Below are positions 1 to 49,453 of a stretch of 49,453 bases of DNA, in pieces. The DNA is from Candidatus Micrarchaeota archaeon. GTDB lineage: Archaea > Micrarchaeota > Micrarchaeia > Anstonellales > Bilamarchaeaceae. The notes beneath the pieces are model-generated. The model had not been told where the DNA came from, did not search any database, and worked only from the letters and a program-made list of their open reading frames with translations. Made by a program: the position numbers and the translations under genes. Every line of letters begins with the position of its first letter. The first letter of the stretch is position 1. Where the stretch lies: the NCBI GenBank assembly GCA_018304385.1, contig JAGVWJ010000004.1, positions 1 to 49,453 on the forward strand, written 5' to 3'.

Positions 1-515
1 ATTTTTGGAACTGCAGATTGTATAAAGCTATCCTTACTTGAGCGAAATCGTTCAATTGTTTCTACCCGACCCCCATTTTGGACGTTCTCCTTTGTTACAC
101 TAATATAAAGATAAACAGTTGCTCTTGTTTGGTCATCCAATTCATCTATCTTTGCTTTTAGCGTATCTGCAAAGGAAATGAAGCTTTGTACCCATTCCTG
201 GCTTTCATATTTCTTACCTAGTTCTCTGACTCTTGTAAGTGCTTCAGCCATTCCAAGTGCTAACTCTGCGTTTTCTGTTTGACCTTTTTTTAAGAAATCA
301 CGAGCTGCCTGGCCAAATGCCTTTATTCTTGGATCACTTGATCTGGCAAATTCTATTGCTGTAAGATCCAGCTTTTTTCGACCAATGTCATGCGTTAAAG
401 CATCGACTGATCGTGTTGCACCGTCTATTGCTGTCTGAGCTGCTACTTCTGTTCTTTGTAAAACTGGCACGATAGGTATAACTTCCGGAGGAAGCTCTCT
501 TTGTCCTTGAGCCAT
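1..515 (-). CDS. Hypothetical protein, truncated by the window edge (MAQGQRELPPEVIPIVPVLQRTEVAAQ...)
   Basis: Hand translation: ATG at 515, frame open to position 1 with no stop; 6 bp downstream of the 522-788 ORF on the same strand. Confidence 0.7.
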   Translation of the reverse strand, partial: MAQGQRELPPEVIPIVPVLQRTEVAAQTAIDGATRSVDALTHDIGRKKLDLTAIEFARSSDPRIKAFGQAARDFLKKGQTENAELALGMAEALTRVRELGKKYESQEWVQSFISFADTLKAKIDELDDQTRATVYLYISVTKENVQNGGRVETIERFRSSKDSFIQSAVPK

Positions 516-521
516 GTAAAA

Positions 522-788
522 TCACTTCATTCCGCTACACAATTCATAAAAAGTTCCAATCCTTTCGGCCATTACCTCTGTATCTTCTGTCGGATATACA
601 TAGCGATCTCTCCAATATTCTAATCCCTCTTTCCATTTTATTAGAAGCTGGAGATCCTTTGGTATTTTCTTACTTTTTATCTTTGTAATATTAAGTTTAA
701 GTGCAAGGTTTATTGATCTCAATGTTTTATCAACGCGCACTCTTGCTTCAGCATCAAGCCTTCTAATCTCTTCTTCCATATCCGCCAT
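522..788 (-). CDS. Small hypothetical protein (88 aa)
   Basis: Abuts the pyrH stop, operon-like packing; no family recognised. Confidence 0.6.
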   Translation of the reverse strand: MADMEEEIRRLDAEARVRVDKTLRSINLALKLNITKIKSKKIPKDLQLLIKWKEGLEYWRDRYVYPTEDTEVMAERIGTFYELCSGMK

Positions 789-1466
789 TCATACCACCAT
801 AGTCCCATTATGCTTCATTCCATTTATCGCATTCTCAACATCATGCAAATTTTTTCCGCTTACAAAATGTGCCTCTATTTTTGAGCGCGCTAAAAGCTTG
901 CACGCGAGCATATCAAATATGAAATTAGTGCCAGCTGTGCGCTTGTCATTTTTTATTGCTAATTCTATCAGTTCATCATAACTAAGCTTTTCATATTTTT
1001 TAGCATGTGGATTGTCTTTTGGATTACTATCATAAATAGCATCTGTATTACTTATATTTATTAATCGCGTTGAGTTAAGCGCTTCTGCTAAAAGAACGGA
1101 ATCAGTATCAGTAGTTATTCCTGGAATCGTTCCGCCCATAACTACTACTTTATGCTTGTCAGCGAGCTTTCGAGCTTTATAGAAATCCTTCAATGCTTTT
1201 GGATAAACGATGCTTCCCAATGCATCAATAACTGCCTTTGCATTCTTCCAGGTTATTTTTATTGCAGCAGTATCACAATCAAACTCACTTGCGCCTTTTT
1301 CGCGCAGCTTTTTTGCTTTTTTTCTTGCTGCAAAGCCGCCACCAACAACTATGCCAAAAGAAGCTTCGCTTTTTTCAATTATTGCCTTTATTTTCGCAAG
1401 ATATTCTTTATCTGTCCCTTGCTCAGTATTTACCAAGCTTCCACCTAATGAGAGAACAATGTGCAT
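789..1466 (-). CDS. pyrH: UMP kinase, archaeal type
   Basis: VLSLGGS, IVVGGGFAAR, MGGTIPGITTD and FDMLACKL amino-acid-kinase motifs typical of archaeal PyrH. Confidence 0.92.
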   Translation of the reverse strand: MHIVLSLGGSLVNTEQGTDKEYLAKIKAIIEKSEASFGIVVGGGFAARKKAKKLREKGASEFDCDTAAIKITWKNAKAVIDALGSIVYPKALKDFYKARKLADKHKVVVMGGTIPGITTDTDSVLLAEALNSTRLINISNTDAIYDSNPKDNPHAKKYEKLSYDELIELAIKNDKRTAGTNFIFDMLACKLLARSKIEAHFVSGKNLHDVENAINGMKHNGTMVV

Positions 1467-1526
1467 TTTAAAACCTCATTATAATATAATTAATGAACAT
1501 TAAAATACTTATTGTGGAGTGATTTT

Positions 1527-2072
1527 ATGGATTTAGGTATAGAAGAAATTGAAAAAACCCTTATGAAAAAAGAGGAGCAATTCGATAAAGTACACGTAAA
1601 GAACAGAGAAATAGTGCGAAGCTGCAGCAATGCGATTAAAGCAATTCATGCCAAAGACATGGACGAAGCGAAAAAACATTTAAAGGTTGCAGAAAATGAG
1701 CTTAATGCAATTGAAAAAATTGCAGGTGAGTTTCCAGAGCAGCTAAATCATATATTACAAGAGTATGCAGAAGCAAAAATTGTCTTAAGTGCAGTTGAAA
1801 GTAAAAAAATTCCTAGTTTTAAAGAGCTCGGAGTAAACGAGATCTCGTATCTGAATGGCTTGCTTGATGCAACTGGCGAGCTTAAACGAGAAATGTATGA
1901 ATCATTGCGTAAAAAAGACAAGAAATTAGCAGAACAATATTTCAAGATGATGGAGGAGATTTACGATGCGCTGCTACCATTGCGCTTTAGTAACTCTGTT
2001 TTACCAGAATTTAGAAGAAAACAAGACATTGCTAGAATCCAGATAGAACAGGCTAGGGGAGAGCTATTGTGA
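1527..2072 (+). CDS. Translin family protein
   Basis: REIVRSCSNAIKAIH, QEYAEA, YLNGLLDATGELKR and FRRKQD motifs; GGAGTGA SD before ATG 1527. Confidence 0.85.
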   Translation: MDLGIEEIEKTLMKKEEQFDKVHVKNREIVRSCSNAIKAIHAKDMDEAKKHLKVAENELNAIEKIAGEFPEQLNHILQEYAEAKIVLSAVESKKIPSFKELGVNEISYLNGLLDATGELKREMYESLRKKDKKLAEQYFKMMEEIYDALLPLRFSNSVLPEFRRKQDIARIQIEQARGELL

Positions 2073-2709
2073 AAATTTTCGATTTAACCATTCCTTTAGA
2101 CGAAAACGCTCCAGTCTATCCAGGAGTTCCCAAGCCAAAAATCTCCTCTGTTTTGAATATTGATACGGATGGATTTAATGAACTAATGCTTAGTATGGAT
2201 TTAATGAACTAATGCTTAGTTTTCCTACGCATACTGGCACGCATATTGACGCGCCATTTCATTGTATAAAAAATGGGAAAAAACTTAGCGATTATGATAT
2301 TTCTTATTTTGTTGGTGAAGCAATAGTTTTTGATTGTAAATGCCAAAAAGAAATCGAATTATCTGAAACCGAACTTAAAAAAATAAAGAAAGATGATTTT
2401 GTTTTTTTCTATACAGGACATAGTGATAATTACAAATCACCAAATTATTTTACAAATTATCCAGTTATTTCAAAGGAAACTGCGCAAGCTTTAGTTGCAA
2501 AAAAAGTAAAAGTTATTGGAATTGATTCACCATCACCAGATAAAGCTCCTTATAAAATTCATTATATCCTTTTAGGAAAAGGTATACCTATTGTCGAGAA
2601 CTTATATAACCTTGCTACGCGCGTAGGCAAACGGTTTAAATGCATTATTGCTCCATTACATATTCAAAATGCGGATGGTGCGCCATGCCGGGTTATAGGA
2701 ATTGATTGA
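2069..2709 (+). pseudogene. Cyclase / kynurenine formamidase family metal hydrolase, frameshifted by a 26-bp duplication
   Basis: GTG 2069 gives MKIFDLTIPLDENAPVYPG; HTGTHIDAPFH, IGIDSPSPD, IVENL and DGAPCRV are in another frame; deleting one 26-bp copy restores one ORF. Confidence 0.85.
2169..2220. repeat. Perfect tandem duplication, 2 x 26 bp (ATGGATTTAATGAACTAATGCTTAGT)
   Basis: Copies at 2169-2194 and 2195-2220. Confidence 0.98.
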
Positions 2710-2710
2710 T

Positions 2711-2992
2711 ATGAATAAAGCACGTTTACATATTACCGTTAGTGGTATTGTACAAGGGGTATTCTTTCGAGCTACTACTTGTGATATGGCAAATGAGCTT
2801 AAGCTAACTGGCTGGGTTAAGAATAGCGAGGATGGAGAAAGTGTTGAAATATTGGCAGAAGGAGACAAGAAAACACTTGAAAAATTCTTAGAATGGTGCG
2901 CCAAAGGCCCTAAGGGCGCAAATGTTGAACAGATAAACTATGATTGGTATAATTTTACTGGCGAACATAGAGGTTTTATAATCAGACACTAG
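2711..2992 (+). CDS. acyP: Acylphosphatase
   Basis: VSGIVQGVFFRA, LTGWVKN and GPKGANV motifs. Confidence 0.93.
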   Translation: MNKARLHITVSGIVQGVFFRATTCDMANELKLTGWVKNSEDGESVEILAEGDKKTLEKFLEWCAKGPKGANVEQINYDWYNFTGEHRGFIIRH

Positions 2993-3821
2993 TTTTTTTA
3001 CCCTTAAATGCCAAATAAATTCCAAATAACATAACTAATGCGCCTATCCCTGCAAAAAGTAAATAAGGCCAATTAAAAGGATTAACATCTTCTTTTAGGC
3101 GTGATTGGTACGGATCAGCTGGATTCACAAATATATCCACCTCTTTATCTGCTGCGTTGTTATCAACCATCCTTGCAATACTGGTAAAATCGCTTGTGGA
3201 AAATCCGCAACAATTACCTCGGTATGTTTTTCCATTATATGTATAACTATAATCTATCTCTGCAGAAAACATGCGATCGCCGTCTGAATCATAATCCTCA
3301 CTAATCTCAGAAAATGTTACTGTCCCTTTGATAAGATCCCATGAAAGCGCATTATAGTCATTCCAAATAAAATAAGCACCTACTCCAAAAAATATCAGGC
3401 CAAAGATTATAATTATAACAGGGCTACCCTTAGCATTTTGTTTTTTACCTTGATAATAAATTCTGAATCTTGAATTTTCATTAGCACCGTCTGCCACTCT
3501 TCCACTTGCTTTTTCCGACCATGCCGACAATGCCTTATTTGCACTTTCACTTACGTATGGCACAGAATCAGAAGTCGCTCTTTCAAGAGCAGGAATAGCG
3601 GATGAAATATCTGTTCCATTTGATGCAGCAGATGTTAATGCCTCAGCAGCATTTGTTCTAATAATTGAGGATTTATCGGATAAGGCAGTTATGAGTGCGG
3701 GTACCGCGCTAGAAATATTTACACCTTGAGCTGCAGCATCACTTAAACTAGAAGTAGCACTCTCTCTAATTATCAAATCATTACTTTTTAGATCTTCAAT
3801 TAGTTTTTTTATATCAGTCAT
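2982..3821 (-). CDS. HEAT-repeat protein with a DUF3592-like membrane domain
   Basis: N-terminal AVPALITALSDKSSIIRTNAAEAL-type repeats; two hydrophobic helices flank YSYTYNGKTYRG and VFVNPADP-like motifs. Confidence 0.65.
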   Translation of the reverse strand: MTDIKKLIEDLKSNDLIIRESATSSLSDAAAQGVNISSAVPALITALSDKSSIIRTNAAEALTSAASNGTDISSAIPALERATSDSVPYVSESANKALSAWSEKASGRVADGANENSRFRIYYQGKKQNAKGSPVIIIIFGLIFFGVGAYFIWNDYNALSWDLIKGTVTFSEISEDYDSDGDRMFSAEIDYSYTYNGKTYRGNCCGFSTSDFTSIARMVDNNAADKEVDIFVNPADPYQSRLKEDVNPFNWPYLLFAGIGALVMLFGIYLAFKGKKTSV

Positions 3822-3884
3822 GTGTAAGATTTGGGGATAGAGTTTAAAAAGATAGTTAACAATACCATTTGGAGGTAGGTAAAA

Positions 3885-4061
3885 ATGACAAGATTAGTTA
3901 AACATGATATAAAAGGACCGCAGCAAGTTGGAGAAGCATGGATATGCAGGTGTGGTTTAAGCAAGAATCAACCAAGTTGCGATGGCTCTCATAAGAAAAC
4001 ACTTGACGAACAAGACGGCAAACTTTATGTATATGAAGGCGACAAGAGAGTAGAAGTATAG
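3885..4061 (+). CDS. CDGSH iron-sulfur domain protein (58 aa)
   Basis: Hand translation MTRLVKHDIKGPQQVGEAWICRCGLSKNQPSCDGSHKK...; full CxCxxSxxxPxCDGSH motif; GGAGGT SD; absent from ORF track. Confidence 0.9.
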   Translation: MTRLVKHDIKGPQQVGEAWICRCGLSKNQPSCDGSHKKTLDEQDGKLYVYEGDKRVEV

Positions 4062-4094
4062 TTCTTTTTATTCTTTTACTTTGAATAAATAGTT

Positions 4095-5825
4095 ATGACT
4101 TTTTTCAAAGACGTAGCACAGGTTTTCTTAGAAATTGAAAAGCGATCTGGCAGACTGGAAATGACAGATCTACTCGCAGAGCTATTCAAAAAAACTAGCT
4201 CCAGAGAAATTGATAAACTAATATATTTAACTCAAGGCATACTTGCACCGCCATATGAAGGCATAGACCTTGGAATGGGAGAGCAATTTGCAATACGCGC
4301 AATAGCAGCAGTAAGCGGTTATCCAAAAGAACAGGTTGAGCAGCATTATAAAAAATCAGGCGATCTTGGCTTAACAGTAGATGAGATGCTTGGAAAAAGA
4401 AAGCAGCTTTCACTTAGTAGAGAAGATATGGATATTGAATATGTTTACAATGCACTTTTAAAAATTGCAAAAACAGGTGGGGCAGGGAGCCAAGATTTAA
4501 AGATAAAACATCTTACTGAAATGTTAAATAACTCATCACCAGCAGAAGCGAGATTTATTGTAAGGTTTGTGCTTGGAAGATTACGCTTAGGCGTGGGCGA
4601 TCCGACAATATTGGATGCACTTAGCGTTTCAAAAACAGGAGATAAATCCTTGCGCGAGCCACTCGAACGCGCCTATAATGTTTGTAGTGATTTAGGTTAT
4701 GTTGCAAAAACATTTTTTGAAAATCCAGAAAAGATAAATCGATTTATTGTTCAGCCATTCAAACCATTACAACCTGCGCTAGCAGAACGCTTAAGCACAC
4801 CAGAAGAAATAGTTGAAAAGATTGGTAAGTGCGCGTGTGAGTTTAAATTTGATGGATTTCGTTTGCAGGTGCACAAGCGTGGCAAAGAAGTTGAACTTTA
4901 TTCCCGCAAATTGGAAAAAATGACTCACATGTTTCCTGATGTGACTGAGGCAGTAAAAAAACTTAAAGCAAATGAGATTATATTTGAAGGCGAAGCATTG
5001 GCATATAACGAAAAAGAAAATAGATATTATTCATTTCAACAAACAATGCAGCGCAAGCGCAAGCATGGGATAAGTGATGCAAGTAAGGAATTGCCACTAA
5101 ACATATTTTGTTTTGATGTATTATATTTGGATGGAAAGGATTTGACTGAAAAACCCTATAGGGAAAGAAGAAAAACACTAGAGAAAATTTTTCCATTAGG
5201 TATCCTTAAACTACCAAATCGAAAAATTGTAAAAACTTGGAAAGAACTTGATAAACTGTTCAAGAAATCAATCAAAGAGGGATTAGAAGGCATAATGGCA
5301 AAGGATTTATCTGCACCATATACAGCAGGCAAGCGCAAGTTCGCATGGATAAAACTAAAAAAATCATATGGAAAATCAGTTGATACAATTGATGGTGTGA
5401 TCGTTGGGTATTATCTTGGAAGAGGAGCGCGTGCTGAATTCGAATTTGGTGGATTGCTTGTTGCTGTTTATAACGAAGATAAAGGCAGATTGGAAACTAT
5501 TGCAAAGATCGGCTCTGGATACAGCGAACAGGAGATGGTTGAACTACAGAAAATGCTGGATGATATAAAAGTAGAAGCTCCACCTGCGAAATTAGATTTT
5601 AACGAAGCTCAAAAACCAGATTTTTGGGTTGAACCACGCTATGTTATAGAGGCTTCATTTGATGAGATTACGCTTTCGCCAACGCATACGTGTGGTATGG
5701 ATGAAGGGAGGGGGCATGCATTGCGATTCCCAAGAATGTTAAAGATGCGGCCTGATAAGAGCATTGATGAGATTACGACTACACAGGAAGTAATTGATAT
5801 GTACGCGAAGCAGGGGCCACATTAA
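4095..5825 (+). CDS. lig: ATP-dependent DNA ligase, archaeal type
   Basis: Motif I EFKFDGFR, EGEA, FDVLY, EGIMAK, WIKLKK and ALRFPR. Confidence 0.97.
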   Translation: MTFFKDVAQVFLEIEKRSGRLEMTDLLAELFKKTSSREIDKLIYLTQGILAPPYEGIDLGMGEQFAIRAIAAVSGYPKEQVEQHYKKSGDLGLTVDEMLGKRKQLSLSREDMDIEYVYNALLKIAKTGGAGSQDLKIKHLTEMLNNSSPAEARFIVRFVLGRLRLGVGDPTILDALSVSKTGDKSLREPLERAYNVCSDLGYVAKTFFENPEKINRFIVQPFKPLQPALAERLSTPEEIVEKIGKCACEFKFDGFRLQVHKRGKEVELYSRKLEKMTHMFPDVTEAVKKLKANEIIFEGEALAYNEKENRYYSFQQTMQRKRKHGISDASKELPLNIFCFDVLYLDGKDLTEKPYRERRKTLEKIFPLGILKLPNRKIVKTWKELDKLFKKSIKEGLEGIMAKDLSAPYTAGKRKFAWIKLKKSYGKSVDTIDGVIVGYYLGRGARAEFEFGGLLVAVYNEDKGRLETIAKIGSGYSEQEMVELQKMLDDIKVEAPPAKLDFNEAQKPDFWVEPRYVIEASFDEITLSPTHTCGMDEGRGHALRFPRMLKMRPDKSIDEITTTQEVIDMYAKQGPH

Positions 5826-5850
5826 TAAATATTCTTTCTGTAATAAAATA

Positions 5851-6234
5851 ATGCGATTTTTAACATTAGTATTTGGGGTTTTTGTTTTATTTATTGCAGG
5901 TTGCTCAGGTCTCGGAGGTCAACCTCAACCAAAAGACTGTGGTTATGCTTATCAGGAATGTCTTGAACCAGCTGAACAGACATGCACACCTGCTTATGGA
6001 AAATTAGATAATGGCGAGATTATTATGTCTGAAAGAATTCTCGGATTCGAAGGAGATGACTGCAAAATGGAGATGCAATTCGAGTCTCCTGCTGAAATAA
6101 AAGGGCTTACTGCTTCATGCAAATTTCCAAAAAGTACATTAACAGCAGTAACTGATCCTGATGATATAACTGACTTGTGCACATATTGCTCAGGAACAAT
6201 AATAGATCAATTTAAAGCTCTTAAAATGTGCTAA
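5851..6234 (+). CDS. Cys-rich putative lipoprotein
   Basis: ATG 5851 gives MRFLTLVFGVFVLFIAGC, a signal peptide with lipobox-like Cys. Confidence 0.65.
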   Translation: MRFLTLVFGVFVLFIAGCSGLGGQPQPKDCGYAYQECLEPAEQTCTPAYGKLDNGEIIMSERILGFEGDDCKMEMQFESPAEIKGLTASCKFPKSTLTAVTDPDDITDLCTYCSGTIIDQFKALKMC

Positions 6235-6248
6235 TTTTAGGTGATCTT

Positions 6249-6767
6249 TTGCTTTATAGATATAAGGATAAACATCCACATATTCATGAATCTTGCTTCA
6301 TTGCACCATCTGCAGATATAATTGGGGATGTGGAAATAGCAGAAAACTCTAGTGTTTGGTTTAGTGCAACTATACGCGCTGATCAGAATTATATTCGCAT
6401 TGGGAAAAATGTTAGCGTGCAGGATAATGCTGTTTTGCATGTTGATGATAAAAATGCTGTTGTCATTGCAGAGGATGTTGTCATCGGGCATGGTGCAATT
6501 ATTCATGGTTGCAAGATAGATAGTAATTGTATTGTTGGTATGGGTGCAATTGTTTTAAGCGGGGTTGAGATTGGTAAGAATTGTATTATTGGTGCTGGTA
6601 GCGTAATTACTGAAGAAAAAAAGATTCCTGATAATTCCATTGTACTAGGAATACCAGGGAAAGTAGTAAAACAGACAACTGATGAGCATGTTACGAGAAT
6701 AAAAAGAAATGTTCAGATTTACGTAGCGCATAATGAGGATTATAAGAAATATTTTGAGAAACACTGA
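6249..6767 (+). CDS. Gamma-class carbonic anhydrase family (hexapeptide repeat)
   Basis: IIGDVEI, SVWFSATIRAD, QDNAVLH and IGHGAIIHGC; TTG 6249 follows a GGTGA SD. Confidence 0.9.
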   Translation: MLYRYKDKHPHIHESCFIAPSADIIGDVEIAENSSVWFSATIRADQNYIRIGKNVSVQDNAVLHVDDKNAVVIAEDVVIGHGAIIHGCKIDSNCIVGMGAIVLSGVEIGKNCIIGAGSVITEEKKIPDNSIVLGIPGKVVKQTTDEHVTRIKRNVQIYVAHNEDYKKYFEKH

Positions 6768-6781
6768 TTTTTGATAGCGGG

Positions 6782-7618
6782 TTGGCTTTCTTGGTTTATA
6801 AAAACAACATAATATTGTGCACCAGTATTCTACTGCTCTTCTTGCTTTCAGGATGCAGTTTGCTTATCAATAAAGAAAACACCCTTGTTTCTGATCCTAT
6901 TTATGATAAAACTCCATTGATTGAAAAGGACTTGCTAGTGAATCCCTCTGTTACCGAAGTTTATATAGACGCACCCAAAAATAAATCTACAAAGGAAGAC
7001 ACACTTATTCCTGTCCATCCAGAAATTTGGTCTCAATATTCCCCCTATGGCAAAGGATGGGAATTTAAGGTAAATTGTTTTGGAAACTATTCGCTGCTTG
7101 AAGAATGTTTTCTTTGGCGTGTTGATGAAGTTTTGGTTGTAACACCAAACGGTTCGCGTTATTTTCTAAATAAAGATTTCAATCTAAATAATTATTCTGG
7201 AGAAATAACACGGAGATGGGTTCTATACGGACCAGCAAATGACTCTCTTCCAGAAAGTGGTACTTATGTCTTTGAATACACCAAGAATAAGACCATTATT
7301 TACCGACAAAACGTTTCATATATACAAAGCAGTATTTCGTATCCGACAATGGTTCAATGGGAACAGAGGCAAAAGAATCTGTATGTTCGATGGAATGCTC
7401 CACAAGTCGTTGATAAAACAATGTGGTATAAGGTAATCGTATGGAATGAATTTGGAACCCCATCACTCTTTATTTCAAAGGTCTTTTCATGGAACGCAAC
7501 AGATGCTCTACTTGAAGCAGTACCCTTTACGCAAGGTGGCAACTACTCGCTTAACGTTGCGCTTTTCTTTCCAAATGGATATGCGCACAGTGAGTATGTA
7601 ATGGTAAGATGGAAATAA
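6782..7618 (+). CDS. Hypothetical exported lipoprotein, beta-rich
   Basis: ILLLFLLSGC lipobox-like segment; start codon uncertain. Confidence 0.6.
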   Translation: MAFLVYKNNIILCTSILLLFLLSGCSLLINKENTLVSDPIYDKTPLIEKDLLVNPSVTEVYIDAPKNKSTKEDTLIPVHPEIWSQYSPYGKGWEFKVNCFGNYSLLEECFLWRVDEVLVVTPNGSRYFLNKDFNLNNYSGEITRRWVLYGPANDSLPESGTYVFEYTKNKTIIYRQNVSYIQSSISYPTMVQWEQRQKNLYVRWNAPQVVDKTMWYKVIVWNEFGTPSLFISKVFSWNATDALLEAVPFTQGGNYSLNVALFFPNGYAHSEYVMVRWK

Positions 7619-7627
7619 TTCTATTTA

Positions 7628-8188
7628 TTATGACCGCATAGCCTTAATCAAATCTGATTTAGTGATTATTCCCACTACATCACCATCTCGCTTAACCAAA
7701 AGCGCTTTATAGAATTTAAGCATTTCAGTAACTACTTCTATTTCAGAATTTTCAGGAATTATCGGAAAGCTCTCTTTCATTACGTATCGCACAGATACCT
7801 TAGATATTTTATCTCCATACTTTGTTAGCCAATCTACAAATTCATCATCTGTTACGCTGCCTATTGGCTTGCCTTCCTTGAGTACGGGCAATTGCGATAT
7901 CGCGCGTTCGCGCATTATTTTCATTACTTTATCGAGTTTATCATCTGGCTTAATGGATATGATATCTTTTGTCATTACCTCGCTTGCTTTCTTTGTATGC
8001 TTATGCTTGTTTAGCTGATCTTCTATTGCATGAAATATTGCAACCACCTTTGAATATGCAGGATCAATCTTTCTTGCCTCGATCTTAGCAATCAGACTTT
8101 GGCTTACGCCTGCAAGCGCAGCTAATTCTTTTTGAGTTAGATTTAGCTTTCGCCTTAAATCGCCGAGTTTATCTATTTCGAATTGAAT
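7628..8188 (-). CDS. XRE-type HTH plus tandem CBS domain regulator
   Basis: LRRKLNLTQKELAALAGVSQSLIAKIE HTH then two CBS repeats; start placed at ATT 8188 after SD (track uses GTG 8266). Confidence 0.85.
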   Translation of the reverse strand: MQFEIDKLGDLRRKLNLTQKELAALAGVSQSLIAKIEARKIDPAYSKVVAIFHAIEDQLNKHKHTKKASEVMTKDIISIKPDDKLDKVMKIMRERAISQLPVLKEGKPIGSVTDDEFVDWLTKYGDKISKVSVRYVMKESFPIIPENSEIEVVTEMLKFYKALLVKRDGDVVGIITKSDLIKAMRS

Positions 8189-8377
8189 AAAATCACCCTC
8201 ACATATTCCAATAAGAATATTTTTATCAGTAATATATAAATATACGAATATTTTTAATAGTTTCACAGGTGATTAAATTGGGAGCCACACAAACAGGAAG
8301 GGGTTTACGGATGCAAAGATCCTACAAGAGTTATTGATAGAATAACTGCAGCTATAAGCGTATTTAGAAGACCTCCT

Positions 8378-9385
8378 TTGGTAGAAGAAAGGAGGAGGGC
8401 AACAATTGTATTTGCCCATGATTGGGGCGCTGATGGGGCACAGGCAAATGTTGAGCATCAAATTAAAACTATTGGCAGATCACTTAATGCAGAGTTAGAA
8501 GTAACTACTGTTCCAGGTATTCCTCCATTAGGCAGCCCATTAATTGCTGCAATTGAATTTGATAGAGTTATTGATACGCATAGAATTACCTTAGAATTAT
8601 GTGCAAGAAAGCTGGAAGCTAAAGGCTTGTCAAAAGATGAAATTGAAAAGAAACTCTCTAATCTTGTTTTAATAAATGTTTTTGACCGAGGCGTTGGTAG
8701 CGAGCGTGTTGCGGCAATTGTAGAAGGCAAGCTTAAAATAAAAGGCGCTGATGGCGATTATCTTATTTCAGTTGCTTTGGTTGGTCCTTTAAATAATGGT
8801 ATAATTGGCGCATTAGTTAAACGATTAGACTCAGTTACTGCATTTGATCTTGCTAATGCTAAGCACCATGTTGATGATTTAGGATGCGTTACATGGGATG
8901 GTAGAACTAAATTTGGACCAGTTGCAGCACTTTACGCTAGCGGTACTGCAGCAAGCGAATTTGGTAAGCCAGTTGATGTAAGCGCTCACCCAAGAATAGC
9001 ATTTGAACCTATTTATACTGGAGATTCTGTTTCGGTTCCGTTGGTTGATATTGACCCTATTGGTAATTTAGTACTTGGATTAAGAAATGGCGAAGCAAAC
9101 AAATTGTTAGAGGCACCATTTCTAGCATTGTCAGTTGCAGGTAGAACAATATTGACTAAAACCGGTCATAAATTTAGCGATGTTGGAGAAGGTGAGTTAA
9201 TTGCTTACAGGGGTTCTAATGGATTATTAGAAATCGCAATAAATAATGGAGACCTAGCAAGACAACTAAATTTATCTAGAGAACAAGGACATCTTGAGCT
9301 TATTGTTGCTGCGAAGGTGCTACAACCAGCAACTGTTTTTGAGCTACAACCGGTATCTGAGGCGCAAGCTAGAGAGGTCGCATAA
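8378..9385 (+). CDS. SAM hydroxide adenosyltransferase / chlorinase-fluorinase (DUF62) family, divergent
   Basis: HDWG (cf. TDFG), VFDRGVGSER (cf. VVDPGVGT.R), TWDGRTKFGPVAA, IDPIGNL, GSNGLLEIAIN; true start uncertain. Confidence 0.8.
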   Translation: MVEERRRATIVFAHDWGADGAQANVEHQIKTIGRSLNAELEVTTVPGIPPLGSPLIAAIEFDRVIDTHRITLELCARKLEAKGLSKDEIEKKLSNLVLINVFDRGVGSERVAAIVEGKLKIKGADGDYLISVALVGPLNNGIIGALVKRLDSVTAFDLANAKHHVDDLGCVTWDGRTKFGPVAALYASGTAASEFGKPVDVSAHPRIAFEPIYTGDSVSVPLVDIDPIGNLVLGLRNGEANKLLEAPFLALSVAGRTILTKTGHKFSDVGEGELIAYRGSNGLLEIAINNGDLARQLNLSREQGHLELIVAAKVLQPATVFELQPVSEAQAREVA

Positions 9386-9420
9386 TTTTTAATAGCTCCT
9401 AAGCTAATAATATTCAAAAG

Positions 9421-11442
9421 GTGATTAGCTTAGCCTCTACATTTTATTTAACAACCGCAATCGATTACGTAAATGCAAGACCACATCTTGGGCATGCTTA
9501 CGAAAAGGTATTAACAGATGCAATAGCACGATATCATATACTGCTTGGTGAAGATGTTGCACTGATAACCGGCGCAGATGAAAATAGTTTAAAGAATGTG
9601 CATGCAGCTGAAGCTAAAGGTATTACGCCAGCACAGCTATGCAAAGAAAATGCAGCTATTTTTAGGCAATTAGCAGATAAGATAGGACTTTCTTATACCT
9701 CTTTTATTCGCTCTTCTATAAAGGAAGAACATTGGGTCGGACCACAAAAACTCTGGCAGCTTTGCAACAAAAACGGAGATATCTACAAGAAAAAATACCA
9801 AGGTCTATACTGTGTTGGTTGTGAATCTTTTTACGAGTCAGAGGAATTACCAAATGGTTTATGCCCAGAGCATCAGAAAAAACCCGAACTAATAGAAGAA
9901 GAGAATTATTTTTTCAGACTCTCAAAATATCAAAAACAACTTGAAGATCTGATAGAAAAAGACAAATTAAAAATAATTCCCGAAACGCGCAAGAATGAAG
10001 TGTTAAGTTTTATTCGTACTGGACTAAAAGATTTCAGTATTTCACGTTCAGTTTCACGTGCTAAGGGATGGGGAGTCCCAGTTCCTGAAGATAAATCTCA
10101 AATAATGTACGTTTGGGTAGATGCACTAAGTGTTTATATAACTGGAATTGGCTATGGGTTTGATGAAAAGAAATTCAAAAAATACTGGCCAGGATTACAC
10201 GTAATTGGTAAGGGAATAATTCGCTTTCATGCTGTTTATTGGCCAGCAATATTGCTTTCTGCTGGTTTAGCAGTGCCAAAGGAGTTGCTTGTGCATGGTT
10301 ACATCACAGTTGAGGGTCAGAAAATGAGCAAAACGCTTGGAAATGTTGTTGATCCATTTTATTTAATTGATACTTATAGCGTGGATGAGCTTCGCTATTG
10401 TTTGATTAGTGAGATTTCTACGTTTGAAGATGGGGATTTCTCAGAGCGTACGCTTATTGAAAAAAATAATAGTGAACTACTTGCAAATATCGGTAATCTA
10501 GTTAATCGTACTCTAGTATTTATAAAAAATAATTTTGATGGAAAAGTACCGAACGGCAAATCGAATGAAAAAGACAAGGGATTTATTGAAAATAATAAGA
10601 AAGCTTACGAAAAGATTGCGCAATTATTAGATGAATTAAAACTAAAGGATGCATTAAATGAAGTAATGCTACTTTCAAAAGAAACCAATCGTTATTTCCA
10701 AGAAAATGCGCCTTGGCAATTAATTAAAACCGATAAAGCACGAGCAGCGAGCGTATTATACACGCTCACAAACCAAGTAAAGGATTTAGCTATCCTGCTT
10801 TGGCCATTCTTACCTAAAACAAGCGAAGAAATTTTTAAGCAACTTAATATTAAACCAGAAAAATGGAAAGACTTGGGTAAGCAGTCGATAAAAGAAGGAC
10901 ATACAATAAGCGAGCCAAAGGTTTTATTTAGAAAGCTGGAGTTAGCCAAAAAAGAAGAAAAAACAGATATAACCTTTGACTCTCTAGATATAGAAGTAGG
11001 AGAAATAACCTCTGCATCACAACATCCAAATGCTGAGAAATTATTAGTTGAGAAGGTTAAAGTCGCTGGTGGTGAAATACAGTTAGTTTCTGGAATTGCT
11101 AAGTTCTACAAGCCAGATGATATTGTCGGAAAGAAAATACTTGTGCTTAGGAATATTCCTTCTGCAAAATTACGCGGAGTGGAGAGTCAGGGAATGCTTT
11201 TGGTTTGTGAAAGTGCTAGTGGCGATGTAGAAATAATTAATCCAGATGCAGATACTGGAACAAAGATAACCCTAGACGGCTCAAACATCAAGACTCATGA
11301 CCAAAAACTAATAACCGCAGATATTTTTTTCAAAATAAAATTAGAAGTAAAAGACCATATTGCATACGCTGAAGGAAAAGTGCTCTTAGCAGGAAACGAA
11401 AAAATTAAAACAGAAAAAATAAAGGATGGAAAAATTACCTAG
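9421..11442 (+). CDS. metG: Methionyl-tRNA synthetase with C-terminal tRNA-binding OB domain
   Basis: HLGH and KMSKT signatures, YCVGCESFY...CPEH knuckle, C-terminal HPNAEKL...LRGVESQGMLL. Confidence 0.97.
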   Translation: MISLASTFYLTTAIDYVNARPHLGHAYEKVLTDAIARYHILLGEDVALITGADENSLKNVHAAEAKGITPAQLCKENAAIFRQLADKIGLSYTSFIRSSIKEEHWVGPQKLWQLCNKNGDIYKKKYQGLYCVGCESFYESEELPNGLCPEHQKKPELIEEENYFFRLSKYQKQLEDLIEKDKLKIIPETRKNEVLSFIRTGLKDFSISRSVSRAKGWGVPVPEDKSQIMYVWVDALSVYITGIGYGFDEKKFKKYWPGLHVIGKGIIRFHAVYWPAILLSAGLAVPKELLVHGYITVEGQKMSKTLGNVVDPFYLIDTYSVDELRYCLISEISTFEDGDFSERTLIEKNNSELLANIGNLVNRTLVFIKNNFDGKVPNGKSNEKDKGFIENNKKAYEKIAQLLDELKLKDALNEVMLLSKETNRYFQENAPWQLIKTDKARAASVLYTLTNQVKDLAILLWPFLPKTSEEIFKQLNIKPEKWKDLGKQSIKEGHTISEPKVLFRKLELAKKEEKTDITFDSLDIEVGEITSASQHPNAEKLLVEKVKVAGGEIQLVSGIAKFYKPDDIVGKKILVLRNIPSAKLRGVESQGMLLVCESASGDVEIINPDADTGTKITLDGSNIKTHDQKLITADIFFKIKLEVKDHIAYAEGKVLLAGNEKIKTEKIKDGKIT

Positions 11443-11444
11443 GT

Positions 11445-12593
11445 TTAATATCCTGTTGGTCCATCTCCTCTTCCAACTGCAACCATTCTTTCTATTGCAA
11501 TTCGCGCACGAGGAATAAATTGCTCTGGAACTTCTATTAATTTTCCATGCTGTGCTATTGCAGCTACATTTCCTTCTGAAAGTGCCTTCAGAACGGCTAT
11601 TACTCCTTCTATAGAAACTGATTTCATATACGGGCAAACACAACTAGCATCACAGCTCTTATGCTCATAAACTGGTAAGAACGTTTTGCTTGGGTGCTCT
11701 TGGCAAAGCGATTCTATAAGTCCTATTTCAGTTCCAATAATCCAAATATCTATTTCTGGGTGCGCACGTACAAATGTGATCATCCCGCCAGTGCTAAGTA
11801 CTGCATTAACATAACGTAAACCTCTAACGCAATCTAATACCTCTGGCATGCATTCTGGATGAACCATTATGCCTATTTTTCCTCTTTGTGGACCTCGTTC
11901 AACTCTATCTAATGCTGTTTCCAGCATTTCTAATGTAAATTCCTGATGGATCGGACAACTTCCTTCCCATGCAATTAGATTCTTTGTTGTTCTGTTTCTT
12001 ATTGAATAATACAAATTTCTATCTGGCGCGAATAAAACATTTGAATGTGGCAAACTCTCAACGACTTTTAATGCATTTGAAGAGGTGCAAATAACATCTG
12101 CTTCTGCCTTTGCATTTGCATAAGAATTTATGTAAAGAACCAAAGGTAATTCGCTTTCTGGAATTCCTAATCGTGCTGCTTCACTGGAGCGCCACGCGCG
12201 TATTTGCTCACCAGTAACATAATCTGCTAATCCGCATCCACCATAATGTGAAGGTACAACAACTGTTAAATCCGGGCGCAGAATCTTTGTAGTTTCTGCC
12301 ATAAAATCTACTGTGCAATGAATTACAACCTTGCCAGCAGGAAGTTCCTGCGCTGCTTTTGCAAGTGCAAATGAATCTCCGATTGCATCAGCAATTGCCT
12401 TCATCTCTATTCTCTGATAAGTATGAACAACTACAAATGCATTAGTTCTTTCCTTTAATCTTCTTGCTTCATCTATTAGGGCACCATTTATTGGGGCGTC
12501 TAATGGCTTTATTTTTTCCCAAGTATCAATAACCCTTAGTCTCGCGCTTTCGCGCGTTTGTCTTGGTCTTGTTAAAGGTTCCATATTAACCAC
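11445..12593 (-). CDS. nadA: Quinolinate synthase
   Basis: HTYQ, DFMAETTKIL, GCGLAD, YINS, CTSSNA, CPIH, HPEC, IGTE and CPYMK; the three cluster-ligating Cys motifs are present. Confidence 0.93.
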   Translation of the reverse strand: MVNMEPLTRPRQTRESARLRVIDTWEKIKPLDAPINGALIDEARRLKERTNAFVVVHTYQRIEMKAIADAIGDSFALAKAAQELPAGKVVIHCTVDFMAETTKILRPDLTVVVPSHYGGCGLADYVTGEQIRAWRSSEAARLGIPESELPLVLYINSYANAKAEADVICTSSNALKVVESLPHSNVLFAPDRNLYYSIRNRTTKNLIAWEGSCPIHQEFTLEMLETALDRVERGPQRGKIGIMVHPECMPEVLDCVRGLRYVNAVLSTGGMITFVRAHPEIDIWIIGTEIGLIESLCQEHPSKTFLPVYEHKSCDASCVCPYMKSVSIEGVIAVLKALSEGNVAAIAQHGKLIEVPEQFIPRARIAIERMVAVGRGDGPTGY

Positions 12594-13740
12594 TTCTTGG
12601 ATAGATTAATTTTCCTTTATGAAAGATTTTTCCATTAATTACCCTTACAAAAGAAGGAAGTTCATCACCATTTGCATGTATTTCACCGCCTTCCATCTCA
12701 AAACCCACACGATCTCCTAAATAACCTTCAACGATTATCTTACCTGCAATCATACGAAATCCGATATAATCTCCGGCATGTCCTTCAACTAATATAACGC
12801 CACCTGTCATTTCTTCCCCAGTAATGTTGCCTATACGGCCTTCTGCTGTTATTCTCCCTCCTTCCATTGAGTTGCCAACATGATTATCAGCACTACCAAC
12901 AGTTATTTTTCCAGCGCGCATTTTTTTACCGCAAAAATCCATTACATGATTTTTTACCCTAATAGAGCCACCCTTCATCTCAAAACCTACACTATTTTCT
13001 GCGTTTCCTTTAACCACAATATTTCCTCCTTCCATAAGACCACCTAAGTGGTCGTTTGCATTACCATTAATCACAATGGCTCCACCCTGCATTAATAAAC
13101 CTGCAGCTGCTCTCACATCTTTTTTTACACTTATGGTTCCATCTTTCATTTTTGTCCCAAGGCGCATTCCTGCGTTTCCATTTATTTCAAGCGACCCGCC
13201 TTGCATCTCATATCCTGTGCCTCCACCAGTGTTTCCATTGATAACCATTACACCACTTTCCATCTTATACGCAGCGTCAGCACCAACATCCCCTATTATT
13301 GTAATATTTTTGGTATTCCTGAAACCTAGATATTTAATCGGTTTTTCTAAGTGTCTTGTGGTTATTGTATAGCTCGCGTCCTTTCCATTATTTATAAGAG
13401 CGCTTAAGAAGAGGCCTGCTTTTGAAAAAAAGTCTTTTTCTTCCTGAAACTCAGTTAGCGCTATGCTGAATTTGCCGACATCTACAGAACTATAATTAAT
13501 AGAAGATACAAGAGAAACTGCAACTTCATATTCATCAACTATTGCCCTTCTTTTTCTGCAGTTGAATTCCTTCCATGCTTCTTTCAATTGTGCGAGTGCT
13601 TTATCTTCTTTTACATCTGCTTTTCTTACTTCTTGTCTCTGTTCTCTATGATATCTTCTAAATAGGTCGCTCGCTCGCGTAACAGTTGGAATAGCTCGAA
13701 TTGGAACAGTTTTCCCTAATCGCCTCTCTGCATTAATCAT
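12586..13740 (-). CDS. GXGXG beta-helix protein (FwdC / GltB C-terminal-like)
   Basis: About 11 repeats of about 19 aa, GxxxGxxMxGGxIxVxG. Confidence 0.8.
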   Translation of the reverse strand: MINAERRLGKTVPIRAIPTVTRASDLFRRYHREQRQEVRKADVKEDKALAQLKEAWKEFNCRKRRAIVDEYEVAVSLVSSINYSSVDVGKFSIALTEFQEEKDFFSKAGLFLSALINNGKDASYTITTRHLEKPIKYLGFRNTKNITIIGDVGADAAYKMESGVMVINGNTGGGTGYEMQGGSLEINGNAGMRLGTKMKDGTISVKKDVRAAAGLLMQGGAIVINGNANDHLGGLMEGGNIVVKGNAENSVGFEMKGGSIRVKNHVMDFCGKKMRAGKITVGSADNHVGNSMEGGRITAEGRIGNITGEEMTGGVILVEGHAGDYIGFRMIAGKIIVEGYLGDRVGFEMEGGEIHANGDELPSFVRVINGKIFHKGKLIYPRSG

Positions 13741-13798
13741 TGCGTAGCTATTATAATTGGTTACCTTTTTATACTTTTCTTAACACTACCAACATTGA

Positions 13799-14896
13799 TT
13801 AAACCTGACTAAATCCCATATTCCTATCAGTAAACCTCATTGCTTCTTCTCCACTCATTCCTAAGGTGAGCATTCTTACTGTATCTATATTCGGAAGTAC
13901 TGCTATGTAGCGATAATCTATTGCTATCATTATTCGAAATAACGTAGAGCGAGCAGTCGAATTAAGATCACTGCCAAAAACTGTAATTGGAGGCATTTCT
14001 TTACCAAATGCTTGCATCCTTTCTTTATGAAAATGCGCTATTTCATATGTTGATTTTATATCAGGAACTACTCGTATGCGCGGTTTATTTTCTAACAGTT
14101 CTTTTATTTCTTGTCCGCTCATCTGATACTTTGTTTCAACTAGTAAAGTAGCAGTATAATAACTAAGACCAGATACCTGAGATACTCCTAAAAGCATTAG
14201 CTCTGTTTCAGGAAATAACGGCTCGAGCTCAGTTTCTACTTGTTGCTTTACATCCTCTCTAATATACGTAGAACCTAATCGCTCTCCAGTTGTATAATCA
14301 TTTAGCTTTTCAGTATATTGAGTTAGTATGCTCATTATTATTCGCTTTGCTACTGGTTCTAGATAATGTAATACTGGCACTATTCCAGAAAGTACACAAT
14401 CACCTTGCCTGAATATATTTTCGTTTTCGCTGTATGACATTTTTCTTGGCGGTACTATTAATCTACCTAAAGGATACTCACCTGATTGAATAACTACTGG
14501 TCCATTAAAAGTGCGATAGCGTTCCATCCATTTTTGCGAGCTTCCTGGACTGGCTGCATCTATTACAACATCGCAATCTGAAAGATTAAGCTGGTCTGCT
14601 GGCTCGAATGTTACCATATTCTGCGATGCATTGACTTCCCGAACAACGCTGTGTTTGTCATCTAAATACATTTTTTCAGCAAATAAATCCTTTCTTATAT
14701 CTTCTGGTAACGGTTTCATTGTCTTAAGCGCATCATGAAGTGTTGGATCGTTTTTCGCTATGCCAACTGCTAACCTCATATCGGGATTTTTTCTTATGGC
14801 TAAGGCTATTCTTGATCCAAGTAAACCAAAAATCCCGCGTATGCAAATATGCTCGTTTCTCTGGGCGCTAGGAGTTTGAGCATTATCTCTAAGCAT
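13799..14896 (-). CDS. Divergent class II (archaeal) GAPDH-like NAD(P) dehydrogenase
   Basis: GIFGLLGSRIALAI..PDMRLAVGIAK, VVIDAASPG, IQSGE, ELLENKPRI and PNIDTVRML align by eye to archaeal GAPDH blocks. Confidence 0.7.
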   Translation of the reverse strand: MLRDNAQTPSAQRNEHICIRGIFGLLGSRIALAIRKNPDMRLAVGIAKNDPTLHDALKTMKPLPEDIRKDLFAEKMYLDDKHSVVREVNASQNMVTFEPADQLNLSDCDVVIDAASPGSSQKWMERYRTFNGPVVIQSGEYPLGRLIVPPRKMSYSENENIFRQGDCVLSGIVPVLHYLEPVAKRIIMSILTQYTEKLNDYTTGERLGSTYIREDVKQQVETELEPLFPETELMLLGVSQVSGLSYYTATLLVETKYQMSGQEIKELLENKPRIRVVPDIKSTYEIAHFHKERMQAFGKEMPPITVFGSDLNSTARSTLFRIMIAIDYRYIAVLPNIDTVRMLTLGMSGEEAMRFTDRNMGFSQV

Positions 14897-14947
14897 TTTA
14901 ATCAGCTTAGAAAATCAGATAACTAACAAGAAAGAGTTATTACTTAC

Positions 14948-14992
14948 GCTAGCGGTTTGCGCCCTCTCGCATAAAGCGAGCCTGTTGCTAGC
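14948..14992. promoter_or_regulatory. Stem-loop in the presumed 5' UTR of the GAPDH-like gene
   Basis: Outer GCTAGC/GCTAGC pairing and inner CTCGC-ATAAA-GCGAG hairpin. Confidence 0.45.
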
Positions 14993-15002
14993 TATTTGAT
15001 TC

Positions 15003-15020
15003 ATAACATAATTATGTCAT
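15003..15020. promoter_or_regulatory. Palindromic operator-like site
   Basis: ATAACATAATTATGTCAT with perfect 12-bp core ACATAATTATGT, next to a minus-strand TTTATATA box at about 15026-15033. Confidence 0.5.
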
Positions 15021-15112
15021 AACTAGTATATAAATACGCGTCCCAAAATGATTTCACGAAAAACTAGCCATAACCACAACATTTAAAAACATTTACACAC
15101 ATAAATAGCTAC

Positions 15113-15631
15113 ATGGCACAAATAGCAGAAATATCAAAATTTAGACAATATGTTAAGCCAGAACCATGGCGTGATGGCGCAGCATATGCTTTTCGTTCAT
15201 TTGCAACTATTAGGGAAGGAGTTAGACGTGGCTCCAGACTCGATAGAGAAGAATCAGTTGCATTTTGCAGTGGGCAGGCAGCAGGAGAATTCGCAGAGAA
15301 AATTGCTGTAGGATTAGAAGCTGCTGGCAAGGCAGTTGGTTGTGATACTGTTTGCGAGTTAACGCCTCAAGTAGTGAGTGGTCTACCGAAAATTCATGGA
15401 CAAATGATGCCAGTTGGTGCTGATAATGCTGATGCATTTGTTTTCGGTTCAATGAATACAGTTGTATTCGGCTTAGTAAGGGCAGATGGATTGGTTACGC
15501 CAGTAGTTTTTAATGATCGAGGAGCAGTTTTAGTTCAAAAAGGACACGGACCGTTTGCCACGCTTTATGATGAACAAACTGATCTCGCTAGATTATTAAA
15601 AGATAATTTAACTCCGCGCAGTTTTGTATAA
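15113..15631 (+). CDS. Hypothetical protein
   Basis: 172-aa ORF, divergent from the GAPDH-like gene; no family recognised. Confidence 0.6.
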   Translation: MAQIAEISKFRQYVKPEPWRDGAAYAFRSFATIREGVRRGSRLDREESVAFCSGQAAGEFAEKIAVGLEAAGKAVGCDTVCELTPQVVSGLPKIHGQMMPVGADNADAFVFGSMNTVVFGLVRADGLVTPVVFNDRGAVLVQKGHGPFATLYDEQTDLARLLKDNLTPRSFV

Positions 15632-15634
15632 ATA

Positions 15635-16759
15635 TTATATTTTAGCAAGTTTTCTCTTTTTCAATTCAAACGCTAGCGGGTATAATAGCAACACGATTCC
15701 ATTCAGAATCAGTACAAAAGAAATATCAAAATAGGATAACAAAACAAATGCAATAAACGAACTTATAATAGCTCCAAAGTTAAGCAAAATCTCTCTACCC
15801 AGCATGCTATTAACTAGACTTTTTGAGTTATCTACTACAAGTGCTAAAGGTAATGGAAAGAATATTGTTTTTATGAAATTTATTATTGAGAATCCAATGA
15901 AGAACTGGGTTATTCCAGAAGTAAAACCAGTAAATATTGCAGCAAGCCCTAATGCAACTGCTGATGCAATAATAAATTCTCTTCTCCTTTTCTTGACATC
16001 AGAGATTCTCGCGATTATAAGGGCTGCGATTATTGATGATAACGTAGTTAATGATGTAAACATACCAAAATCTGCTGGCATTGTTGCATATTTCAACAAC
16101 ATTGTTTCCAATAAAACAGATACGATTATTCTTGGAGAAAGACCTTCTAGGAAAATAAGGGTTTTCAATCCTGACAGTGATCTGATGCTCTCAGAAAAAC
16201 TATAGCTATAGTCTTTATTTTTAAAGAATTTAAATGCAAGAATGAAAGTTATAACGTAAGAGAGCATTGCTAGACCGTAAAGGCTCTCATATCCTAAATT
16301 AGCTGCGATTACCCCTGATAAACCAGGCAGCACAAACATAAGAAGCGGGCCAGCAGAATAGTAAAGTGCAGCAAGCGTTGCATTGTTTTCTTTGCGGAAT
16401 TCATAGAATGTAATATTAAATGGAATCCAGAAAAAGAAATGGGTTAGACTAAGTAATAATCTATAGGCAAATGCTATTTCCTTGGTTTTGATAAAATAAA
16501 GCGATGCAACTGCAAGAAATGCAATTGCTATTCCAAGAAGCATAAATCTCTTTGATTGGATTTTTTTGAAAAATGGGGCGAGCAACAGCGAGCCAATAGA
16601 CCAGAAAAAACTAGTACCTACTATTTCCTGTATGCTTAAACCTAACCCAAAGAAATACACTTCAAATAAACTGCCAGCAAATATCCAGCTGCTAAGCCAA
16701 AATAAATAAACAATAATTAGTTTTGAGAATGGGGAGGAGAAAGATTTTAGACTAAGCAT
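15635..16759 (-). CDS. MFS transporter
   Basis: About 12 hydrophobic segments and ARISDVKKRRR MFS loop motif. Confidence 0.85.
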   Translation of the reverse strand: MLSLKSFSSPFSKLIIVYLFWLSSWIFAGSLFEVYFFGLGLSIQEIVGTSFFWSIGSLLLAPFFKKIQSKRFMLLGIAIAFLAVASLYFIKTKEIAFAYRLLLSLTHFFFWIPFNITFYEFRKENNATLAALYYSAGPLLMFVLPGLSGVIAANLGYESLYGLAMLSYVITFILAFKFFKNKDYSYSFSESIRSLSGLKTLIFLEGLSPRIIVSVLLETMLLKYATMPADFGMFTSLTTLSSIIAALIIARISDVKKRRREFIIASAVALGLAAIFTGFTSGITQFFIGFSIINFIKTIFFPLPLALVVDNSKSLVNSMLGREILLNFGAIISSFIAFVLLSYFDISFVLILNGIVLLLYPLAFELKKRKLAKI

Positions 16760-16800
16760 AAAATCGCCTATCTAATAATGAGAAAGAGATTATTTAATCA

Positions 16801-17187
16801 TTATCCAACTACAATTCCATTAACTACGCCATCTTGACCTACTCTATTAGTAACCTTAACCTTACCGGCCTCAGTATTCAAAACAGCGCCTTTTGTAATT
16901 ATATTTTGACGGACGTATTCTGGATTATGACTTTCAAGCACACCTAAAATCTTTGCCTTGCTCATTTTTCCTTCTTTATTTTTAACATTAACAAATGCTG
17001 CTCTTTTTAACTTGGTTTTTAGATTAAATCCCCTGCCTCGGGAAACAACGCGCTCGTCTTTGTCAGCAACCTTTGTTGCTGTAAATACACCGCCAACATG
17101 CGCAAGCTTTTTATCCCTAAACTTAACGCGCTTTCCACCTGTTCCGGAACTTACTTTTTTAGTATGTGGCTTGTGATACTGCTTCAT
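16801..17187 (-). CDS. rps8e: 30S ribosomal protein S8e
   Basis: KVSSGTGGK, RGFNLK, NPEYVRQNIITKGAV and VTNRVGQDGVVNG; GGAGG SD. Confidence 0.97.
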   Translation of the reverse strand: MKQYHKPHTKKVSSGTGGKRVKFRDKKLAHVGGVFTATKVADKDERVVSRGRGFNLKTKLKRAAFVNVKNKEGKMSKAKILGVLESHNPEYVRQNIITKGAVLNTEAGKVKVTNRVGQDGVVNGIVVG

Positions 17188-17201
17188 ATTATGACCTCCT
17201 A

Positions 17202-17288
17202 TATTTTCTCATTACTACAAAGCCGTCGTTTTACTTATGTTCTCTATACAGAGCTCAACTCATGAAACATAAGGTTCGCTCGGCCGTT
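17202..17288 (-). ncRNA. Candidate structured leader RNA, copy 1
   Basis: Shares four identical blocks with 24384-24471; hairpin with a G-U pair on the minus strand. Confidence 0.55.
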
Positions 17289-17325
17289 TAGTATTCCCTC
17301 ATAAAAATAGTAATATATTAATAAT

Positions 17326-17739
17326 GTGCACAGTTTTAAAACACTTATGATGACGCTATTTATTGAATATAAACTAGATTCGGAAGCTGCCTTAAAGGTA
17401 TGTGATTGCTTTAATGCGTTATTAATCGAACCTTCAATTGTTCAATCAAAAGAAGAGCTTAACCTTGCAGAATTTTTATCCAAGCGCTCATTTGAAAAAA
17501 AGAAGAATATCGCAAAAAAATTCAAATATGAATTTTTACTTTGGCTGACTGGCAAACGCGATATAAAAAGTGCAATGAAAGTCAGCGAACCAAAGAATGA
17601 TAGCGCAGTATTGATTTTATTTGAAGGAAAGGATAAAAGGAAAATGTTGAAAGCGCTGAATGCGAAGGAAAAGAAATTAGACTTAAAAAAAGAAGCGGAT
17701 GCGCTTGCATTAGAGAGAATCTCTTTAAGCAGAATTTAG
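17326..17739 (+). CDS. cgi121: KEOPS subunit Cgi121
   Basis: RSFEKKKNIAK, EFLLWLTGKRDIKSAM and ALERIS resemble Cgi121 motifs; start uncertain. Confidence 0.72.
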   Translation: MHSFKTLMMTLFIEYKLDSEAALKVCDCFNALLIEPSIVQSKEELNLAEFLSKRSFEKKKNIAKKFKYEFLLWLTGKRDIKSAMKVSEPKNDSAVLILFEGKDKRKMLKALNAKEKKLDLKKEADALALERISLSRI

Positions 17740-19190
17740 GTTAGTTGCCTCATAAGCACTTCCTTATCAATCGGTATTTCTATATTCAGCACTTTTCTTA
17801 TGAATAAAAACATATCAAGAAATTTATCCTTATCTTTTGTAATCTTTTCAGCCATTTGTTTTATAGTTAGATTCTTATCAATAAGCTCGTATAGCATCAC
17901 GCCCTCACGACCATATTTTTTATAAACAGAAAAACCTGGGTCACCATACTTTCTCTTTACGTCTAACCTAGTAAGAGGTTTCATTATAAGCGCTCCACTT
18001 TGTAATAAAAAGTTTAATATATCTAACGTAGTAAAAAGAGGTAAATTAGTCTTCAGTGATATATCTAATGTATCGATTTTGCCATCAACACTATCCAATG
18101 TCCTTGACCCCTTGTCACCATGCTTAAAAAGAATATCTGCTTTGAGTTTTAGTGTTTTTAGTATATCCAAACCTAACCGCACAGGAACGTCTATTGTTGG
18201 AAAGCCTTTTGGATCCTGACCAGTAACATCTGTATCCGGGCCCATAACATCAGCTATGCCTGTATCAGATACTGGTTTCTCAGTAGGTTCTCCCTTTTCT
18301 TTTTCTTTACCTTCCATTTTTATTATGCCGCGGTCTTCTAGGAAGTTTAATATCTCTACTAATCTTGTTTCTGTTACGCCTGTTTCCTTCATTATTTCGT
18401 CAGTAGTGCGTGATCCATCTATTAGAGTATACACCTTAACGCCAACATCCCCAAATTTATCTTTAATCATTTTTTCTACAGTATTCAATCCTTCTTCTTC
18501 ACCAGCTTCCTCGCTTCCAACATCGCCAAGGCCTTCCTCCGTCATTGAAGCTAAATCAATGGTCTCTTCTTTTTCTGGTTCTAAGGTTTCCTCTTTTTCT
18601 TCTGCTTCTATAATTTCTTCTTTCTTTTCTTCTTCCTCTGGTGCTTCTATTTTGATCTCGTCCTCTTCAGGGGGTTCTATCTTAAACTCTTCTTTCTCTG
18701 GTTCTAGGATCTTTGGCTCCTCTTTTTCCGGTTCTATAACCTCTTCTTTCTTTTCTTCTTCCTCTGGTGCTTCTATTTTGATTTCTTCCTCTTCAGGGGG
18801 TTCTATCTTAAACTCTTCTTTCTCTGGTTCTAGGATCTTTGGTTCCTCTTTTTCTGGCTCTATAACCTCTTCTTTCTTTTCTTCTACTTGTTCTATAATT
18901 TCTTCTTTCTTCTCAACTTCTTCTATTTTTTCTGCACCTACTGGCGTTAACTCAATCATGCCTGCATCTTCCATATAATTAACTATTGCTGCAAAAGCCT
19001 CTGGCTCAATGTCCAAATCCTTCCTAAGATCCTCTGATGTTCTTTTACCTGTTATGACACGGTATATTTGCAGGCCCATCTCACCAAATTTTTTCATTAG
19101 TAGGTTTGAGTTCTTAAACCTCTGAAGGGGTCCTTTTTCTATTTTAACTATTTTATAGTTTTTATCTTTAACGATCGGCATTATTATCAC
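17736..19190 (-). CDS. Protein with repeated winged-helix-like modules and an acidic Glu/Pro repeat linker
   Basis: Four modules like G..G..lY.lIdG.rT..ei...; 42-aa acidic duplication. Confidence 0.7.
   Translation of the reverse strand: MIIMPIVKDKNYKIVKIEKGPLQRFKNSNLLMKKFGEMGLQIYRVITGKRTSEDLRKDLDIEPEAFAAIVNYMEDAGMIELTPVGAEKIEEVEKKEEIIEQVEEKKEEVIEPEKEEPKILEPEKEEFKIEPPEEEEIKIEAPEEEEKKEEVIEPEKEEPKILEPEKEEFKIEPPEEDEIKIEAPEEEEKKEEIIEAEEKEETLEPEKEETIDLASMTEEGLGDVGSEEAGEEEGLNTVEKMIKDKFGDVGVKVYTLIDGSRTTDEIMKETGVTETRLVEILNFLEDRGIIKMEGKEKEKGEPTEKPVSDTGIADVMGPDTDVTGQDPKGFPTIDVPVRLGLDILKTLKLKADILFKHGDKGSRTLDSVDGKIDTLDISLKTNLPLFTTLDILNFLLQSGALIMKPLTRLDVKRKYGDPGFSVYKKYGREGVMLYELIDKNLTIKQMAEKITKDKDKFLDMFLFIRKVLNIEIPIDKEVLMRQLT
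18616..18885. repeat. Intragenic tandem repeat, 126-bp unit, about 2.1 copies
   Basis: Units start at 18616, 18742 and 18868; few substitutions. Confidence 0.93.
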
Positions 19191-19247
19191 TATATGTTTT
19201 TTCTATGAAGAATTAACTTTATTAATTATATCTACCCTATAATTTTT

Positions 19248-20927
19248 ATGGAGTTCGACGAATTGCTTATTACGACAGGTGTAGATGCACTGGTACGGCT
19301 TGTAAGGGAAAAACAACGCGTTGAACTAAAAACAGCTGCGGCGTTATTAAATATCCCAGAGGCAACCATAGAGGAATGGTCCCATATTCTAGAGGAAGAG
19401 GGTATTGTTAAGATAGAATACTACTTAACAAAAATCTATTTGGCATGGGTTACACCAACAGAAGAAAAGATAAAAGTAGAAAAAGAAATGTTCTACCAAG
19501 AAAAAGCAAACGTAGAAAAAGAGATAAGTGAATTAAAATCAAGACTAGCGCCTGATACTGAAAGCCTATCACAGCTTAAACAAACATTCACTAAATTTTA
19601 TAATGAATTTGGACCAAGGCTCGATAAATTGGAGAAAGAACTTGCCAGTATGGCTGGGCAAAAAAATACAGAATTTGAAAAGCAAAAATTAGCCATAACA
19701 AATGTTGATGAAAAATTATTCATGCTGGAAGACAGCTTAAAAGTACTTAAGAATGAGCTTGAAAAAATAAGACTAGACTTGACAGGCGAGGATGCAAAAA
19801 AATCATTTGAACGAATCTATGAAGAGGTTGCATCACTTAGCAGCCAATTAGAAGATGTCGCTTCTAGGGCTTCTAACTACCAAAAGGAGATTCCATCAGA
19901 ATTTCCCCCAGTATCTGAAGTAAAGAAAAAGTTTGAACAAATTAAAAAAGATTTTGATAATGTTAAGAATACAAATGCTAAAATGCGCGATGACTTAGTG
20001 AGCATCCAAGAGAGCTCGGGTGTACTAAAAGAGGTAGAATCATCAATAAAAAAATACGAAACAAGGATATCAGATACAAAAAAGGATCTAGCTGAACTTT
20101 CTGATACTGCAGAAGAACTAAGGTCAAAAAGCACATCACTTGCAGAGAAAATAAATAAAGATATGGAAATAATAGAGCGATTTTCTGATTCTATTGATAT
20201 TGCAAAGGGAGTTTTACAGCGTTTTCCATCTCAAGATGAAATTGCAAAAGAGCTAGCCAGAGTAAAAAAAGTTGAAGATGGCATTCAGGAAAAAATTGGT
20301 GTAGTGTCAGAGTTACTCCATACTCTTCCAAACATAAAAAATCTTACAGATGAGTTTGCACAAATAAAAAGAAGGGCTGAAGAGAAAAAGACAGAGTTAG
20401 AAGATAAATCCGAAGAAATAAAAGACACATTAAAGGAGGGTGCTTCTACATACGCAACATTTGAAAAGATAAAAGAAAGAACACTTCTATCTATCCAAAC
20501 ATATAACGCACAGTTACAGGCAATAGCAGATGACATAAATAAACTAAAGAAAGAAAGTCAGCAGGCTTCTGCGCAGCTAGATCAATCAGCTAAGACATAT
20601 CAAGAAAAACTAAAAAAACAGGACGTATTAGATGTGCTAAAGGCTGCAGAAGATATAAAAAATAAAAAGCTGCTTATGGATGAAATAAATTCCTCCTTAG
20701 ATTCTTTATCAGAAACAGCGGAGAGCATAGCAAAAAGATTGAATCTCCTTGCAAAAGAGGCTGGCATGCTGGATCTGCGCACTGGCGGCGCAGTTACTGT
20801 CAAGGATGTGGAACAGGAAAAACAGATGGTCAATCAGATTAAATTAACACGTCAGGAAGAGGATGAATTTAATAAGAAACGAGAAGAACTTAAAGAACTC
20901 ATAAAGAAATTATGGGAACAGTCATAA
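19248..20927 (+). CDS. N-terminal winged-helix plus long coiled-coil protein
   Basis: TGVDALVRLV...IEEWSHILEEEGIVKIEY followed by about 480 aa of heptad-rich sequence. Confidence 0.75.
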   Translation: MEFDELLITTGVDALVRLVREKQRVELKTAAALLNIPEATIEEWSHILEEEGIVKIEYYLTKIYLAWVTPTEEKIKVEKEMFYQEKANVEKEISELKSRLAPDTESLSQLKQTFTKFYNEFGPRLDKLEKELASMAGQKNTEFEKQKLAITNVDEKLFMLEDSLKVLKNELEKIRLDLTGEDAKKSFERIYEEVASLSSQLEDVASRASNYQKEIPSEFPPVSEVKKKFEQIKKDFDNVKNTNAKMRDDLVSIQESSGVLKEVESSIKKYETRISDTKKDLAELSDTAEELRSKSTSLAEKINKDMEIIERFSDSIDIAKGVLQRFPSQDEIAKELARVKKVEDGIQEKIGVVSELLHTLPNIKNLTDEFAQIKRRAEEKKTELEDKSEEIKDTLKEGASTYATFEKIKERTLLSIQTYNAQLQAIADDINKLKKESQQASAQLDQSAKTYQEKLKKQDVLDVLKAAEDIKNKKLLMDEINSSLDSLSETAESIAKRLNLLAKEAGMLDLRTGGAVTVKDVEQEKQMVNQIKLTRQEEDEFNKKREELKELIKKLWEQS

Positions 20928-20950
20928 TGACATTGATTTTTAAATATCTG

Positions 20951-20971
20951 GTGAATAACCTTGTTATTCAC
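20951..20971. promoter_or_regulatory. Perfect inverted repeat GTGAATAAC-CTT-GTTATTCAC
   Basis: 9-bp arms, 3-bp spacer, between two TATA-like tracts upstream of the pilus ATPase. Confidence 0.55.
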
Positions 20972-21002
20972 AACTATTTAAGAAATATGTAAAGGTGGAT
21001 AT

Positions 21003-22754
21003 ATGCCCAAGGAAAAAAAGGTAAAGGATGCTATTAAAGAAAAGATAAAAGAAAGGCTGAGGGAATTAGCAAAAGAAGAAAAGGCAGCAGAGCAAAAACA
21101 AGAGGAAGTAGAAGAAACCCCAGAACAACCACCAGCTCCTGAACAAGAGGCTGAACAGCCTGGAGAAGAGGTACAACTAGGAGAGCCTGTTGCTGAAACC
21201 GAACCAAAAGTAGAACTACCCGAAGAAGAGGAGAAAAGGAAAATTAAGGTGCCGCTGCTCGCAAATTACTCATTTGAAAGTGAAGGTATACCCATACATG
21301 TAAAAATAATAAAAGTTGGCGAGTTTGTACCTCGTTATGAGATAACAATGCCAAGCGTTGATGCATGGACTAGAAAAATGCTTGAAAGCAAGTTGCGCGG
21401 CGAACTTGTAAGTGAGGTTAAGCTCGATATTAGCGAAATATTAGATCCGAAAAAATTCGAAGAAGTAAAAATGAAGTTCATGGAAGGCGCAAGACGAATA
21501 ATAGATCGCAATTTCAAAGAACAGCTTCCGGATGAGCGCGCGAGAAATATTCTATCTGTTTATCTTTTGCAAAACACGCTCGGATTGGGCAAGCTTGAAA
21601 GCCTGCTTGCAGATGAGCAACTAGAAGAAATTGTTATAAACAATTCGCGCGAACCTATTTGGGTTTATCATAAGAAAAATGGATGGTGCAAATCAAATAT
21701 AAATCTCGAGAGCGAAGAGCAGATATATGATTATGCCTCAACAATTGCACGTAAAATTGGAAGGCAAATAAACATACTAAATCCAACACTTGACGCGCAT
21801 CTGCCGACAGGAGATCGTGTAAATGCAACTCTCTTCCCAATTTCGCATTTTGGAAATACATTAACTATAAGAAAATTCTCAAAAAATCCATGGACAATTA
21901 CCACATTAATAAAAAGTTCTACAATTTCTGTAGATGTTGCTGCGCTTGTCTGGCTATGCATACAGAATGAGCTATCCCTAATTGTATCTGGTGGAACTGG
22001 TAGCGGTAAAACCAGCTTTCTAAATGCAATGGCTGCATTCATACCAGCAAACCAGCGCGTAATAAGTATTGAAGATACGAGAGAGCTTACATTACCGAAA
22101 TTTTTGCACTGGGTACCGATGGTTGTGCGCGAGGCAAATCCAGAAGGCAAGGGCGAAATAACAATGCTTGATCTAATGGTTAATGCATTAAGACAGAGGC
22201 CAGATAGAATACTCGTTGGAGAAATTCGCAGGCAGCGAGAGGCTGAGATTCTTTTTGAGGCAATGCATACCGGGCATAGCGTTTATGCAACGCTGCACGC
22301 AGATAATACTGAGCAAACTATATCTAGATTAACAAATCCACCTATAAATATCCCGCCCCAAATGCTTGATGCATTATCTGGAGTAATAGTCACATTCAGG
22401 CATAGGCGCTTTAATATAAGAAGAATACTTGAGTTTTCTGAGATCCAGAAAAAGGCTGAATTTAATGTATTGTATCGTTGGACTATAAAAGAAGGTGGAG
22501 AAGGATTTACAGATAAAATCAAGCAGGTTTCAAAGATGAGCAGAATCGCAGAACAGCTCTCGCTTTACGCGGGCATGGATGACCATGAAATCGCAGATAA
22601 CATTGCTGAAAAGGTATCTGTGCTAAAATGGATGGTTAAGCAAGATTATGAAACTGTTGATCAAGTGGGCAAGATAATATCGCACTATTATGTTGACCCA
22701 GACGAGGTTCTGGAAGTTGTCAAAAAGAATGGTAGCTGGGAGTTTAGTGAATGA
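21003..22754 (+). CDS. Type IV pilus / secretion ATPase 1 (TadA/VirB11/ArlI family)
   Basis: Walker A GGTGSGKT, SIEDTREL, ALRQRPDRILVGEIR and HTGH. Confidence 0.95.
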   Translation: MPKEKKVKDAIKEKIKERLRELAKEEKAAEQKQEEVEETPEQPPAPEQEAEQPGEEVQLGEPVAETEPKVELPEEEEKRKIKVPLLANYSFESEGIPIHVKIIKVGEFVPRYEITMPSVDAWTRKMLESKLRGELVSEVKLDISEILDPKKFEEVKMKFMEGARRIIDRNFKEQLPDERARNILSVYLLQNTLGLGKLESLLADEQLEEIVINNSREPIWVYHKKNGWCKSNINLESEEQIYDYASTIARKIGRQINILNPTLDAHLPTGDRVNATLFPISHFGNTLTIRKFSKNPWTITTLIKSSTISVDVAALVWLCIQNELSLIVSGGTGSGKTSFLNAMAAFIPANQRVISIEDTRELTLPKFLHWVPMVVREANPEGKGEITMLDLMVNALRQRPDRILVGEIRRQREAEILFEAMHTGHSVYATLHADNTEQTISRLTNPPINIPPQMLDALSGVIVTFRHRRFNIRRILEFSEIQKKAEFNVLYRWTIKEGGEGFTDKIKQVSKMSRIAEQLSLYAGMDDHEIADNIAEKVSVLKWMVKQDYETVDQVGKIISHYYVDPDEVLEVVKKNGSWEFSE

Positions 22755-22757
22755 TTG

Positions 22758-22824
22758 GTTGTGAGTTTGTAGTTATGAGTTTTGAGTAACGTAAACCCAA
22801 AACTCCAAACCCATAACTCAAAAC
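22758..22824. repeat. Inverted 7-bp-period repeat hairpin (GTTNTGA / ACYCAAA units)
   Basis: 30-nt arms, 22 of 30 positions pair, 7-nt loop. Confidence 0.8.
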
Positions 22825-22834
22825 AGTGAGATAT

Positions 22835-24340
22835 ATGCCTGATGACTTTTACTCTGCTGTTGAGACTGCAAAAAAGATTGAAAAAAATGCATTAGAGCAC
22901 ACTAATTTTTCTGATAAAATAGAGGTTGTTAGATCTTTAGATTTTGAACCAAGAGAATTTGAGGATTTAACCTACCAAGATCTAGTAGCTATGTATCAAA
23001 CAATCGAAAAGATAATGAGTGCTGCAAAAATACTTGGTGGCGTACAAGCACCGGTAACCAAAGCTGAAAAGGCTAAAACAGAAGAGGTTGAAACAAAGGT
23101 CAAGGAGATAACTACTGAAAGCTTGGAAAGTGTGGAAGAACTTGCAAAAGAGATTGAGAAACCCAGGATTGAAGAAAAAATAGAGGTTGCAAAAGCTGAA
23201 AGTAAAACCACAGAGGAAATAACATTATTGGACTTTGAAGCCCCTTCAAAAGAAAAACAAGAGATTGAAATAGAAAAACCAATAGAGATTAGAAGGCCAA
23301 TTGAAAAACCAACACAACCAATAGAAAGAGAAAAAGTAGAGATTGCAAAAACTATAGAAGAGACAAGACCTATTGAAGAGAAACCAGGGGTTGGTGAGGT
23401 AGCTGTACCTGCGATATTGGAAACATCTGCACAGGAAGCAGCTGATACAAAATACAAAGATATTGAGGAATATTTAAGCAGAGAATGGGGCGGTGCAATC
23501 GATGAGACAAAGATAAAAAGGAAAATGCTTGATCTCACAAAGGACTTGTTTAAAGAAAAATCAATTTCCGCAAGGGAACGCATAAAACTCGAAATAACTG
23601 TCCTTAAGAACATGTCTACCAGAATTAAAGAAGGTGGAAAAAGGAAAAATGCTGCAGCGCCAAAAGCAGAATACTCCCAGAATGTACTTGAGACGATCAG
23701 GTCAACCCAACGTAGTGAACTATCTTCTATAAAAGATGAAATACAAACATCAATTACCAAGCAAACCACTGCTATAAAAAATAGATTCTTTGATGCGATA
23801 AAAGGATTACCTGATGATAGCATTAATGAGAAAAAGGCTGTTTATGAAAAACTTGTGTTTGACCTTACTGCGTTAAATGAACAATTGCCAGAAGTCTTAA
23901 AGAAATCAGAGGAATTTCTCATTCAAAAGCACTCGGCTGAGCTAAAAAATTTAACTGAAAAGGATGCGAAGGTAGCAAAGGAAGCTCAGACTCAGTTAGA
24001 CCAATTGAATGATAGGTATAAAAGAGAATTTTCAAATCTTAGAAGTATAGTTTCAAAGAATATTGATTCTATTACAGAAGCTGCAGCAAACGAAATCTTT
24101 GGAAGGGAAGAAAAAGAGGCGAAGGTAGCTGGTATGGTGTATGAGATAAATGAAACAGATGAAGGTACGCTGCTTTACTACTTGCATTCCAAGGACGCTG
24201 ATTACTATAAGAAATATGAAAGAAGTCATATCTCAAAGACAGAGGCTTTACATCGTGCAAAAACATTAATGGGTAAAGAGAAAGGTTTAAGTGAAGATGC
24301 CATAAGTAAATATTTTGGAAAGGTAGAGAGTGAAGATTAA
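22835..24340 (+). CDS. Hypothetical acidic coiled-coil protein in the pilus operon
   Basis: Long ORF between the ATPase and platform genes. Confidence 0.75.
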   Translation: MPDDFYSAVETAKKIEKNALEHTNFSDKIEVVRSLDFEPREFEDLTYQDLVAMYQTIEKIMSAAKILGGVQAPVTKAEKAKTEEVETKVKEITTESLESVEELAKEIEKPRIEEKIEVAKAESKTTEEITLLDFEAPSKEKQEIEIEKPIEIRRPIEKPTQPIEREKVEIAKTIEETRPIEEKPGVGEVAVPAILETSAQEAADTKYKDIEEYLSREWGGAIDETKIKRKMLDLTKDLFKEKSISARERIKLEITVLKNMSTRIKEGGKRKNAAAPKAEYSQNVLETIRSTQRSELSSIKDEIQTSITKQTTAIKNRFFDAIKGLPDDSINEKKAVYEKLVFDLTALNEQLPEVLKKSEEFLIQKHSAELKNLTEKDAKVAKEAQTQLDQLNDRYKREFSNLRSIVSKNIDSITEAAANEIFGREEKEAKVAGMVYEINETDEGTLLYYLHSKDADYYKKYERSHISKTEALHRAKTLMGKEKGLSEDAISKYFGKVESED

Positions 24341-24383
24341 TAGGTAATTATTGGTGAGTTTAACTTACATAAGAAATGCATAG

Positions 24384-24471
24384 AACGGCCGACGTGGCAT
24401 AAAGAATATATAAGACCACGTCACTATAGAGAACGTAAGTAGTATGACGGCTTTATAAGAATGAGAAAATA
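24384..24471 (+). ncRNA. Candidate structured leader RNA, copy 2
   Basis: Blocks identical to 17202-17288 (minus strand); GACGTGG/CCACGTC stem. Confidence 0.55.
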
Positions 24472-24485
24472 GAGGAAGATACAGC

Positions 24486-25364
24486 ATGGTTTTAGATAAA
24501 TACAAAAAAAAAGGAGAACGAAAAGAGGAAGCTCGCGGGCCACTTACATCTTTTGCAGAGTTTTTATTGCCTCGTTCTCCTGATCTCAAAAAAAAGCTTA
24601 CACTAGCTGATATAAAAAAATCACCTCTTAAATTCTTAGAGCAGGTTGTTGCATCTACATTTTTTCTTTCAATAGGCTTATGGATAATAACCGCTGTATT
24701 TTTTGTTCAATATGAGGTTTGGCCTGTTTATTTCATCTTACCATTGATTCTATATCCATTTATTGCATTTAAATATCTCATGTTCTATCCAGATGCAATG
24801 ATAACAAAAAGGCAAAAGAGTATTGATTACGACATAGTATTTGCTGGGAGACATCTTGTTATTGCGTTAAAATCTGGTATGCCGTTATTTGATAGTATGG
24901 TTGGTCTTAGACGTGGCTATGGCGAGGTAAGCAAAGAATTTGATAAGATTGTTGAGAATGTAACATTGGGCACACCGCTTTCGCAAGCACTGCGCGAGGT
25001 TGCACAGTTTAATCCTTCTAGGCATTTTGTTCGTGTATTAATGCAAATATCCAATGCACTATCTAGTGGGGCAGATGTTGGAAATTCACTTGAAGCTGTA
25101 TTATCCCAGATTGCAGAGGAGCAAAAAATACAACTTAAAGAGTATGGACAAAAGCTAACACCAATTGTAATGTTCTTTATGGTATTTGGTATAATACTCC
25201 CATCAATAGGCGTTGTTCTATTAACAGTTTTATTCTCAGTTGTTAGCGCGGGCGATAAAGGATTTACGTCTTACATTTTATTACTTATACTTGCGTTTAT
25301 TAGCATTGTACAATTCCTATTCCTTGGAATTGTTGAAAGTTCAAGACCAAAATATTTAATATGA
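24486..25364 (+). CDS. Type II secretion F-family (TadB/C, ArlJ-like) platform protein
   Basis: ALKSGMPLFDSM, YGEVSKEF and QISNALSSGADV motifs; TM helices. Confidence 0.88.
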   Translation: MVLDKYKKKGERKEEARGPLTSFAEFLLPRSPDLKKKLTLADIKKSPLKFLEQVVASTFFLSIGLWIITAVFFVQYEVWPVYFILPLILYPFIAFKYLMFYPDAMITKRQKSIDYDIVFAGRHLVIALKSGMPLFDSMVGLRRGYGEVSKEFDKIVENVTLGTPLSQALREVAQFNPSRHFVRVLMQISNALSSGADVGNSLEAVLSQIAEEQKIQLKEYGQKLTPIVMFFMVFGIILPSIGVVLLTVLFSVVSAGDKGFTSYILLLILAFISIVQFLFLGIVESSRPKYLI

Positions 25365-25373
25365 GGAAAAAAT

Positions 25374-26429
25374 ATGCAGCTATTATTTGAACCAATTGGA
25401 AGGTTGTTCTATTCGCGCGAAACTATTCGCAAACTAGAAACTAAAGTGAACACTGCTGGATTATATTTCTCTGCTGAAGGATTTGCTGGATTGTTATTGT
25501 TGCTAGTAGTATTAGTCGCCATACTGATAACATCGCTACTATTTGGTTATGGGGACTCTGCGCAATATATAAATAACATAGTAGAATCTAATGCAAAAGG
25601 CCTTCCTTTTCCAGTAGTTGGGTTACTAGTATTTTTAATTTCATTTATTCCTGCTTATTTTATAGTTTTTGTAGTATCAAATGCAGTACTTACATTAAAA
25701 TCTGACTCACGCAGAAACGTATTGGAAGATGCACTACCAGATTTTCTGCTATTGGTAGCAGCGAACATAAAGGCAGGCATGCCACTTGACCAGGCAATGT
25801 ATCACTCTTCCAAACCAGAATACGGCCTGCTTTCAAAAGAAGTGCAGGATATAATTAAACGATCTTTTAGCGGTGAATCATTAGAAGAATCATTAAACAT
25901 GCTTGGCAATAGGTTTGATTCCAGGCTTTTTAGCAGAACAATATCTTTGATAAAACAGTCATCTGCTACAGGTGGTGAGGTATCTGCTGTGCTTGAGCGC
26001 ACATCGCAAGAGGTGCGCAATGCTGCAATAATAAAGAAAGAGGTTTCAGCCTCGTTAGTGCTTTATGAGATATTTATCTTATTCGCCTCTGTATTAGGTA
26101 CTCCATTCCTGTTTGCTGTATCAGGCAAACTAGTTGAGATATTTGAGAAAACACCACTTGCTGCTTCAGTTCCACAAACAACTGCTGGCCTTGGGTTTGC
26201 TGGTTCTCTAAAGTTTTCAGGCCCAGTTATAACATCTGCAGAATTCTTTTACTTTACGCTTGCAACAATATTTATAACATCTTTGTTCTCATCATTTATC
26301 GTTGGTGTGATTCGCGCTGGCTCAAAGAACGAGGGGATGAAGTATTTCCCGTTTGTGCTGCTAGCATCATATGTTATATACTTTTTGGTTAATTCATTAA
26401 TAAATATGATATTTACAACAATAACATAA
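25374..26429 (+). CDS. Type II secretion F-family platform protein
   Basis: EDALPDFLLLVAANIKAGMPL and SSATGGEVSAVLE. Confidence 0.9.
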   Translation: MQLLFEPIGRLFYSRETIRKLETKVNTAGLYFSAEGFAGLLLLLVVLVAILITSLLFGYGDSAQYINNIVESNAKGLPFPVVGLLVFLISFIPAYFIVFVVSNAVLTLKSDSRRNVLEDALPDFLLLVAANIKAGMPLDQAMYHSSKPEYGLLSKEVQDIIKRSFSGESLEESLNMLGNRFDSRLFSRTISLIKQSSATGGEVSAVLERTSQEVRNAAIIKKEVSASLVLYEIFILFASVLGTPFLFAVSGKLVEIFEKTPLAASVPQTTAGLGFAGSLKFSGPVITSAEFFYFTLATIFITSLFSSFIVGVIRAGSKNEGMKYFPFVLLASYVIYFLVNSLINMIFTTIT

Positions 26430-26440
26430 GAGGTGAAATT

Positions 26441-26965
26441 ATGGGTTATAGTCGTGGTCAGGCAGCCATGGAATATTTAATGACATATGGCTGGGCAATA
26501 TTGGTAATATTAATAGTACTTGCGATACTTGCATTTTATCTTCCGCAATTTATCAAGGCGCAGGATCAGTGTTCGTTTTCGCAGGTTGGATTTACATGCG
26601 GTAAACCATTAGTTTATTCAGCAGATGCTAGTAACAATATTGCGCTAAACGTGCGCGTATTCAACCAAAATGGGCAGAACGTTGTTATTAAGAAGATATT
26701 ATGTACAAACGCACCACTTGCTACAATTACTAGTGGAAATGCAACTACTCTTAGTCCAACTGTTACAGTACCTAGTGGTGCATTCACAGACTTTAATGGT
26801 GTGAGTTGCTGGAAGGATAGATCTGGAGGAAATAGAGTAATACTAGCACCGAACGGCGATTTCAGAGGCGCTTTATTAATATACTATAACTTCGAAGATG
26901 ACACAGGTTCTCAGCTAAGGCAGGTACAAGCAAACGTACAAGGAACTGTTACAAAGACAACGTAA
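26441..26965 (+). CDS. Pilin-like protein with class III signal peptide
   Basis: RG/QAAMEYLMTYGWAILVILIV; GAGGTGA SD. Confidence 0.85.
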   Translation: MGYSRGQAAMEYLMTYGWAILVILIVLAILAFYLPQFIKAQDQCSFSQVGFTCGKPLVYSADASNNIALNVRVFNQNGQNVVIKKILCTNAPLATITSGNATTLSPTVTVPSGAFTDFNGVSCWKDRSGGNRVILAPNGDFRGALLIYYNFEDDTGSQLRQVQANVQGTVTKTT

Positions 26966-26992
26966 TTTTTTTTCTTTTTTTTTTATTCTTTT
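26966..26992 (+). terminator. Oligo-T archaeal terminator
   Basis: T8-C-T10 tract directly after the pilin stop. Confidence 0.65.
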
Positions 26993-27030
26993 AATTGGTT
27001 TCTTATTTTTATCCATGCATAATTATATCT

Positions 27031-29619
27031 ATGGTCTCAGTAGTTGAACTAATCCGCGAACGCTTTAGCGAGCTTACAGAGATTCAGAAAATTGCTATTC
27101 CTAAAATATTAGCAGGCGAGCATACGCTAGTGCTAGCTGAGACTGGCGCTGGTAAAAGCGAGGCAGTCTGGCTACCTGTGCTTGAGAAAATAAAGGATAA
27201 GAAGGAAGGGATTCGCGCATTATATATTTCTCCGTTACGGGCATTAGGCAGAGACCAGTATGCAAGATTCAAATGGTGGTGCGAAAAATTAGGTGTGACA
27301 CATGCTGTGCGCACTGGTGATACTACACAAGCAGAAAGGGCAAAACATAGAAAAGATGCGCCGCAAATTCTAATTACCACGCCAGAAAGCCTACAGGCAT
27401 TGCTTATTGGACCAGTTATGAGGCAGCATTTGAAAAACATAGAATTCGTGATAATTGATGAAGTACATGATATTTTGGATAATAAACGCGGAACGCAATT
27501 AAGCCTAGGGCTCGAGCGCCTAGAACTTTTAGCACCAAATTTTCAAAGAATCGCAGTAAGCGCTACTGTTGCAGATGAGGAAGAAGCTGCAAAACTAGTT
27601 TTTGGCCAGCGAAACTATGGTATTGCTGAGATTGCCAAGGGAAGAAAAATGGATATATCAGTAGAATATATTACCAAGCAAGAAGAACGGATAAAACGAT
27701 TAAAAGAACTTTGCGAAGCGCATAAAACATTGTTATTTGTAAATACAAGAAGCACTGCAGAAGAGCTAGGTGCAGACTTGAAAAAAGTTGGTGCGCCAAT
27801 TGAAGTACATCATGGCTCGCTTTCAAAAGAAGTGCGCATTGCAGCAGAAGATAAATTTAAATCTGGCGAAATAAAATCGCTGCTCGCAACGAGCTCGCTC
27901 GAGTTAGGCATAGATATTGGAGATATTGATTTAGTAATCCAGTACGGCTCTCCACATCAGGCATTTAGATTAATACAAAGAATTGGCAGAAGTGGCCATA
28001 GCCTGCAAAAAACACCACGCGGCATTGTCATTGCAACTGATTTTGATGATTATCTGGAGGCAGAAGCCATATCAACACTTGCTTCGAGCATGTGGATTGA
28101 AAATAAAAATGCAGAACGTGCTGCGTATGATGTAATAGCGCACCAGATAATTGGTTTATGTTTTGATTTATGGGGGGTAGATGCAAAAAGTATACACAAC
28201 ACATTTGCAAAATCTTATGCATATAATATTTCTTTTGGAGCATTGAAAAAAATCCTATTACAATTATTCGCTGAGGGATTAATATTTTATGATGAGATAG
28301 ACGCGGGTCAAAATGCAAATATAAAACTAAAATCACGAGCACGCGAGTATTATTATTCTAATTTAACAACAATCCCAAAGGAAAGAAGATATGTAATGAA
28401 GGAAGCAGCAAGCAATAAAATAATTGCCAGCCTGGATGAAACATTTGTTATGAATCTTGAGAATAATACAAGCTTCTTGGCAAAGGGCTTACCATGGCAG
28501 ATAATAGATATAACAGAAAGCGAAGTGCTTGTAGAACCGAGCTCTGCATTAGATATCGCAATACCAGACTGGACTGGAGAGGACATACCTGTAAACCATA
28601 ATGTTGCGCAGGCAGTTGGCAAACTCCGCGCTTCTGGCAAGAGAAACATTTCTCCATTACCCGATGATAGAACAATTGTAATAGAGCTTGTTGAAGATGT
28701 ACTTGTTATACATGCATGCCTTGGGAGCAAAATAAATGAGACGCTCGCACGTGTATTTTCATATAAACTTTCAAACCTTATTGGCGAAAGCGTGCGGGCA
28801 ATTGCAGATGCATATCGTATTCTAGTTAAATTACCGTTTCCACTGGATCAAAAATATATTATGCAGGCATTTAGCAGCATAAAACATATTAGAAGCCAAC
28901 TAGAAATTAGCTTAGAGAATTCGTTTTTATTAAAATTGAAGTTTACACACGTTGCTAGACTTTTTGGATTGTTGGAAGAAAACGCGACAATAACACAAAG
29001 ATTTTTGCATGCAATGCGTAATAATATCGTTTATGAAGAAACGCTACGTACTATTTATTTTCATTATTTTGATGTCGATGGTGCACAAGATGTGATTGAT
29101 AAAATAGAAAAAAAAGAGATCGTTGTTGTTTTGGATAAGCGTGCGCAGCTTAGTTATTTTGCAAAACTAGGTATAGAAAAAACATCTGCAAAAGAAGCAG
29201 TAGGCGGTTTTGAGCCAAGGCAGGTGGCAATAGCTGCACTTAAAGAGCGCGTATTGTCAAAAACGCTTGAATTAAAATGCCTAAATTGTAATGCAACGAG
29301 ATTTTTGCATTTAGCTGGTGCACCTGAAAAAATTTCTTGCCATAAATGCAATGCACAGGCGCTAACTATAATAGAGAAAAACAAGACTCAGAATCCAGAA
29401 CCCACGACTCAAAACTCACAACTCAGAACTCATACTGCAGCGCTTATTCGAAATTACGGAAAGCAAGCGTTAATTGCATTATCAACATATGGCATTGGCC
29501 CTTATAATGCTGAACGCGTGCTTAAAAAATTACATAGAAATAAAGATGAGTTTTATCTTGATCTACTAGAAGCACAGAAGAATTTTATTAAGAATAAGAA
29601 ATACTGGCAGTTTGATTAG
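27031..29619 (+). CDS. Lhr-like SF2 DEAD/H helicase with C-terminal Zn ribbon
   Basis: AETGAGKS, IIDEVH, SAT, HHGSL, ATSSLELGIDIG, QRIGRSGH and CLNC...CHKC. Confidence 0.92.
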   Translation: MVSVVELIRERFSELTEIQKIAIPKILAGEHTLVLAETGAGKSEAVWLPVLEKIKDKKEGIRALYISPLRALGRDQYARFKWWCEKLGVTHAVRTGDTTQAERAKHRKDAPQILITTPESLQALLIGPVMRQHLKNIEFVIIDEVHDILDNKRGTQLSLGLERLELLAPNFQRIAVSATVADEEEAAKLVFGQRNYGIAEIAKGRKMDISVEYITKQEERIKRLKELCEAHKTLLFVNTRSTAEELGADLKKVGAPIEVHHGSLSKEVRIAAEDKFKSGEIKSLLATSSLELGIDIGDIDLVIQYGSPHQAFRLIQRIGRSGHSLQKTPRGIVIATDFDDYLEAEAISTLASSMWIENKNAERAAYDVIAHQIIGLCFDLWGVDAKSIHNTFAKSYAYNISFGALKKILLQLFAEGLIFYDEIDAGQNANIKLKSRAREYYYSNLTTIPKERRYVMKEAASNKIIASLDETFVMNLENNTSFLAKGLPWQIIDITESEVLVEPSSALDIAIPDWTGEDIPVNHNVAQAVGKLRASGKRNISPLPDDRTIVIELVEDVLVIHACLGSKINETLARVFSYKLSNLIGESVRAIADAYRILVKLPFPLDQKYIMQAFSSIKHIRSQLEISLENSFLLKLKFTHVARLFGLLEENATITQRFLHAMRNNIVYEETLRTIYFHYFDVDGAQDVIDKIEKKEIVVVLDKRAQLSYFAKLGIEKTSAKEAVGGFEPRQVAIAALKERVLSKTLELKCLNCNATRFLHLAGAPEKISCHKCNAQALTIIEKNKTQNPEPTTQNSQLRTHTAALIRNYGKQALIALSTYGIGPYNAERVLKKLHRNKDEFYLDLLEAQKNFIKNKKYWQFD
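29386..29434. repeat. Seven tandem ACTCANA-type heptamers inside the helicase CDS
   Basis: actcaga atccaga acccacg actcaaa actcaca actcaga actcata, encoding TQNPEPTTQNSQLRTH. Confidence 0.85.
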
Positions 29620-29649
29620 CATTATAAATTTTGCTGTGGTAACAGGTTC

Positions 29650-31419
29650 ATGAAAAAATTATTGATTCTGGTCTTTTTGGGATTGTTAGTAACTGCTGTT
29701 AGCGCTTTAACTGTTTATCAGGGCATTCCTAAAGTTTATAATGGCCACACGATTAGAGCATATAACATTACTTGTGGGAATATATTTAGTACAAAATATG
29801 CATTTGTTAGGGTAGATTCTGGGCCACTTACCCTAATCCATCTTAACAACACAATAAATGTTACGCCAAGTAGCAGACTAACATTTACTGATTTGAGATG
29901 CCGCTCTACAGTAAAACTTTCTTATATAGTGCTAACACCACCAACTAAAGCTAGAACTGAGGATGTGCATGAAGGTACTGCTGCATTCTCTGTTGAGGCA
30001 ACAGAACCAACGTCTACAGCAAGTGCAGCGAACAACTGTCCAAGCAGTGAAGAACTTGAAAAGAAGGCAGTGTCATGTAAAGAAGCAGGATACGGCTATG
30101 AATTCTATGAAAAAGAAGGGTGCAAATATGTACTTTGTAAACAACTCTCAGTCTGTCCAAGTGAAGAAGAACTAAACAAGCAGGTAATGAAATGTAAGGA
30201 CGCTGGCTTAGATTACAAGTATTATTATGATGAAAACAAATGTACGCAAGTAACATGTAGCCAAAGCACAGTTTATTCTTGTCCAAATGAAAAAGAGATA
30301 AACGAAAAAGTTGCTAAATGTAAAGATCAAGGACTAGATTATACATATAAAAAAGATGATAAAGGGTGTTCTCAAGTAGCATGCAGTAAAAAATCTTTCT
30401 GCCCAGAAAAAGAGGAATTAGAAAAACAGGCAATGGAATGCAAAAACAAAGGATATAGCTACAAGGAATATTACGATAACAATTGTAAGTATATCGAATG
30501 TTATAAGGAACAACCAACCTCTTGCCCAAGCAGTGAAGAACTAGAGAAACAGGCACTTACATGCAAAAGCAAAGGATATGATTATACCACTTATGCAGAT
30601 GCATTAGGATGCAAATATGTGAAATGCGGTGAATTAAAACCAGATGAACCGGTTCAATGCAAAAAAATAGTAGATGAAAAAGGATGCGTAAATGTTTACT
30701 GCACTGATGGATATAATTTCAACTCTTGCGTACAAGATCAGATATGCAAAGAAAAAAGACCAGAATGCAAGGTTTACAAAGAAGGCAATTGCATTTACAA
30801 GGTGTGCACTGATGGATACGAGGCTAAAGAATGTAAAGAAGAGAAAAAAGTAGAATGTAAAGCATATAAAGATGAAAAAACAGGATGTGAAATCAAGGAG
30901 TGCAGCGATGGCTATAAAGCAAAATATTGTCCTACGCCATCACCAGAATGCAAGGTTTACAAAGACGACAATGGATGTGCGGTAAAAGAATGTAATGATG
31001 GATATAAAGCAAAGGAATGCCCAACTGAGAAGAAGGACAAGGAAGTGGAGTGCAAGGTTTACAAAGATGAAAGCGGTTGCTTAAGAAAAACATGTACAAA
31101 TGGATTTGTTAGTGATTCGTGCGAACAGCAGAAAGTAAAATGTGAAGTCAGTAAGGATAACGAAGGCTGTGAAGTTAAAAAATGTAGTGATGGGTATGTT
31201 GCAAGAAACTGTCCATCGAAGGTAGAGAAAGAAGTTGAATGTAAAGTAATTGAAGAAGGTCCATGCACAATAAAGGTATGTACTGATGGTTATGCAGCGA
31301 AGGAGTGCCAATCAACAGCAACAGAAAAAGAAGTACAAAAAGCAAAAAACATACTTGATAAAATAATTGAAATAATTAAAGATAAAAAATTTGGAGATGC
31401 AGCAACTAGTACGGCATAG
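29650..31419 (+). CDS. Secreted Cys-rich tandem-repeat protein
   Basis: Signal peptide; five about 41-aa and seven about 31-aa repeats, each with four Cys. Confidence 0.85.
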   Translation: MKKLLILVFLGLLVTAVSALTVYQGIPKVYNGHTIRAYNITCGNIFSTKYAFVRVDSGPLTLIHLNNTINVTPSSRLTFTDLRCRSTVKLSYIVLTPPTKARTEDVHEGTAAFSVEATEPTSTASAANNCPSSEELEKKAVSCKEAGYGYEFYEKEGCKYVLCKQLSVCPSEEELNKQVMKCKDAGLDYKYYYDENKCTQVTCSQSTVYSCPNEKEINEKVAKCKDQGLDYTYKKDDKGCSQVACSKKSFCPEKEELEKQAMECKNKGYSYKEYYDNNCKYIECYKEQPTSCPSSEELEKQALTCKSKGYDYTTYADALGCKYVKCGELKPDEPVQCKKIVDEKGCVNVYCTDGYNFNSCVQDQICKEKRPECKVYKEGNCIYKVCTDGYEAKECKEEKKVECKAYKDEKTGCEIKECSDGYKAKYCPTPSPECKVYKDDNGCAVKECNDGYKAKECPTEKKDKEVECKVYKDESGCLRKTCTNGFVSDSCEQQKVKCEVSKDNEGCEVKKCSDGYVARNCPSKVEKEVECKVIEEGPCTIKVCTDGYAAKECQSTATEKEVQKAKNILDKIIEIIKDKKFGDAATSTA

Positions 31420-31474
31420 GTTAATGCCAACCTAATCTCTCCATTTTTTATTCTCTTTCTTTTTTATTTAGTTT

Positions 31475-31825
31475 ATGTACAAACAAGCAATAGTTATCAG
31501 AAAGGATCTCGGCATCTCTTCAGGCAAGCAGGCGGGCCAAGTATCACATGCCTCAGTTAGTGCATACGAAAAAACAAAAAAAACTAATCCTGAAATTGCA
31601 CAAGCATGGTTCACAGAAGGCCAGAAGAAAATAGTGCTTAAAGTACAAAACGAAAGCGAGCTGTTAGATTATTTTAACCAATGTAAGCGTGCGGGCATTC
31701 CCTGTGAACTAATTAGAGATGCTGGTCATACTCAACTAGAACCTAATACACTCACATGCTTTGGCGCTGGGCCTTGGGATGAAAAGGAAATTGATAAGAT
31801 ATTGGGGAAACTAAAACTATTATAA
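31475..31825 (+). CDS. pth2: Peptidyl-tRNA hydrolase 2
   Basis: KQAIVIRKDL, GKQAGQVSHA, GQKKIVLKV and IRDAGHTQ. Confidence 0.96.
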   Translation: MYKQAIVIRKDLGISSGKQAGQVSHASVSAYEKTKKTNPEIAQAWFTEGQKKIVLKVQNESELLDYFNQCKRAGIPCELIRDAGHTQLEPNTLTCFGAGPWDEKEIDKILGKLKLL

Positions 31826-32866
31826 TTATCTAAACGGCCTACTATTTCTTCTCATTGGTTTAAAATCAACTAGTGAATGTTTCAATCGCTCAAGTTCATA
31901 ACCATCCAATGCAGCGCATAAATCAACTTCTGTTAGTATGGCCGGATAGGCATAATTATCACTTATTGCTGATAAAGAATATGCAGCAGAAATAGAATTA
32001 TCAAAAATATTATCAAAATTCAAATCAGTGTGGCCTTCAGCCACATCTCTTGAATTTCCTGAAAATTCAAGAAATTCTATACGTAGAGGTAAATCATTAT
32101 CAGAAACCTTCATATAAGAGACATAAATATTATTTGCAAATTCTTCCAAGTCTTTTAGAATGGGTTGCCCTGCATGCGCATAACGCATAACACTTGTTCG
32201 CTCGCCTTTGTTTAATAAATGATCTAAAAATGCGCTATCATTACAATTTATATTATTAATGACATCGACGAATCTTCTACCGCGGGAATCTTTTATTATA
32301 CCGATAAGCAGAATATTTTTTTCTTTACACAAATTATAAAGTTTTTTATAAAGCATGATCAGTTCATTATACTCTTGAAAAACAGCACTATCATTGCTTG
32401 GTCTATCCTTTGCCAAAGGCAGTATTGAGCCATCTAATAACAGTATCGATGGCGAAAAGTTTTCAATAGCACTAATTGCCATTGATATTTCATTCTTTAA
32501 TCTAACAATAGAGCACCATACAGAAGATTCATGTTCATCTAATGCAGTTTTTACTTCTATTTCTGTCAAAGGCACCTTACTCGGATAGTAACTGCAAGAA
32601 ACCAGCTCTGAATCGTGATATAGAAAATTAACTGCAACTGTACGTAACAGTAAAATATCTACACCATGCATACTGTGCGAAAGCAAGCCACTATCTACTG
32701 CACAAACATTGCCATTAATTGGCAGTGCAGTTAGATTTTTTATCATAACGCCTTCTAGAAACTCTTCACTAGTAAAATTACTTGTGCGCAAGAGCATTGC
32801 ATTTTCTTTTAATTGATTGCCAAACTCTGTCATATGTCTAATCGCAGAAAAAAGCTTGTCGTGCAT
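31826..32866 (-). CDS. nurA: NurA family 5'-3' nuclease
   Basis: AVDSG, LLLDGSI, GIIKDS and YAYPAILTEVD motifs. Confidence 0.85.
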   Translation of the reverse strand: MHDKLFSAIRHMTEFGNQLKENAMLLRTSNFTSEEFLEGVMIKNLTALPINGNVCAVDSGLLSHSMHGVDILLLRTVAVNFLYHDSELVSCSYYPSKVPLTEIEVKTALDEHESSVWCSIVRLKNEISMAISAIENFSPSILLLDGSILPLAKDRPSNDSAVFQEYNELIMLYKKLYNLCKEKNILLIGIIKDSRGRRFVDVINNINCNDSAFLDHLLNKGERTSVMRYAHAGQPILKDLEEFANNIYVSYMKVSDNDLPLRIEFLEFSGNSRDVAEGHTDLNFDNIFDNSISAAYSLSAISDNYAYPAILTEVDLCAALDGYELERLKHSLVDFKPMRRNSRPFR

Positions 32867-32918
32867 GAGATAATTGAACCATAGCAAATATTAAAAATGA
32901 ATACCTGGGAATTAAAAC

Positions 32919-33599
32919 ATGACAAACAATAGAATCAAGAGCGGAATAGCTGGATTTGATGAATTAACTGGTGGAGGCATAGAAGAAAGAAGCGTTATCC
33001 TAATAAGAGGCGGAACTGGCACTGGAAAAACAATAATGTGTTTGCAATATTTATACACAGGCGCTGCTAAGTATAATGAACCATCTTTATTTCTAAGCTT
33101 TGCAGAGTCAAAGGAATCTATATATTCACATGGACTTAAATTTGGATGGGATTTAAAGGAATTAGAAAAAAAGAAAAAATTCACATTCGTAAGGTACGCG
33201 CCGCACGAGATAGTAAAGGTAATGGAAGAGGGTGGCGGAACAATAAGAGACACAATAGAAAGCATTGGCGCAAAGAGATTGGTGATTGATTCGTTAAGCG
33301 CATATGCACTGCTTTTTGAAAATGAATACAAGGCAAATCAAAGTATTCTTAACTTATTTGAGATGCTACATGCATGGAATTGCACAACACTAGTGACAAG
33401 TGAAAAACCTGTTGATCCTTATATTCTGGATTCAGAAAGATTGGGATTTCTTACTGATGGAATAATTAATCTATACTATTTGAGAAAAGACAATAGAAGA
33501 AAACGCTCACTGGAAGTATTAAAGATGAGAAATACTAATCACAGCGACAAGTTATTTAATTTTATGATAGGAAAAAATGGGGTAGCGATATTAAGATAG
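32919..33599 (+). CDS. Single-domain KaiC / RAD55-like ATPase
   Basis: IKSGIAGFDELTGGG, GGTGTGKT, RLVIDSL and LEVLKMR. Confidence 0.9.
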   Translation: MTNNRIKSGIAGFDELTGGGIEERSVILIRGGTGTGKTIMCLQYLYTGAAKYNEPSLFLSFAESKESIYSHGLKFGWDLKELEKKKKFTFVRYAPHEIVKVMEEGGGTIRDTIESIGAKRLVIDSLSAYALLFENEYKANQSILNLFEMLHAWNCTTLVTSEKPVDPYILDSERLGFLTDGIINLYYLRKDNRRKRSLEVLKMRNTNHSDKLFNFMIGKNGVAILR

Positions 33600-33610
33600 A
33601 TGGTAGTAAT

Positions 33611-35422
33611 ATGCAAACATTAAAGGCTCAGACAAGTACTGAATTTTTAGTTATTCTAGCAGTTTTATTTGCTATTTTTCTAGCCTTTTTATTATTATCA
33701 CAGCAAGAATTCGTTGGTGTTAATACTGCACGTATTGAACAGCAGGCAAGGAATACTATTGATTCACTTGGTGCAGCAGCAAAGGAGGTTTACTCACAGG
33801 GAGATGGCGCGCGCAAACGCGTTTATGTTGAAATACCAGGAGGATATAATTATACCAATTCTTCTGTAAGTAATAGAAGTATTTCGCTGCGCGTTCTTAA
33901 CAGCGATTTTGTAAATACATTTGATTTTGATGTTGTTGGCCAGCTGCCATCGTCATCTGGACCGCAATATATATGGGTTATAAGCGAGGGTACGCGCGTG
34001 CGCATTGGTATTTCATTACTTTCGCTAAACAAGCCATCAATAGTAGTAACCATGCTTCAGAATTCTACTGCAACAGATAATTTTGATGTACGTAATGTGT
34101 TTAGCAGCAATGTGAACGTTACTATTAACACTAGCTGGACTAGTACCGCGGTTACAATGTCGATTCCATCAACACCGATTACACTTACGCCAGGTACGAG
34201 TTATACTGTACCAATAACCTTTACATCAAATCCAAGTGCAGTTTCTGATGTTACATTCACTACTACTGTTGGGCCTGCAGGCTCATGGGTAGGTAGCTTA
34301 AGCGCGCTGCCAGCAATGGGTCCAGATACATGCCTATCAAAGATATTTACATTGTCAGTTCCAAATGGCACTGCACCTGGTAATAATACCGGAACAATAA
34401 CCGCTACGGGCGGCGGTGTGGCAAACGCAATTGATACAGTTGCATTAGCAATAACTGTTGGTGGAAATTTAAGTGATATACAAGGCCCACTTGTTTCAAA
34501 CATAGTGCGCATACCAAATAGGCCATTCGTTGGCGATCCAGTAACTATTCGTGCTTTATGTGATGATACTACACGAGGAAATAATAATATACTAAGAGGA
34601 GAAATATCAATGGATGGGGGCACCTGGAATATAATGAGCGCAACTGATGGTATTTACAATGCGCCTGCAGAAAATGTCAGCTATCAGTTCTATGGAATAA
34701 CATTTGGGCAGCACAATGCAACATTGCGCTGTACTGATATTCTTGGCAACGTTGGACCAAATGCAACACACACATTCAACATGATGAAGGAATTTTTATT
34801 TATTACAAAGGATTTAGGCCAAAGCGGGTCAGAGGCAGATTGGACAAACTGGCTAAACACACATTCTTCAAATGAAAGTTATGCCTGGAATAGAGATATT
34901 GTGCACAGAAATGTTGTTATTGACGCTGGTTTTGATATGAATAGGTATGCAACCGTTATTTTAGCAGAAGATGGAGTAACAGGTGGATCAACTGGGTCGA
35001 GCTTAGTGACAAAAATAATAAATTTTGTTGGTGCTGGCGGATCAGTTGTATTGGTTGATGAGGCATTAGATGAACCTGCAGAAGATCTTGGGATGGGAGG
35101 CAGTACTGGAAGCCATACTGAGTTATATACAACAATGCAGAACAATGCGAATTATATTACAGATGGACTACCGTGCTGTGGTATTCAATATAATATATTT
35201 ACAACTGCAACTAAGATATATCATATAAGAAATTATCCTGGAACGCTACTCAGTACAGATTATAATACAAGCAGTCATCTTACACACGCACAACTTGGCC
35301 AAAGCGGAAGATATGTTACATGGGGCCCAACTAGGCCTTATAGATTCAATGCTAATGGTAATTATCTTACAACACGCGTTTTTGATTTTGCGATAAACAT
35401 ATCTACTGTAGGCACGAGCTGA
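33611..35422 (+). CDS. Large pilin-like adhesin with class III signal peptide
   Basis: KA/QTSTEFLVIL followed by Thr/Ser/Asn-rich beta-sandwich-like sequence. Confidence 0.8.
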   Translation: MQTLKAQTSTEFLVILAVLFAIFLAFLLLSQQEFVGVNTARIEQQARNTIDSLGAAAKEVYSQGDGARKRVYVEIPGGYNYTNSSVSNRSISLRVLNSDFVNTFDFDVVGQLPSSSGPQYIWVISEGTRVRIGISLLSLNKPSIVVTMLQNSTATDNFDVRNVFSSNVNVTINTSWTSTAVTMSIPSTPITLTPGTSYTVPITFTSNPSAVSDVTFTTTVGPAGSWVGSLSALPAMGPDTCLSKIFTLSVPNGTAPGNNTGTITATGGGVANAIDTVALAITVGGNLSDIQGPLVSNIVRIPNRPFVGDPVTIRALCDDTTRGNNNILRGEISMDGGTWNIMSATDGIYNAPAENVSYQFYGITFGQHNATLRCTDILGNVGPNATHTFNMMKEFLFITKDLGQSGSEADWTNWLNTHSSNESYAWNRDIVHRNVVIDAGFDMNRYATVILAEDGVTGGSTGSSLVTKIINFVGAGGSVVLVDEALDEPAEDLGMGGSTGSHTELYTTMQNNANYITDGLPCCGIQYNIFTTATKIYHIRNYPGTLLSTDYNTSSHLTHAQLGQSGRYVTWGPTRPYRFNANGNYLTTRVFDFAINISTVGTS

Positions 35423-35426
35423 GGTT

Positions 35427-35801
35427 ATGCGGGCCCAGGTAAGCATTGAGATAGTAGTTATCCTAGTAGCACTAATAGTAACATTCACTGTTTTTATGAT
35501 ATTATACCAAAACCAAGCAACAAATTTACAACAAACACAGGATAAATTACAGGCAACTGACGTTGCATTTAAGATTGCAAATGCAATAAACTATGTATAT
35601 CTCGGCGGGGATGGATCTAGTTATAGCTTAGCGGTTGTTGCACCTAGAATAAATATAACTGCAGCAGGTAATTTTGTAACTGCTGAAAGAAATACAGTTT
35701 TCTTTCAGGCCCCATTAGTTGTGAACATAACCAATTACACGATCAATAATAGTGGTGAAATAAGAATAAGAAATGTAGGTGGAAATATTGTTATTAACTA
35801 A
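35427..35801 (+). CDS. Minor pilin-like protein
   Basis: RA/QVSIEIVVIL class III signal. Confidence 0.8.
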   Translation: MRAQVSIEIVVILVALIVTFTVFMILYQNQATNLQQTQDKLQATDVAFKIANAINYVYLGGDGSSYSLAVVAPRINITAAGNFVTAERNTVFFQAPLVVNITNYTINNSGEIRIRNVGGNIVIN

Positions 35802-36294
35802 AAAAGCACAGGTATTTACCATAGACTTTGTCTTAGCTTCTTTTATATTAATGATTATCATACTTACATTCTTATATTTATGGAACTTCTTAGGCGTAAG
35901 ATGGAATAATATAAACGAGTATAACAAGCAATATGCAATCGGATTATTTGCAACAGAATCACTAGTAACTAATGCGGGCAATCCACCTAGCTGGGAAAAT
36001 CTAGAAACAATAAATCAAAACACCAGCTTTGGCCTTGTTAATGAAAGAAATATAATAAACCAGCAAAAGTTGGATAGACTTAGAAATGTTTCTTTACAGA
36101 ATTATTCGCTTTTTAAGGAGCGCTTAGGTGCAACGAACTATGAGCTATTCATAAATGTTACAAACATGAACAGAAATGTCTCATTTTATGTGATGGGTAA
36201 TGCATCATTGCAGTTAAATGAAACTGTTGCATTTGACAGATTTATTTTTTTCAACGGATCAATTTCTATATTGAGGTTAGAAATATGGAAATGA
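35779..36294 (+). CDS. Minor pilin-like protein
   Basis: KKA/QVFTIDFVLAS. Confidence 0.75.
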   Translation: MEILLLTKKAQVFTIDFVLASFILMIIILTFLYLWNFLGVRWNNINEYNKQYAIGLFATESLVTNAGNPPSWENLETINQNTSFGLVNERNIINQQKLDRLRNVSLQNYSLFKERLGATNYELFINVTNMNRNVSFYVMGNASLQLNETVAFDRFIFFNGSISILRLEIWK

Positions 36295-36689
36295 AAAAAG
36301 CATTCTTACTTACTGTAGATGGAGTAATTGCACTTAGCATGTTACTAGTCATACTTGCAATTATAGTAAATCAGGTATTCCAACCAGAAGTGCCACGTGG
36401 CGCATATCTCAAACAGATTTCATTAGATACTTTGAAAGTACTTGATTATGATAACCGGATAGCTTCAGCAATTAATGGAAACACAACAAGTGCAAGAAGC
36501 GTGTTAGAGGCATTACCTATCAATATCTGCATGCAGCTAAATATAGAACATAGTTTGAACAGCACAAACATAACTGTTGCAAAGCCTGGCTGCGGAGGTT
36601 ATGGAAATCAATTACAAACAAGCTATCGAACAGTAACTGTTAGCGGAACTAGATATATTGTTAAGTTGGAGAGTTGGTTTAGAGGTTGA
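36291..36689 (+). CDS. Minor pilin-like protein
   Basis: MKKA/FLLTVDGVIAL. Confidence 0.7.
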   Translation: MKKAFLLTVDGVIALSMLLVILAIIVNQVFQPEVPRGAYLKQISLDTLKVLDYDNRIASAINGNTTSARSVLEALPINICMQLNIEHSLNSTNITVAKPGCGGYGNQLQTSYRTVTVSGTRYIVKLESWFRG

Positions 36690-36693
36690 AATA

Positions 36694-37533
36694 ATGAAAA
36701 ATGGCTTTATCACTTCAATAATTACGGTTAGCTTCTTAGCAATTCTAATACTCCTATGGCTATCTTTGCATAAGGCTGCAATAAACTTTGAAAGCAGCAT
36801 TACAGAACCACAACCATTAAGCTTTGTTGGATATTTTTTCGATAATGTATTTGAAGAAACGCGCAGGATAATCGGACCAAGTACTTTATTGTTTGAAGAA
36901 AGCAATACAACATTCAGGATTGTAATAGGCGATAGCATGGCTAAGGCAAACTTTACTACATCGCTCGCAAATTATAGAGCCTACGTGGAGACGAATTTCT
37001 CATCAAAACTACATGCTAATGCCTCTTTTAATACTACAAATATTACTGACGGAAGATATGAATTGCTAATAGATCGTTTTCAATATACGTTTAATTATAC
37101 AAACTCGAGCGCAGATAGTATTATGTTTGGTGCGAGCAGCGGGGCTGCAGGAATTACTAATTATGATATTAATGTAACAGTAACGAAATCGAGATTGGCA
37201 CGCGTTCCATTTACAAACAATCCGCTCGGTGATATAAACGTTACATTAATATATATTGATAACAGCGGTACAGTAACAGAAACGCGAACATTGCTCTCAA
37301 CAACATTATCAACTTCTAGCATAACATATACGGATAATTCTACTGTTGCAATAAACATCGGTAGCTCAAGCAACCCAGGCTTATTAGAGATAACCGATGG
37401 CAGTGCATCGCCAACATTTATATTTGTCGCTAGCTTTCCTTTATTAAATACAACAAGACTTTTAGCAAATTATAATGCATTGTTAAATTATACGCAAGGA
37501 GATATTACACGCGTGGGTTATGCACAGAGATAA
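36694..37533 (+). CDS. Pilin-like / exported protein
   Basis: MKNG/FITSIITVSFLAIL then Thr/Asn-rich domain. Confidence 0.7.
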   Translation: MKNGFITSIITVSFLAILILLWLSLHKAAINFESSITEPQPLSFVGYFFDNVFEETRRIIGPSTLLFEESNTTFRIVIGDSMAKANFTTSLANYRAYVETNFSSKLHANASFNTTNITDGRYELLIDRFQYTFNYTNSSADSIMFGASSGAAGITNYDINVTVTKSRLARVPFTNNPLGDINVTLIYIDNSGTVTETRTLLSTTLSTSSITYTDNSTVAINIGSSSNPGLLEITDGSASPTFIFVASFPLLNTTRLLANYNALLNYTQGDITRVGYAQR

Positions 37534-37545
37534 ATATTTATATTT

Positions 37546-37620
37546 GCCTTGAGCAATGAGCAATCAGCCATGGGCAAAACGCGTCTCGTGGCTCAGGGCT
37601 CAATGCACATAGCTGAAGGC
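37546..37620. repeat. Inverted 7-bp-period repeat hairpin (TGAGCAA-type)
   Basis: GC dinucleotide every 7 bp in each arm; 23 of 30 positions pair. Confidence 0.8.
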
Positions 37621-37630
37621 AGTAGATTTT

Positions 37631-39361
37631 ATGATTAAAACAAAAATAGACGATATGATTAGACTGCTTAAGGATAAAAAGAGGCTTACAATAGACGAGA
37701 TAGCACGCGAGCTTTTGCTTGATGGAAAATCTGTTGAAAAGATTGCACAAATTTTAGATAAAGCTGAGGTTGTTAAGCTTGTTTATCCGATAAACGTAGT
37801 TGCAAGACCATGGGTTGAGATTAAAGAAATAAAAAGAGAAGAACAACTAGCTGAGCCAACTGGAAACTTGATAGATGAGTATAATATATCCGGACTAAAA
37901 GGCCATGCAAGCGGTAATGTAAAAATAGTCCTAACTGATTTGGATAAAAGACCAATGTATTTTATATCAGCACCGCAGGTCTCCTATGCAACACGTGCTT
38001 ATTTTGATGCAATAAAAGATGAGATATCGAAGCTAACACCAATAGAACAAAGAGAAATTGTAAGAGAGGATATTGAAAGAGGATTTGATATAAGGCATAA
38101 GGTAATCGCCTCTGTACTTCAACAAGATATTGCACCAGAAAAAAAAGTTCTTGATGTGATGTGCGGTATTATTTTACGTGAGATGTATGGCCTTGGTGAG
38201 ATAGAAATATTAATTGCTGATGACCTACTTGAAGAGGTTATAATTAACTCTTCTCACCAGCCAATAGCAGTTTACCATCGTAAATATGGGTGGCTAAAAA
38301 CAAACATCCAACCAAAAACAGAAGAGGAAGTAGAGAATTACGCATCACAGATTGCACGTAAAATAGGCAAGCAGATAAGCTTGTTAAACCCAATACTAGA
38401 TGCACACCTTATTAGCGGAGATCGTGTAAACTCAACTCTTTTTCCAATATCAACAGTAGGAAATACACTAACATTACGTTTATTTGCGCGTAACCCGTGG
38501 ACCATTGTTGGATTTCTTGATAAAGAAAATCGTGTTTTAACAGTTGAGATGGCTGCGCTGCTATGGCAGGCAGTGCATTATGAAATGAACGTGTTAATTT
38601 CAGGAGGAACTGCTAGTGGTAAAACAAGCGCTTTAAACGCCATAGTCTCACTTGTTCCAAATTTTCAAAGAGTGATAAGTATAGAAGATACGCGCGAGCT
38701 TGCATTGCCAAGCTATCAATGGAATTGGATTCCGCTTGTTACCAGGCCTGCAAACCCTGAAGGTTTAGGGGAGATAACAATGCTTGATCTTGTTGTTAAT
38801 GCATTGCGTATGCGTCCTGATAGAATAGTAATGGGGGAAATAAGAAGAAAGCGCGAGGCAGAAGTGCTCTTTGAGGCAATGCATACTGGGCATAGCGTTT
38901 ATGCAACAATGCATGCTGATACTGGCTCGCAGGTTATAAAAAGATTAATAGAACCGCCAATAGAAGTACCCGCAAGCCAGGTAGAAGATGTACATCTTAT
39001 AATGGTCCAATATCGTGACAGAAGAAAGAATATAAGAAAAACATTAGAGATTAGTGAGGTTGCGCTTGGCCCATCTGGCCCAGAACTTAATCATATTTAT
39101 AATTGGAGGCCACGTGTTGACCAATTCCAACTAGTGCGGCCACCTCGCCGTTATATTGAACAAATGAATCTGCACACTGGTATGACTGAAAAAGAAATTA
39201 ACGAGGATCAGGAAGAGAAAAAAAGTATATTGAATTGGATGTATGAGCAAAGGCTGCATCAAATAGAGGATGTTGGTGCGATAATGAAGATTTATTATAG
39301 TGATAAGGATAGCTTACTTAAGGCTGTGGAGAAGAAATTGTCGCCTACTAAGGTAATTTGA
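37631..39361 (+). CDS. Type IV pilus / secretion ATPase 2 with N-terminal winged-helix-like domain
   Basis: GGTASGKT, SIEDTREL, ALRMRPDRIVMGEIR and HTGH. Confidence 0.94.
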   Translation: MIKTKIDDMIRLLKDKKRLTIDEIARELLLDGKSVEKIAQILDKAEVVKLVYPINVVARPWVEIKEIKREEQLAEPTGNLIDEYNISGLKGHASGNVKIVLTDLDKRPMYFISAPQVSYATRAYFDAIKDEISKLTPIEQREIVREDIERGFDIRHKVIASVLQQDIAPEKKVLDVMCGIILREMYGLGEIEILIADDLLEEVIINSSHQPIAVYHRKYGWLKTNIQPKTEEEVENYASQIARKIGKQISLLNPILDAHLISGDRVNSTLFPISTVGNTLTLRLFARNPWTIVGFLDKENRVLTVEMAALLWQAVHYEMNVLISGGTASGKTSALNAIVSLVPNFQRVISIEDTRELALPSYQWNWIPLVTRPANPEGLGEITMLDLVVNALRMRPDRIVMGEIRRKREAEVLFEAMHTGHSVYATMHADTGSQVIKRLIEPPIEVPASQVEDVHLIMVQYRDRRKNIRKTLEISEVALGPSGPELNHIYNWRPRVDQFQLVRPPRRYIEQMNLHTGMTEKEINEDQEEKKSILNWMYEQRLHQIEDVGAIMKIYYSDKDSLLKAVEKKLSPTKVI

Positions 39362-39396
39362 TCGACCATGCGCCTTCAGCAATGAGCCATGAGCCT
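39362..39396. repeat. 7-bp-period repeat, direct copy of the 37546 arm
   Basis: 39372-39395 matches 37546-37569 at 21 of 24 nt. Confidence 0.75.
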
Positions 39397-39466
39397 GTGG
39401 TTAAGAATTTAAATCTATGTATTCTAATTATAATTATACGACCGCAGAATGTAATTAGTGATATCC

Positions 39467-41848
39467 ATGACCAAAATGAGTAAGGCTAAACCAATTGAAA
39501 GAGCAGACCAAACTGCGAGAAAACCACTATCGCTTGCAAGGATAGATCCACTAAAATCTTTAGTTCCAAGCAGACCATTATCGCCTTTAGTAGTGTGGCA
39601 ACAACAGCGGGAGCTATGGGGAGATCAGATTGCAACGTTTTGCGAGCTTCATGGTAGATTAGTACGAGCAAAAGCAGCTGCAACAAGGGAAGAACCAAGC
39701 AGTGATCGTGCATTGGTTCTTTTTCAAAACCGCTCTGCAATCGCAAAAGTGCACGATAATGATGCATTAGAAGAGTTTCGAGCTGCACATGGATTAACAG
39801 AACTAAGAGAACAACTATTAGATTTTATTAAAAGTGAGATATCATTTGAACGCGGATTTCAAATGTTCCGCAAAGTGCTTTGTGCATTTGGCATCAAAGT
39901 AGAAACATGGGAAGAACTTAATAAGCTATATCCTGATCTTACAGTTACTGAGGTCTCTTTAGTCAGCTTGCTTAAAAGAGTGCCGTATTTCTATTTATCT
40001 GCAGGAAGAAATGGTATAGAATTACCAATAGATATACCTATCTGGGACAATCTAGTAAAAAGGATATTGAAAACTAGAGAAAGTCGACTTACTGCTAAAT
40101 TTGTTGCAAGTTTATATGACGCAACCACATATGGTCTTGCCTATGTTTTTGATTGCTATGATCAAAAATTGCTTGGACGAGATGCATCTAGAAATCAATC
40201 GCTTGATGCTTATAATGCTGGCGGACTAACAGGTGTTAAAGAGGATGTTGAACTAGTGCCATTTAGAAATAAAATAAGACAGGTATTTGAAAAACTAATA
40301 TTATTAGCAATATCAAATAAGAGAATTCATCAGCAGCTATTCAGAGAAAGTGATGAATGCTTTACTGCTGCATTTGGAGTGATATTACGGAAAGCGTATA
40401 AAGAGGTTACAGGAAAGGAACCTGTCTATGACAAACCAATAAAAACACAGGTTGAACAATTGTCCAAGCAACAAGAGCTAGAGGTTTACAAAAAAGCAGA
40501 AGAACTTGAAAAAAATCTATGCAGAGCTAAGGTATATGATTTAACAATGGGTAGAATGCTAACCACAGAAGAGGTATTCAGACTTGTTGCACTTATAGAA
40601 AAGCCTCCTGATGAGCTTTTTAATGGATTTGTTGGTTATACGGCCGCATATGGGTTAGGTGTAGGGTTTATCAAAGAAGATGGAGAGATAGTAGACTATT
40701 CTAAATACAGGGGATTCTTTGTTCAGCGCGCAACAAACATTGTTTATTATGAGCAGGTTGACCTAGAAAAAAATGCAGGAACAATGAGTGAAATATTTAA
40801 TGGAATCTACGAAGAATTAATTGCAAGGGCAATGGGTGATGTTTTAGTAGAAGGAAGACCACAATCATTATTAGAAGAACTGCGCCTTGATTTTTATCTT
40901 GCAACAAGCATAGATTTAGCAATACATCCTAGAGAATATGTAGAGATACACGAGCATGATCCAGAAAAAAAAGGCTCTGGATATGACGCTTACTTGCATG
41001 CATTTGGTGGAGAGAAACAAGTTGTAGCAAGGACAACGCGTAAGATTGGTTATGAAGAAGCTAGGTTAATTACAAGGACGATCAAATTATTACCAAAAGA
41101 GCTACTAAAAGATGTAAAGAGAATAACGAAAGATCAGGACAATTATATGACGCTCGAGGGAATAATGGCTGGCATGATTAAACAAGGCGAATATAATGCA
41201 AGAGATAAAACAATAACAATGATGGAAAATGCGCACGCTCCTTTTAACACACTTACACATGCTGAGCGATATGTGTATACTACAACATTGCTACATGAGA
41301 TTGGAGAATCAGTGTGGGCCAATCTAAATGAAGAGCAGCGCGCTGGGTTTGTAGCTATAAGCGGGTGGGATGAAAAAAGAAAGCATAATATAGCTAAGGA
41401 AAATTTGAGAACCAACTTCTTAAGTGCGTATAGCCATCTATCCGGCCCAAATGATGATTTTTCTGAGCACTTTTCATTTTATGTTATGCATGCACAGGAA
41501 TTCCGCGAAGCTGCAGAAAGAAATGAGGCAATAAGAAGAAAATATGAGTTTATAAAAAGAATATTTACTATTGGTGATAAAACAACTGAATATCCACAAA
41601 TTTCAGAATTAGGTATTGAAGAACTAAATGGAGAAATAGAACAGGAAATAAGAACTGCAAATATAGAAGAAGCAAGAGCACTACAAGAAATGGGAGAAGA
41701 AGCTCTACTAAAAGAACGAGAAGAAAGAATGGCAAGAACAAAGCTAACATTAGAAGAGGCGGAAATAGAATTACATGGCGAAGATGATGACGCTGATTAT
41801 GATGATATGCTAGCCTCTAATTCTCCATTTTTTAAAAAGGATGAATAA
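39467..41848 (+). CDS. Large hypothetical protein with a degenerate zincin-like domain
   Basis: LLHEIGE followed by YS...PNDDFSEHFSFY; acidic C-terminus. Confidence 0.65.
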   Translation: MTKMSKAKPIERADQTARKPLSLARIDPLKSLVPSRPLSPLVVWQQQRELWGDQIATFCELHGRLVRAKAAATREEPSSDRALVLFQNRSAIAKVHDNDALEEFRAAHGLTELREQLLDFIKSEISFERGFQMFRKVLCAFGIKVETWEELNKLYPDLTVTEVSLVSLLKRVPYFYLSAGRNGIELPIDIPIWDNLVKRILKTRESRLTAKFVASLYDATTYGLAYVFDCYDQKLLGRDASRNQSLDAYNAGGLTGVKEDVELVPFRNKIRQVFEKLILLAISNKRIHQQLFRESDECFTAAFGVILRKAYKEVTGKEPVYDKPIKTQVEQLSKQQELEVYKKAEELEKNLCRAKVYDLTMGRMLTTEEVFRLVALIEKPPDELFNGFVGYTAAYGLGVGFIKEDGEIVDYSKYRGFFVQRATNIVYYEQVDLEKNAGTMSEIFNGIYEELIARAMGDVLVEGRPQSLLEELRLDFYLATSIDLAIHPREYVEIHEHDPEKKGSGYDAYLHAFGGEKQVVARTTRKIGYEEARLITRTIKLLPKELLKDVKRITKDQDNYMTLEGIMAGMIKQGEYNARDKTITMMENAHAPFNTLTHAERYVYTTTLLHEIGESVWANLNEEQRAGFVAISGWDEKRKHNIAKENLRTNFLSAYSHLSGPNDDFSEHFSFYVMHAQEFREAAERNEAIRRKYEFIKRIFTIGDKTTEYPQISELGIEELNGEIEQEIRTANIEEARALQEMGEEALLKEREERMARTKLTLEEAEIELHGEDDDADYDDMLASNSPFFKKDE

Positions 41849-42601
41849 TTATTCAGGCACAGGTGGTGCACTATCTGAGGAACTGTCACTTGTTTCGCCG
41901 CTTGAACCTGCATTGCTATCAGATGTTGGCAGCGCGCTACCATAATCTAATCCACCAGTGTCTAATCCTTTAGTTAGTTCGGATAGATCGCAAACCTTAC
42001 CACCAGCTACAAAAACTGCATCAGTAAATGTGCCTGCTTTGCAACTGAAATCGGTTTTTGGTATTTCTTCTAGATCAGAGCTGGACATTGTACTGGACGA
42101 ACTTGTGGGCTGTGCTCCTCCTACACTACCGACATCTAAACCGATTTTTAGCCATTTGCATTGAGGAAGTATCTCTTCTTTTTCGCAACCAATATATATC
42201 GCATCAAGATCTTTGAAGATACTAACGGACTTTTTACACTCTGGCGTTTGTGGTGAATCCATCTCAGTTCTAAAGGTCTTTCCCTTGACATAAAGTTTCA
42301 TTGTTTGCTGACCTTCAGAAGATGTTATTTTTACATCACATTCAACCGGTACTCCTAAGGCAACCAATTCTTCATAACCTTTATTAGCAAAATCTGATAT
42401 TGGAGATGGTTGTGGTATAGGTAAAGGAGTTGGAGCTGGAGTTGGTTGAGGCGTAGGTGATGGTTGAGTAACTGGGGTTGGGGAAGGAGATGGTTGCGGG
42501 GATGGCGTTGGGGTTGTGCTAGACTGCCCGCCTGGCAGTGTACAACCAAAAATAAATAGCGTAATAGCAAATAAACTAACTAAAAACATGTTATTTTTCA
42601 T
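41849..42601 (-). CDS. Putative lipoprotein with Pro/Thr-rich linker
   Basis: MKNNMFLVSLFAITLFIFGC lipobox; PTPSPQP repeats. Confidence 0.75.
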   Translation of the reverse strand: MKNNMFLVSLFAITLFIFGCTLPGGQSSTTPTPSPQPSPSPTPVTQPSPTPQPTPAPTPLPIPQPSPISDFANKGYEELVALGVPVECDVKITSSEGQQTMKLYVKGKTFRTEMDSPQTPECKKSVSIFKDLDAIYIGCEKEEILPQCKWLKIGLDVGSVGGAQPTSSSSTMSSSDLEEIPKTDFSCKAGTFTDAVFVAGGKVCDLSELTKGLDTGGLDYGSALPTSDSNAGSSGETSDSSSDSAPPVPE

Positions 42602-42662
42602 GGAAATCACAAGATTATTAAGAATGGGGAAATTTAAAAAGGTTAAGGCTACTATTTTGATC

Positions 42663-43565
42663 ATGAACGATGATGAATTAAAAAGAATTCCTTTACATTT
42701 ATTTTACTTTAATAAAATGACAGCCTTCAAAAGGCTTAGTGGATTCGGCAGGGCGTTGCGTGTTTTTAGAAAAAGCATAGATGAAGATTTGCAAGGCATT
42801 GGTGCAAGTGTTGATGGCAATCTTTATCTGGTAGCATCATTTTTTTCTGCATTATTTTATGGGATTTTGTTTGGTACGCTTATCTTTGTATTGGCATTAG
42901 TAATGCCTGAGCAAAAGGCAGTTGCGCAGAAGTTTGGCATTGGCTTTGGGTTTCTCCTATTCTTCTTGTTTTTTTTCCTTCATGTAGTGCATCCTGGGAT
43001 AATAAAAAGGAAAATAGCTGTGCGGCAAAATAAAGATTTGTTATTCGGATTAAGGGAGATTATAATGAGTGTTGATAGTGGTGTGCCTTTATTTGATTCA
43101 ATGAAAAATGTTTCGCTCGCAAACTACGGTTATTTATCAAAAGACTTTTCACATGTAGTTAAAAAAATAGAATCTGGCGTATTTGAACGCGATGCGCTGC
43201 AGTCTTTAGCAATACAAAGCGAGAATGAATATTTAAGGAGGGCTGCATGGCAGATTATTAATGCATTGGAAACAGGTTCAAAGGTCAGCAGCGCATTATC
43301 TAGTATAACAGATGTACTGGAAAAACAGATTAACCGCGAAATTAAGGATTACTCTTCAAATCTAAATTTTATCATGCTCATATATATGCTCATTGCAGCT
43401 GCAATTCCTTCATTGGGCGTAACATTCATGGTTTTGTTATCTGCATTCTCTGGTGCTGGTGTAAGCCAAATAACAATATTTTTTGTACTAGGTACATCAT
43501 TTTTTATTCAAGCAATAGTACTTGGGTATGCAGCAGCAACAAGACCTGCAATATTTGGGGCATAA
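42663..43565 (+). CDS. Type II secretion F-family platform protein
   Basis: SVDSGVPLFDSM, YGYLSKDF and QIINALETGSKV; paralog of 24486; start uncertain. Confidence 0.85.
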   Translation: MNDDELKRIPLHLFYFNKMTAFKRLSGFGRALRVFRKSIDEDLQGIGASVDGNLYLVASFFSALFYGILFGTLIFVLALVMPEQKAVAQKFGIGFGFLLFFLFFFLHVVHPGIIKRKIAVRQNKDLLFGLREIIMSVDSGVPLFDSMKNVSLANYGYLSKDFSHVVKKIESGVFERDALQSLAIQSENEYLRRAAWQIINALETGSKVSSALSSITDVLEKQINREIKDYSSNLNFIMLIYMLIAAAIPSLGVTFMVLLSAFSGAGVSQITIFFVLGTSFFIQAIVLGYAAATRPAIFGA

Positions 43566-43598
43566 TATGGGCATGTGCAATGGTTGTGAGTTGAAAAT

Positions 43599-44591
43599 AT
43601 GCTAGACTTTTCAAAAATATATAACAGTATAGGGGATAAATTTCCTAGCAGGTTTCATGAAAAACTAGAACTAAAACTTAGATATGCAGGAGTAGAGGCA
43701 AACACGCTTACGTGGCTAGGTGCAAGGGTTTTACTAGTAATATTATTTAGCCTCATAGGATTTCTTGGGTATATTACACTATTAGATCGAACAGGTTATG
43801 GAATTGGAATAGCTATTTCTATCTTGTTATTAATATTATTTGGTGGTTTGGTTTACATAAATATATACTTCATGTTAGTTAATAGAACTACTAAGGTAGA
43901 GCGCGTGCTACCCGATTTCCTTATGCTAATCGTGTCAAACTTACACGCAGGCATGACGCCTTATGCAGCGTTCGTTCAAGCTGCGCGACCTGAATTTGGT
44001 CCGCTTTATTCAGAAGTAAAGGAAGCTGCTGCACGTGTTGGTGGCAAGCGGAGCTTAGATGCTGCTTTGCTAGCGCTGAGCGACAGATTTGATTCTGAGA
44101 TATTTAGAAAAACAGTAAACCTTTTCTTAAAAGGCATAAAGGCGGGCGGACAGTTGGCAAAACTATTAACTGCAAACGCAGAAGAGATCAGGAGAATACA
44201 GGACTTAAGAGCAGAGCTTATAAGCACGACCAAAACATATACTGTATTTCTTGCATTTATTGTTATTATAGTTATGCCATTTTTATTAAGCGTAGGGGTA
44301 AACTTCCTAAATACATTTGTAAGTATAAAATCTCAAATAGGCACACCAGAACCAGGCACACAAACAGTGCCTATATTTAGTGGCGAGATTAGTATAACCC
44401 CACAACAAATGCGAGATATTGCAATGATAGCACTTGGTGTAACATGTTTATTAGCTGCAATGTTCATGGGCATTGTAAGGGCAGGCAAGGCGATCTATGG
44501 CTTAAAATATTATCCATTGCTAGTCGTAGCCTCAATAATATCCTTCTTTATCACACAGGAGATAGTAGGGAAAATAATTACTGTTGGGTAA
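43599..44591 (+). CDS. Type II secretion F-family platform protein
   Basis: ERVLPDFLMLIVSNLHAGMTP and KAGGQLAKLL; paralog of 25374. Confidence 0.9.
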   Translation: MLDFSKIYNSIGDKFPSRFHEKLELKLRYAGVEANTLTWLGARVLLVILFSLIGFLGYITLLDRTGYGIGIAISILLLILFGGLVYINIYFMLVNRTTKVERVLPDFLMLIVSNLHAGMTPYAAFVQAARPEFGPLYSEVKEAAARVGGKRSLDAALLALSDRFDSEIFRKTVNLFLKGIKAGGQLAKLLTANAEEIRRIQDLRAELISTTKTYTVFLAFIVIIVMPFLLSVGVNFLNTFVSIKSQIGTPEPGTQTVPIFSGEISITPQQMRDIAMIALGVTCLLAAMFMGIVRAGKAIYGLKYYPLLVVASIISFFITQEIVGKIITVG

Positions 44592-44690
44592 AGCTACTGA
44601 ATATGTGAAGAGACTGCTGGCCCGAACGTGTTCGTAAAGTTTATAAATATAAATAGTATAGCATATTCATAAACTTCAGGGTGATCAATA

Positions 44691-45137
44691 ATGAAAGCAC
44701 AGGTTTCGACTGAGTATTTGGTTATATTGGCAGTTGTGCTGGTAATAGCACTTGTTGTAGTTTATTTGGTAAGCCAAGGAACAAGCCTGGGCGGCGGTAT
44801 TGTTGATTCACAAAGCCAGGCATATTGGAAAGGTGTTGGGCCATTGGCTATAAACAATTTCCGAGCTAGTGGAACTGGTTTACAACTAGAAATACAAAAT
44901 AATGCACAGGAAACTGTTACAATGACAGCACTTAGTGGCACAGGCCTAACTACATATACAACAAGTACTACATTTGCACCAGGGCAGACAAATACAGTAA
45001 CTGTTACTTTGGCAGCAACATGTGGTGCAGCAGGAACAAGATATTCATATGGTAACGTAACATTTACTTTTAATCAAGGCCAGGTAAATGGAAAAACATT
45101 TGTAGGACAAAGACCAGTATCTGGTACTTGTTCATAA
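44691..45137 (+). CDS. Probable major pilin, copy 1
   Basis: KA/QVSTEYLVILAVVLVIAL; own TTTATAAATA promoter and GGGTGA SD. Confidence 0.85.
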   Translation: MKAQVSTEYLVILAVVLVIALVVVYLVSQGTSLGGGIVDSQSQAYWKGVGPLAINNFRASGTGLQLEIQNNAQETVTMTALSGTGLTTYTTSTTFAPGQTNTVTVTLAATCGAAGTRYSYGNVTFTFNQGQVNGKTFVGQRPVSGTCS

Positions 45138-45158
45138 AAAATATGAAGGTGATATAAA

Positions 45159-45608
45159 ATGAAAAAAGGTCAGGTTTCGACTGAGTATTTGGTTATATTG
45201 GCAGTTGTGCTGGTAATAGCACTTGTTGTAGTTTATTTGGTAAGCCAAGGAACAGGATTAGGCGGTGGAATAACAGAATCCCAAAGCCAATCATATTGGA
45301 AAGGTGTTGGGCCTGTAGCAATCAACAATTTCAGAGCAAGTGGTACAAACCTACAATTAGAAATGCAAAATAATGCACGAGAGCAAGTTACAGTAACTGC
45401 TATTAGTGGAACTGGATTAACTACGTATACTACGAGCACAGCATTTGCACCAGGGCAAACAAATACAGTAACTGTTACTTTAGCAGCAACATGTGGTGCA
45501 GCAGGAACAAGATATTCATATGGTAACGTAACATTTACTTACAATGTAGGTGCAATAACAGGCAAAACATTTGTAGGGCAAAGACCATTAGTTGGTACTT
45601 GTTCGTAA
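45159..45608 (+). CDS. Probable major pilin, copy 2 (tandem paralog)
   Basis: KG/QVSTEYLVILAVVLVIAL; close paralog at 471-bp offset. Confidence 0.85.
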   Translation: MKKGQVSTEYLVILAVVLVIALVVVYLVSQGTGLGGGITESQSQSYWKGVGPVAINNFRASGTNLQLEMQNNAREQVTVTAISGTGLTTYTTSTAFAPGQTNTVTVTLAATCGAAGTRYSYGNVTFTYNVGAITGKTFVGQRPLVGTCS

Positions 45609-45618
45609 TTAGTTTTTG

Positions 45619-45676
45619 GCTATTAGCCATTGGCAAGTAGCAGTTGGCTAAAAGCTAACTGCCAACAGCTAATGGC
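45619..45676 (+). repeat. 7-bp-period hairpin after the pilin pair
   Basis: Nine GC dinucleotides at exact 7-bp spacing; GCCATTGGC/GCTAATGGC and GCAGTTGGCT/AGCTAACTGC stems. Confidence 0.85.
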
Positions 45677-45731
45677 AGTTATTTTATTCTTTTCTCTTTA
45701 TTATTTCCTTATTCTGATTTGAGTTGATACT

Positions 45732-46730
45732 ATGAAAGTAGCCATTACTGGGTTTGGTAGAATAGGCAAGATGTTTCTAAAAGCAGCTGTTCAACAAGGC
45801 GCTTTAGGCAGAGACTTTGATGTTGTTGCAATTAATACGCGCAGCGCTGTAGATATGCATGTTCATATGTTCAAATATGATTCTAATTACGGAAGATTTA
45901 GTGGAACTGTGGAAGCACGCAATGGCAACTTTGTTCTTAATGATCATGAGATAAAATGGATAAGAGAAAATGATCCATTAAAGCTACCATGGAAAGAACT
46001 TGGCATTGATCTTGTTCTTGAGAGTACTGGCGAGTTTACAAAGCGCGAGGATGCGGAAAAGCATTTAGCTAGTGGTGCTGGTCGCGTGTTGATAAGCGCA
46101 CCTGCGAAAGTTGATGCAACCATTGTTCCTGGCGTAAATGACCATAAATTTGAGCCTTCGATGAAAGTTCTATCGCTTGCGAGTTGCACTACTAATTGTT
46201 TGGCACCAGTGCTTAAGGTATTGCATAATAAGTTTCACATTGAACATGGATTTTTGAGTACTATTCATGCTTATACAAATGATCAGCGCATAGCAGATGC
46301 GAGCCACGATGATTGGAGGCGCGCCCGCGCTGGCGCAATGAATATTATACCTACTACTACTGGCGCTGCAAAGGCAATTGGTGATGTTATCCCAGAACTC
46401 GCAGGAAAGATGGATGGCATTGCGTTTCGTGTGCCTGTTTCTGTTGGAAGTATTAATGATGTTGTTTGCACTGTGCAAAAAGCTACAACTGCAAGCGAGG
46501 TAAATAGCGAACTTAAGCGAGCTTCACAAGAAGAATTAAAAGGAATTCTTAGTTATACTGAAGAACCGCTTGTAAGTAGAGATATTGTTGGAACAACTTA
46601 TTCTAGCATAGTGGATGGATCGCTTACGCGCGTTATTGAAAAATTAGTTAAGGTAAGCTCTTGGTATGATAATGAGTTTGGGTATGCGAATCGCTTAGTA
46701 GATTTTGTAAGGAAGCTGAGCAAGCTCTAA
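45732..46730 (+). CDS. gap: Class I (bacterial-type) glyceraldehyde-3-phosphate dehydrogenase
   Basis: GFGRIG, ASCTTNCLAP, HAYTNDQ, TTTGAAKA, FRVP and WYDNEFGY. Confidence 0.96.
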   Translation: MKVAITGFGRIGKMFLKAAVQQGALGRDFDVVAINTRSAVDMHVHMFKYDSNYGRFSGTVEARNGNFVLNDHEIKWIRENDPLKLPWKELGIDLVLESTGEFTKREDAEKHLASGAGRVLISAPAKVDATIVPGVNDHKFEPSMKVLSLASCTTNCLAPVLKVLHNKFHIEHGFLSTIHAYTNDQRIADASHDDWRRARAGAMNIIPTTTGAAKAIGDVIPELAGKMDGIAFRVPVSVGSINDVVCTVQKATTASEVNSELKRASQEELKGILSYTEEPLVSRDIVGTTYSSIVDGSLTRVIEKLVKVSSWYDNEFGYANRLVDFVRKLSKL

Positions 46731-46732
46731 AA

Positions 46733-48355
46733 TCAACGCACAACGTGGTTTGGTACTGTTTGTAATGTATCTTTTCTATGCCACCAGTTTGCAAATCTGC
46801 CAACGCGATCATATGAGGGACTTTTTACAGTTTCTTTAACTGTTATAACTGTAGTTCCTTTACCTATCTTTACAGATAATCTATGGAAGTTTCGTGTTTC
46901 TTCTGTTCTTCTCATATCTACTTTATCAGCACCTTTTGTTACTTCGATCTTTGAATTTCGCATCCGATTATGTCCTAATAATAGTTCTCTTTCCTCACCA
47001 GTATTATCTATTACATAAGTTATTTCTTTCGTACTAGAGGTTGTAGTTCTTGTTGCAACCCTTCCGTCTTCTGTTCTTACTAACTCTGTACTTAGGACGT
47101 GTCTTTCATTTTTCGGGTTTTGCATAAGAACGCTAACCTCTCTTGCTGCCCTGACTGATAATGTTACTTCTTTTCCTGGTTGTGTAAAATCAATAGCATC
47201 ACTTCCAACATGCTCGCCATCAAAATAAACATTTGCATGACCTGCAAGCAATGGCTTATCACCTGTTTTAAATCTTGCGCATTCTACTGGCGTAGTTTCT
47301 TGACCAGCGACATCTGCAATAAGCAATAATCTTCCTTCAAATTTTTCCTTTCCTTTAAGTGCAATAGTTACCTTTTCCTGCGGACCAGCTTCTAGTTCTG
47401 TTTCAAACACTATTTTTGGTATTGCACCGCTACTAACCTCAAGACCAGCACCAACAGCCATTTCCTCTAAAGCATTAATCTCATCAAAGTCATAACCGGC
47501 TGCTGCAGCTCCTGCGGCATAGCCACCACCTGCTACTCTTCTACTTGCTGGAGCAACTGACACCGCGGCAATATGCGCAACTCTAGGCATTGGCCTTTCA
47601 AGCTGTGGCGCTGCAATAGTTTCATCACCTAAGTGTCTCTGAGTTAAGGGAGCTGCTCTTAAATCAAGGCTAGGCTCTGCAGAAAAACTTCTTACATTTT
47701 CAAATCTAACCTTACCTGAAAATGGCTGATCAAATGGGTTGCCCCAAATTATTTTAGTATCCATCACAGCTAATGTACCTTTGCCTTCAAAATGGACATC
47801 ATATCTTATTCCCCATCTATTGCCAGGCACAACACATTCAACAGCAGTAAGCTCTGAATCTGCAACCACTGTTACTGTTTGTTTTTGTGGTGCTAGTTCT
47901 CTTGTTTTTCCATCCGTACCCATACTAACTGTTATACCTGCACTTCCAACAGGTAATAATTTTACGCGTCTTTCGCTATCATCTCCTACTTCTAATGCTA
48001 CTAGAACGTTCTCGCCTGCAATATGAAATCCACCGACCCTTCCAGTAGACCCATCAACAGTTGCCTCTTTTCCAACTAATGAATCTAATAACGGACCAAC
48101 ACTTCCAGGTGTTCTCCTTGGTGCTTCTTCTTGTGGATTTGAAGTACGAACGTTTGTTTGAATTTCTCCAGAACCATTAAAACCCCTTAAGCTTCCAACA
48201 ACGCTTGCAATTAATTGTGGTGGAAAGTCAAGCATAACATCCTTTCCTGTAACGGCAAATCTAGCTGTGGTCATTCCATCTGATCGTACTACTAGGCTTT
48301 TTGGAACTTGAACCTTTTGCGCTCCAAAATTAGCATGGACTACATCTCCTACCAT
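46733..48355 (-). CDS. DUF4139-like beta-rich protein
   Basis: WGIRYDV and GHANVYFDGEHVG segments resemble DUF4139; family call tentative. Confidence 0.55.
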   Translation of the reverse strand: MVGDVVHANFGAQKVQVPKSLVVRSDGMTTARFAVTGKDVMLDFPPQLIASVVGSLRGFNGSGEIQTNVRTSNPQEEAPRRTPGSVGPLLDSLVGKEATVDGSTGRVGGFHIAGENVLVALEVGDDSERRVKLLPVGSAGITVSMGTDGKTRELAPQKQTVTVVADSELTAVECVVPGNRWGIRYDVHFEGKGTLAVMDTKIIWGNPFDQPFSGKVRFENVRSFSAEPSLDLRAAPLTQRHLGDETIAAPQLERPMPRVAHIAAVSVAPASRRVAGGGYAAGAAAAGYDFDEINALEEMAVGAGLEVSSGAIPKIVFETELEAGPQEKVTIALKGKEKFEGRLLLIADVAGQETTPVECARFKTGDKPLLAGHANVYFDGEHVGSDAIDFTQPGKEVTLSVRAAREVSVLMQNPKNERHVLSTELVRTEDGRVATRTTTSSTKEITYVIDNTGEERELLLGHNRMRNSKIEVTKGADKVDMRRTEETRNFHRLSVKIGKGTTVITVKETVKSPSYDRVGRFANWWHRKDTLQTVPNHVVR

Positions 48356-48458
48356 ATTAACCCCTCCAAAAATTTGTGATAGGTTATCTAAGTTAAGGTT
48401 TTTAAAGAGGTTACATGGCAGAACAATATTTATAAATACTTCCGTGCAGAATTAGTTT

Positions 48459-48533
48459 ATGGAAATTAGCTGGAAATTAATTTATCGCTTATTATTCGTA
48501 ACCGTTAGCCCAGCATATGTGCCAGGGCAGTAA
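48459..48533 (+). CDS. Candidate 24-aa leader peptide upstream of proB
   Basis: MEISWKLIYRLLFVTVSPAYVPGQ; ATG 30 bp after the TTTATAAATA box at 48429; both Pro codons are CCA. Confidence 0.4.
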   Translation: MEISWKLIYRLLFVTVSPAYVPGQ

Positions 48534-48634
48534 CGCCCGATATTTATTATTTAGCCGCAAGGCCCAGATTTGTTTGAACTTTTTTTTATTTACTGTAATT
48601 AATACAAAAGATAAATCAAATGAGGTGTTTACAA

Positions 48635-49331
48635 ATGAAAAATAGAAGGGATTTACTTCCATGCGGGAAGAATAGTTGTTAAGATTGGTAGTAGTACAAT
48701 AGTTAATGCAGAACGCAGATTTAATTTTAAAATTGCGGAAGCGCTAGCAGAAGATATTGTAAAATTAAAAAGAGCTGGAAAGGATGTGTTACTCGTATCT
48801 AGCGGAGCTATTGCTTTAGGAAGAAACGGACATAGCAGTGAATTGGATAAACGTATTGCCGCTGCGAAGGGACAGGTAGCTCTTATGACTGGATGGCGCG
48901 AGGTTTTTGCAATGCATGCCATAGATGTTTGCCAAGTACTAGTAAGCAATGGCTGCCAGATTGATTTTAATGCACTTAGTAGTGCTACAACGCAACTAGT
49001 AATAAATGGCAATGATGTTATTGAAGAAACTAATAATGATTTAGTTGCAAGTAAAGTTGCACGAAACACTAATGCAGATTTGTTAGTTTTATTAACAAAT
49101 GTAGATGGATACTTAGATGGCACTGGAAAAAGAGTATCTAGTATGGATGCACATAGTGCGCAGTTCGATGCTAGTACCTTCAGTGAATTTGGAACTGGAG
49201 GCATTGCTACAAAACTGCAAGCAATAAGAGAAGCTGCGATAACTGCTGTAATTGCAAATGGCACAGAACATACTGTACTTAGTCGCATTTTGGCGGGCGA
49301 GGATGTTGGAACTCTTGTGAGGGGTGAATAA
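48635..49331 (+). CDS. proB: Glutamate 5-kinase-like protein without PUA domain; needs a +1 frameshift near codon 8
   Basis: RIVVKIGSS, VSSGAIALG, AAAKGQ, LLTNVDG and GTGGIATK lie in the +1 frame relative to the GAGGTG-preceded ATG 48635. Confidence 0.85.
48646..48661 (+). promoter_or_regulatory. Putative +1 frameshift cassette AAGGGATTTACTTCCA (proB)
   Basis: Identical 16-mer in the same codon phase at 49338-49353. Confidence 0.7.
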
Positions 49332-49332
49332 A

Positions 49333-49453
49333 ATGCAAAGGGATTTACTTCCACAAAAGGATGGCAATAATTGGCGCAGGAAATATGGGAAGCCTAATAG
49401 CATCTAGAGTAATCAATAACCTGTTCGCAGCTCGCGATGTTTTTGTAACTGGC
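49333..49453 (+). CDS. proC: Pyrroline-5-carboxylate reductase, 5' part, truncated by the window; main frame is +1 to ATG 49333
   Basis: KRMAIIGAGNMGSLIA...DVFVTG Rossmann start typical of ProC, directly after proB. Confidence 0.78.
49338..49353 (+). promoter_or_regulatory. Putative +1 frameshift cassette AAGGGATTTACTTCCA (proC)
   Basis: Identical to 48646-48661. Confidence 0.7.

Follow-up and report, generated by a model that had tools for sequence, protein, structure and literature searches.

Two functionally unrelated genes in one stretch of archaeal DNA, the gene for ribosomal protein S8e and a gene with a T2SSF domain, are preceded by what appears to be the same leader, which raises the question of what kind of element they share. 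The stretch analysed, called the window here, covers positions 1-49,453 of contig JAGVWJ010000004.1 of assembly GCA_018304385.1 from Candidatus Micrarchaeota, a tiny groundwater archaeon whose genome (G000) comprises 1.53 Mb on 65 contigs, has 36.5% GC and is 89% complete. Both copies have the layout that the initial annotation had described: AACGGCC, a hairpin, TATAGAGAAC-R-TAAGTA, GACGGCTTT, AATGAGAAAATA, 14 nt and the ATG. Their hairpins, again as reported, have different sequences, and each of them folds. The 26-nt pattern of the 3′ part is expected 0.01 times in the window and is found twice, and a covariance model of the element (see below) returns the two copies with E-values of 5e-28 and 4e-20. 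The statement that the leaders belong to no recognised family also stands, since Rfam has no match for either copy and the Rfam 15 covariance models give 0 matches in the window at the gathering score.

The copy at rps8e lies on the minus strand. It contains AACGGCC (17288-17282), a P1 hairpin of 31 nt (17281-17251, by folding) with a stem of the 'GAGC' subtype (GAGC/GCUC and CUUAUG/CAUGAG), TATAGAGAACATAAGTA (17248-17232) and an unpaired conserved tract, the C tract (TATAGAGAACATAAGTAAAACGACG; 17224-17248), whose sequence is near-invariant across copies. The D box follows together with the AATGAGAAAATA block (GACGGCTTT..AATGAGAAAATA; 17202-17227), then the Shine-Dalgarno (SD) sequence GGAGG (17199-17195), a spacer and the ATG (17187-17185) of the S8e reading frame (16801-17187, minus strand, by Pfam). 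A TATA-like box does precede the element, as had been noted: the TATA-like region (17296-17320) consists of TAATATATTA (17320-17311), the tract that had been pointed out, and of box A, CTATTTTTATGAGGG (17310-17296), which is defined by homology with other copies.

The second copy lies on the plus strand, and its 5′ part (24341-24390) begins directly after the stop codon TAA (24338-24340) of the upstream gene. It has a single TGGTGAGT octamer (24352-24359), box A (TTTAACTTACATAAG; 24359-24373) and AACGGCC (24384-24390), followed by a P1 hairpin of 32 nt (24391-24422, GACGUGG/CCACGUC, by folding), TATAGAGAACGTAAGTA (24425-24441), the conserved C tract (24425-24449) and the D box (TTTATAAG) with AATGAGAAAATA (GACGGCTTT..AATGAGAAAATA; 24446-24471). 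At its end (24472-24488) an SD-like GAGG (24472-24475) and ACAGC lead to the ATG (24486) that opens the T2SSF-domain gene (24486-25364, plus strand, by Pfam). The 504-aa reading frame at 22826-24340, directly upstream of two T2SSF-domain genes, is kept in relatives, and no Pfam family matched it at E up to 0.01.

The element is not specific to these two genes. It is a repeat family: the same genome holds 42 copies, a count given alike by a regex scan, by nhmmer and by a covariance model trained on 29 copies, and they stand before functionally unrelated genes as well as tRNAs. By the covariance model, two genomes of the same genus hold 12 copies (G002) and 4 copies (G001), a genome of another genus of the family (G004) gives 3 weak matches, and a further 37 genomes (0.8-1.6 Mb) from the family and order give none. 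Copy number differs about ten-fold between species, and the range is essentially one genus. Scans of wider collections used an exact 25-nt pattern, as looser patterns were expected to give hundreds of chance matches; among 185,579 species genomes this pattern was found in one other record, Candidatus Micrarchaeota isolate nzgw32, and it had no match in viral contigs or JGI metagenome contigs. In the literature we found no description of the element for Micrarchaeota or DPANN. The copies have a mean pairwise identity of 69% and a maximum of 91%, and because they are mutually related, counts over copies overstate independence. Since the same blocks are near-invariant in almost all copies despite this low mean identity, the element appears to be under selection at each locus.

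With respect to the range, an insert upstream of FEN1 in G002 (C159, L081) deserves mention. At this gene G000 has a cassette and G001 has none, while G002 carries a different, apparently degenerate hairpin-rich insert that contains AGACG..CGTCT, ATTATAAAAACATGAG, AGTGCTTGAGCACT and an SD. As the covariance model did not detect this insert, the family may be older and wider than the model counts.

A covariance model and a search of related genomes had been suggested as a check, and the further copies that they yielded show what is conserved as structure. The sole consensus helix given by RNAalifold is the 7-bp hairpin. In 29 copies 99% of its cells are paired, with compensatory changes in five of the seven pairs; in an alignment of 56 distinct copies from 4 genomes, which was fitted to the covariance model, 94.7% are paired and six of the seven pairs show compensatory changes, as compared to 22-52% pairing in slid controls. 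The 'GAGC' stem subtype of the rps8e copy is also present in G001 and G002. The closing helix between GGCC and GGCU that had been proposed does not hold up, as only 67% of its cells pair in the 29 copies and three of the four pairs are broken in 11-14 copies each. The remainder of the element is conserved as sequence rather than structure, and the most prominent part of it is an unpaired purine-rich tract, CUAUAGARAAYAUAAGUAGUACGACG ... AAUGAGAAAA. A pairing partner for the C tract was sought in the alignment of copies and none was found, and the stability of the whole leader is not above that of shuffled sequence (z = -0.22 and -1.68 for the two copies).

These results bear on the proposal that the leaders are a cis-regulatory RNA, with a metabolite riboswitch or a self-cleaving ribozyme as candidates. 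The general part of this proposal fits what we see, namely a repeated, conserved non-coding element without a known family, with a covarying hairpin and a fixed distance to the start codon. The specific part is highly improbable. The element has one conserved helix only, the closing helix fails, and the alignment contains neither an anti-SD nor an alternative helix. A search of 16900-24800 with Rfam matched no ribozyme family at E up to 10; the only matches were chance-level ones to snR78 and ToxI, elsewhere in this interval. Furthermore, a distribution over essentially one genus with a ten-fold variation in copy number speaks against either type of RNA. A protein-binding leader, which had also been suggested, may still apply.

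A full copy is about 145-200 nt long. From 5′ to 3′ it consists of optional TGRGY octamers, box A (TTTAYATAAG), a spacer of about 19 nt, the hairpin and the C tract, followed by the variable D box, AATGAGAAAA, the SD (or AAGTATAATA in RNA-type copies), ACAYAG(C) and the gene start. The form ACAUAG(C) runs directly up to the native start codon or to base 1 of the tRNA, and the end of the hairpin is 60-65 nt, mostly 64 nt, away from the ATG.

Two further sequence features are associated with the cassettes. The octamers occur in about half of them as TGAGC/TGGGC/TGAGT runs with a period of 8 nt, located after the upstream stop and before box A, and they are enriched about ten-fold relative to the genome background (examples are 24352-24359 in the window and the loci L002, L005, L007 and L029). 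Furthermore, inserts in the form of small, perfect hairpins turn up at different places in the cassettes, where they precede the main hairpin, interrupt its loop, or separate C from D or D from SD. They are seen in L014 (G000:C12:67214-68209), L021, L022 and L038, in L030/L035, in L028/L037 and in L065 (G002:C185), and leaders of G002 contain them too. Examples are CCAGAGACC..GGTCTCTAG followed by CTCTTCAAG..CTTGAAG, TTGTTGC..GCAACAA, and CTTGTCAC..GTGACAAG. The impression is of mobile mini-modules that form a second layer.

About 32 of the 42 copies are located directly before a gene start, comprising 21 canonical copies at protein genes, about 6 that are insert-bearing or degenerate, and 5 at tRNA genes. 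About 9 copies are tail-to-tail with the 3′ end of a convergent gene (the SRP RNA and six protein ORFs) or are truncated, and L015 and L038 have no assigned downstream gene. The proteins encoded downstream include S8e, S27e, L30, aIF2-gamma, RpoN, Spt4, TBP, FEN1, GlmS, PyrI, GDH, PIN, GT2 and T2SSF proteins, among others. A tabulation of downstream genes had been recommended; they share no common pathway and include tRNAs, which again argues against a metabolite sensor. Of the 41 oriented copies, 32 are in sense with a gene start.

The clearest relation to the downstream gene is that of the SD, which is present in all 21 protein-gene copies and in none of the 11 RNA-type copies. On a tree of the core that was built without the SD, protein and RNA types are fully interspersed (9 changes as compared to a shuffled mean of 8). 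The presence of the SD thus tracks the downstream gene rather than descent.

How the cassettes came to their present positions can be seen by comparison with relatives. In G001, G005 and G009 the gene before T2SSF and the T2SSF gene are 0-6 nt apart or overlap, and in this genome a block of 145 nt separates them. Similarly, S5 and L30, S6e and aIF2-gamma, an MBF1-like gene and FEN1, and rpoN and tRNA-Pro are 0-30 nt apart in G001 and other genera and are separated here by blocks of 145-200 nt. Because the same pairs are so close together in relatives, the blocks are insertions. In all five pairs the block extends precisely from the upstream stop to the native start, and the N-termini are unchanged. 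At rps8e, the ancestral TATA box of the relatives, TGTATATA, has decayed to TGTGCACA, and a new AT-rich region with box A lies downstream of it. In G001, copies are located at other genes. Such presence and absence at orthologous genes is a further point against a riboswitch or ribozyme.

The insertions raise the possibility that the cassette is a selfish miniature mobile element, similar to a MITE, REP or PATE, whose hairpin and blocks serve mobilisation as single- or double-stranded DNA. A promoter effect would then be incidental, and the position at gene ends would only reflect that tiny spacers are the sole tolerated sites. Several observations are in line with this, among them the differing numbers in the three congeners (42, 12 and 4 copies), the orthologous sites without insertions, the roughly nine tail-to-tail, orphan or truncated copies, the tandem copies (L014, L042), the degenerate remnants in G002, and the fact that orthologous tRNA-Pro copies differ in stem type. 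We nevertheless regard this reading as unlikely. At the five filled and empty orthologous sites there are neither target-site duplications nor terminal inverted repeats, so that the idea of a MITE end, which the initial annotation had named as a possible objection, finds no support there. A search for the Y1 transposase of the IS200/RAYT type (PF01797) gave no match in the 89%-complete genome, whereas control genomes matched. Moreover, near-invariant blocks at a mean identity of 69% point to selection per locus, the SD follows the downstream gene and not descent, and most copies are in sense with a gene start.

Taken together, the element lacks what defines MITEs, REPINs, riboswitches and known ribozymes. 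Both sequences in the window are members of one dispersed intergenic cassette, and we consider it probable that this cassette combines a portable promoter, a 5′ leader and an SD. It has gone into the very short spacers of tightly packed genes, often splitting an ancestral gene pair. According to this reading, box A would direct initiation at the base of the hairpin or close to it, giving the downstream gene a transcript of its own that opens with the hairpin and continues through the common leader to a ribosome-binding site at the right spacing. The hairpin and the conserved tract may stabilise this transcript or have a regulatory role.

The element is most likely transcribed as a leader; the agreement between the SD and the type of downstream gene, the 55-nt inserts of two copies (see below) and the covariation of the stem all speak for transcription of its 3′ part. 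Box A is the best candidate for the promoter. Among the three AT-rich boxes it comes closest to a TATA box, with a mean of 1.85 mismatches to TTTAWATA, and it is located about 19 nt before the hairpin. In archaeal core promoters the TATA box, with a BRE, is about 26 nt upstream of the start. Against box A, if it is taken as the 8-mer, initiation 22-24 nt further on would begin 3-4 nt within the stem. A genome-wide positional histogram of TATA matches, which was based on crude ORF calls, was noisy and defined no local promoter consensus.

One can also envisage a more proximal promoter, with the D box (or the C tract) as the TATA box and the start at YAG (or in AATGAGAAA), such that box A, the hairpin and the C tract would be untranscribed regulatory DNA or transcribed by read-through only. 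In favour of this, the distance between TTTATAAG and the A in the conserved YAG is 23 nt, the canonical archaeal spacing between TATA box and initiator; the -10 region of RNA-type copies is AT-rich (AAGTATAATAYAG), and their YAG is 1-3 nt before the first tRNA base; and the conservation of ACAYAG between SD and ATG is otherwise unexplained. However, a start at YAG would leave the SD untranscribed, and yet the SD is present or absent in strict agreement with the type of the downstream gene. The D box is the most variable part of the element outside the loop, and covariation of the stem requires a single-stranded form. Furthermore, L030 and L035 carry a hairpin insert between the D box and the SD that places 55 nt between D and YAG, and for these two copies the transcription start must therefore lie upstream. 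All this makes a proximal start rather improbable. A comparison of the D-box TATA between the two types did not bear out a better match in tRNA copies than in protein copies (2.4 versus 2.55 mismatches).

With box A as the promoter, the cassette before a tRNA gene would give rise to a pre-tRNA with a leader, to be removed by RNase P. The genome has a candidate for RNase P RNA (G000:C40:14199-14404, L094). Its 206 nt match the archaeal model from end to end, with a score of 69.4 bits as compared to a cut-off of 84 bits; this may be a reduced form of the RNA. The tRNA genes themselves are unusual. Within the 1.53 Mb of the 89%-complete genome, the Rfam tRNA model matches 4 tRNAs and ARAGORN finds 2, and the tRNAs identified by eye after cassettes hold long introns, as in tRNA-Ala(GGC) with its intron at position 37 and in the tRNA-Pro after rpoN (loci C26:24142-24283, C24:~44767 and C20:87286-87355). 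Most tRNA genes of this organism thus seem to be too interrupted for standard finders.

A more far-reaching idea is that the shared leader unites about 30 mRNAs and several pre-tRNAs in a post-transcriptional regulon by way of one lineage-specific RNA-binding factor or trans-acting RNA. The factor would recognise the 5′ hairpin together with the purine-rich tract and would set stability or translation of the members jointly. We give this a small chance only. If it were true, the members would include the mRNAs for ribosomal proteins, aIF2-gamma, TBP, Spt4 and RpoN, and the system would be an archaeal counterpart of the eukaryotic 5′-TOP, built by the spread of a cassette in a symbiont with a reduced genome.

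The cassette can be compared to several known types of repeats. The Correia elements (CREE) of Neisseria as well as ERIC and BOX are small dispersed intergenic repeats of bacteria. They are transcribed, form hairpins, and can act on adjacent genes by providing a promoter or by changing expression. Correia elements have terminal inverted repeats of 26 bp and a TA target duplication, neither of which the cassette has, and these bacterial repeats are in no fixed register with start codons, in contrast to the cassette. Its extra hairpin units recall the modular build of BOX. REP and BIME sequences are likewise dispersed intergenic repeats that form hairpins, and they can stabilise mRNA when transcribed within operons. 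Compared to the cassette, REP, BIME and REPIN sequences are shorter, often occur as inverted pairs and have neither promoter nor SD, and REPINs depend on the RAYT (Y1) transposase, for which, as described above, the genome of the cassette gave no match.

A closer likeness is to the putative mobile promoters (PMPs), which are similar upstream sequences before non-homologous genes of one genome without a recognisable transposon (PMC3575422). They have been defined by at least 80% identity over at least 50 nt at -150 to -50, most of them are pairs, they were proposed to rewire transcription, and RNA motifs can be part of them ('Promoter propagation in prokaryotes', Matus-Garcia, Nijveen, van Passel 2012; 'Promoter reuse in prokaryotes', PMC3575422). 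As with PMPs, the cassette places highly similar leaders before non-homologous genes of one genome: the T2SSF copy and the GlmS copy are 91% identical over 92 nt and several other pairs are 84-89% identical, above the PMP threshold, whereas the rps8e copy has at most 67% identity to another copy (76% outside the hairpin) and is below it. The cassette differs from PMPs in that it forms a family of 42 copies with a mean identity of 69%, reaches the start codon, has an SD and a covarying hairpin, precedes tRNAs and belongs to a DPANN archaeon.

Within the Archaea, the intergenic repeats of halovirus HF2 carry archaeal-type promoters before different genes, whose activity was shown with a bgaH reporter (PMC8707807). 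These are viral repeats of 58 and 29 bp that are not known to have a conserved hairpin leader or SD; the cassette is cellular, 145-200 nt long and also precedes tRNA genes. Dispersed promoter-carrying repeats are known mainly from bacteria and one group of haloviruses, and here a cellular DPANN archaeon with a compact genome appears to use one cassette at more than 30 loci. It appears to have split the S5-L30, S6e-aIF2-gamma and rpoN-tRNA-Pro pairs as well as the pair that ends in T2SSF, and to have placed a common promoter-like box, leader and ribosome-binding site before core genes of transcription and translation and before tRNAs. It would illustrate clearly how promoters and leaders can propagate naturally in Archaea, and organisms without genetic tools would gain a defined expression module that can be tested. 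For annotation, the case is a warning against taking every repeated structured leader of an ultra-small genome for a riboswitch.

The tail-to-tail copies, about 9 of 42, are left unexplained by a pure promoter role. At these sites the cassette might serve as a terminator by way of its antisense strand, which is rich in T. A tandem pair of cassettes that is head-on to the 3′ end of the SRP RNA gene is kept in G000 (L014, C12) and in G001 (L042, C10), and one copy in G002 faces the 3′ end of the 5S rRNA. The sequence that follows the tandem pairs (C12 and G001:C10), and that which follows a copy in G002, had at first resembled the start of a tRNA; it is complementary to the 3′ termini of the SRP RNA and the 5S rRNA. 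The SRP RNA genes (486-745 in L014, G000:C12; 1229-1489 in L042, G001:C10) are below the Rfam cut-off, with 71.7 as compared to 96.5 bits in G001 and only a weak match to the small SRP model in G000.

Lastly, one reverse-transcriptase fragment is present in G000, at a contig end and with no demonstrated link to the cassette. At locus L092 (G000:C2:16500-19364), the RVT_1 gene (E = 2.8e-13; 1838-2865, minus strand) is seemingly split into two ORFs, and a 40-nt tandem duplication (944-1023) marks the point where the adjoining purD (457-1702, plus strand) is likewise divided in two.

Follow-up and report, generated by a model that had tools for sequence, protein, structure and literature searches.

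The window analysed here is the whole 49,453-nucleotide stretch of contig JAGVWJ010000004.1 from a Candidatus Micrarchaeota archaeon (source genome G000), which towards its end carries proB and proC, both on the forward strand. The proB enzyme is preceded by a short open reading frame (ORF) of 15 codons (48635..48682, MKNRRDLLPCGKNSC), which starts at the ATG at 48635, is closed by the TAA at 48680-48682 and has homologous short ORFs in relatives. Its Shine-Dalgarno sequence (SD), GAGGTG at 48622..48627, is complementary to the 16S 3' end (...GATCACCTCC), and the same SD is located 4-8 nt 5' of the frame-0 ATG in all relatives. The enzyme body is in the +1 frame with respect to this leader (48660..49331, ending with the TAA at 49329-49331) and, on the basis of its translation and of the Pfam match to AA_kinase (PF00696, 1.2e-19), corresponds to a glutamate 5-kinase without the PUA domain, as compared to the long ProBs of related genomes. 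The VVK(I/L)G(S/T)S N-terminal motif of amino-acid kinases was found in this frame, which is open from after the TGA at 48636-48638. In agreement with what the initial annotation had claimed, the enzyme frame contains no ATG, GTG or TTG 5' of the motif RIVVKIGSS; the earliest canonical start is the GTG at 48786, whose use would delete RIVVKIGSS.

The leader of proC consists of 24 codons (49333..49407), from the ATG at 49333 to the TAG at 49405-49407, and its SD, GGGGTGA at 49321..49327, is located inside the 3' end of proB, an arrangement that is the same in L123. The proC body is also in the +1 frame (49352..49453) and is cut by the contig end. Only 34 of its +1-frame codons are contained in the window, among which are those of the Rossmann motif IIGAGNMG; the full-length orthologues in L123 and L124 match both F420_oxidored (PF03807) and P5CR_dimer (PF14748). 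An ATG is present in the proC frame at 49361..49363, directly abutted by an SD-like AAGG, and represents a possible frameshift-independent start in G000 alone.

Both leaders contain the 16-mer AAGGGATTTACTTCCA, which occurs exactly twice in the window (48646-48661 and 49338-49353), in identical phase relative to the SD-preceded ATG; no further exact copy was found in G000. An exact 16-mer pair within 49 kb is, taken alone, not very rare. In the proB copy, which is part of a block conserved across cassettes (see below), the G-run is at 48648-48650 and TTA at 48653-48655, followed by the proposed P-site codon CTT (48656-48658) and by the proposed sensor codon CCA (48659-48661). The corresponding CTT and CCA of proC are at 49348-49350 and 49351-49353. 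The initial annotation had described the SD-preceded ATGs, the 16-mer in the same phase and the early frame-0 stops of both genes, and each of them was found where it had been placed; translation also confirmed that both catalytic domains are in the +1 frame. If CTTC is read as a single step, the predicted products are MKNRRDLL-HAGRIVVKIGSS for ProB and MQRDLL-HKRMAIIGAGNMG for ProC, which reproduces the N-termini previously derived from a shift at CTT-CCA.

Distribution of the Split Arrangement

The arrangement was found in 17 cassettes from about 10 independent Micrarchaeota assemblies, which derive from differing source studies and assemblers. In the general layout, a strong SD and an ATG open a frame-0 ORF of 10-25 codons, in which a G-run, a spacer of 4-5 nt with TTA at its end and CTT-CCR follow one another, and the enzyme is encoded in the +1 frame. 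The enzymes concerned are short, PUA-less ProB (9 cassettes), ProC (4 cassettes) and a nickel-pincer ornithine cyclodeaminase, with two loci at which the cassettes are in tandem. These three families are mutually unrelated and all of them make proline.

Searching for the pattern in all 99 family genomes yielded 9 true cassettes in 7 genomes and 5 genera, together with six other matches that were due to chance and fell within ordinary genes; protein look-ups added the cassettes of L122, L123 (both proB and proC), L124 and L125. When about 185,000 species genomes were scanned, 115 pattern matches were obtained, about 109 of which were chance matches within ordinary genes. The remaining 6 had a short frame 0 and a +1 ORF beginning at the site, and all of them (6/6) were found in Micrarchaeota MAGs, 5' of proB, proC or ornithine cyclodeaminase. 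A search of metagenome contigs with a generic peptide pattern for ProB returned only distant bacterial ProBs (≤38% identity), none of which had the motif. Within G000, a genome-wide search for an SD-preceded short ORF feeding a start-less +1 ORF found proB only, and a looser search with the 5' half of the cassette additionally found the cassette at 8278 that is described in the last section.

The alignment of related proB and proC 5' ends, which the initial annotation had proposed as a check, supported the arrangement: relatives with 36-83% ProB identity retain the split frame and the CTT-CCR core, and the proC cassette is present in three further assemblies from other genera, also with reversed gene order. 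In contrast, in the same taxa the long PUA-type proB genes and the separate proA-proC pairs of G183 and G298 start at a plain ATG, and other ornithine cyclodeaminase genes start at a plain ATG or GTG without a leader.

MAGs carry indel errors, and the split frames might be nothing more than sequencing or assembly indels, or the mark of decaying pseudogenes; proA was found neither in G000 nor in G005 (both MAGs are incomplete), and the proC of G002 is truncated. However, this motif is accompanied by an identical one-base offset in three gene families and in about 10 independent assemblies, the downstream enzyme ORFs are intact and conserved, and the site has no homopolymer run, which leaves this explanation with almost no credibility. 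In fact, chance and indel error are excluded by the recurrence in independent assemblies together with the agreement in phase and position between two genes of the same pathway, and independent indels had been judged unlikely from the window alone. As far as can be established by comparing assembled sequences, the split layout of the window does not stem from an assembly error and occurs beyond the source genome. Transcriptional slippage was also considered and rejected, there being no conserved homopolymer run.

Conservation and Limits of the Proposed Shift Site

The information content around CTT in the 17 cassettes is high from -10 to +5 and lower than 0.8 bit from +6 onward, so that conservation collapses directly 3' of the proline codon. 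The frame-0 sensor codon encodes proline in 17 of 17 cassettes (CCA in 14, CCG in 2 and CCT in 1), and the overlapping +1 codon encodes His in 11, Gln in 3, Arg in 2 and Leu in 1. At the level of this alignment, the pattern demonstrates purifying selection on the frame-0 proline codon. The histidine codon that had been expected in the A site after the shift is present in both window genes but is not conserved among the cassettes. CTT is the proposed P-site codon in all but one of the 17 cassettes, the exception being the second one of L191, with GTT; the preceding codon is mostly TTA, as in the motif first described, but not always. Stops in the two frames limit the shift to about 6 codons, with CCR as the last: in G005 proB a TGA is immediately 3' of CCA, in L123 proB a +1 stop lies 5 codons 5' of CTT, and in the second cassette of L191 a +1 TAG is immediately 5' of TTC.

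The G-run is conserved at -9 to -5 in the 17 cassettes, in the register of the SD-like hexamer of prfB, and a corresponding role is no more than putative here. Its pairing with the anti-SD of the organism, as deduced from the 16S 3' end, is weak, with 3-4 base pairs at most; a better match to the anti-SD, GGTGA, is present in the second cassette of L303. RNAalifold analysis of 13 anchored sequences revealed no conserved structure beyond a 3-bp hairpin and no downstream stimulatory structure.

A short block conserved at the nucleotide level 5' of co-regulated genes is also what an operator would look like, and the 16-mer might be a DNA or RNA regulatory site, for instance that of a proline-responsive regulator, with an incidental arrangement of the frames. 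Under this hypothesis it would be difficult to account for a block that is always in one phase with the SD-ATG and the enzyme frame, and whose variation leaves the proline codon synonymous; moreover, the enzymes would still be without start codons, the cassette has no match in Rfam and no palindromic structure is present. We regard an operator as very improbable. An internal promoter at TTTAC was rejected, no downstream start for a leaderless mRNA being available.

Possible Initiation within the Enzyme Frame

In nine of the 15 enzyme-linked cassettes the enzyme frame is devoid of ATG, GTG and TTG. In the other 6 a canonical start is present, at non-homologous positions: ATG in G361, L125, G298 and the proC of G000 (49361), GTG in the second cassette of L303 and TTG in G183. 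Gene callers shorten these ProBs to 172-194 aa, as would be expected if the start codon is absent.

The canonical starts in these 6 copies, and the near-cognate ATT, ATA and ATC in other copies, might be taken to mean that no frameshift occurs, that the frame-0 ORF is a proline-stalling regulatory upstream ORF and that the enzymes start at a weak or non-canonical codon of their own. Nevertheless, the number of canonical starts is about that expected for random sequence, no start or near-cognate codon is found at a conserved position, with ATT alternating with GTT, and in the second cassette of L191 the +1 stop directly before TTC is not followed by any start. The SD, moreover, is always spaced for the frame-0 ATG and never for a codon of the enzyme frame, and there are no conserved hairpins that could relay the stall. 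We consider initiation within the enzyme frame improbable.

The initial annotation had held that the frameshift would be refuted if proC started at the ATG at 49361 and proB at an ATT or ATA. The comparison with relatives speaks against both: that ATG is replaced by ATT, ATC or ATA in the orthologues of L123, G005 and G004, and the idea of an ATT, ATA or ATC start in proB fails because its position is not conserved and the ATT reads GTT in many copies. A code-25-type reading of TGA was also discarded, another TGA being present upstream in the same frame. Our judgement is that a +1 frameshift is very likely to be required for the synthesis of these enzymes, a judgement made from genomic data, in the absence of transcript, ribosome-profiling or peptide data.

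Decoding of the Proline Codon

In 836 long ORFs of the source genome CCA represents 56% of proline codons and is the commonest of them. For this reason, slow decoding of CCA would require either a shortage of proline or the intrinsic slowness of this amino acid. In-frame CTT-CCA occurs 114 times in the same ORFs (observed/expected 0.69), and no clear signal of avoidance of CTT-CCR, or of a G-run followed by CTT-CCR, was detected in ordinary genes. Two ordinary genes have GGG at -9 to -4 of an in-frame CTT-CCR, which suggests that the cassette as defined is perhaps incomplete, or that shifting is inefficient. Three of the genomes with cassettes contain tRNA-Pro(UGG), which reads both CCA and CCG. 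Detection of tRNAs with ARAGORN and RF00005 was poor throughout the family (4 in G000 and 9-19 in relatives) and, with this reservation, the only tRNA-Leu seen was tRNA-Leu(UAG).

These data bear on whether the shift responds to proline at all. It may be that a genuine frameshift is needed but operates constitutively, and that the proline codon merely provides a fixed pause, which sets a fixed low expression without any sensing. CCA, as the commonest proline codon, is not slow by virtue of tRNA rarity, no regulatory data exist, and proline peptide-bond formation is established as intrinsically slow (PMC8129111, PMC12856214). A fixed pause, however, would suit any gene, yet in the about 185,000 species genomes and the 99 family genomes every cassette precedes a proline-synthesis enzyme. 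Such specificity for three unrelated families of proline enzymes would be difficult to understand if there were no connection with proline, and we consider a constitutive shift rather unlikely. Because of this gene association proline sensing is strongly suggested, although untested. Given a frameshift, we hold its responsiveness to proline to be likely; no regulatory data are available in this regard.

A Putative Proline-Gauging Frameshift

The reading that we favour on balance, as probable though with some reserve, is that in this Micrarchaeota-like archaeon the expression of proB and proC depends on an obligatory +1 programmed frameshift close to their 5' ends, which gauges proline. The ribosome would initiate at the SD-preceded ATG and read 5-9 frame-0 codons, until CUU occupies the P site and the A site presents CCR, a proline codon. 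At this point forward slippage would be favoured by a weak codon in the E site, mostly UUA, and by the G-run located 4-6 nt upstream, in the register of the internal SD of bacterial prfB. If Pro-tRNA arrived quickly, frame 0 would end within 0-17 codons and only a short peptide would be made; if the A site remained empty, peptidyl-tRNA-Leu could re-pair from CUU to UUC, and translation would continue in the +1 frame to give the enzyme. Scarcity of charged tRNA-Pro would in this way raise the synthesis of the proline-making enzymes. The slippage at CUU, the action of the G-run via the anti-SD and a shift rate that tracks proline supply are all inferred. There is precedent for such a mechanism, in that +1 shifting is most efficient at CUU, as in RF2 (CUU_U) and Ty1 (CUU_AGG_C), slow "hungry" A-site codons promote +1 shifts, and a short zero-frame ORF is able to act as a sensor (PMC5009743).

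Comparison With Known Systems

RF2 of bacteria and antizyme of eukaryotes are the two classic examples of autoregulatory +1 frameshifting. The cassette of prfB, which encodes RF2, is AGG-GGG-UAU-CUU-UGA-C (PMC5009743), and it resembles the archaeal ones in several respects: a short zero-frame ORF with SD and ATG, the functional protein in the +1 frame, CUU as the P-site slip codon, and a purine-rich or G-run at -9 to -4 with a one-codon spacer. In both, the decoding of the A-site codon depends directly or indirectly on the product of the gene itself (PMC5009743). They differ in that the A-site codon is UGA in prfB and a sense proline codon (CCA, CCG or CCT) in the archaeal cassettes, which belong to biosynthetic enzymes rather than to a translation factor, in a host that has no RF2. 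Furthermore, the archaeal shift would take place 5-9 codons from the start, as compared to codon 26 of prfB, and the archaeal G-run is a weaker anti-SD match.

In Ty1, ABP140 and EST3 (CUU-AGG-C), and in hungry-codon shifting in the laboratory, a P-site CUU slips +1 while a sense codon waits in the A site (PMC5009743). The slow codon of Ty1 has a rare tRNA and its shift is constitutive, whereas CCA is here the commonest proline codon and its slowness would depend on proline supply; hungry-codon shifting has so far been treated as an experimental or incidental effect and not as a conserved regulatory device of biosynthetic genes. With antizyme the cassettes would share a +1 frameshift that is both sensor and effector of a metabolic feedback (PMC3113565, PMC8211752). 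Antizyme, however, is a eukaryotic system in which the metabolite stimulates a shift at the stop codon of UCC-UGA and the product represses synthesis of the metabolite; in the archaeal cassettes it would be a shortage of the metabolite that promotes the shift, and the enzyme produced synthesises it.

In his, trp and pheL attenuation, codons for the amino acid of the operon are likewise placed in a short leader ORF and the speed of the ribosome at these codons sets expression (PMC3082878). Attenuators nevertheless have runs of codons, alternative terminator and antiterminator hairpins and enzymes with starts of their own; the archaeal cassettes have a single codon, no conserved hairpins and an enzyme frame without a start. 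For archaeal cellular genes, programmed frameshifting has been shown experimentally only in fucA1 of Saccharolobus solfataricus, the one case given in a 2021 review (PMC8211752), and this shift is in the -1 direction, at an A-AAA-AAT heptamer in the middle of the gene, without any metabolic sensor logic. No description of a proline-codon frameshift of this layout was found in the literature searched, in line with the initial annotation, which knew of none.

If the proline-gauging frameshift is real, a sense codon for an amino acid that gates the enzymes making that same amino acid would be a new and very economical form of sensing, which dispenses with regulator protein, riboswitch and attenuator. 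Among archaeal cellular genes it would also be the first case of +1 programmed frameshifting, and would mean that the prfB cassette design is used convergently in a domain without RF2. Since gene callers truncate or miss these genes, proline biosynthesis is under-called in metabolic reconstructions of small-genome archaea. The switch is short (about 16 nt plus the start) and therefore directly testable in reporters, and it might serve as a synthetic proline-responsive part.

A Related Cassette With a Methionine Codon

A second kind of cassette is present in the window at 8278-8337. It shares with the first kind the 5' half GGAAGGGGTTTAC, with CGG-ATG in place of CTT-CCA, and is located ahead of a gene, in the +1 frame, similar to SAM hydroxide adenosyltransferase. 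Enzymes of this family release methionine from SAM. One may tentatively suppose that the cassette is a modular amino-acid gauge, in which a fixed 5' stimulator, made up of the G-run and U-UUA, and a P-site codon are combined with an exchangeable sensor codon for the amino acid that the downstream enzyme supplies, but we consider this doubtful at present. If it held, these archaea would possess a family of translational amino-acid sensors based on sense-codon frameshifting. The layout at 8278 is conserved in G002, a genome of the same genus. The orthologue in G024, which belongs to another genus, is encoded in a single frame, and its N-terminus matches first frame 0 of G000 and then the +1 frame.

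Frame organization of proB and proC

The window is the entire contig C8 of an archaeal MAG (G000; 1.53 Mb, 36.5% GC, 89% complete). Its proB leader carries an SD (GAGGTG, from 48622), separated by a 7-nt spacer from the ATG at 48635, which opens a short frame-0 ORF, MKNRRDLLPCGKNSC, that ends with the TAA at 48680-48682. The glutamate 5-kinase itself (PF00696, match at 1.2e-19; no PUA domain) is encoded in the +1 frame, which starts after a TGA overlapping the frame-0 ATG and ends at 49329-49331. In the proC leader, the SD GGGGTGA precedes the ATG at 49333 of a 24-codon frame-0 ORF (stop TAG at 49405-49407), and the reductase N-terminus (IIGAGNMG) lies in the +1 frame relative to this ORF, shortly before the contig end at 49453.

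The initial annotation had reported that the two leaders share a 16-mer in the same phase, with both enzymes in the +1 frame, and that no ATG, GTG or TTG precedes the kinase motif in the proB enzyme frame. Both observations were borne out: the 16-mer, AAGGGATTTACTTCCA, has identical phase in both leaders and no other copy in the G000 genome, and inspection of the proB +1 frame upstream of the VVKIGSS motif revealed none of the three codons. With CTTC read as a single step, the predicted products are MKNRRDLL-HAGRIVVKIGSS for proB and MQRDLL-HKRMAIIGAGNMG for proC. This arrangement (G-run, spacer and CTT-CCR in a short SD-ATG frame-0 ORF, with the enzyme in the +1 frame) is hereafter called cassette, CCR being the frame-0 proline codon.

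A divergent 540-aa ORF (46733-48355, minus strand), with no Pfam match, lies directly upstream of proB. A search for proA (TIGR00407) gave no match in G000 or in its relative G005, although both have proB and proC; the G000 contig stops inside proC, and proA may be located past its end.

Conservation in related genomes

Searches for ProB covered 41 related genomes and 401 from the phylum, and the short form was found in only six more (G002, G005, G183, G298, G361 and G274), all from the family of the window except G274. The split frame is conserved at the proB 5' ends of the first five, as the initial annotation would predict; these represent four genera, and their ProB shares 36-70% identity with that of the window (G002 70%, G005 52%, G183 53%, G298 39%, G361 36%). 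In each of them, the SD is followed by the frame-0 ATG, 5-9 codons, the G-run with its spacer, and CTT-CCR; frame 0 stops early, and the enzyme occupies the +1 frame. The ProB of the more distant G274, which belongs to a different family, starts at a plain ATG and forms a 751-aa ORF, and the long PUA-type ProBs of the same family and order have a plain ATG immediately 5' of the VVK motif. The database proteins nearest to the window ProB have annotated lengths of only 172-194 aa, which would be expected of an enzyme frame without a start codon, and the cassette is again present on their contigs (L122, L123, L124 and L125).

As for proC, the gene order in G005 is proC-proB, with a cassette in both genes and no ATG in the proC frame upstream of the Rossmann motif. 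The cassette is also present, likewise without an in-frame ATG, in proC of G004 and L123. G183 and G298 contain another type of proC, in a separate proA-proC pair whose genes begin at an ordinary ATG and lack a leader.

If the enzymes were initiated independently in their own frame, no frameshift would be needed; this is unlikely, considering that no start or near-cognate codon is conserved and that each SD serves the frame-0 ATG. The two starts that the initial annotation had named as possible refutations were not upheld: at the putative ATT start of proB, ATT alternates with GTT, and the ATG at 49361 in proC is specific to G000, since it is missing in G005, G004 and L123.

Some leaders show additional features. 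The ProB gene call at L122:320-904 reproduces the database protein only when TGA is decoded as Trp, and the gene caller seems to have bridged the cassette region by reading through the stop. In G298 (L017:1440-1500), the proB leader is immediately preceded by a duplicated SD (AAATGAGGTG) that has a separate mini-ORF of 8 codons, and an ATG of the enzyme frame is also found inside the SD. In some same-genus relatives (G002, L009:1229-1495, and the contig of protein P0007), proB is followed, via an ATGA overlap, by the C-terminal P5CR dimerisation domain alone (87-88 aa), the Rossmann domain and the proC cassette being absent.

A third enzyme with the cassette

A pattern scan of about 185,000 genomes, one per species, gave 115 matches, near chance expectation. 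After every match had been checked for the layout, six cassettes remained, distributed over five Micrarchaeota MAGs, with no layout-positive match elsewhere. One of the cassettes (L191) lies upstream of a TIGR00300 nickel-pincer ornithine cyclodeaminase (3.3e-77), an enzyme that converts ornithine to proline and is unrelated to ProB and ProC. The same leader precedes a homologous gene from a JGI metagenome (L303), and other ornithine cyclodeaminase genes of the order and of other Micrarchaeota have ordinary starts.

In total, 17 cassettes from about 10 independent assemblies were collected. This recurrence rules out an assembly error, in line with the earlier argument that independent indel errors were unlikely. 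Proline production is the sole common property of the three non-homologous enzymes. A constitutive frameshift cannot be excluded, but would leave this gene specificity unexplained.

Both cyclodeaminase leaders (L191:1700-1850 and L303:1080-1215) contain two tandem cassettes. In the first, which is canonical, frame 0 stops no more than two codons after the proline codon (immediately after it in L303). The +1 ORF of this first cassette, about 30 codons long, extends up to or into the second SD-ATG cassette, where it stops at a TGA overlapping the ATG in L303 and at a TAG immediately 5' of TTC in L191. The L191 gene also contains withheld bases (Ns). The tandem may represent a two-step gate or a frameshift-dependent coupling.

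Anatomy of the cassette

When the 17 cassettes were anchored at CTT (first base 0), conservation was high from -10 to +5 and fell to background at +6, with the consensus A-AGG-GRT-TTA-CTT-CCA. Four positions do not vary at all (T at +1 and +2, C at +3 and +4), and the base at 0 is C in 16 cassettes and G in one. The codon 5' of CTT is TTA in 14 of the 17, and TTG, TGT or GTA in the remainder. The G-run shifts by one base relative to the frame between cassettes, which points to a role at the RNA level rather than to a coded peptide. The frame-0 codon 3' of CTT always encodes proline (CCA 14, CCG 2, CCT 1), while the overlapping +1 codon varies in meaning (His 11, Gln 3, Arg 2, Leu 1); the His codon noted initially therefore holds for proB and proC of the window, but not as a general rule. 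In L123 proC, TTA is replaced by TTG, a change that is silent in frame 0 and converts Tyr to Cys in the +1 frame.

Frame stops bound the shift to six codons that end at CCR: a TGA lies directly 3' of CCA in G005 proB, and +1 stops are found five codons upstream of CTT in L123 proB and directly upstream of TTC (TAG) in the second cassette of L191. The phase, the use of synonymous proline codons and the lack of starts are all left unexplained by an operator-like motif. Cassettes of orthologous genes are more alike than the two cassettes of one genome, and were therefore inherited along with the genes, without recent copying. We consider it very likely that the cassette directs a conserved, obligatory +1 programmed frameshift.

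Proposed mechanism and inferred proline sensing

The cassette matches the register of E. coli prfB (AGG-GGG-UAU-CUU-UGA), with a purine/G-run at -9 to -4, a one-codon spacer, CUU and a slow codon. According to the review by Atkins et al. (PMC5009743), no other codon comes near CUU in +1 shift efficiency in the RF2 context, and in Ty1 CUU-AGG-C by itself gives about 40% shifting; +1 shifts are favoured by slow, "hungry" A-site codons, and a sensor needs no more than a short zero-frame ORF. On these grounds, we propose that CUU in the P site would slip to UUC while CCR waits for Pro-tRNA. Proline supply is the obvious input, because the link to proline-synthesis genes is exclusive and the proline codon is under selection, yet this remains an inference. 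Overall, a proline gauge is the best-supported reading, which we hold to be somewhat better than an even chance, and the switch would be a variant of the RF2 or antizyme kind. Closeness to the initiation codon or an effect of the nascent peptide may contribute to the signal.

Several points weaken this reading. CCA is used more than any other proline codon, and ordinary genes often contain CTT-CCA (114 occurrences in 836 long ORFs), with two such genes even combining GGG with an in-frame CTT-CCR. The pairing of the G-run with the anti-SD is weak, and no RNA structure was found downstream of the cassettes.

We found no literature tying frameshifting to proline biosynthesis, proB, glutamate 5-kinase or Micrarchaeota. 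In a 2021 review, the -1 frameshift of fucA1 is the only demonstrated case in archaeal cellular genes, and a +1 event is merely suggested, in a haloarchaeal virus (PMC8211752).

A putative Met-type cassette

At 8266-8400, the 5' half of the pro cassette, GGAAGGGGTTTAC, is followed by CGG-ATG, so that a Met codon occupies the position of the Pro codon. An SD-preceded TTG at 8278 starts a 19-codon ORF containing GGA-AGG-GGT-TTA-CGG-ATG, whose +1 frame enters a 370-codon ORF (8273-9385) with a SAM hydroxide adenosyltransferase C-terminal domain. The evidence is limited to two closely related genomes, the same layout being found at the orthologous locus of G002 (L307), a genome of the same genus, and CGG is a poor slip codon. 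As a lead rather than a result, this putative cassette would support a modular-sensor reading. The G024 orthologue (L308) is in a single frame, its N-terminus matching G000 frame 0 and then the G000 +1 frame; those of G422 and G418 have ordinary starts.

tRNA and rRNA genes

Detection of tRNA genes is difficult in this lineage, which left the tRNA-Leu species that reads CUU unidentified. Only 4 tRNA genes were detectable in G000 and 9-19 in relatives (G005, G183 and G298), even where the assembly has just 6 contigs. Many of those found measure 105-150 nt and have predicted introns; the family's tRNA genes may have an unusual structure or may have assembled poorly. The 16S rRNA match of G000 (C3:28631-30388; L020) spans 1758 nt vs. 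1478 model positions, which suggests an insertion or intron; after its 3' end, CCTCC, the DNA runs on with GTTTT.
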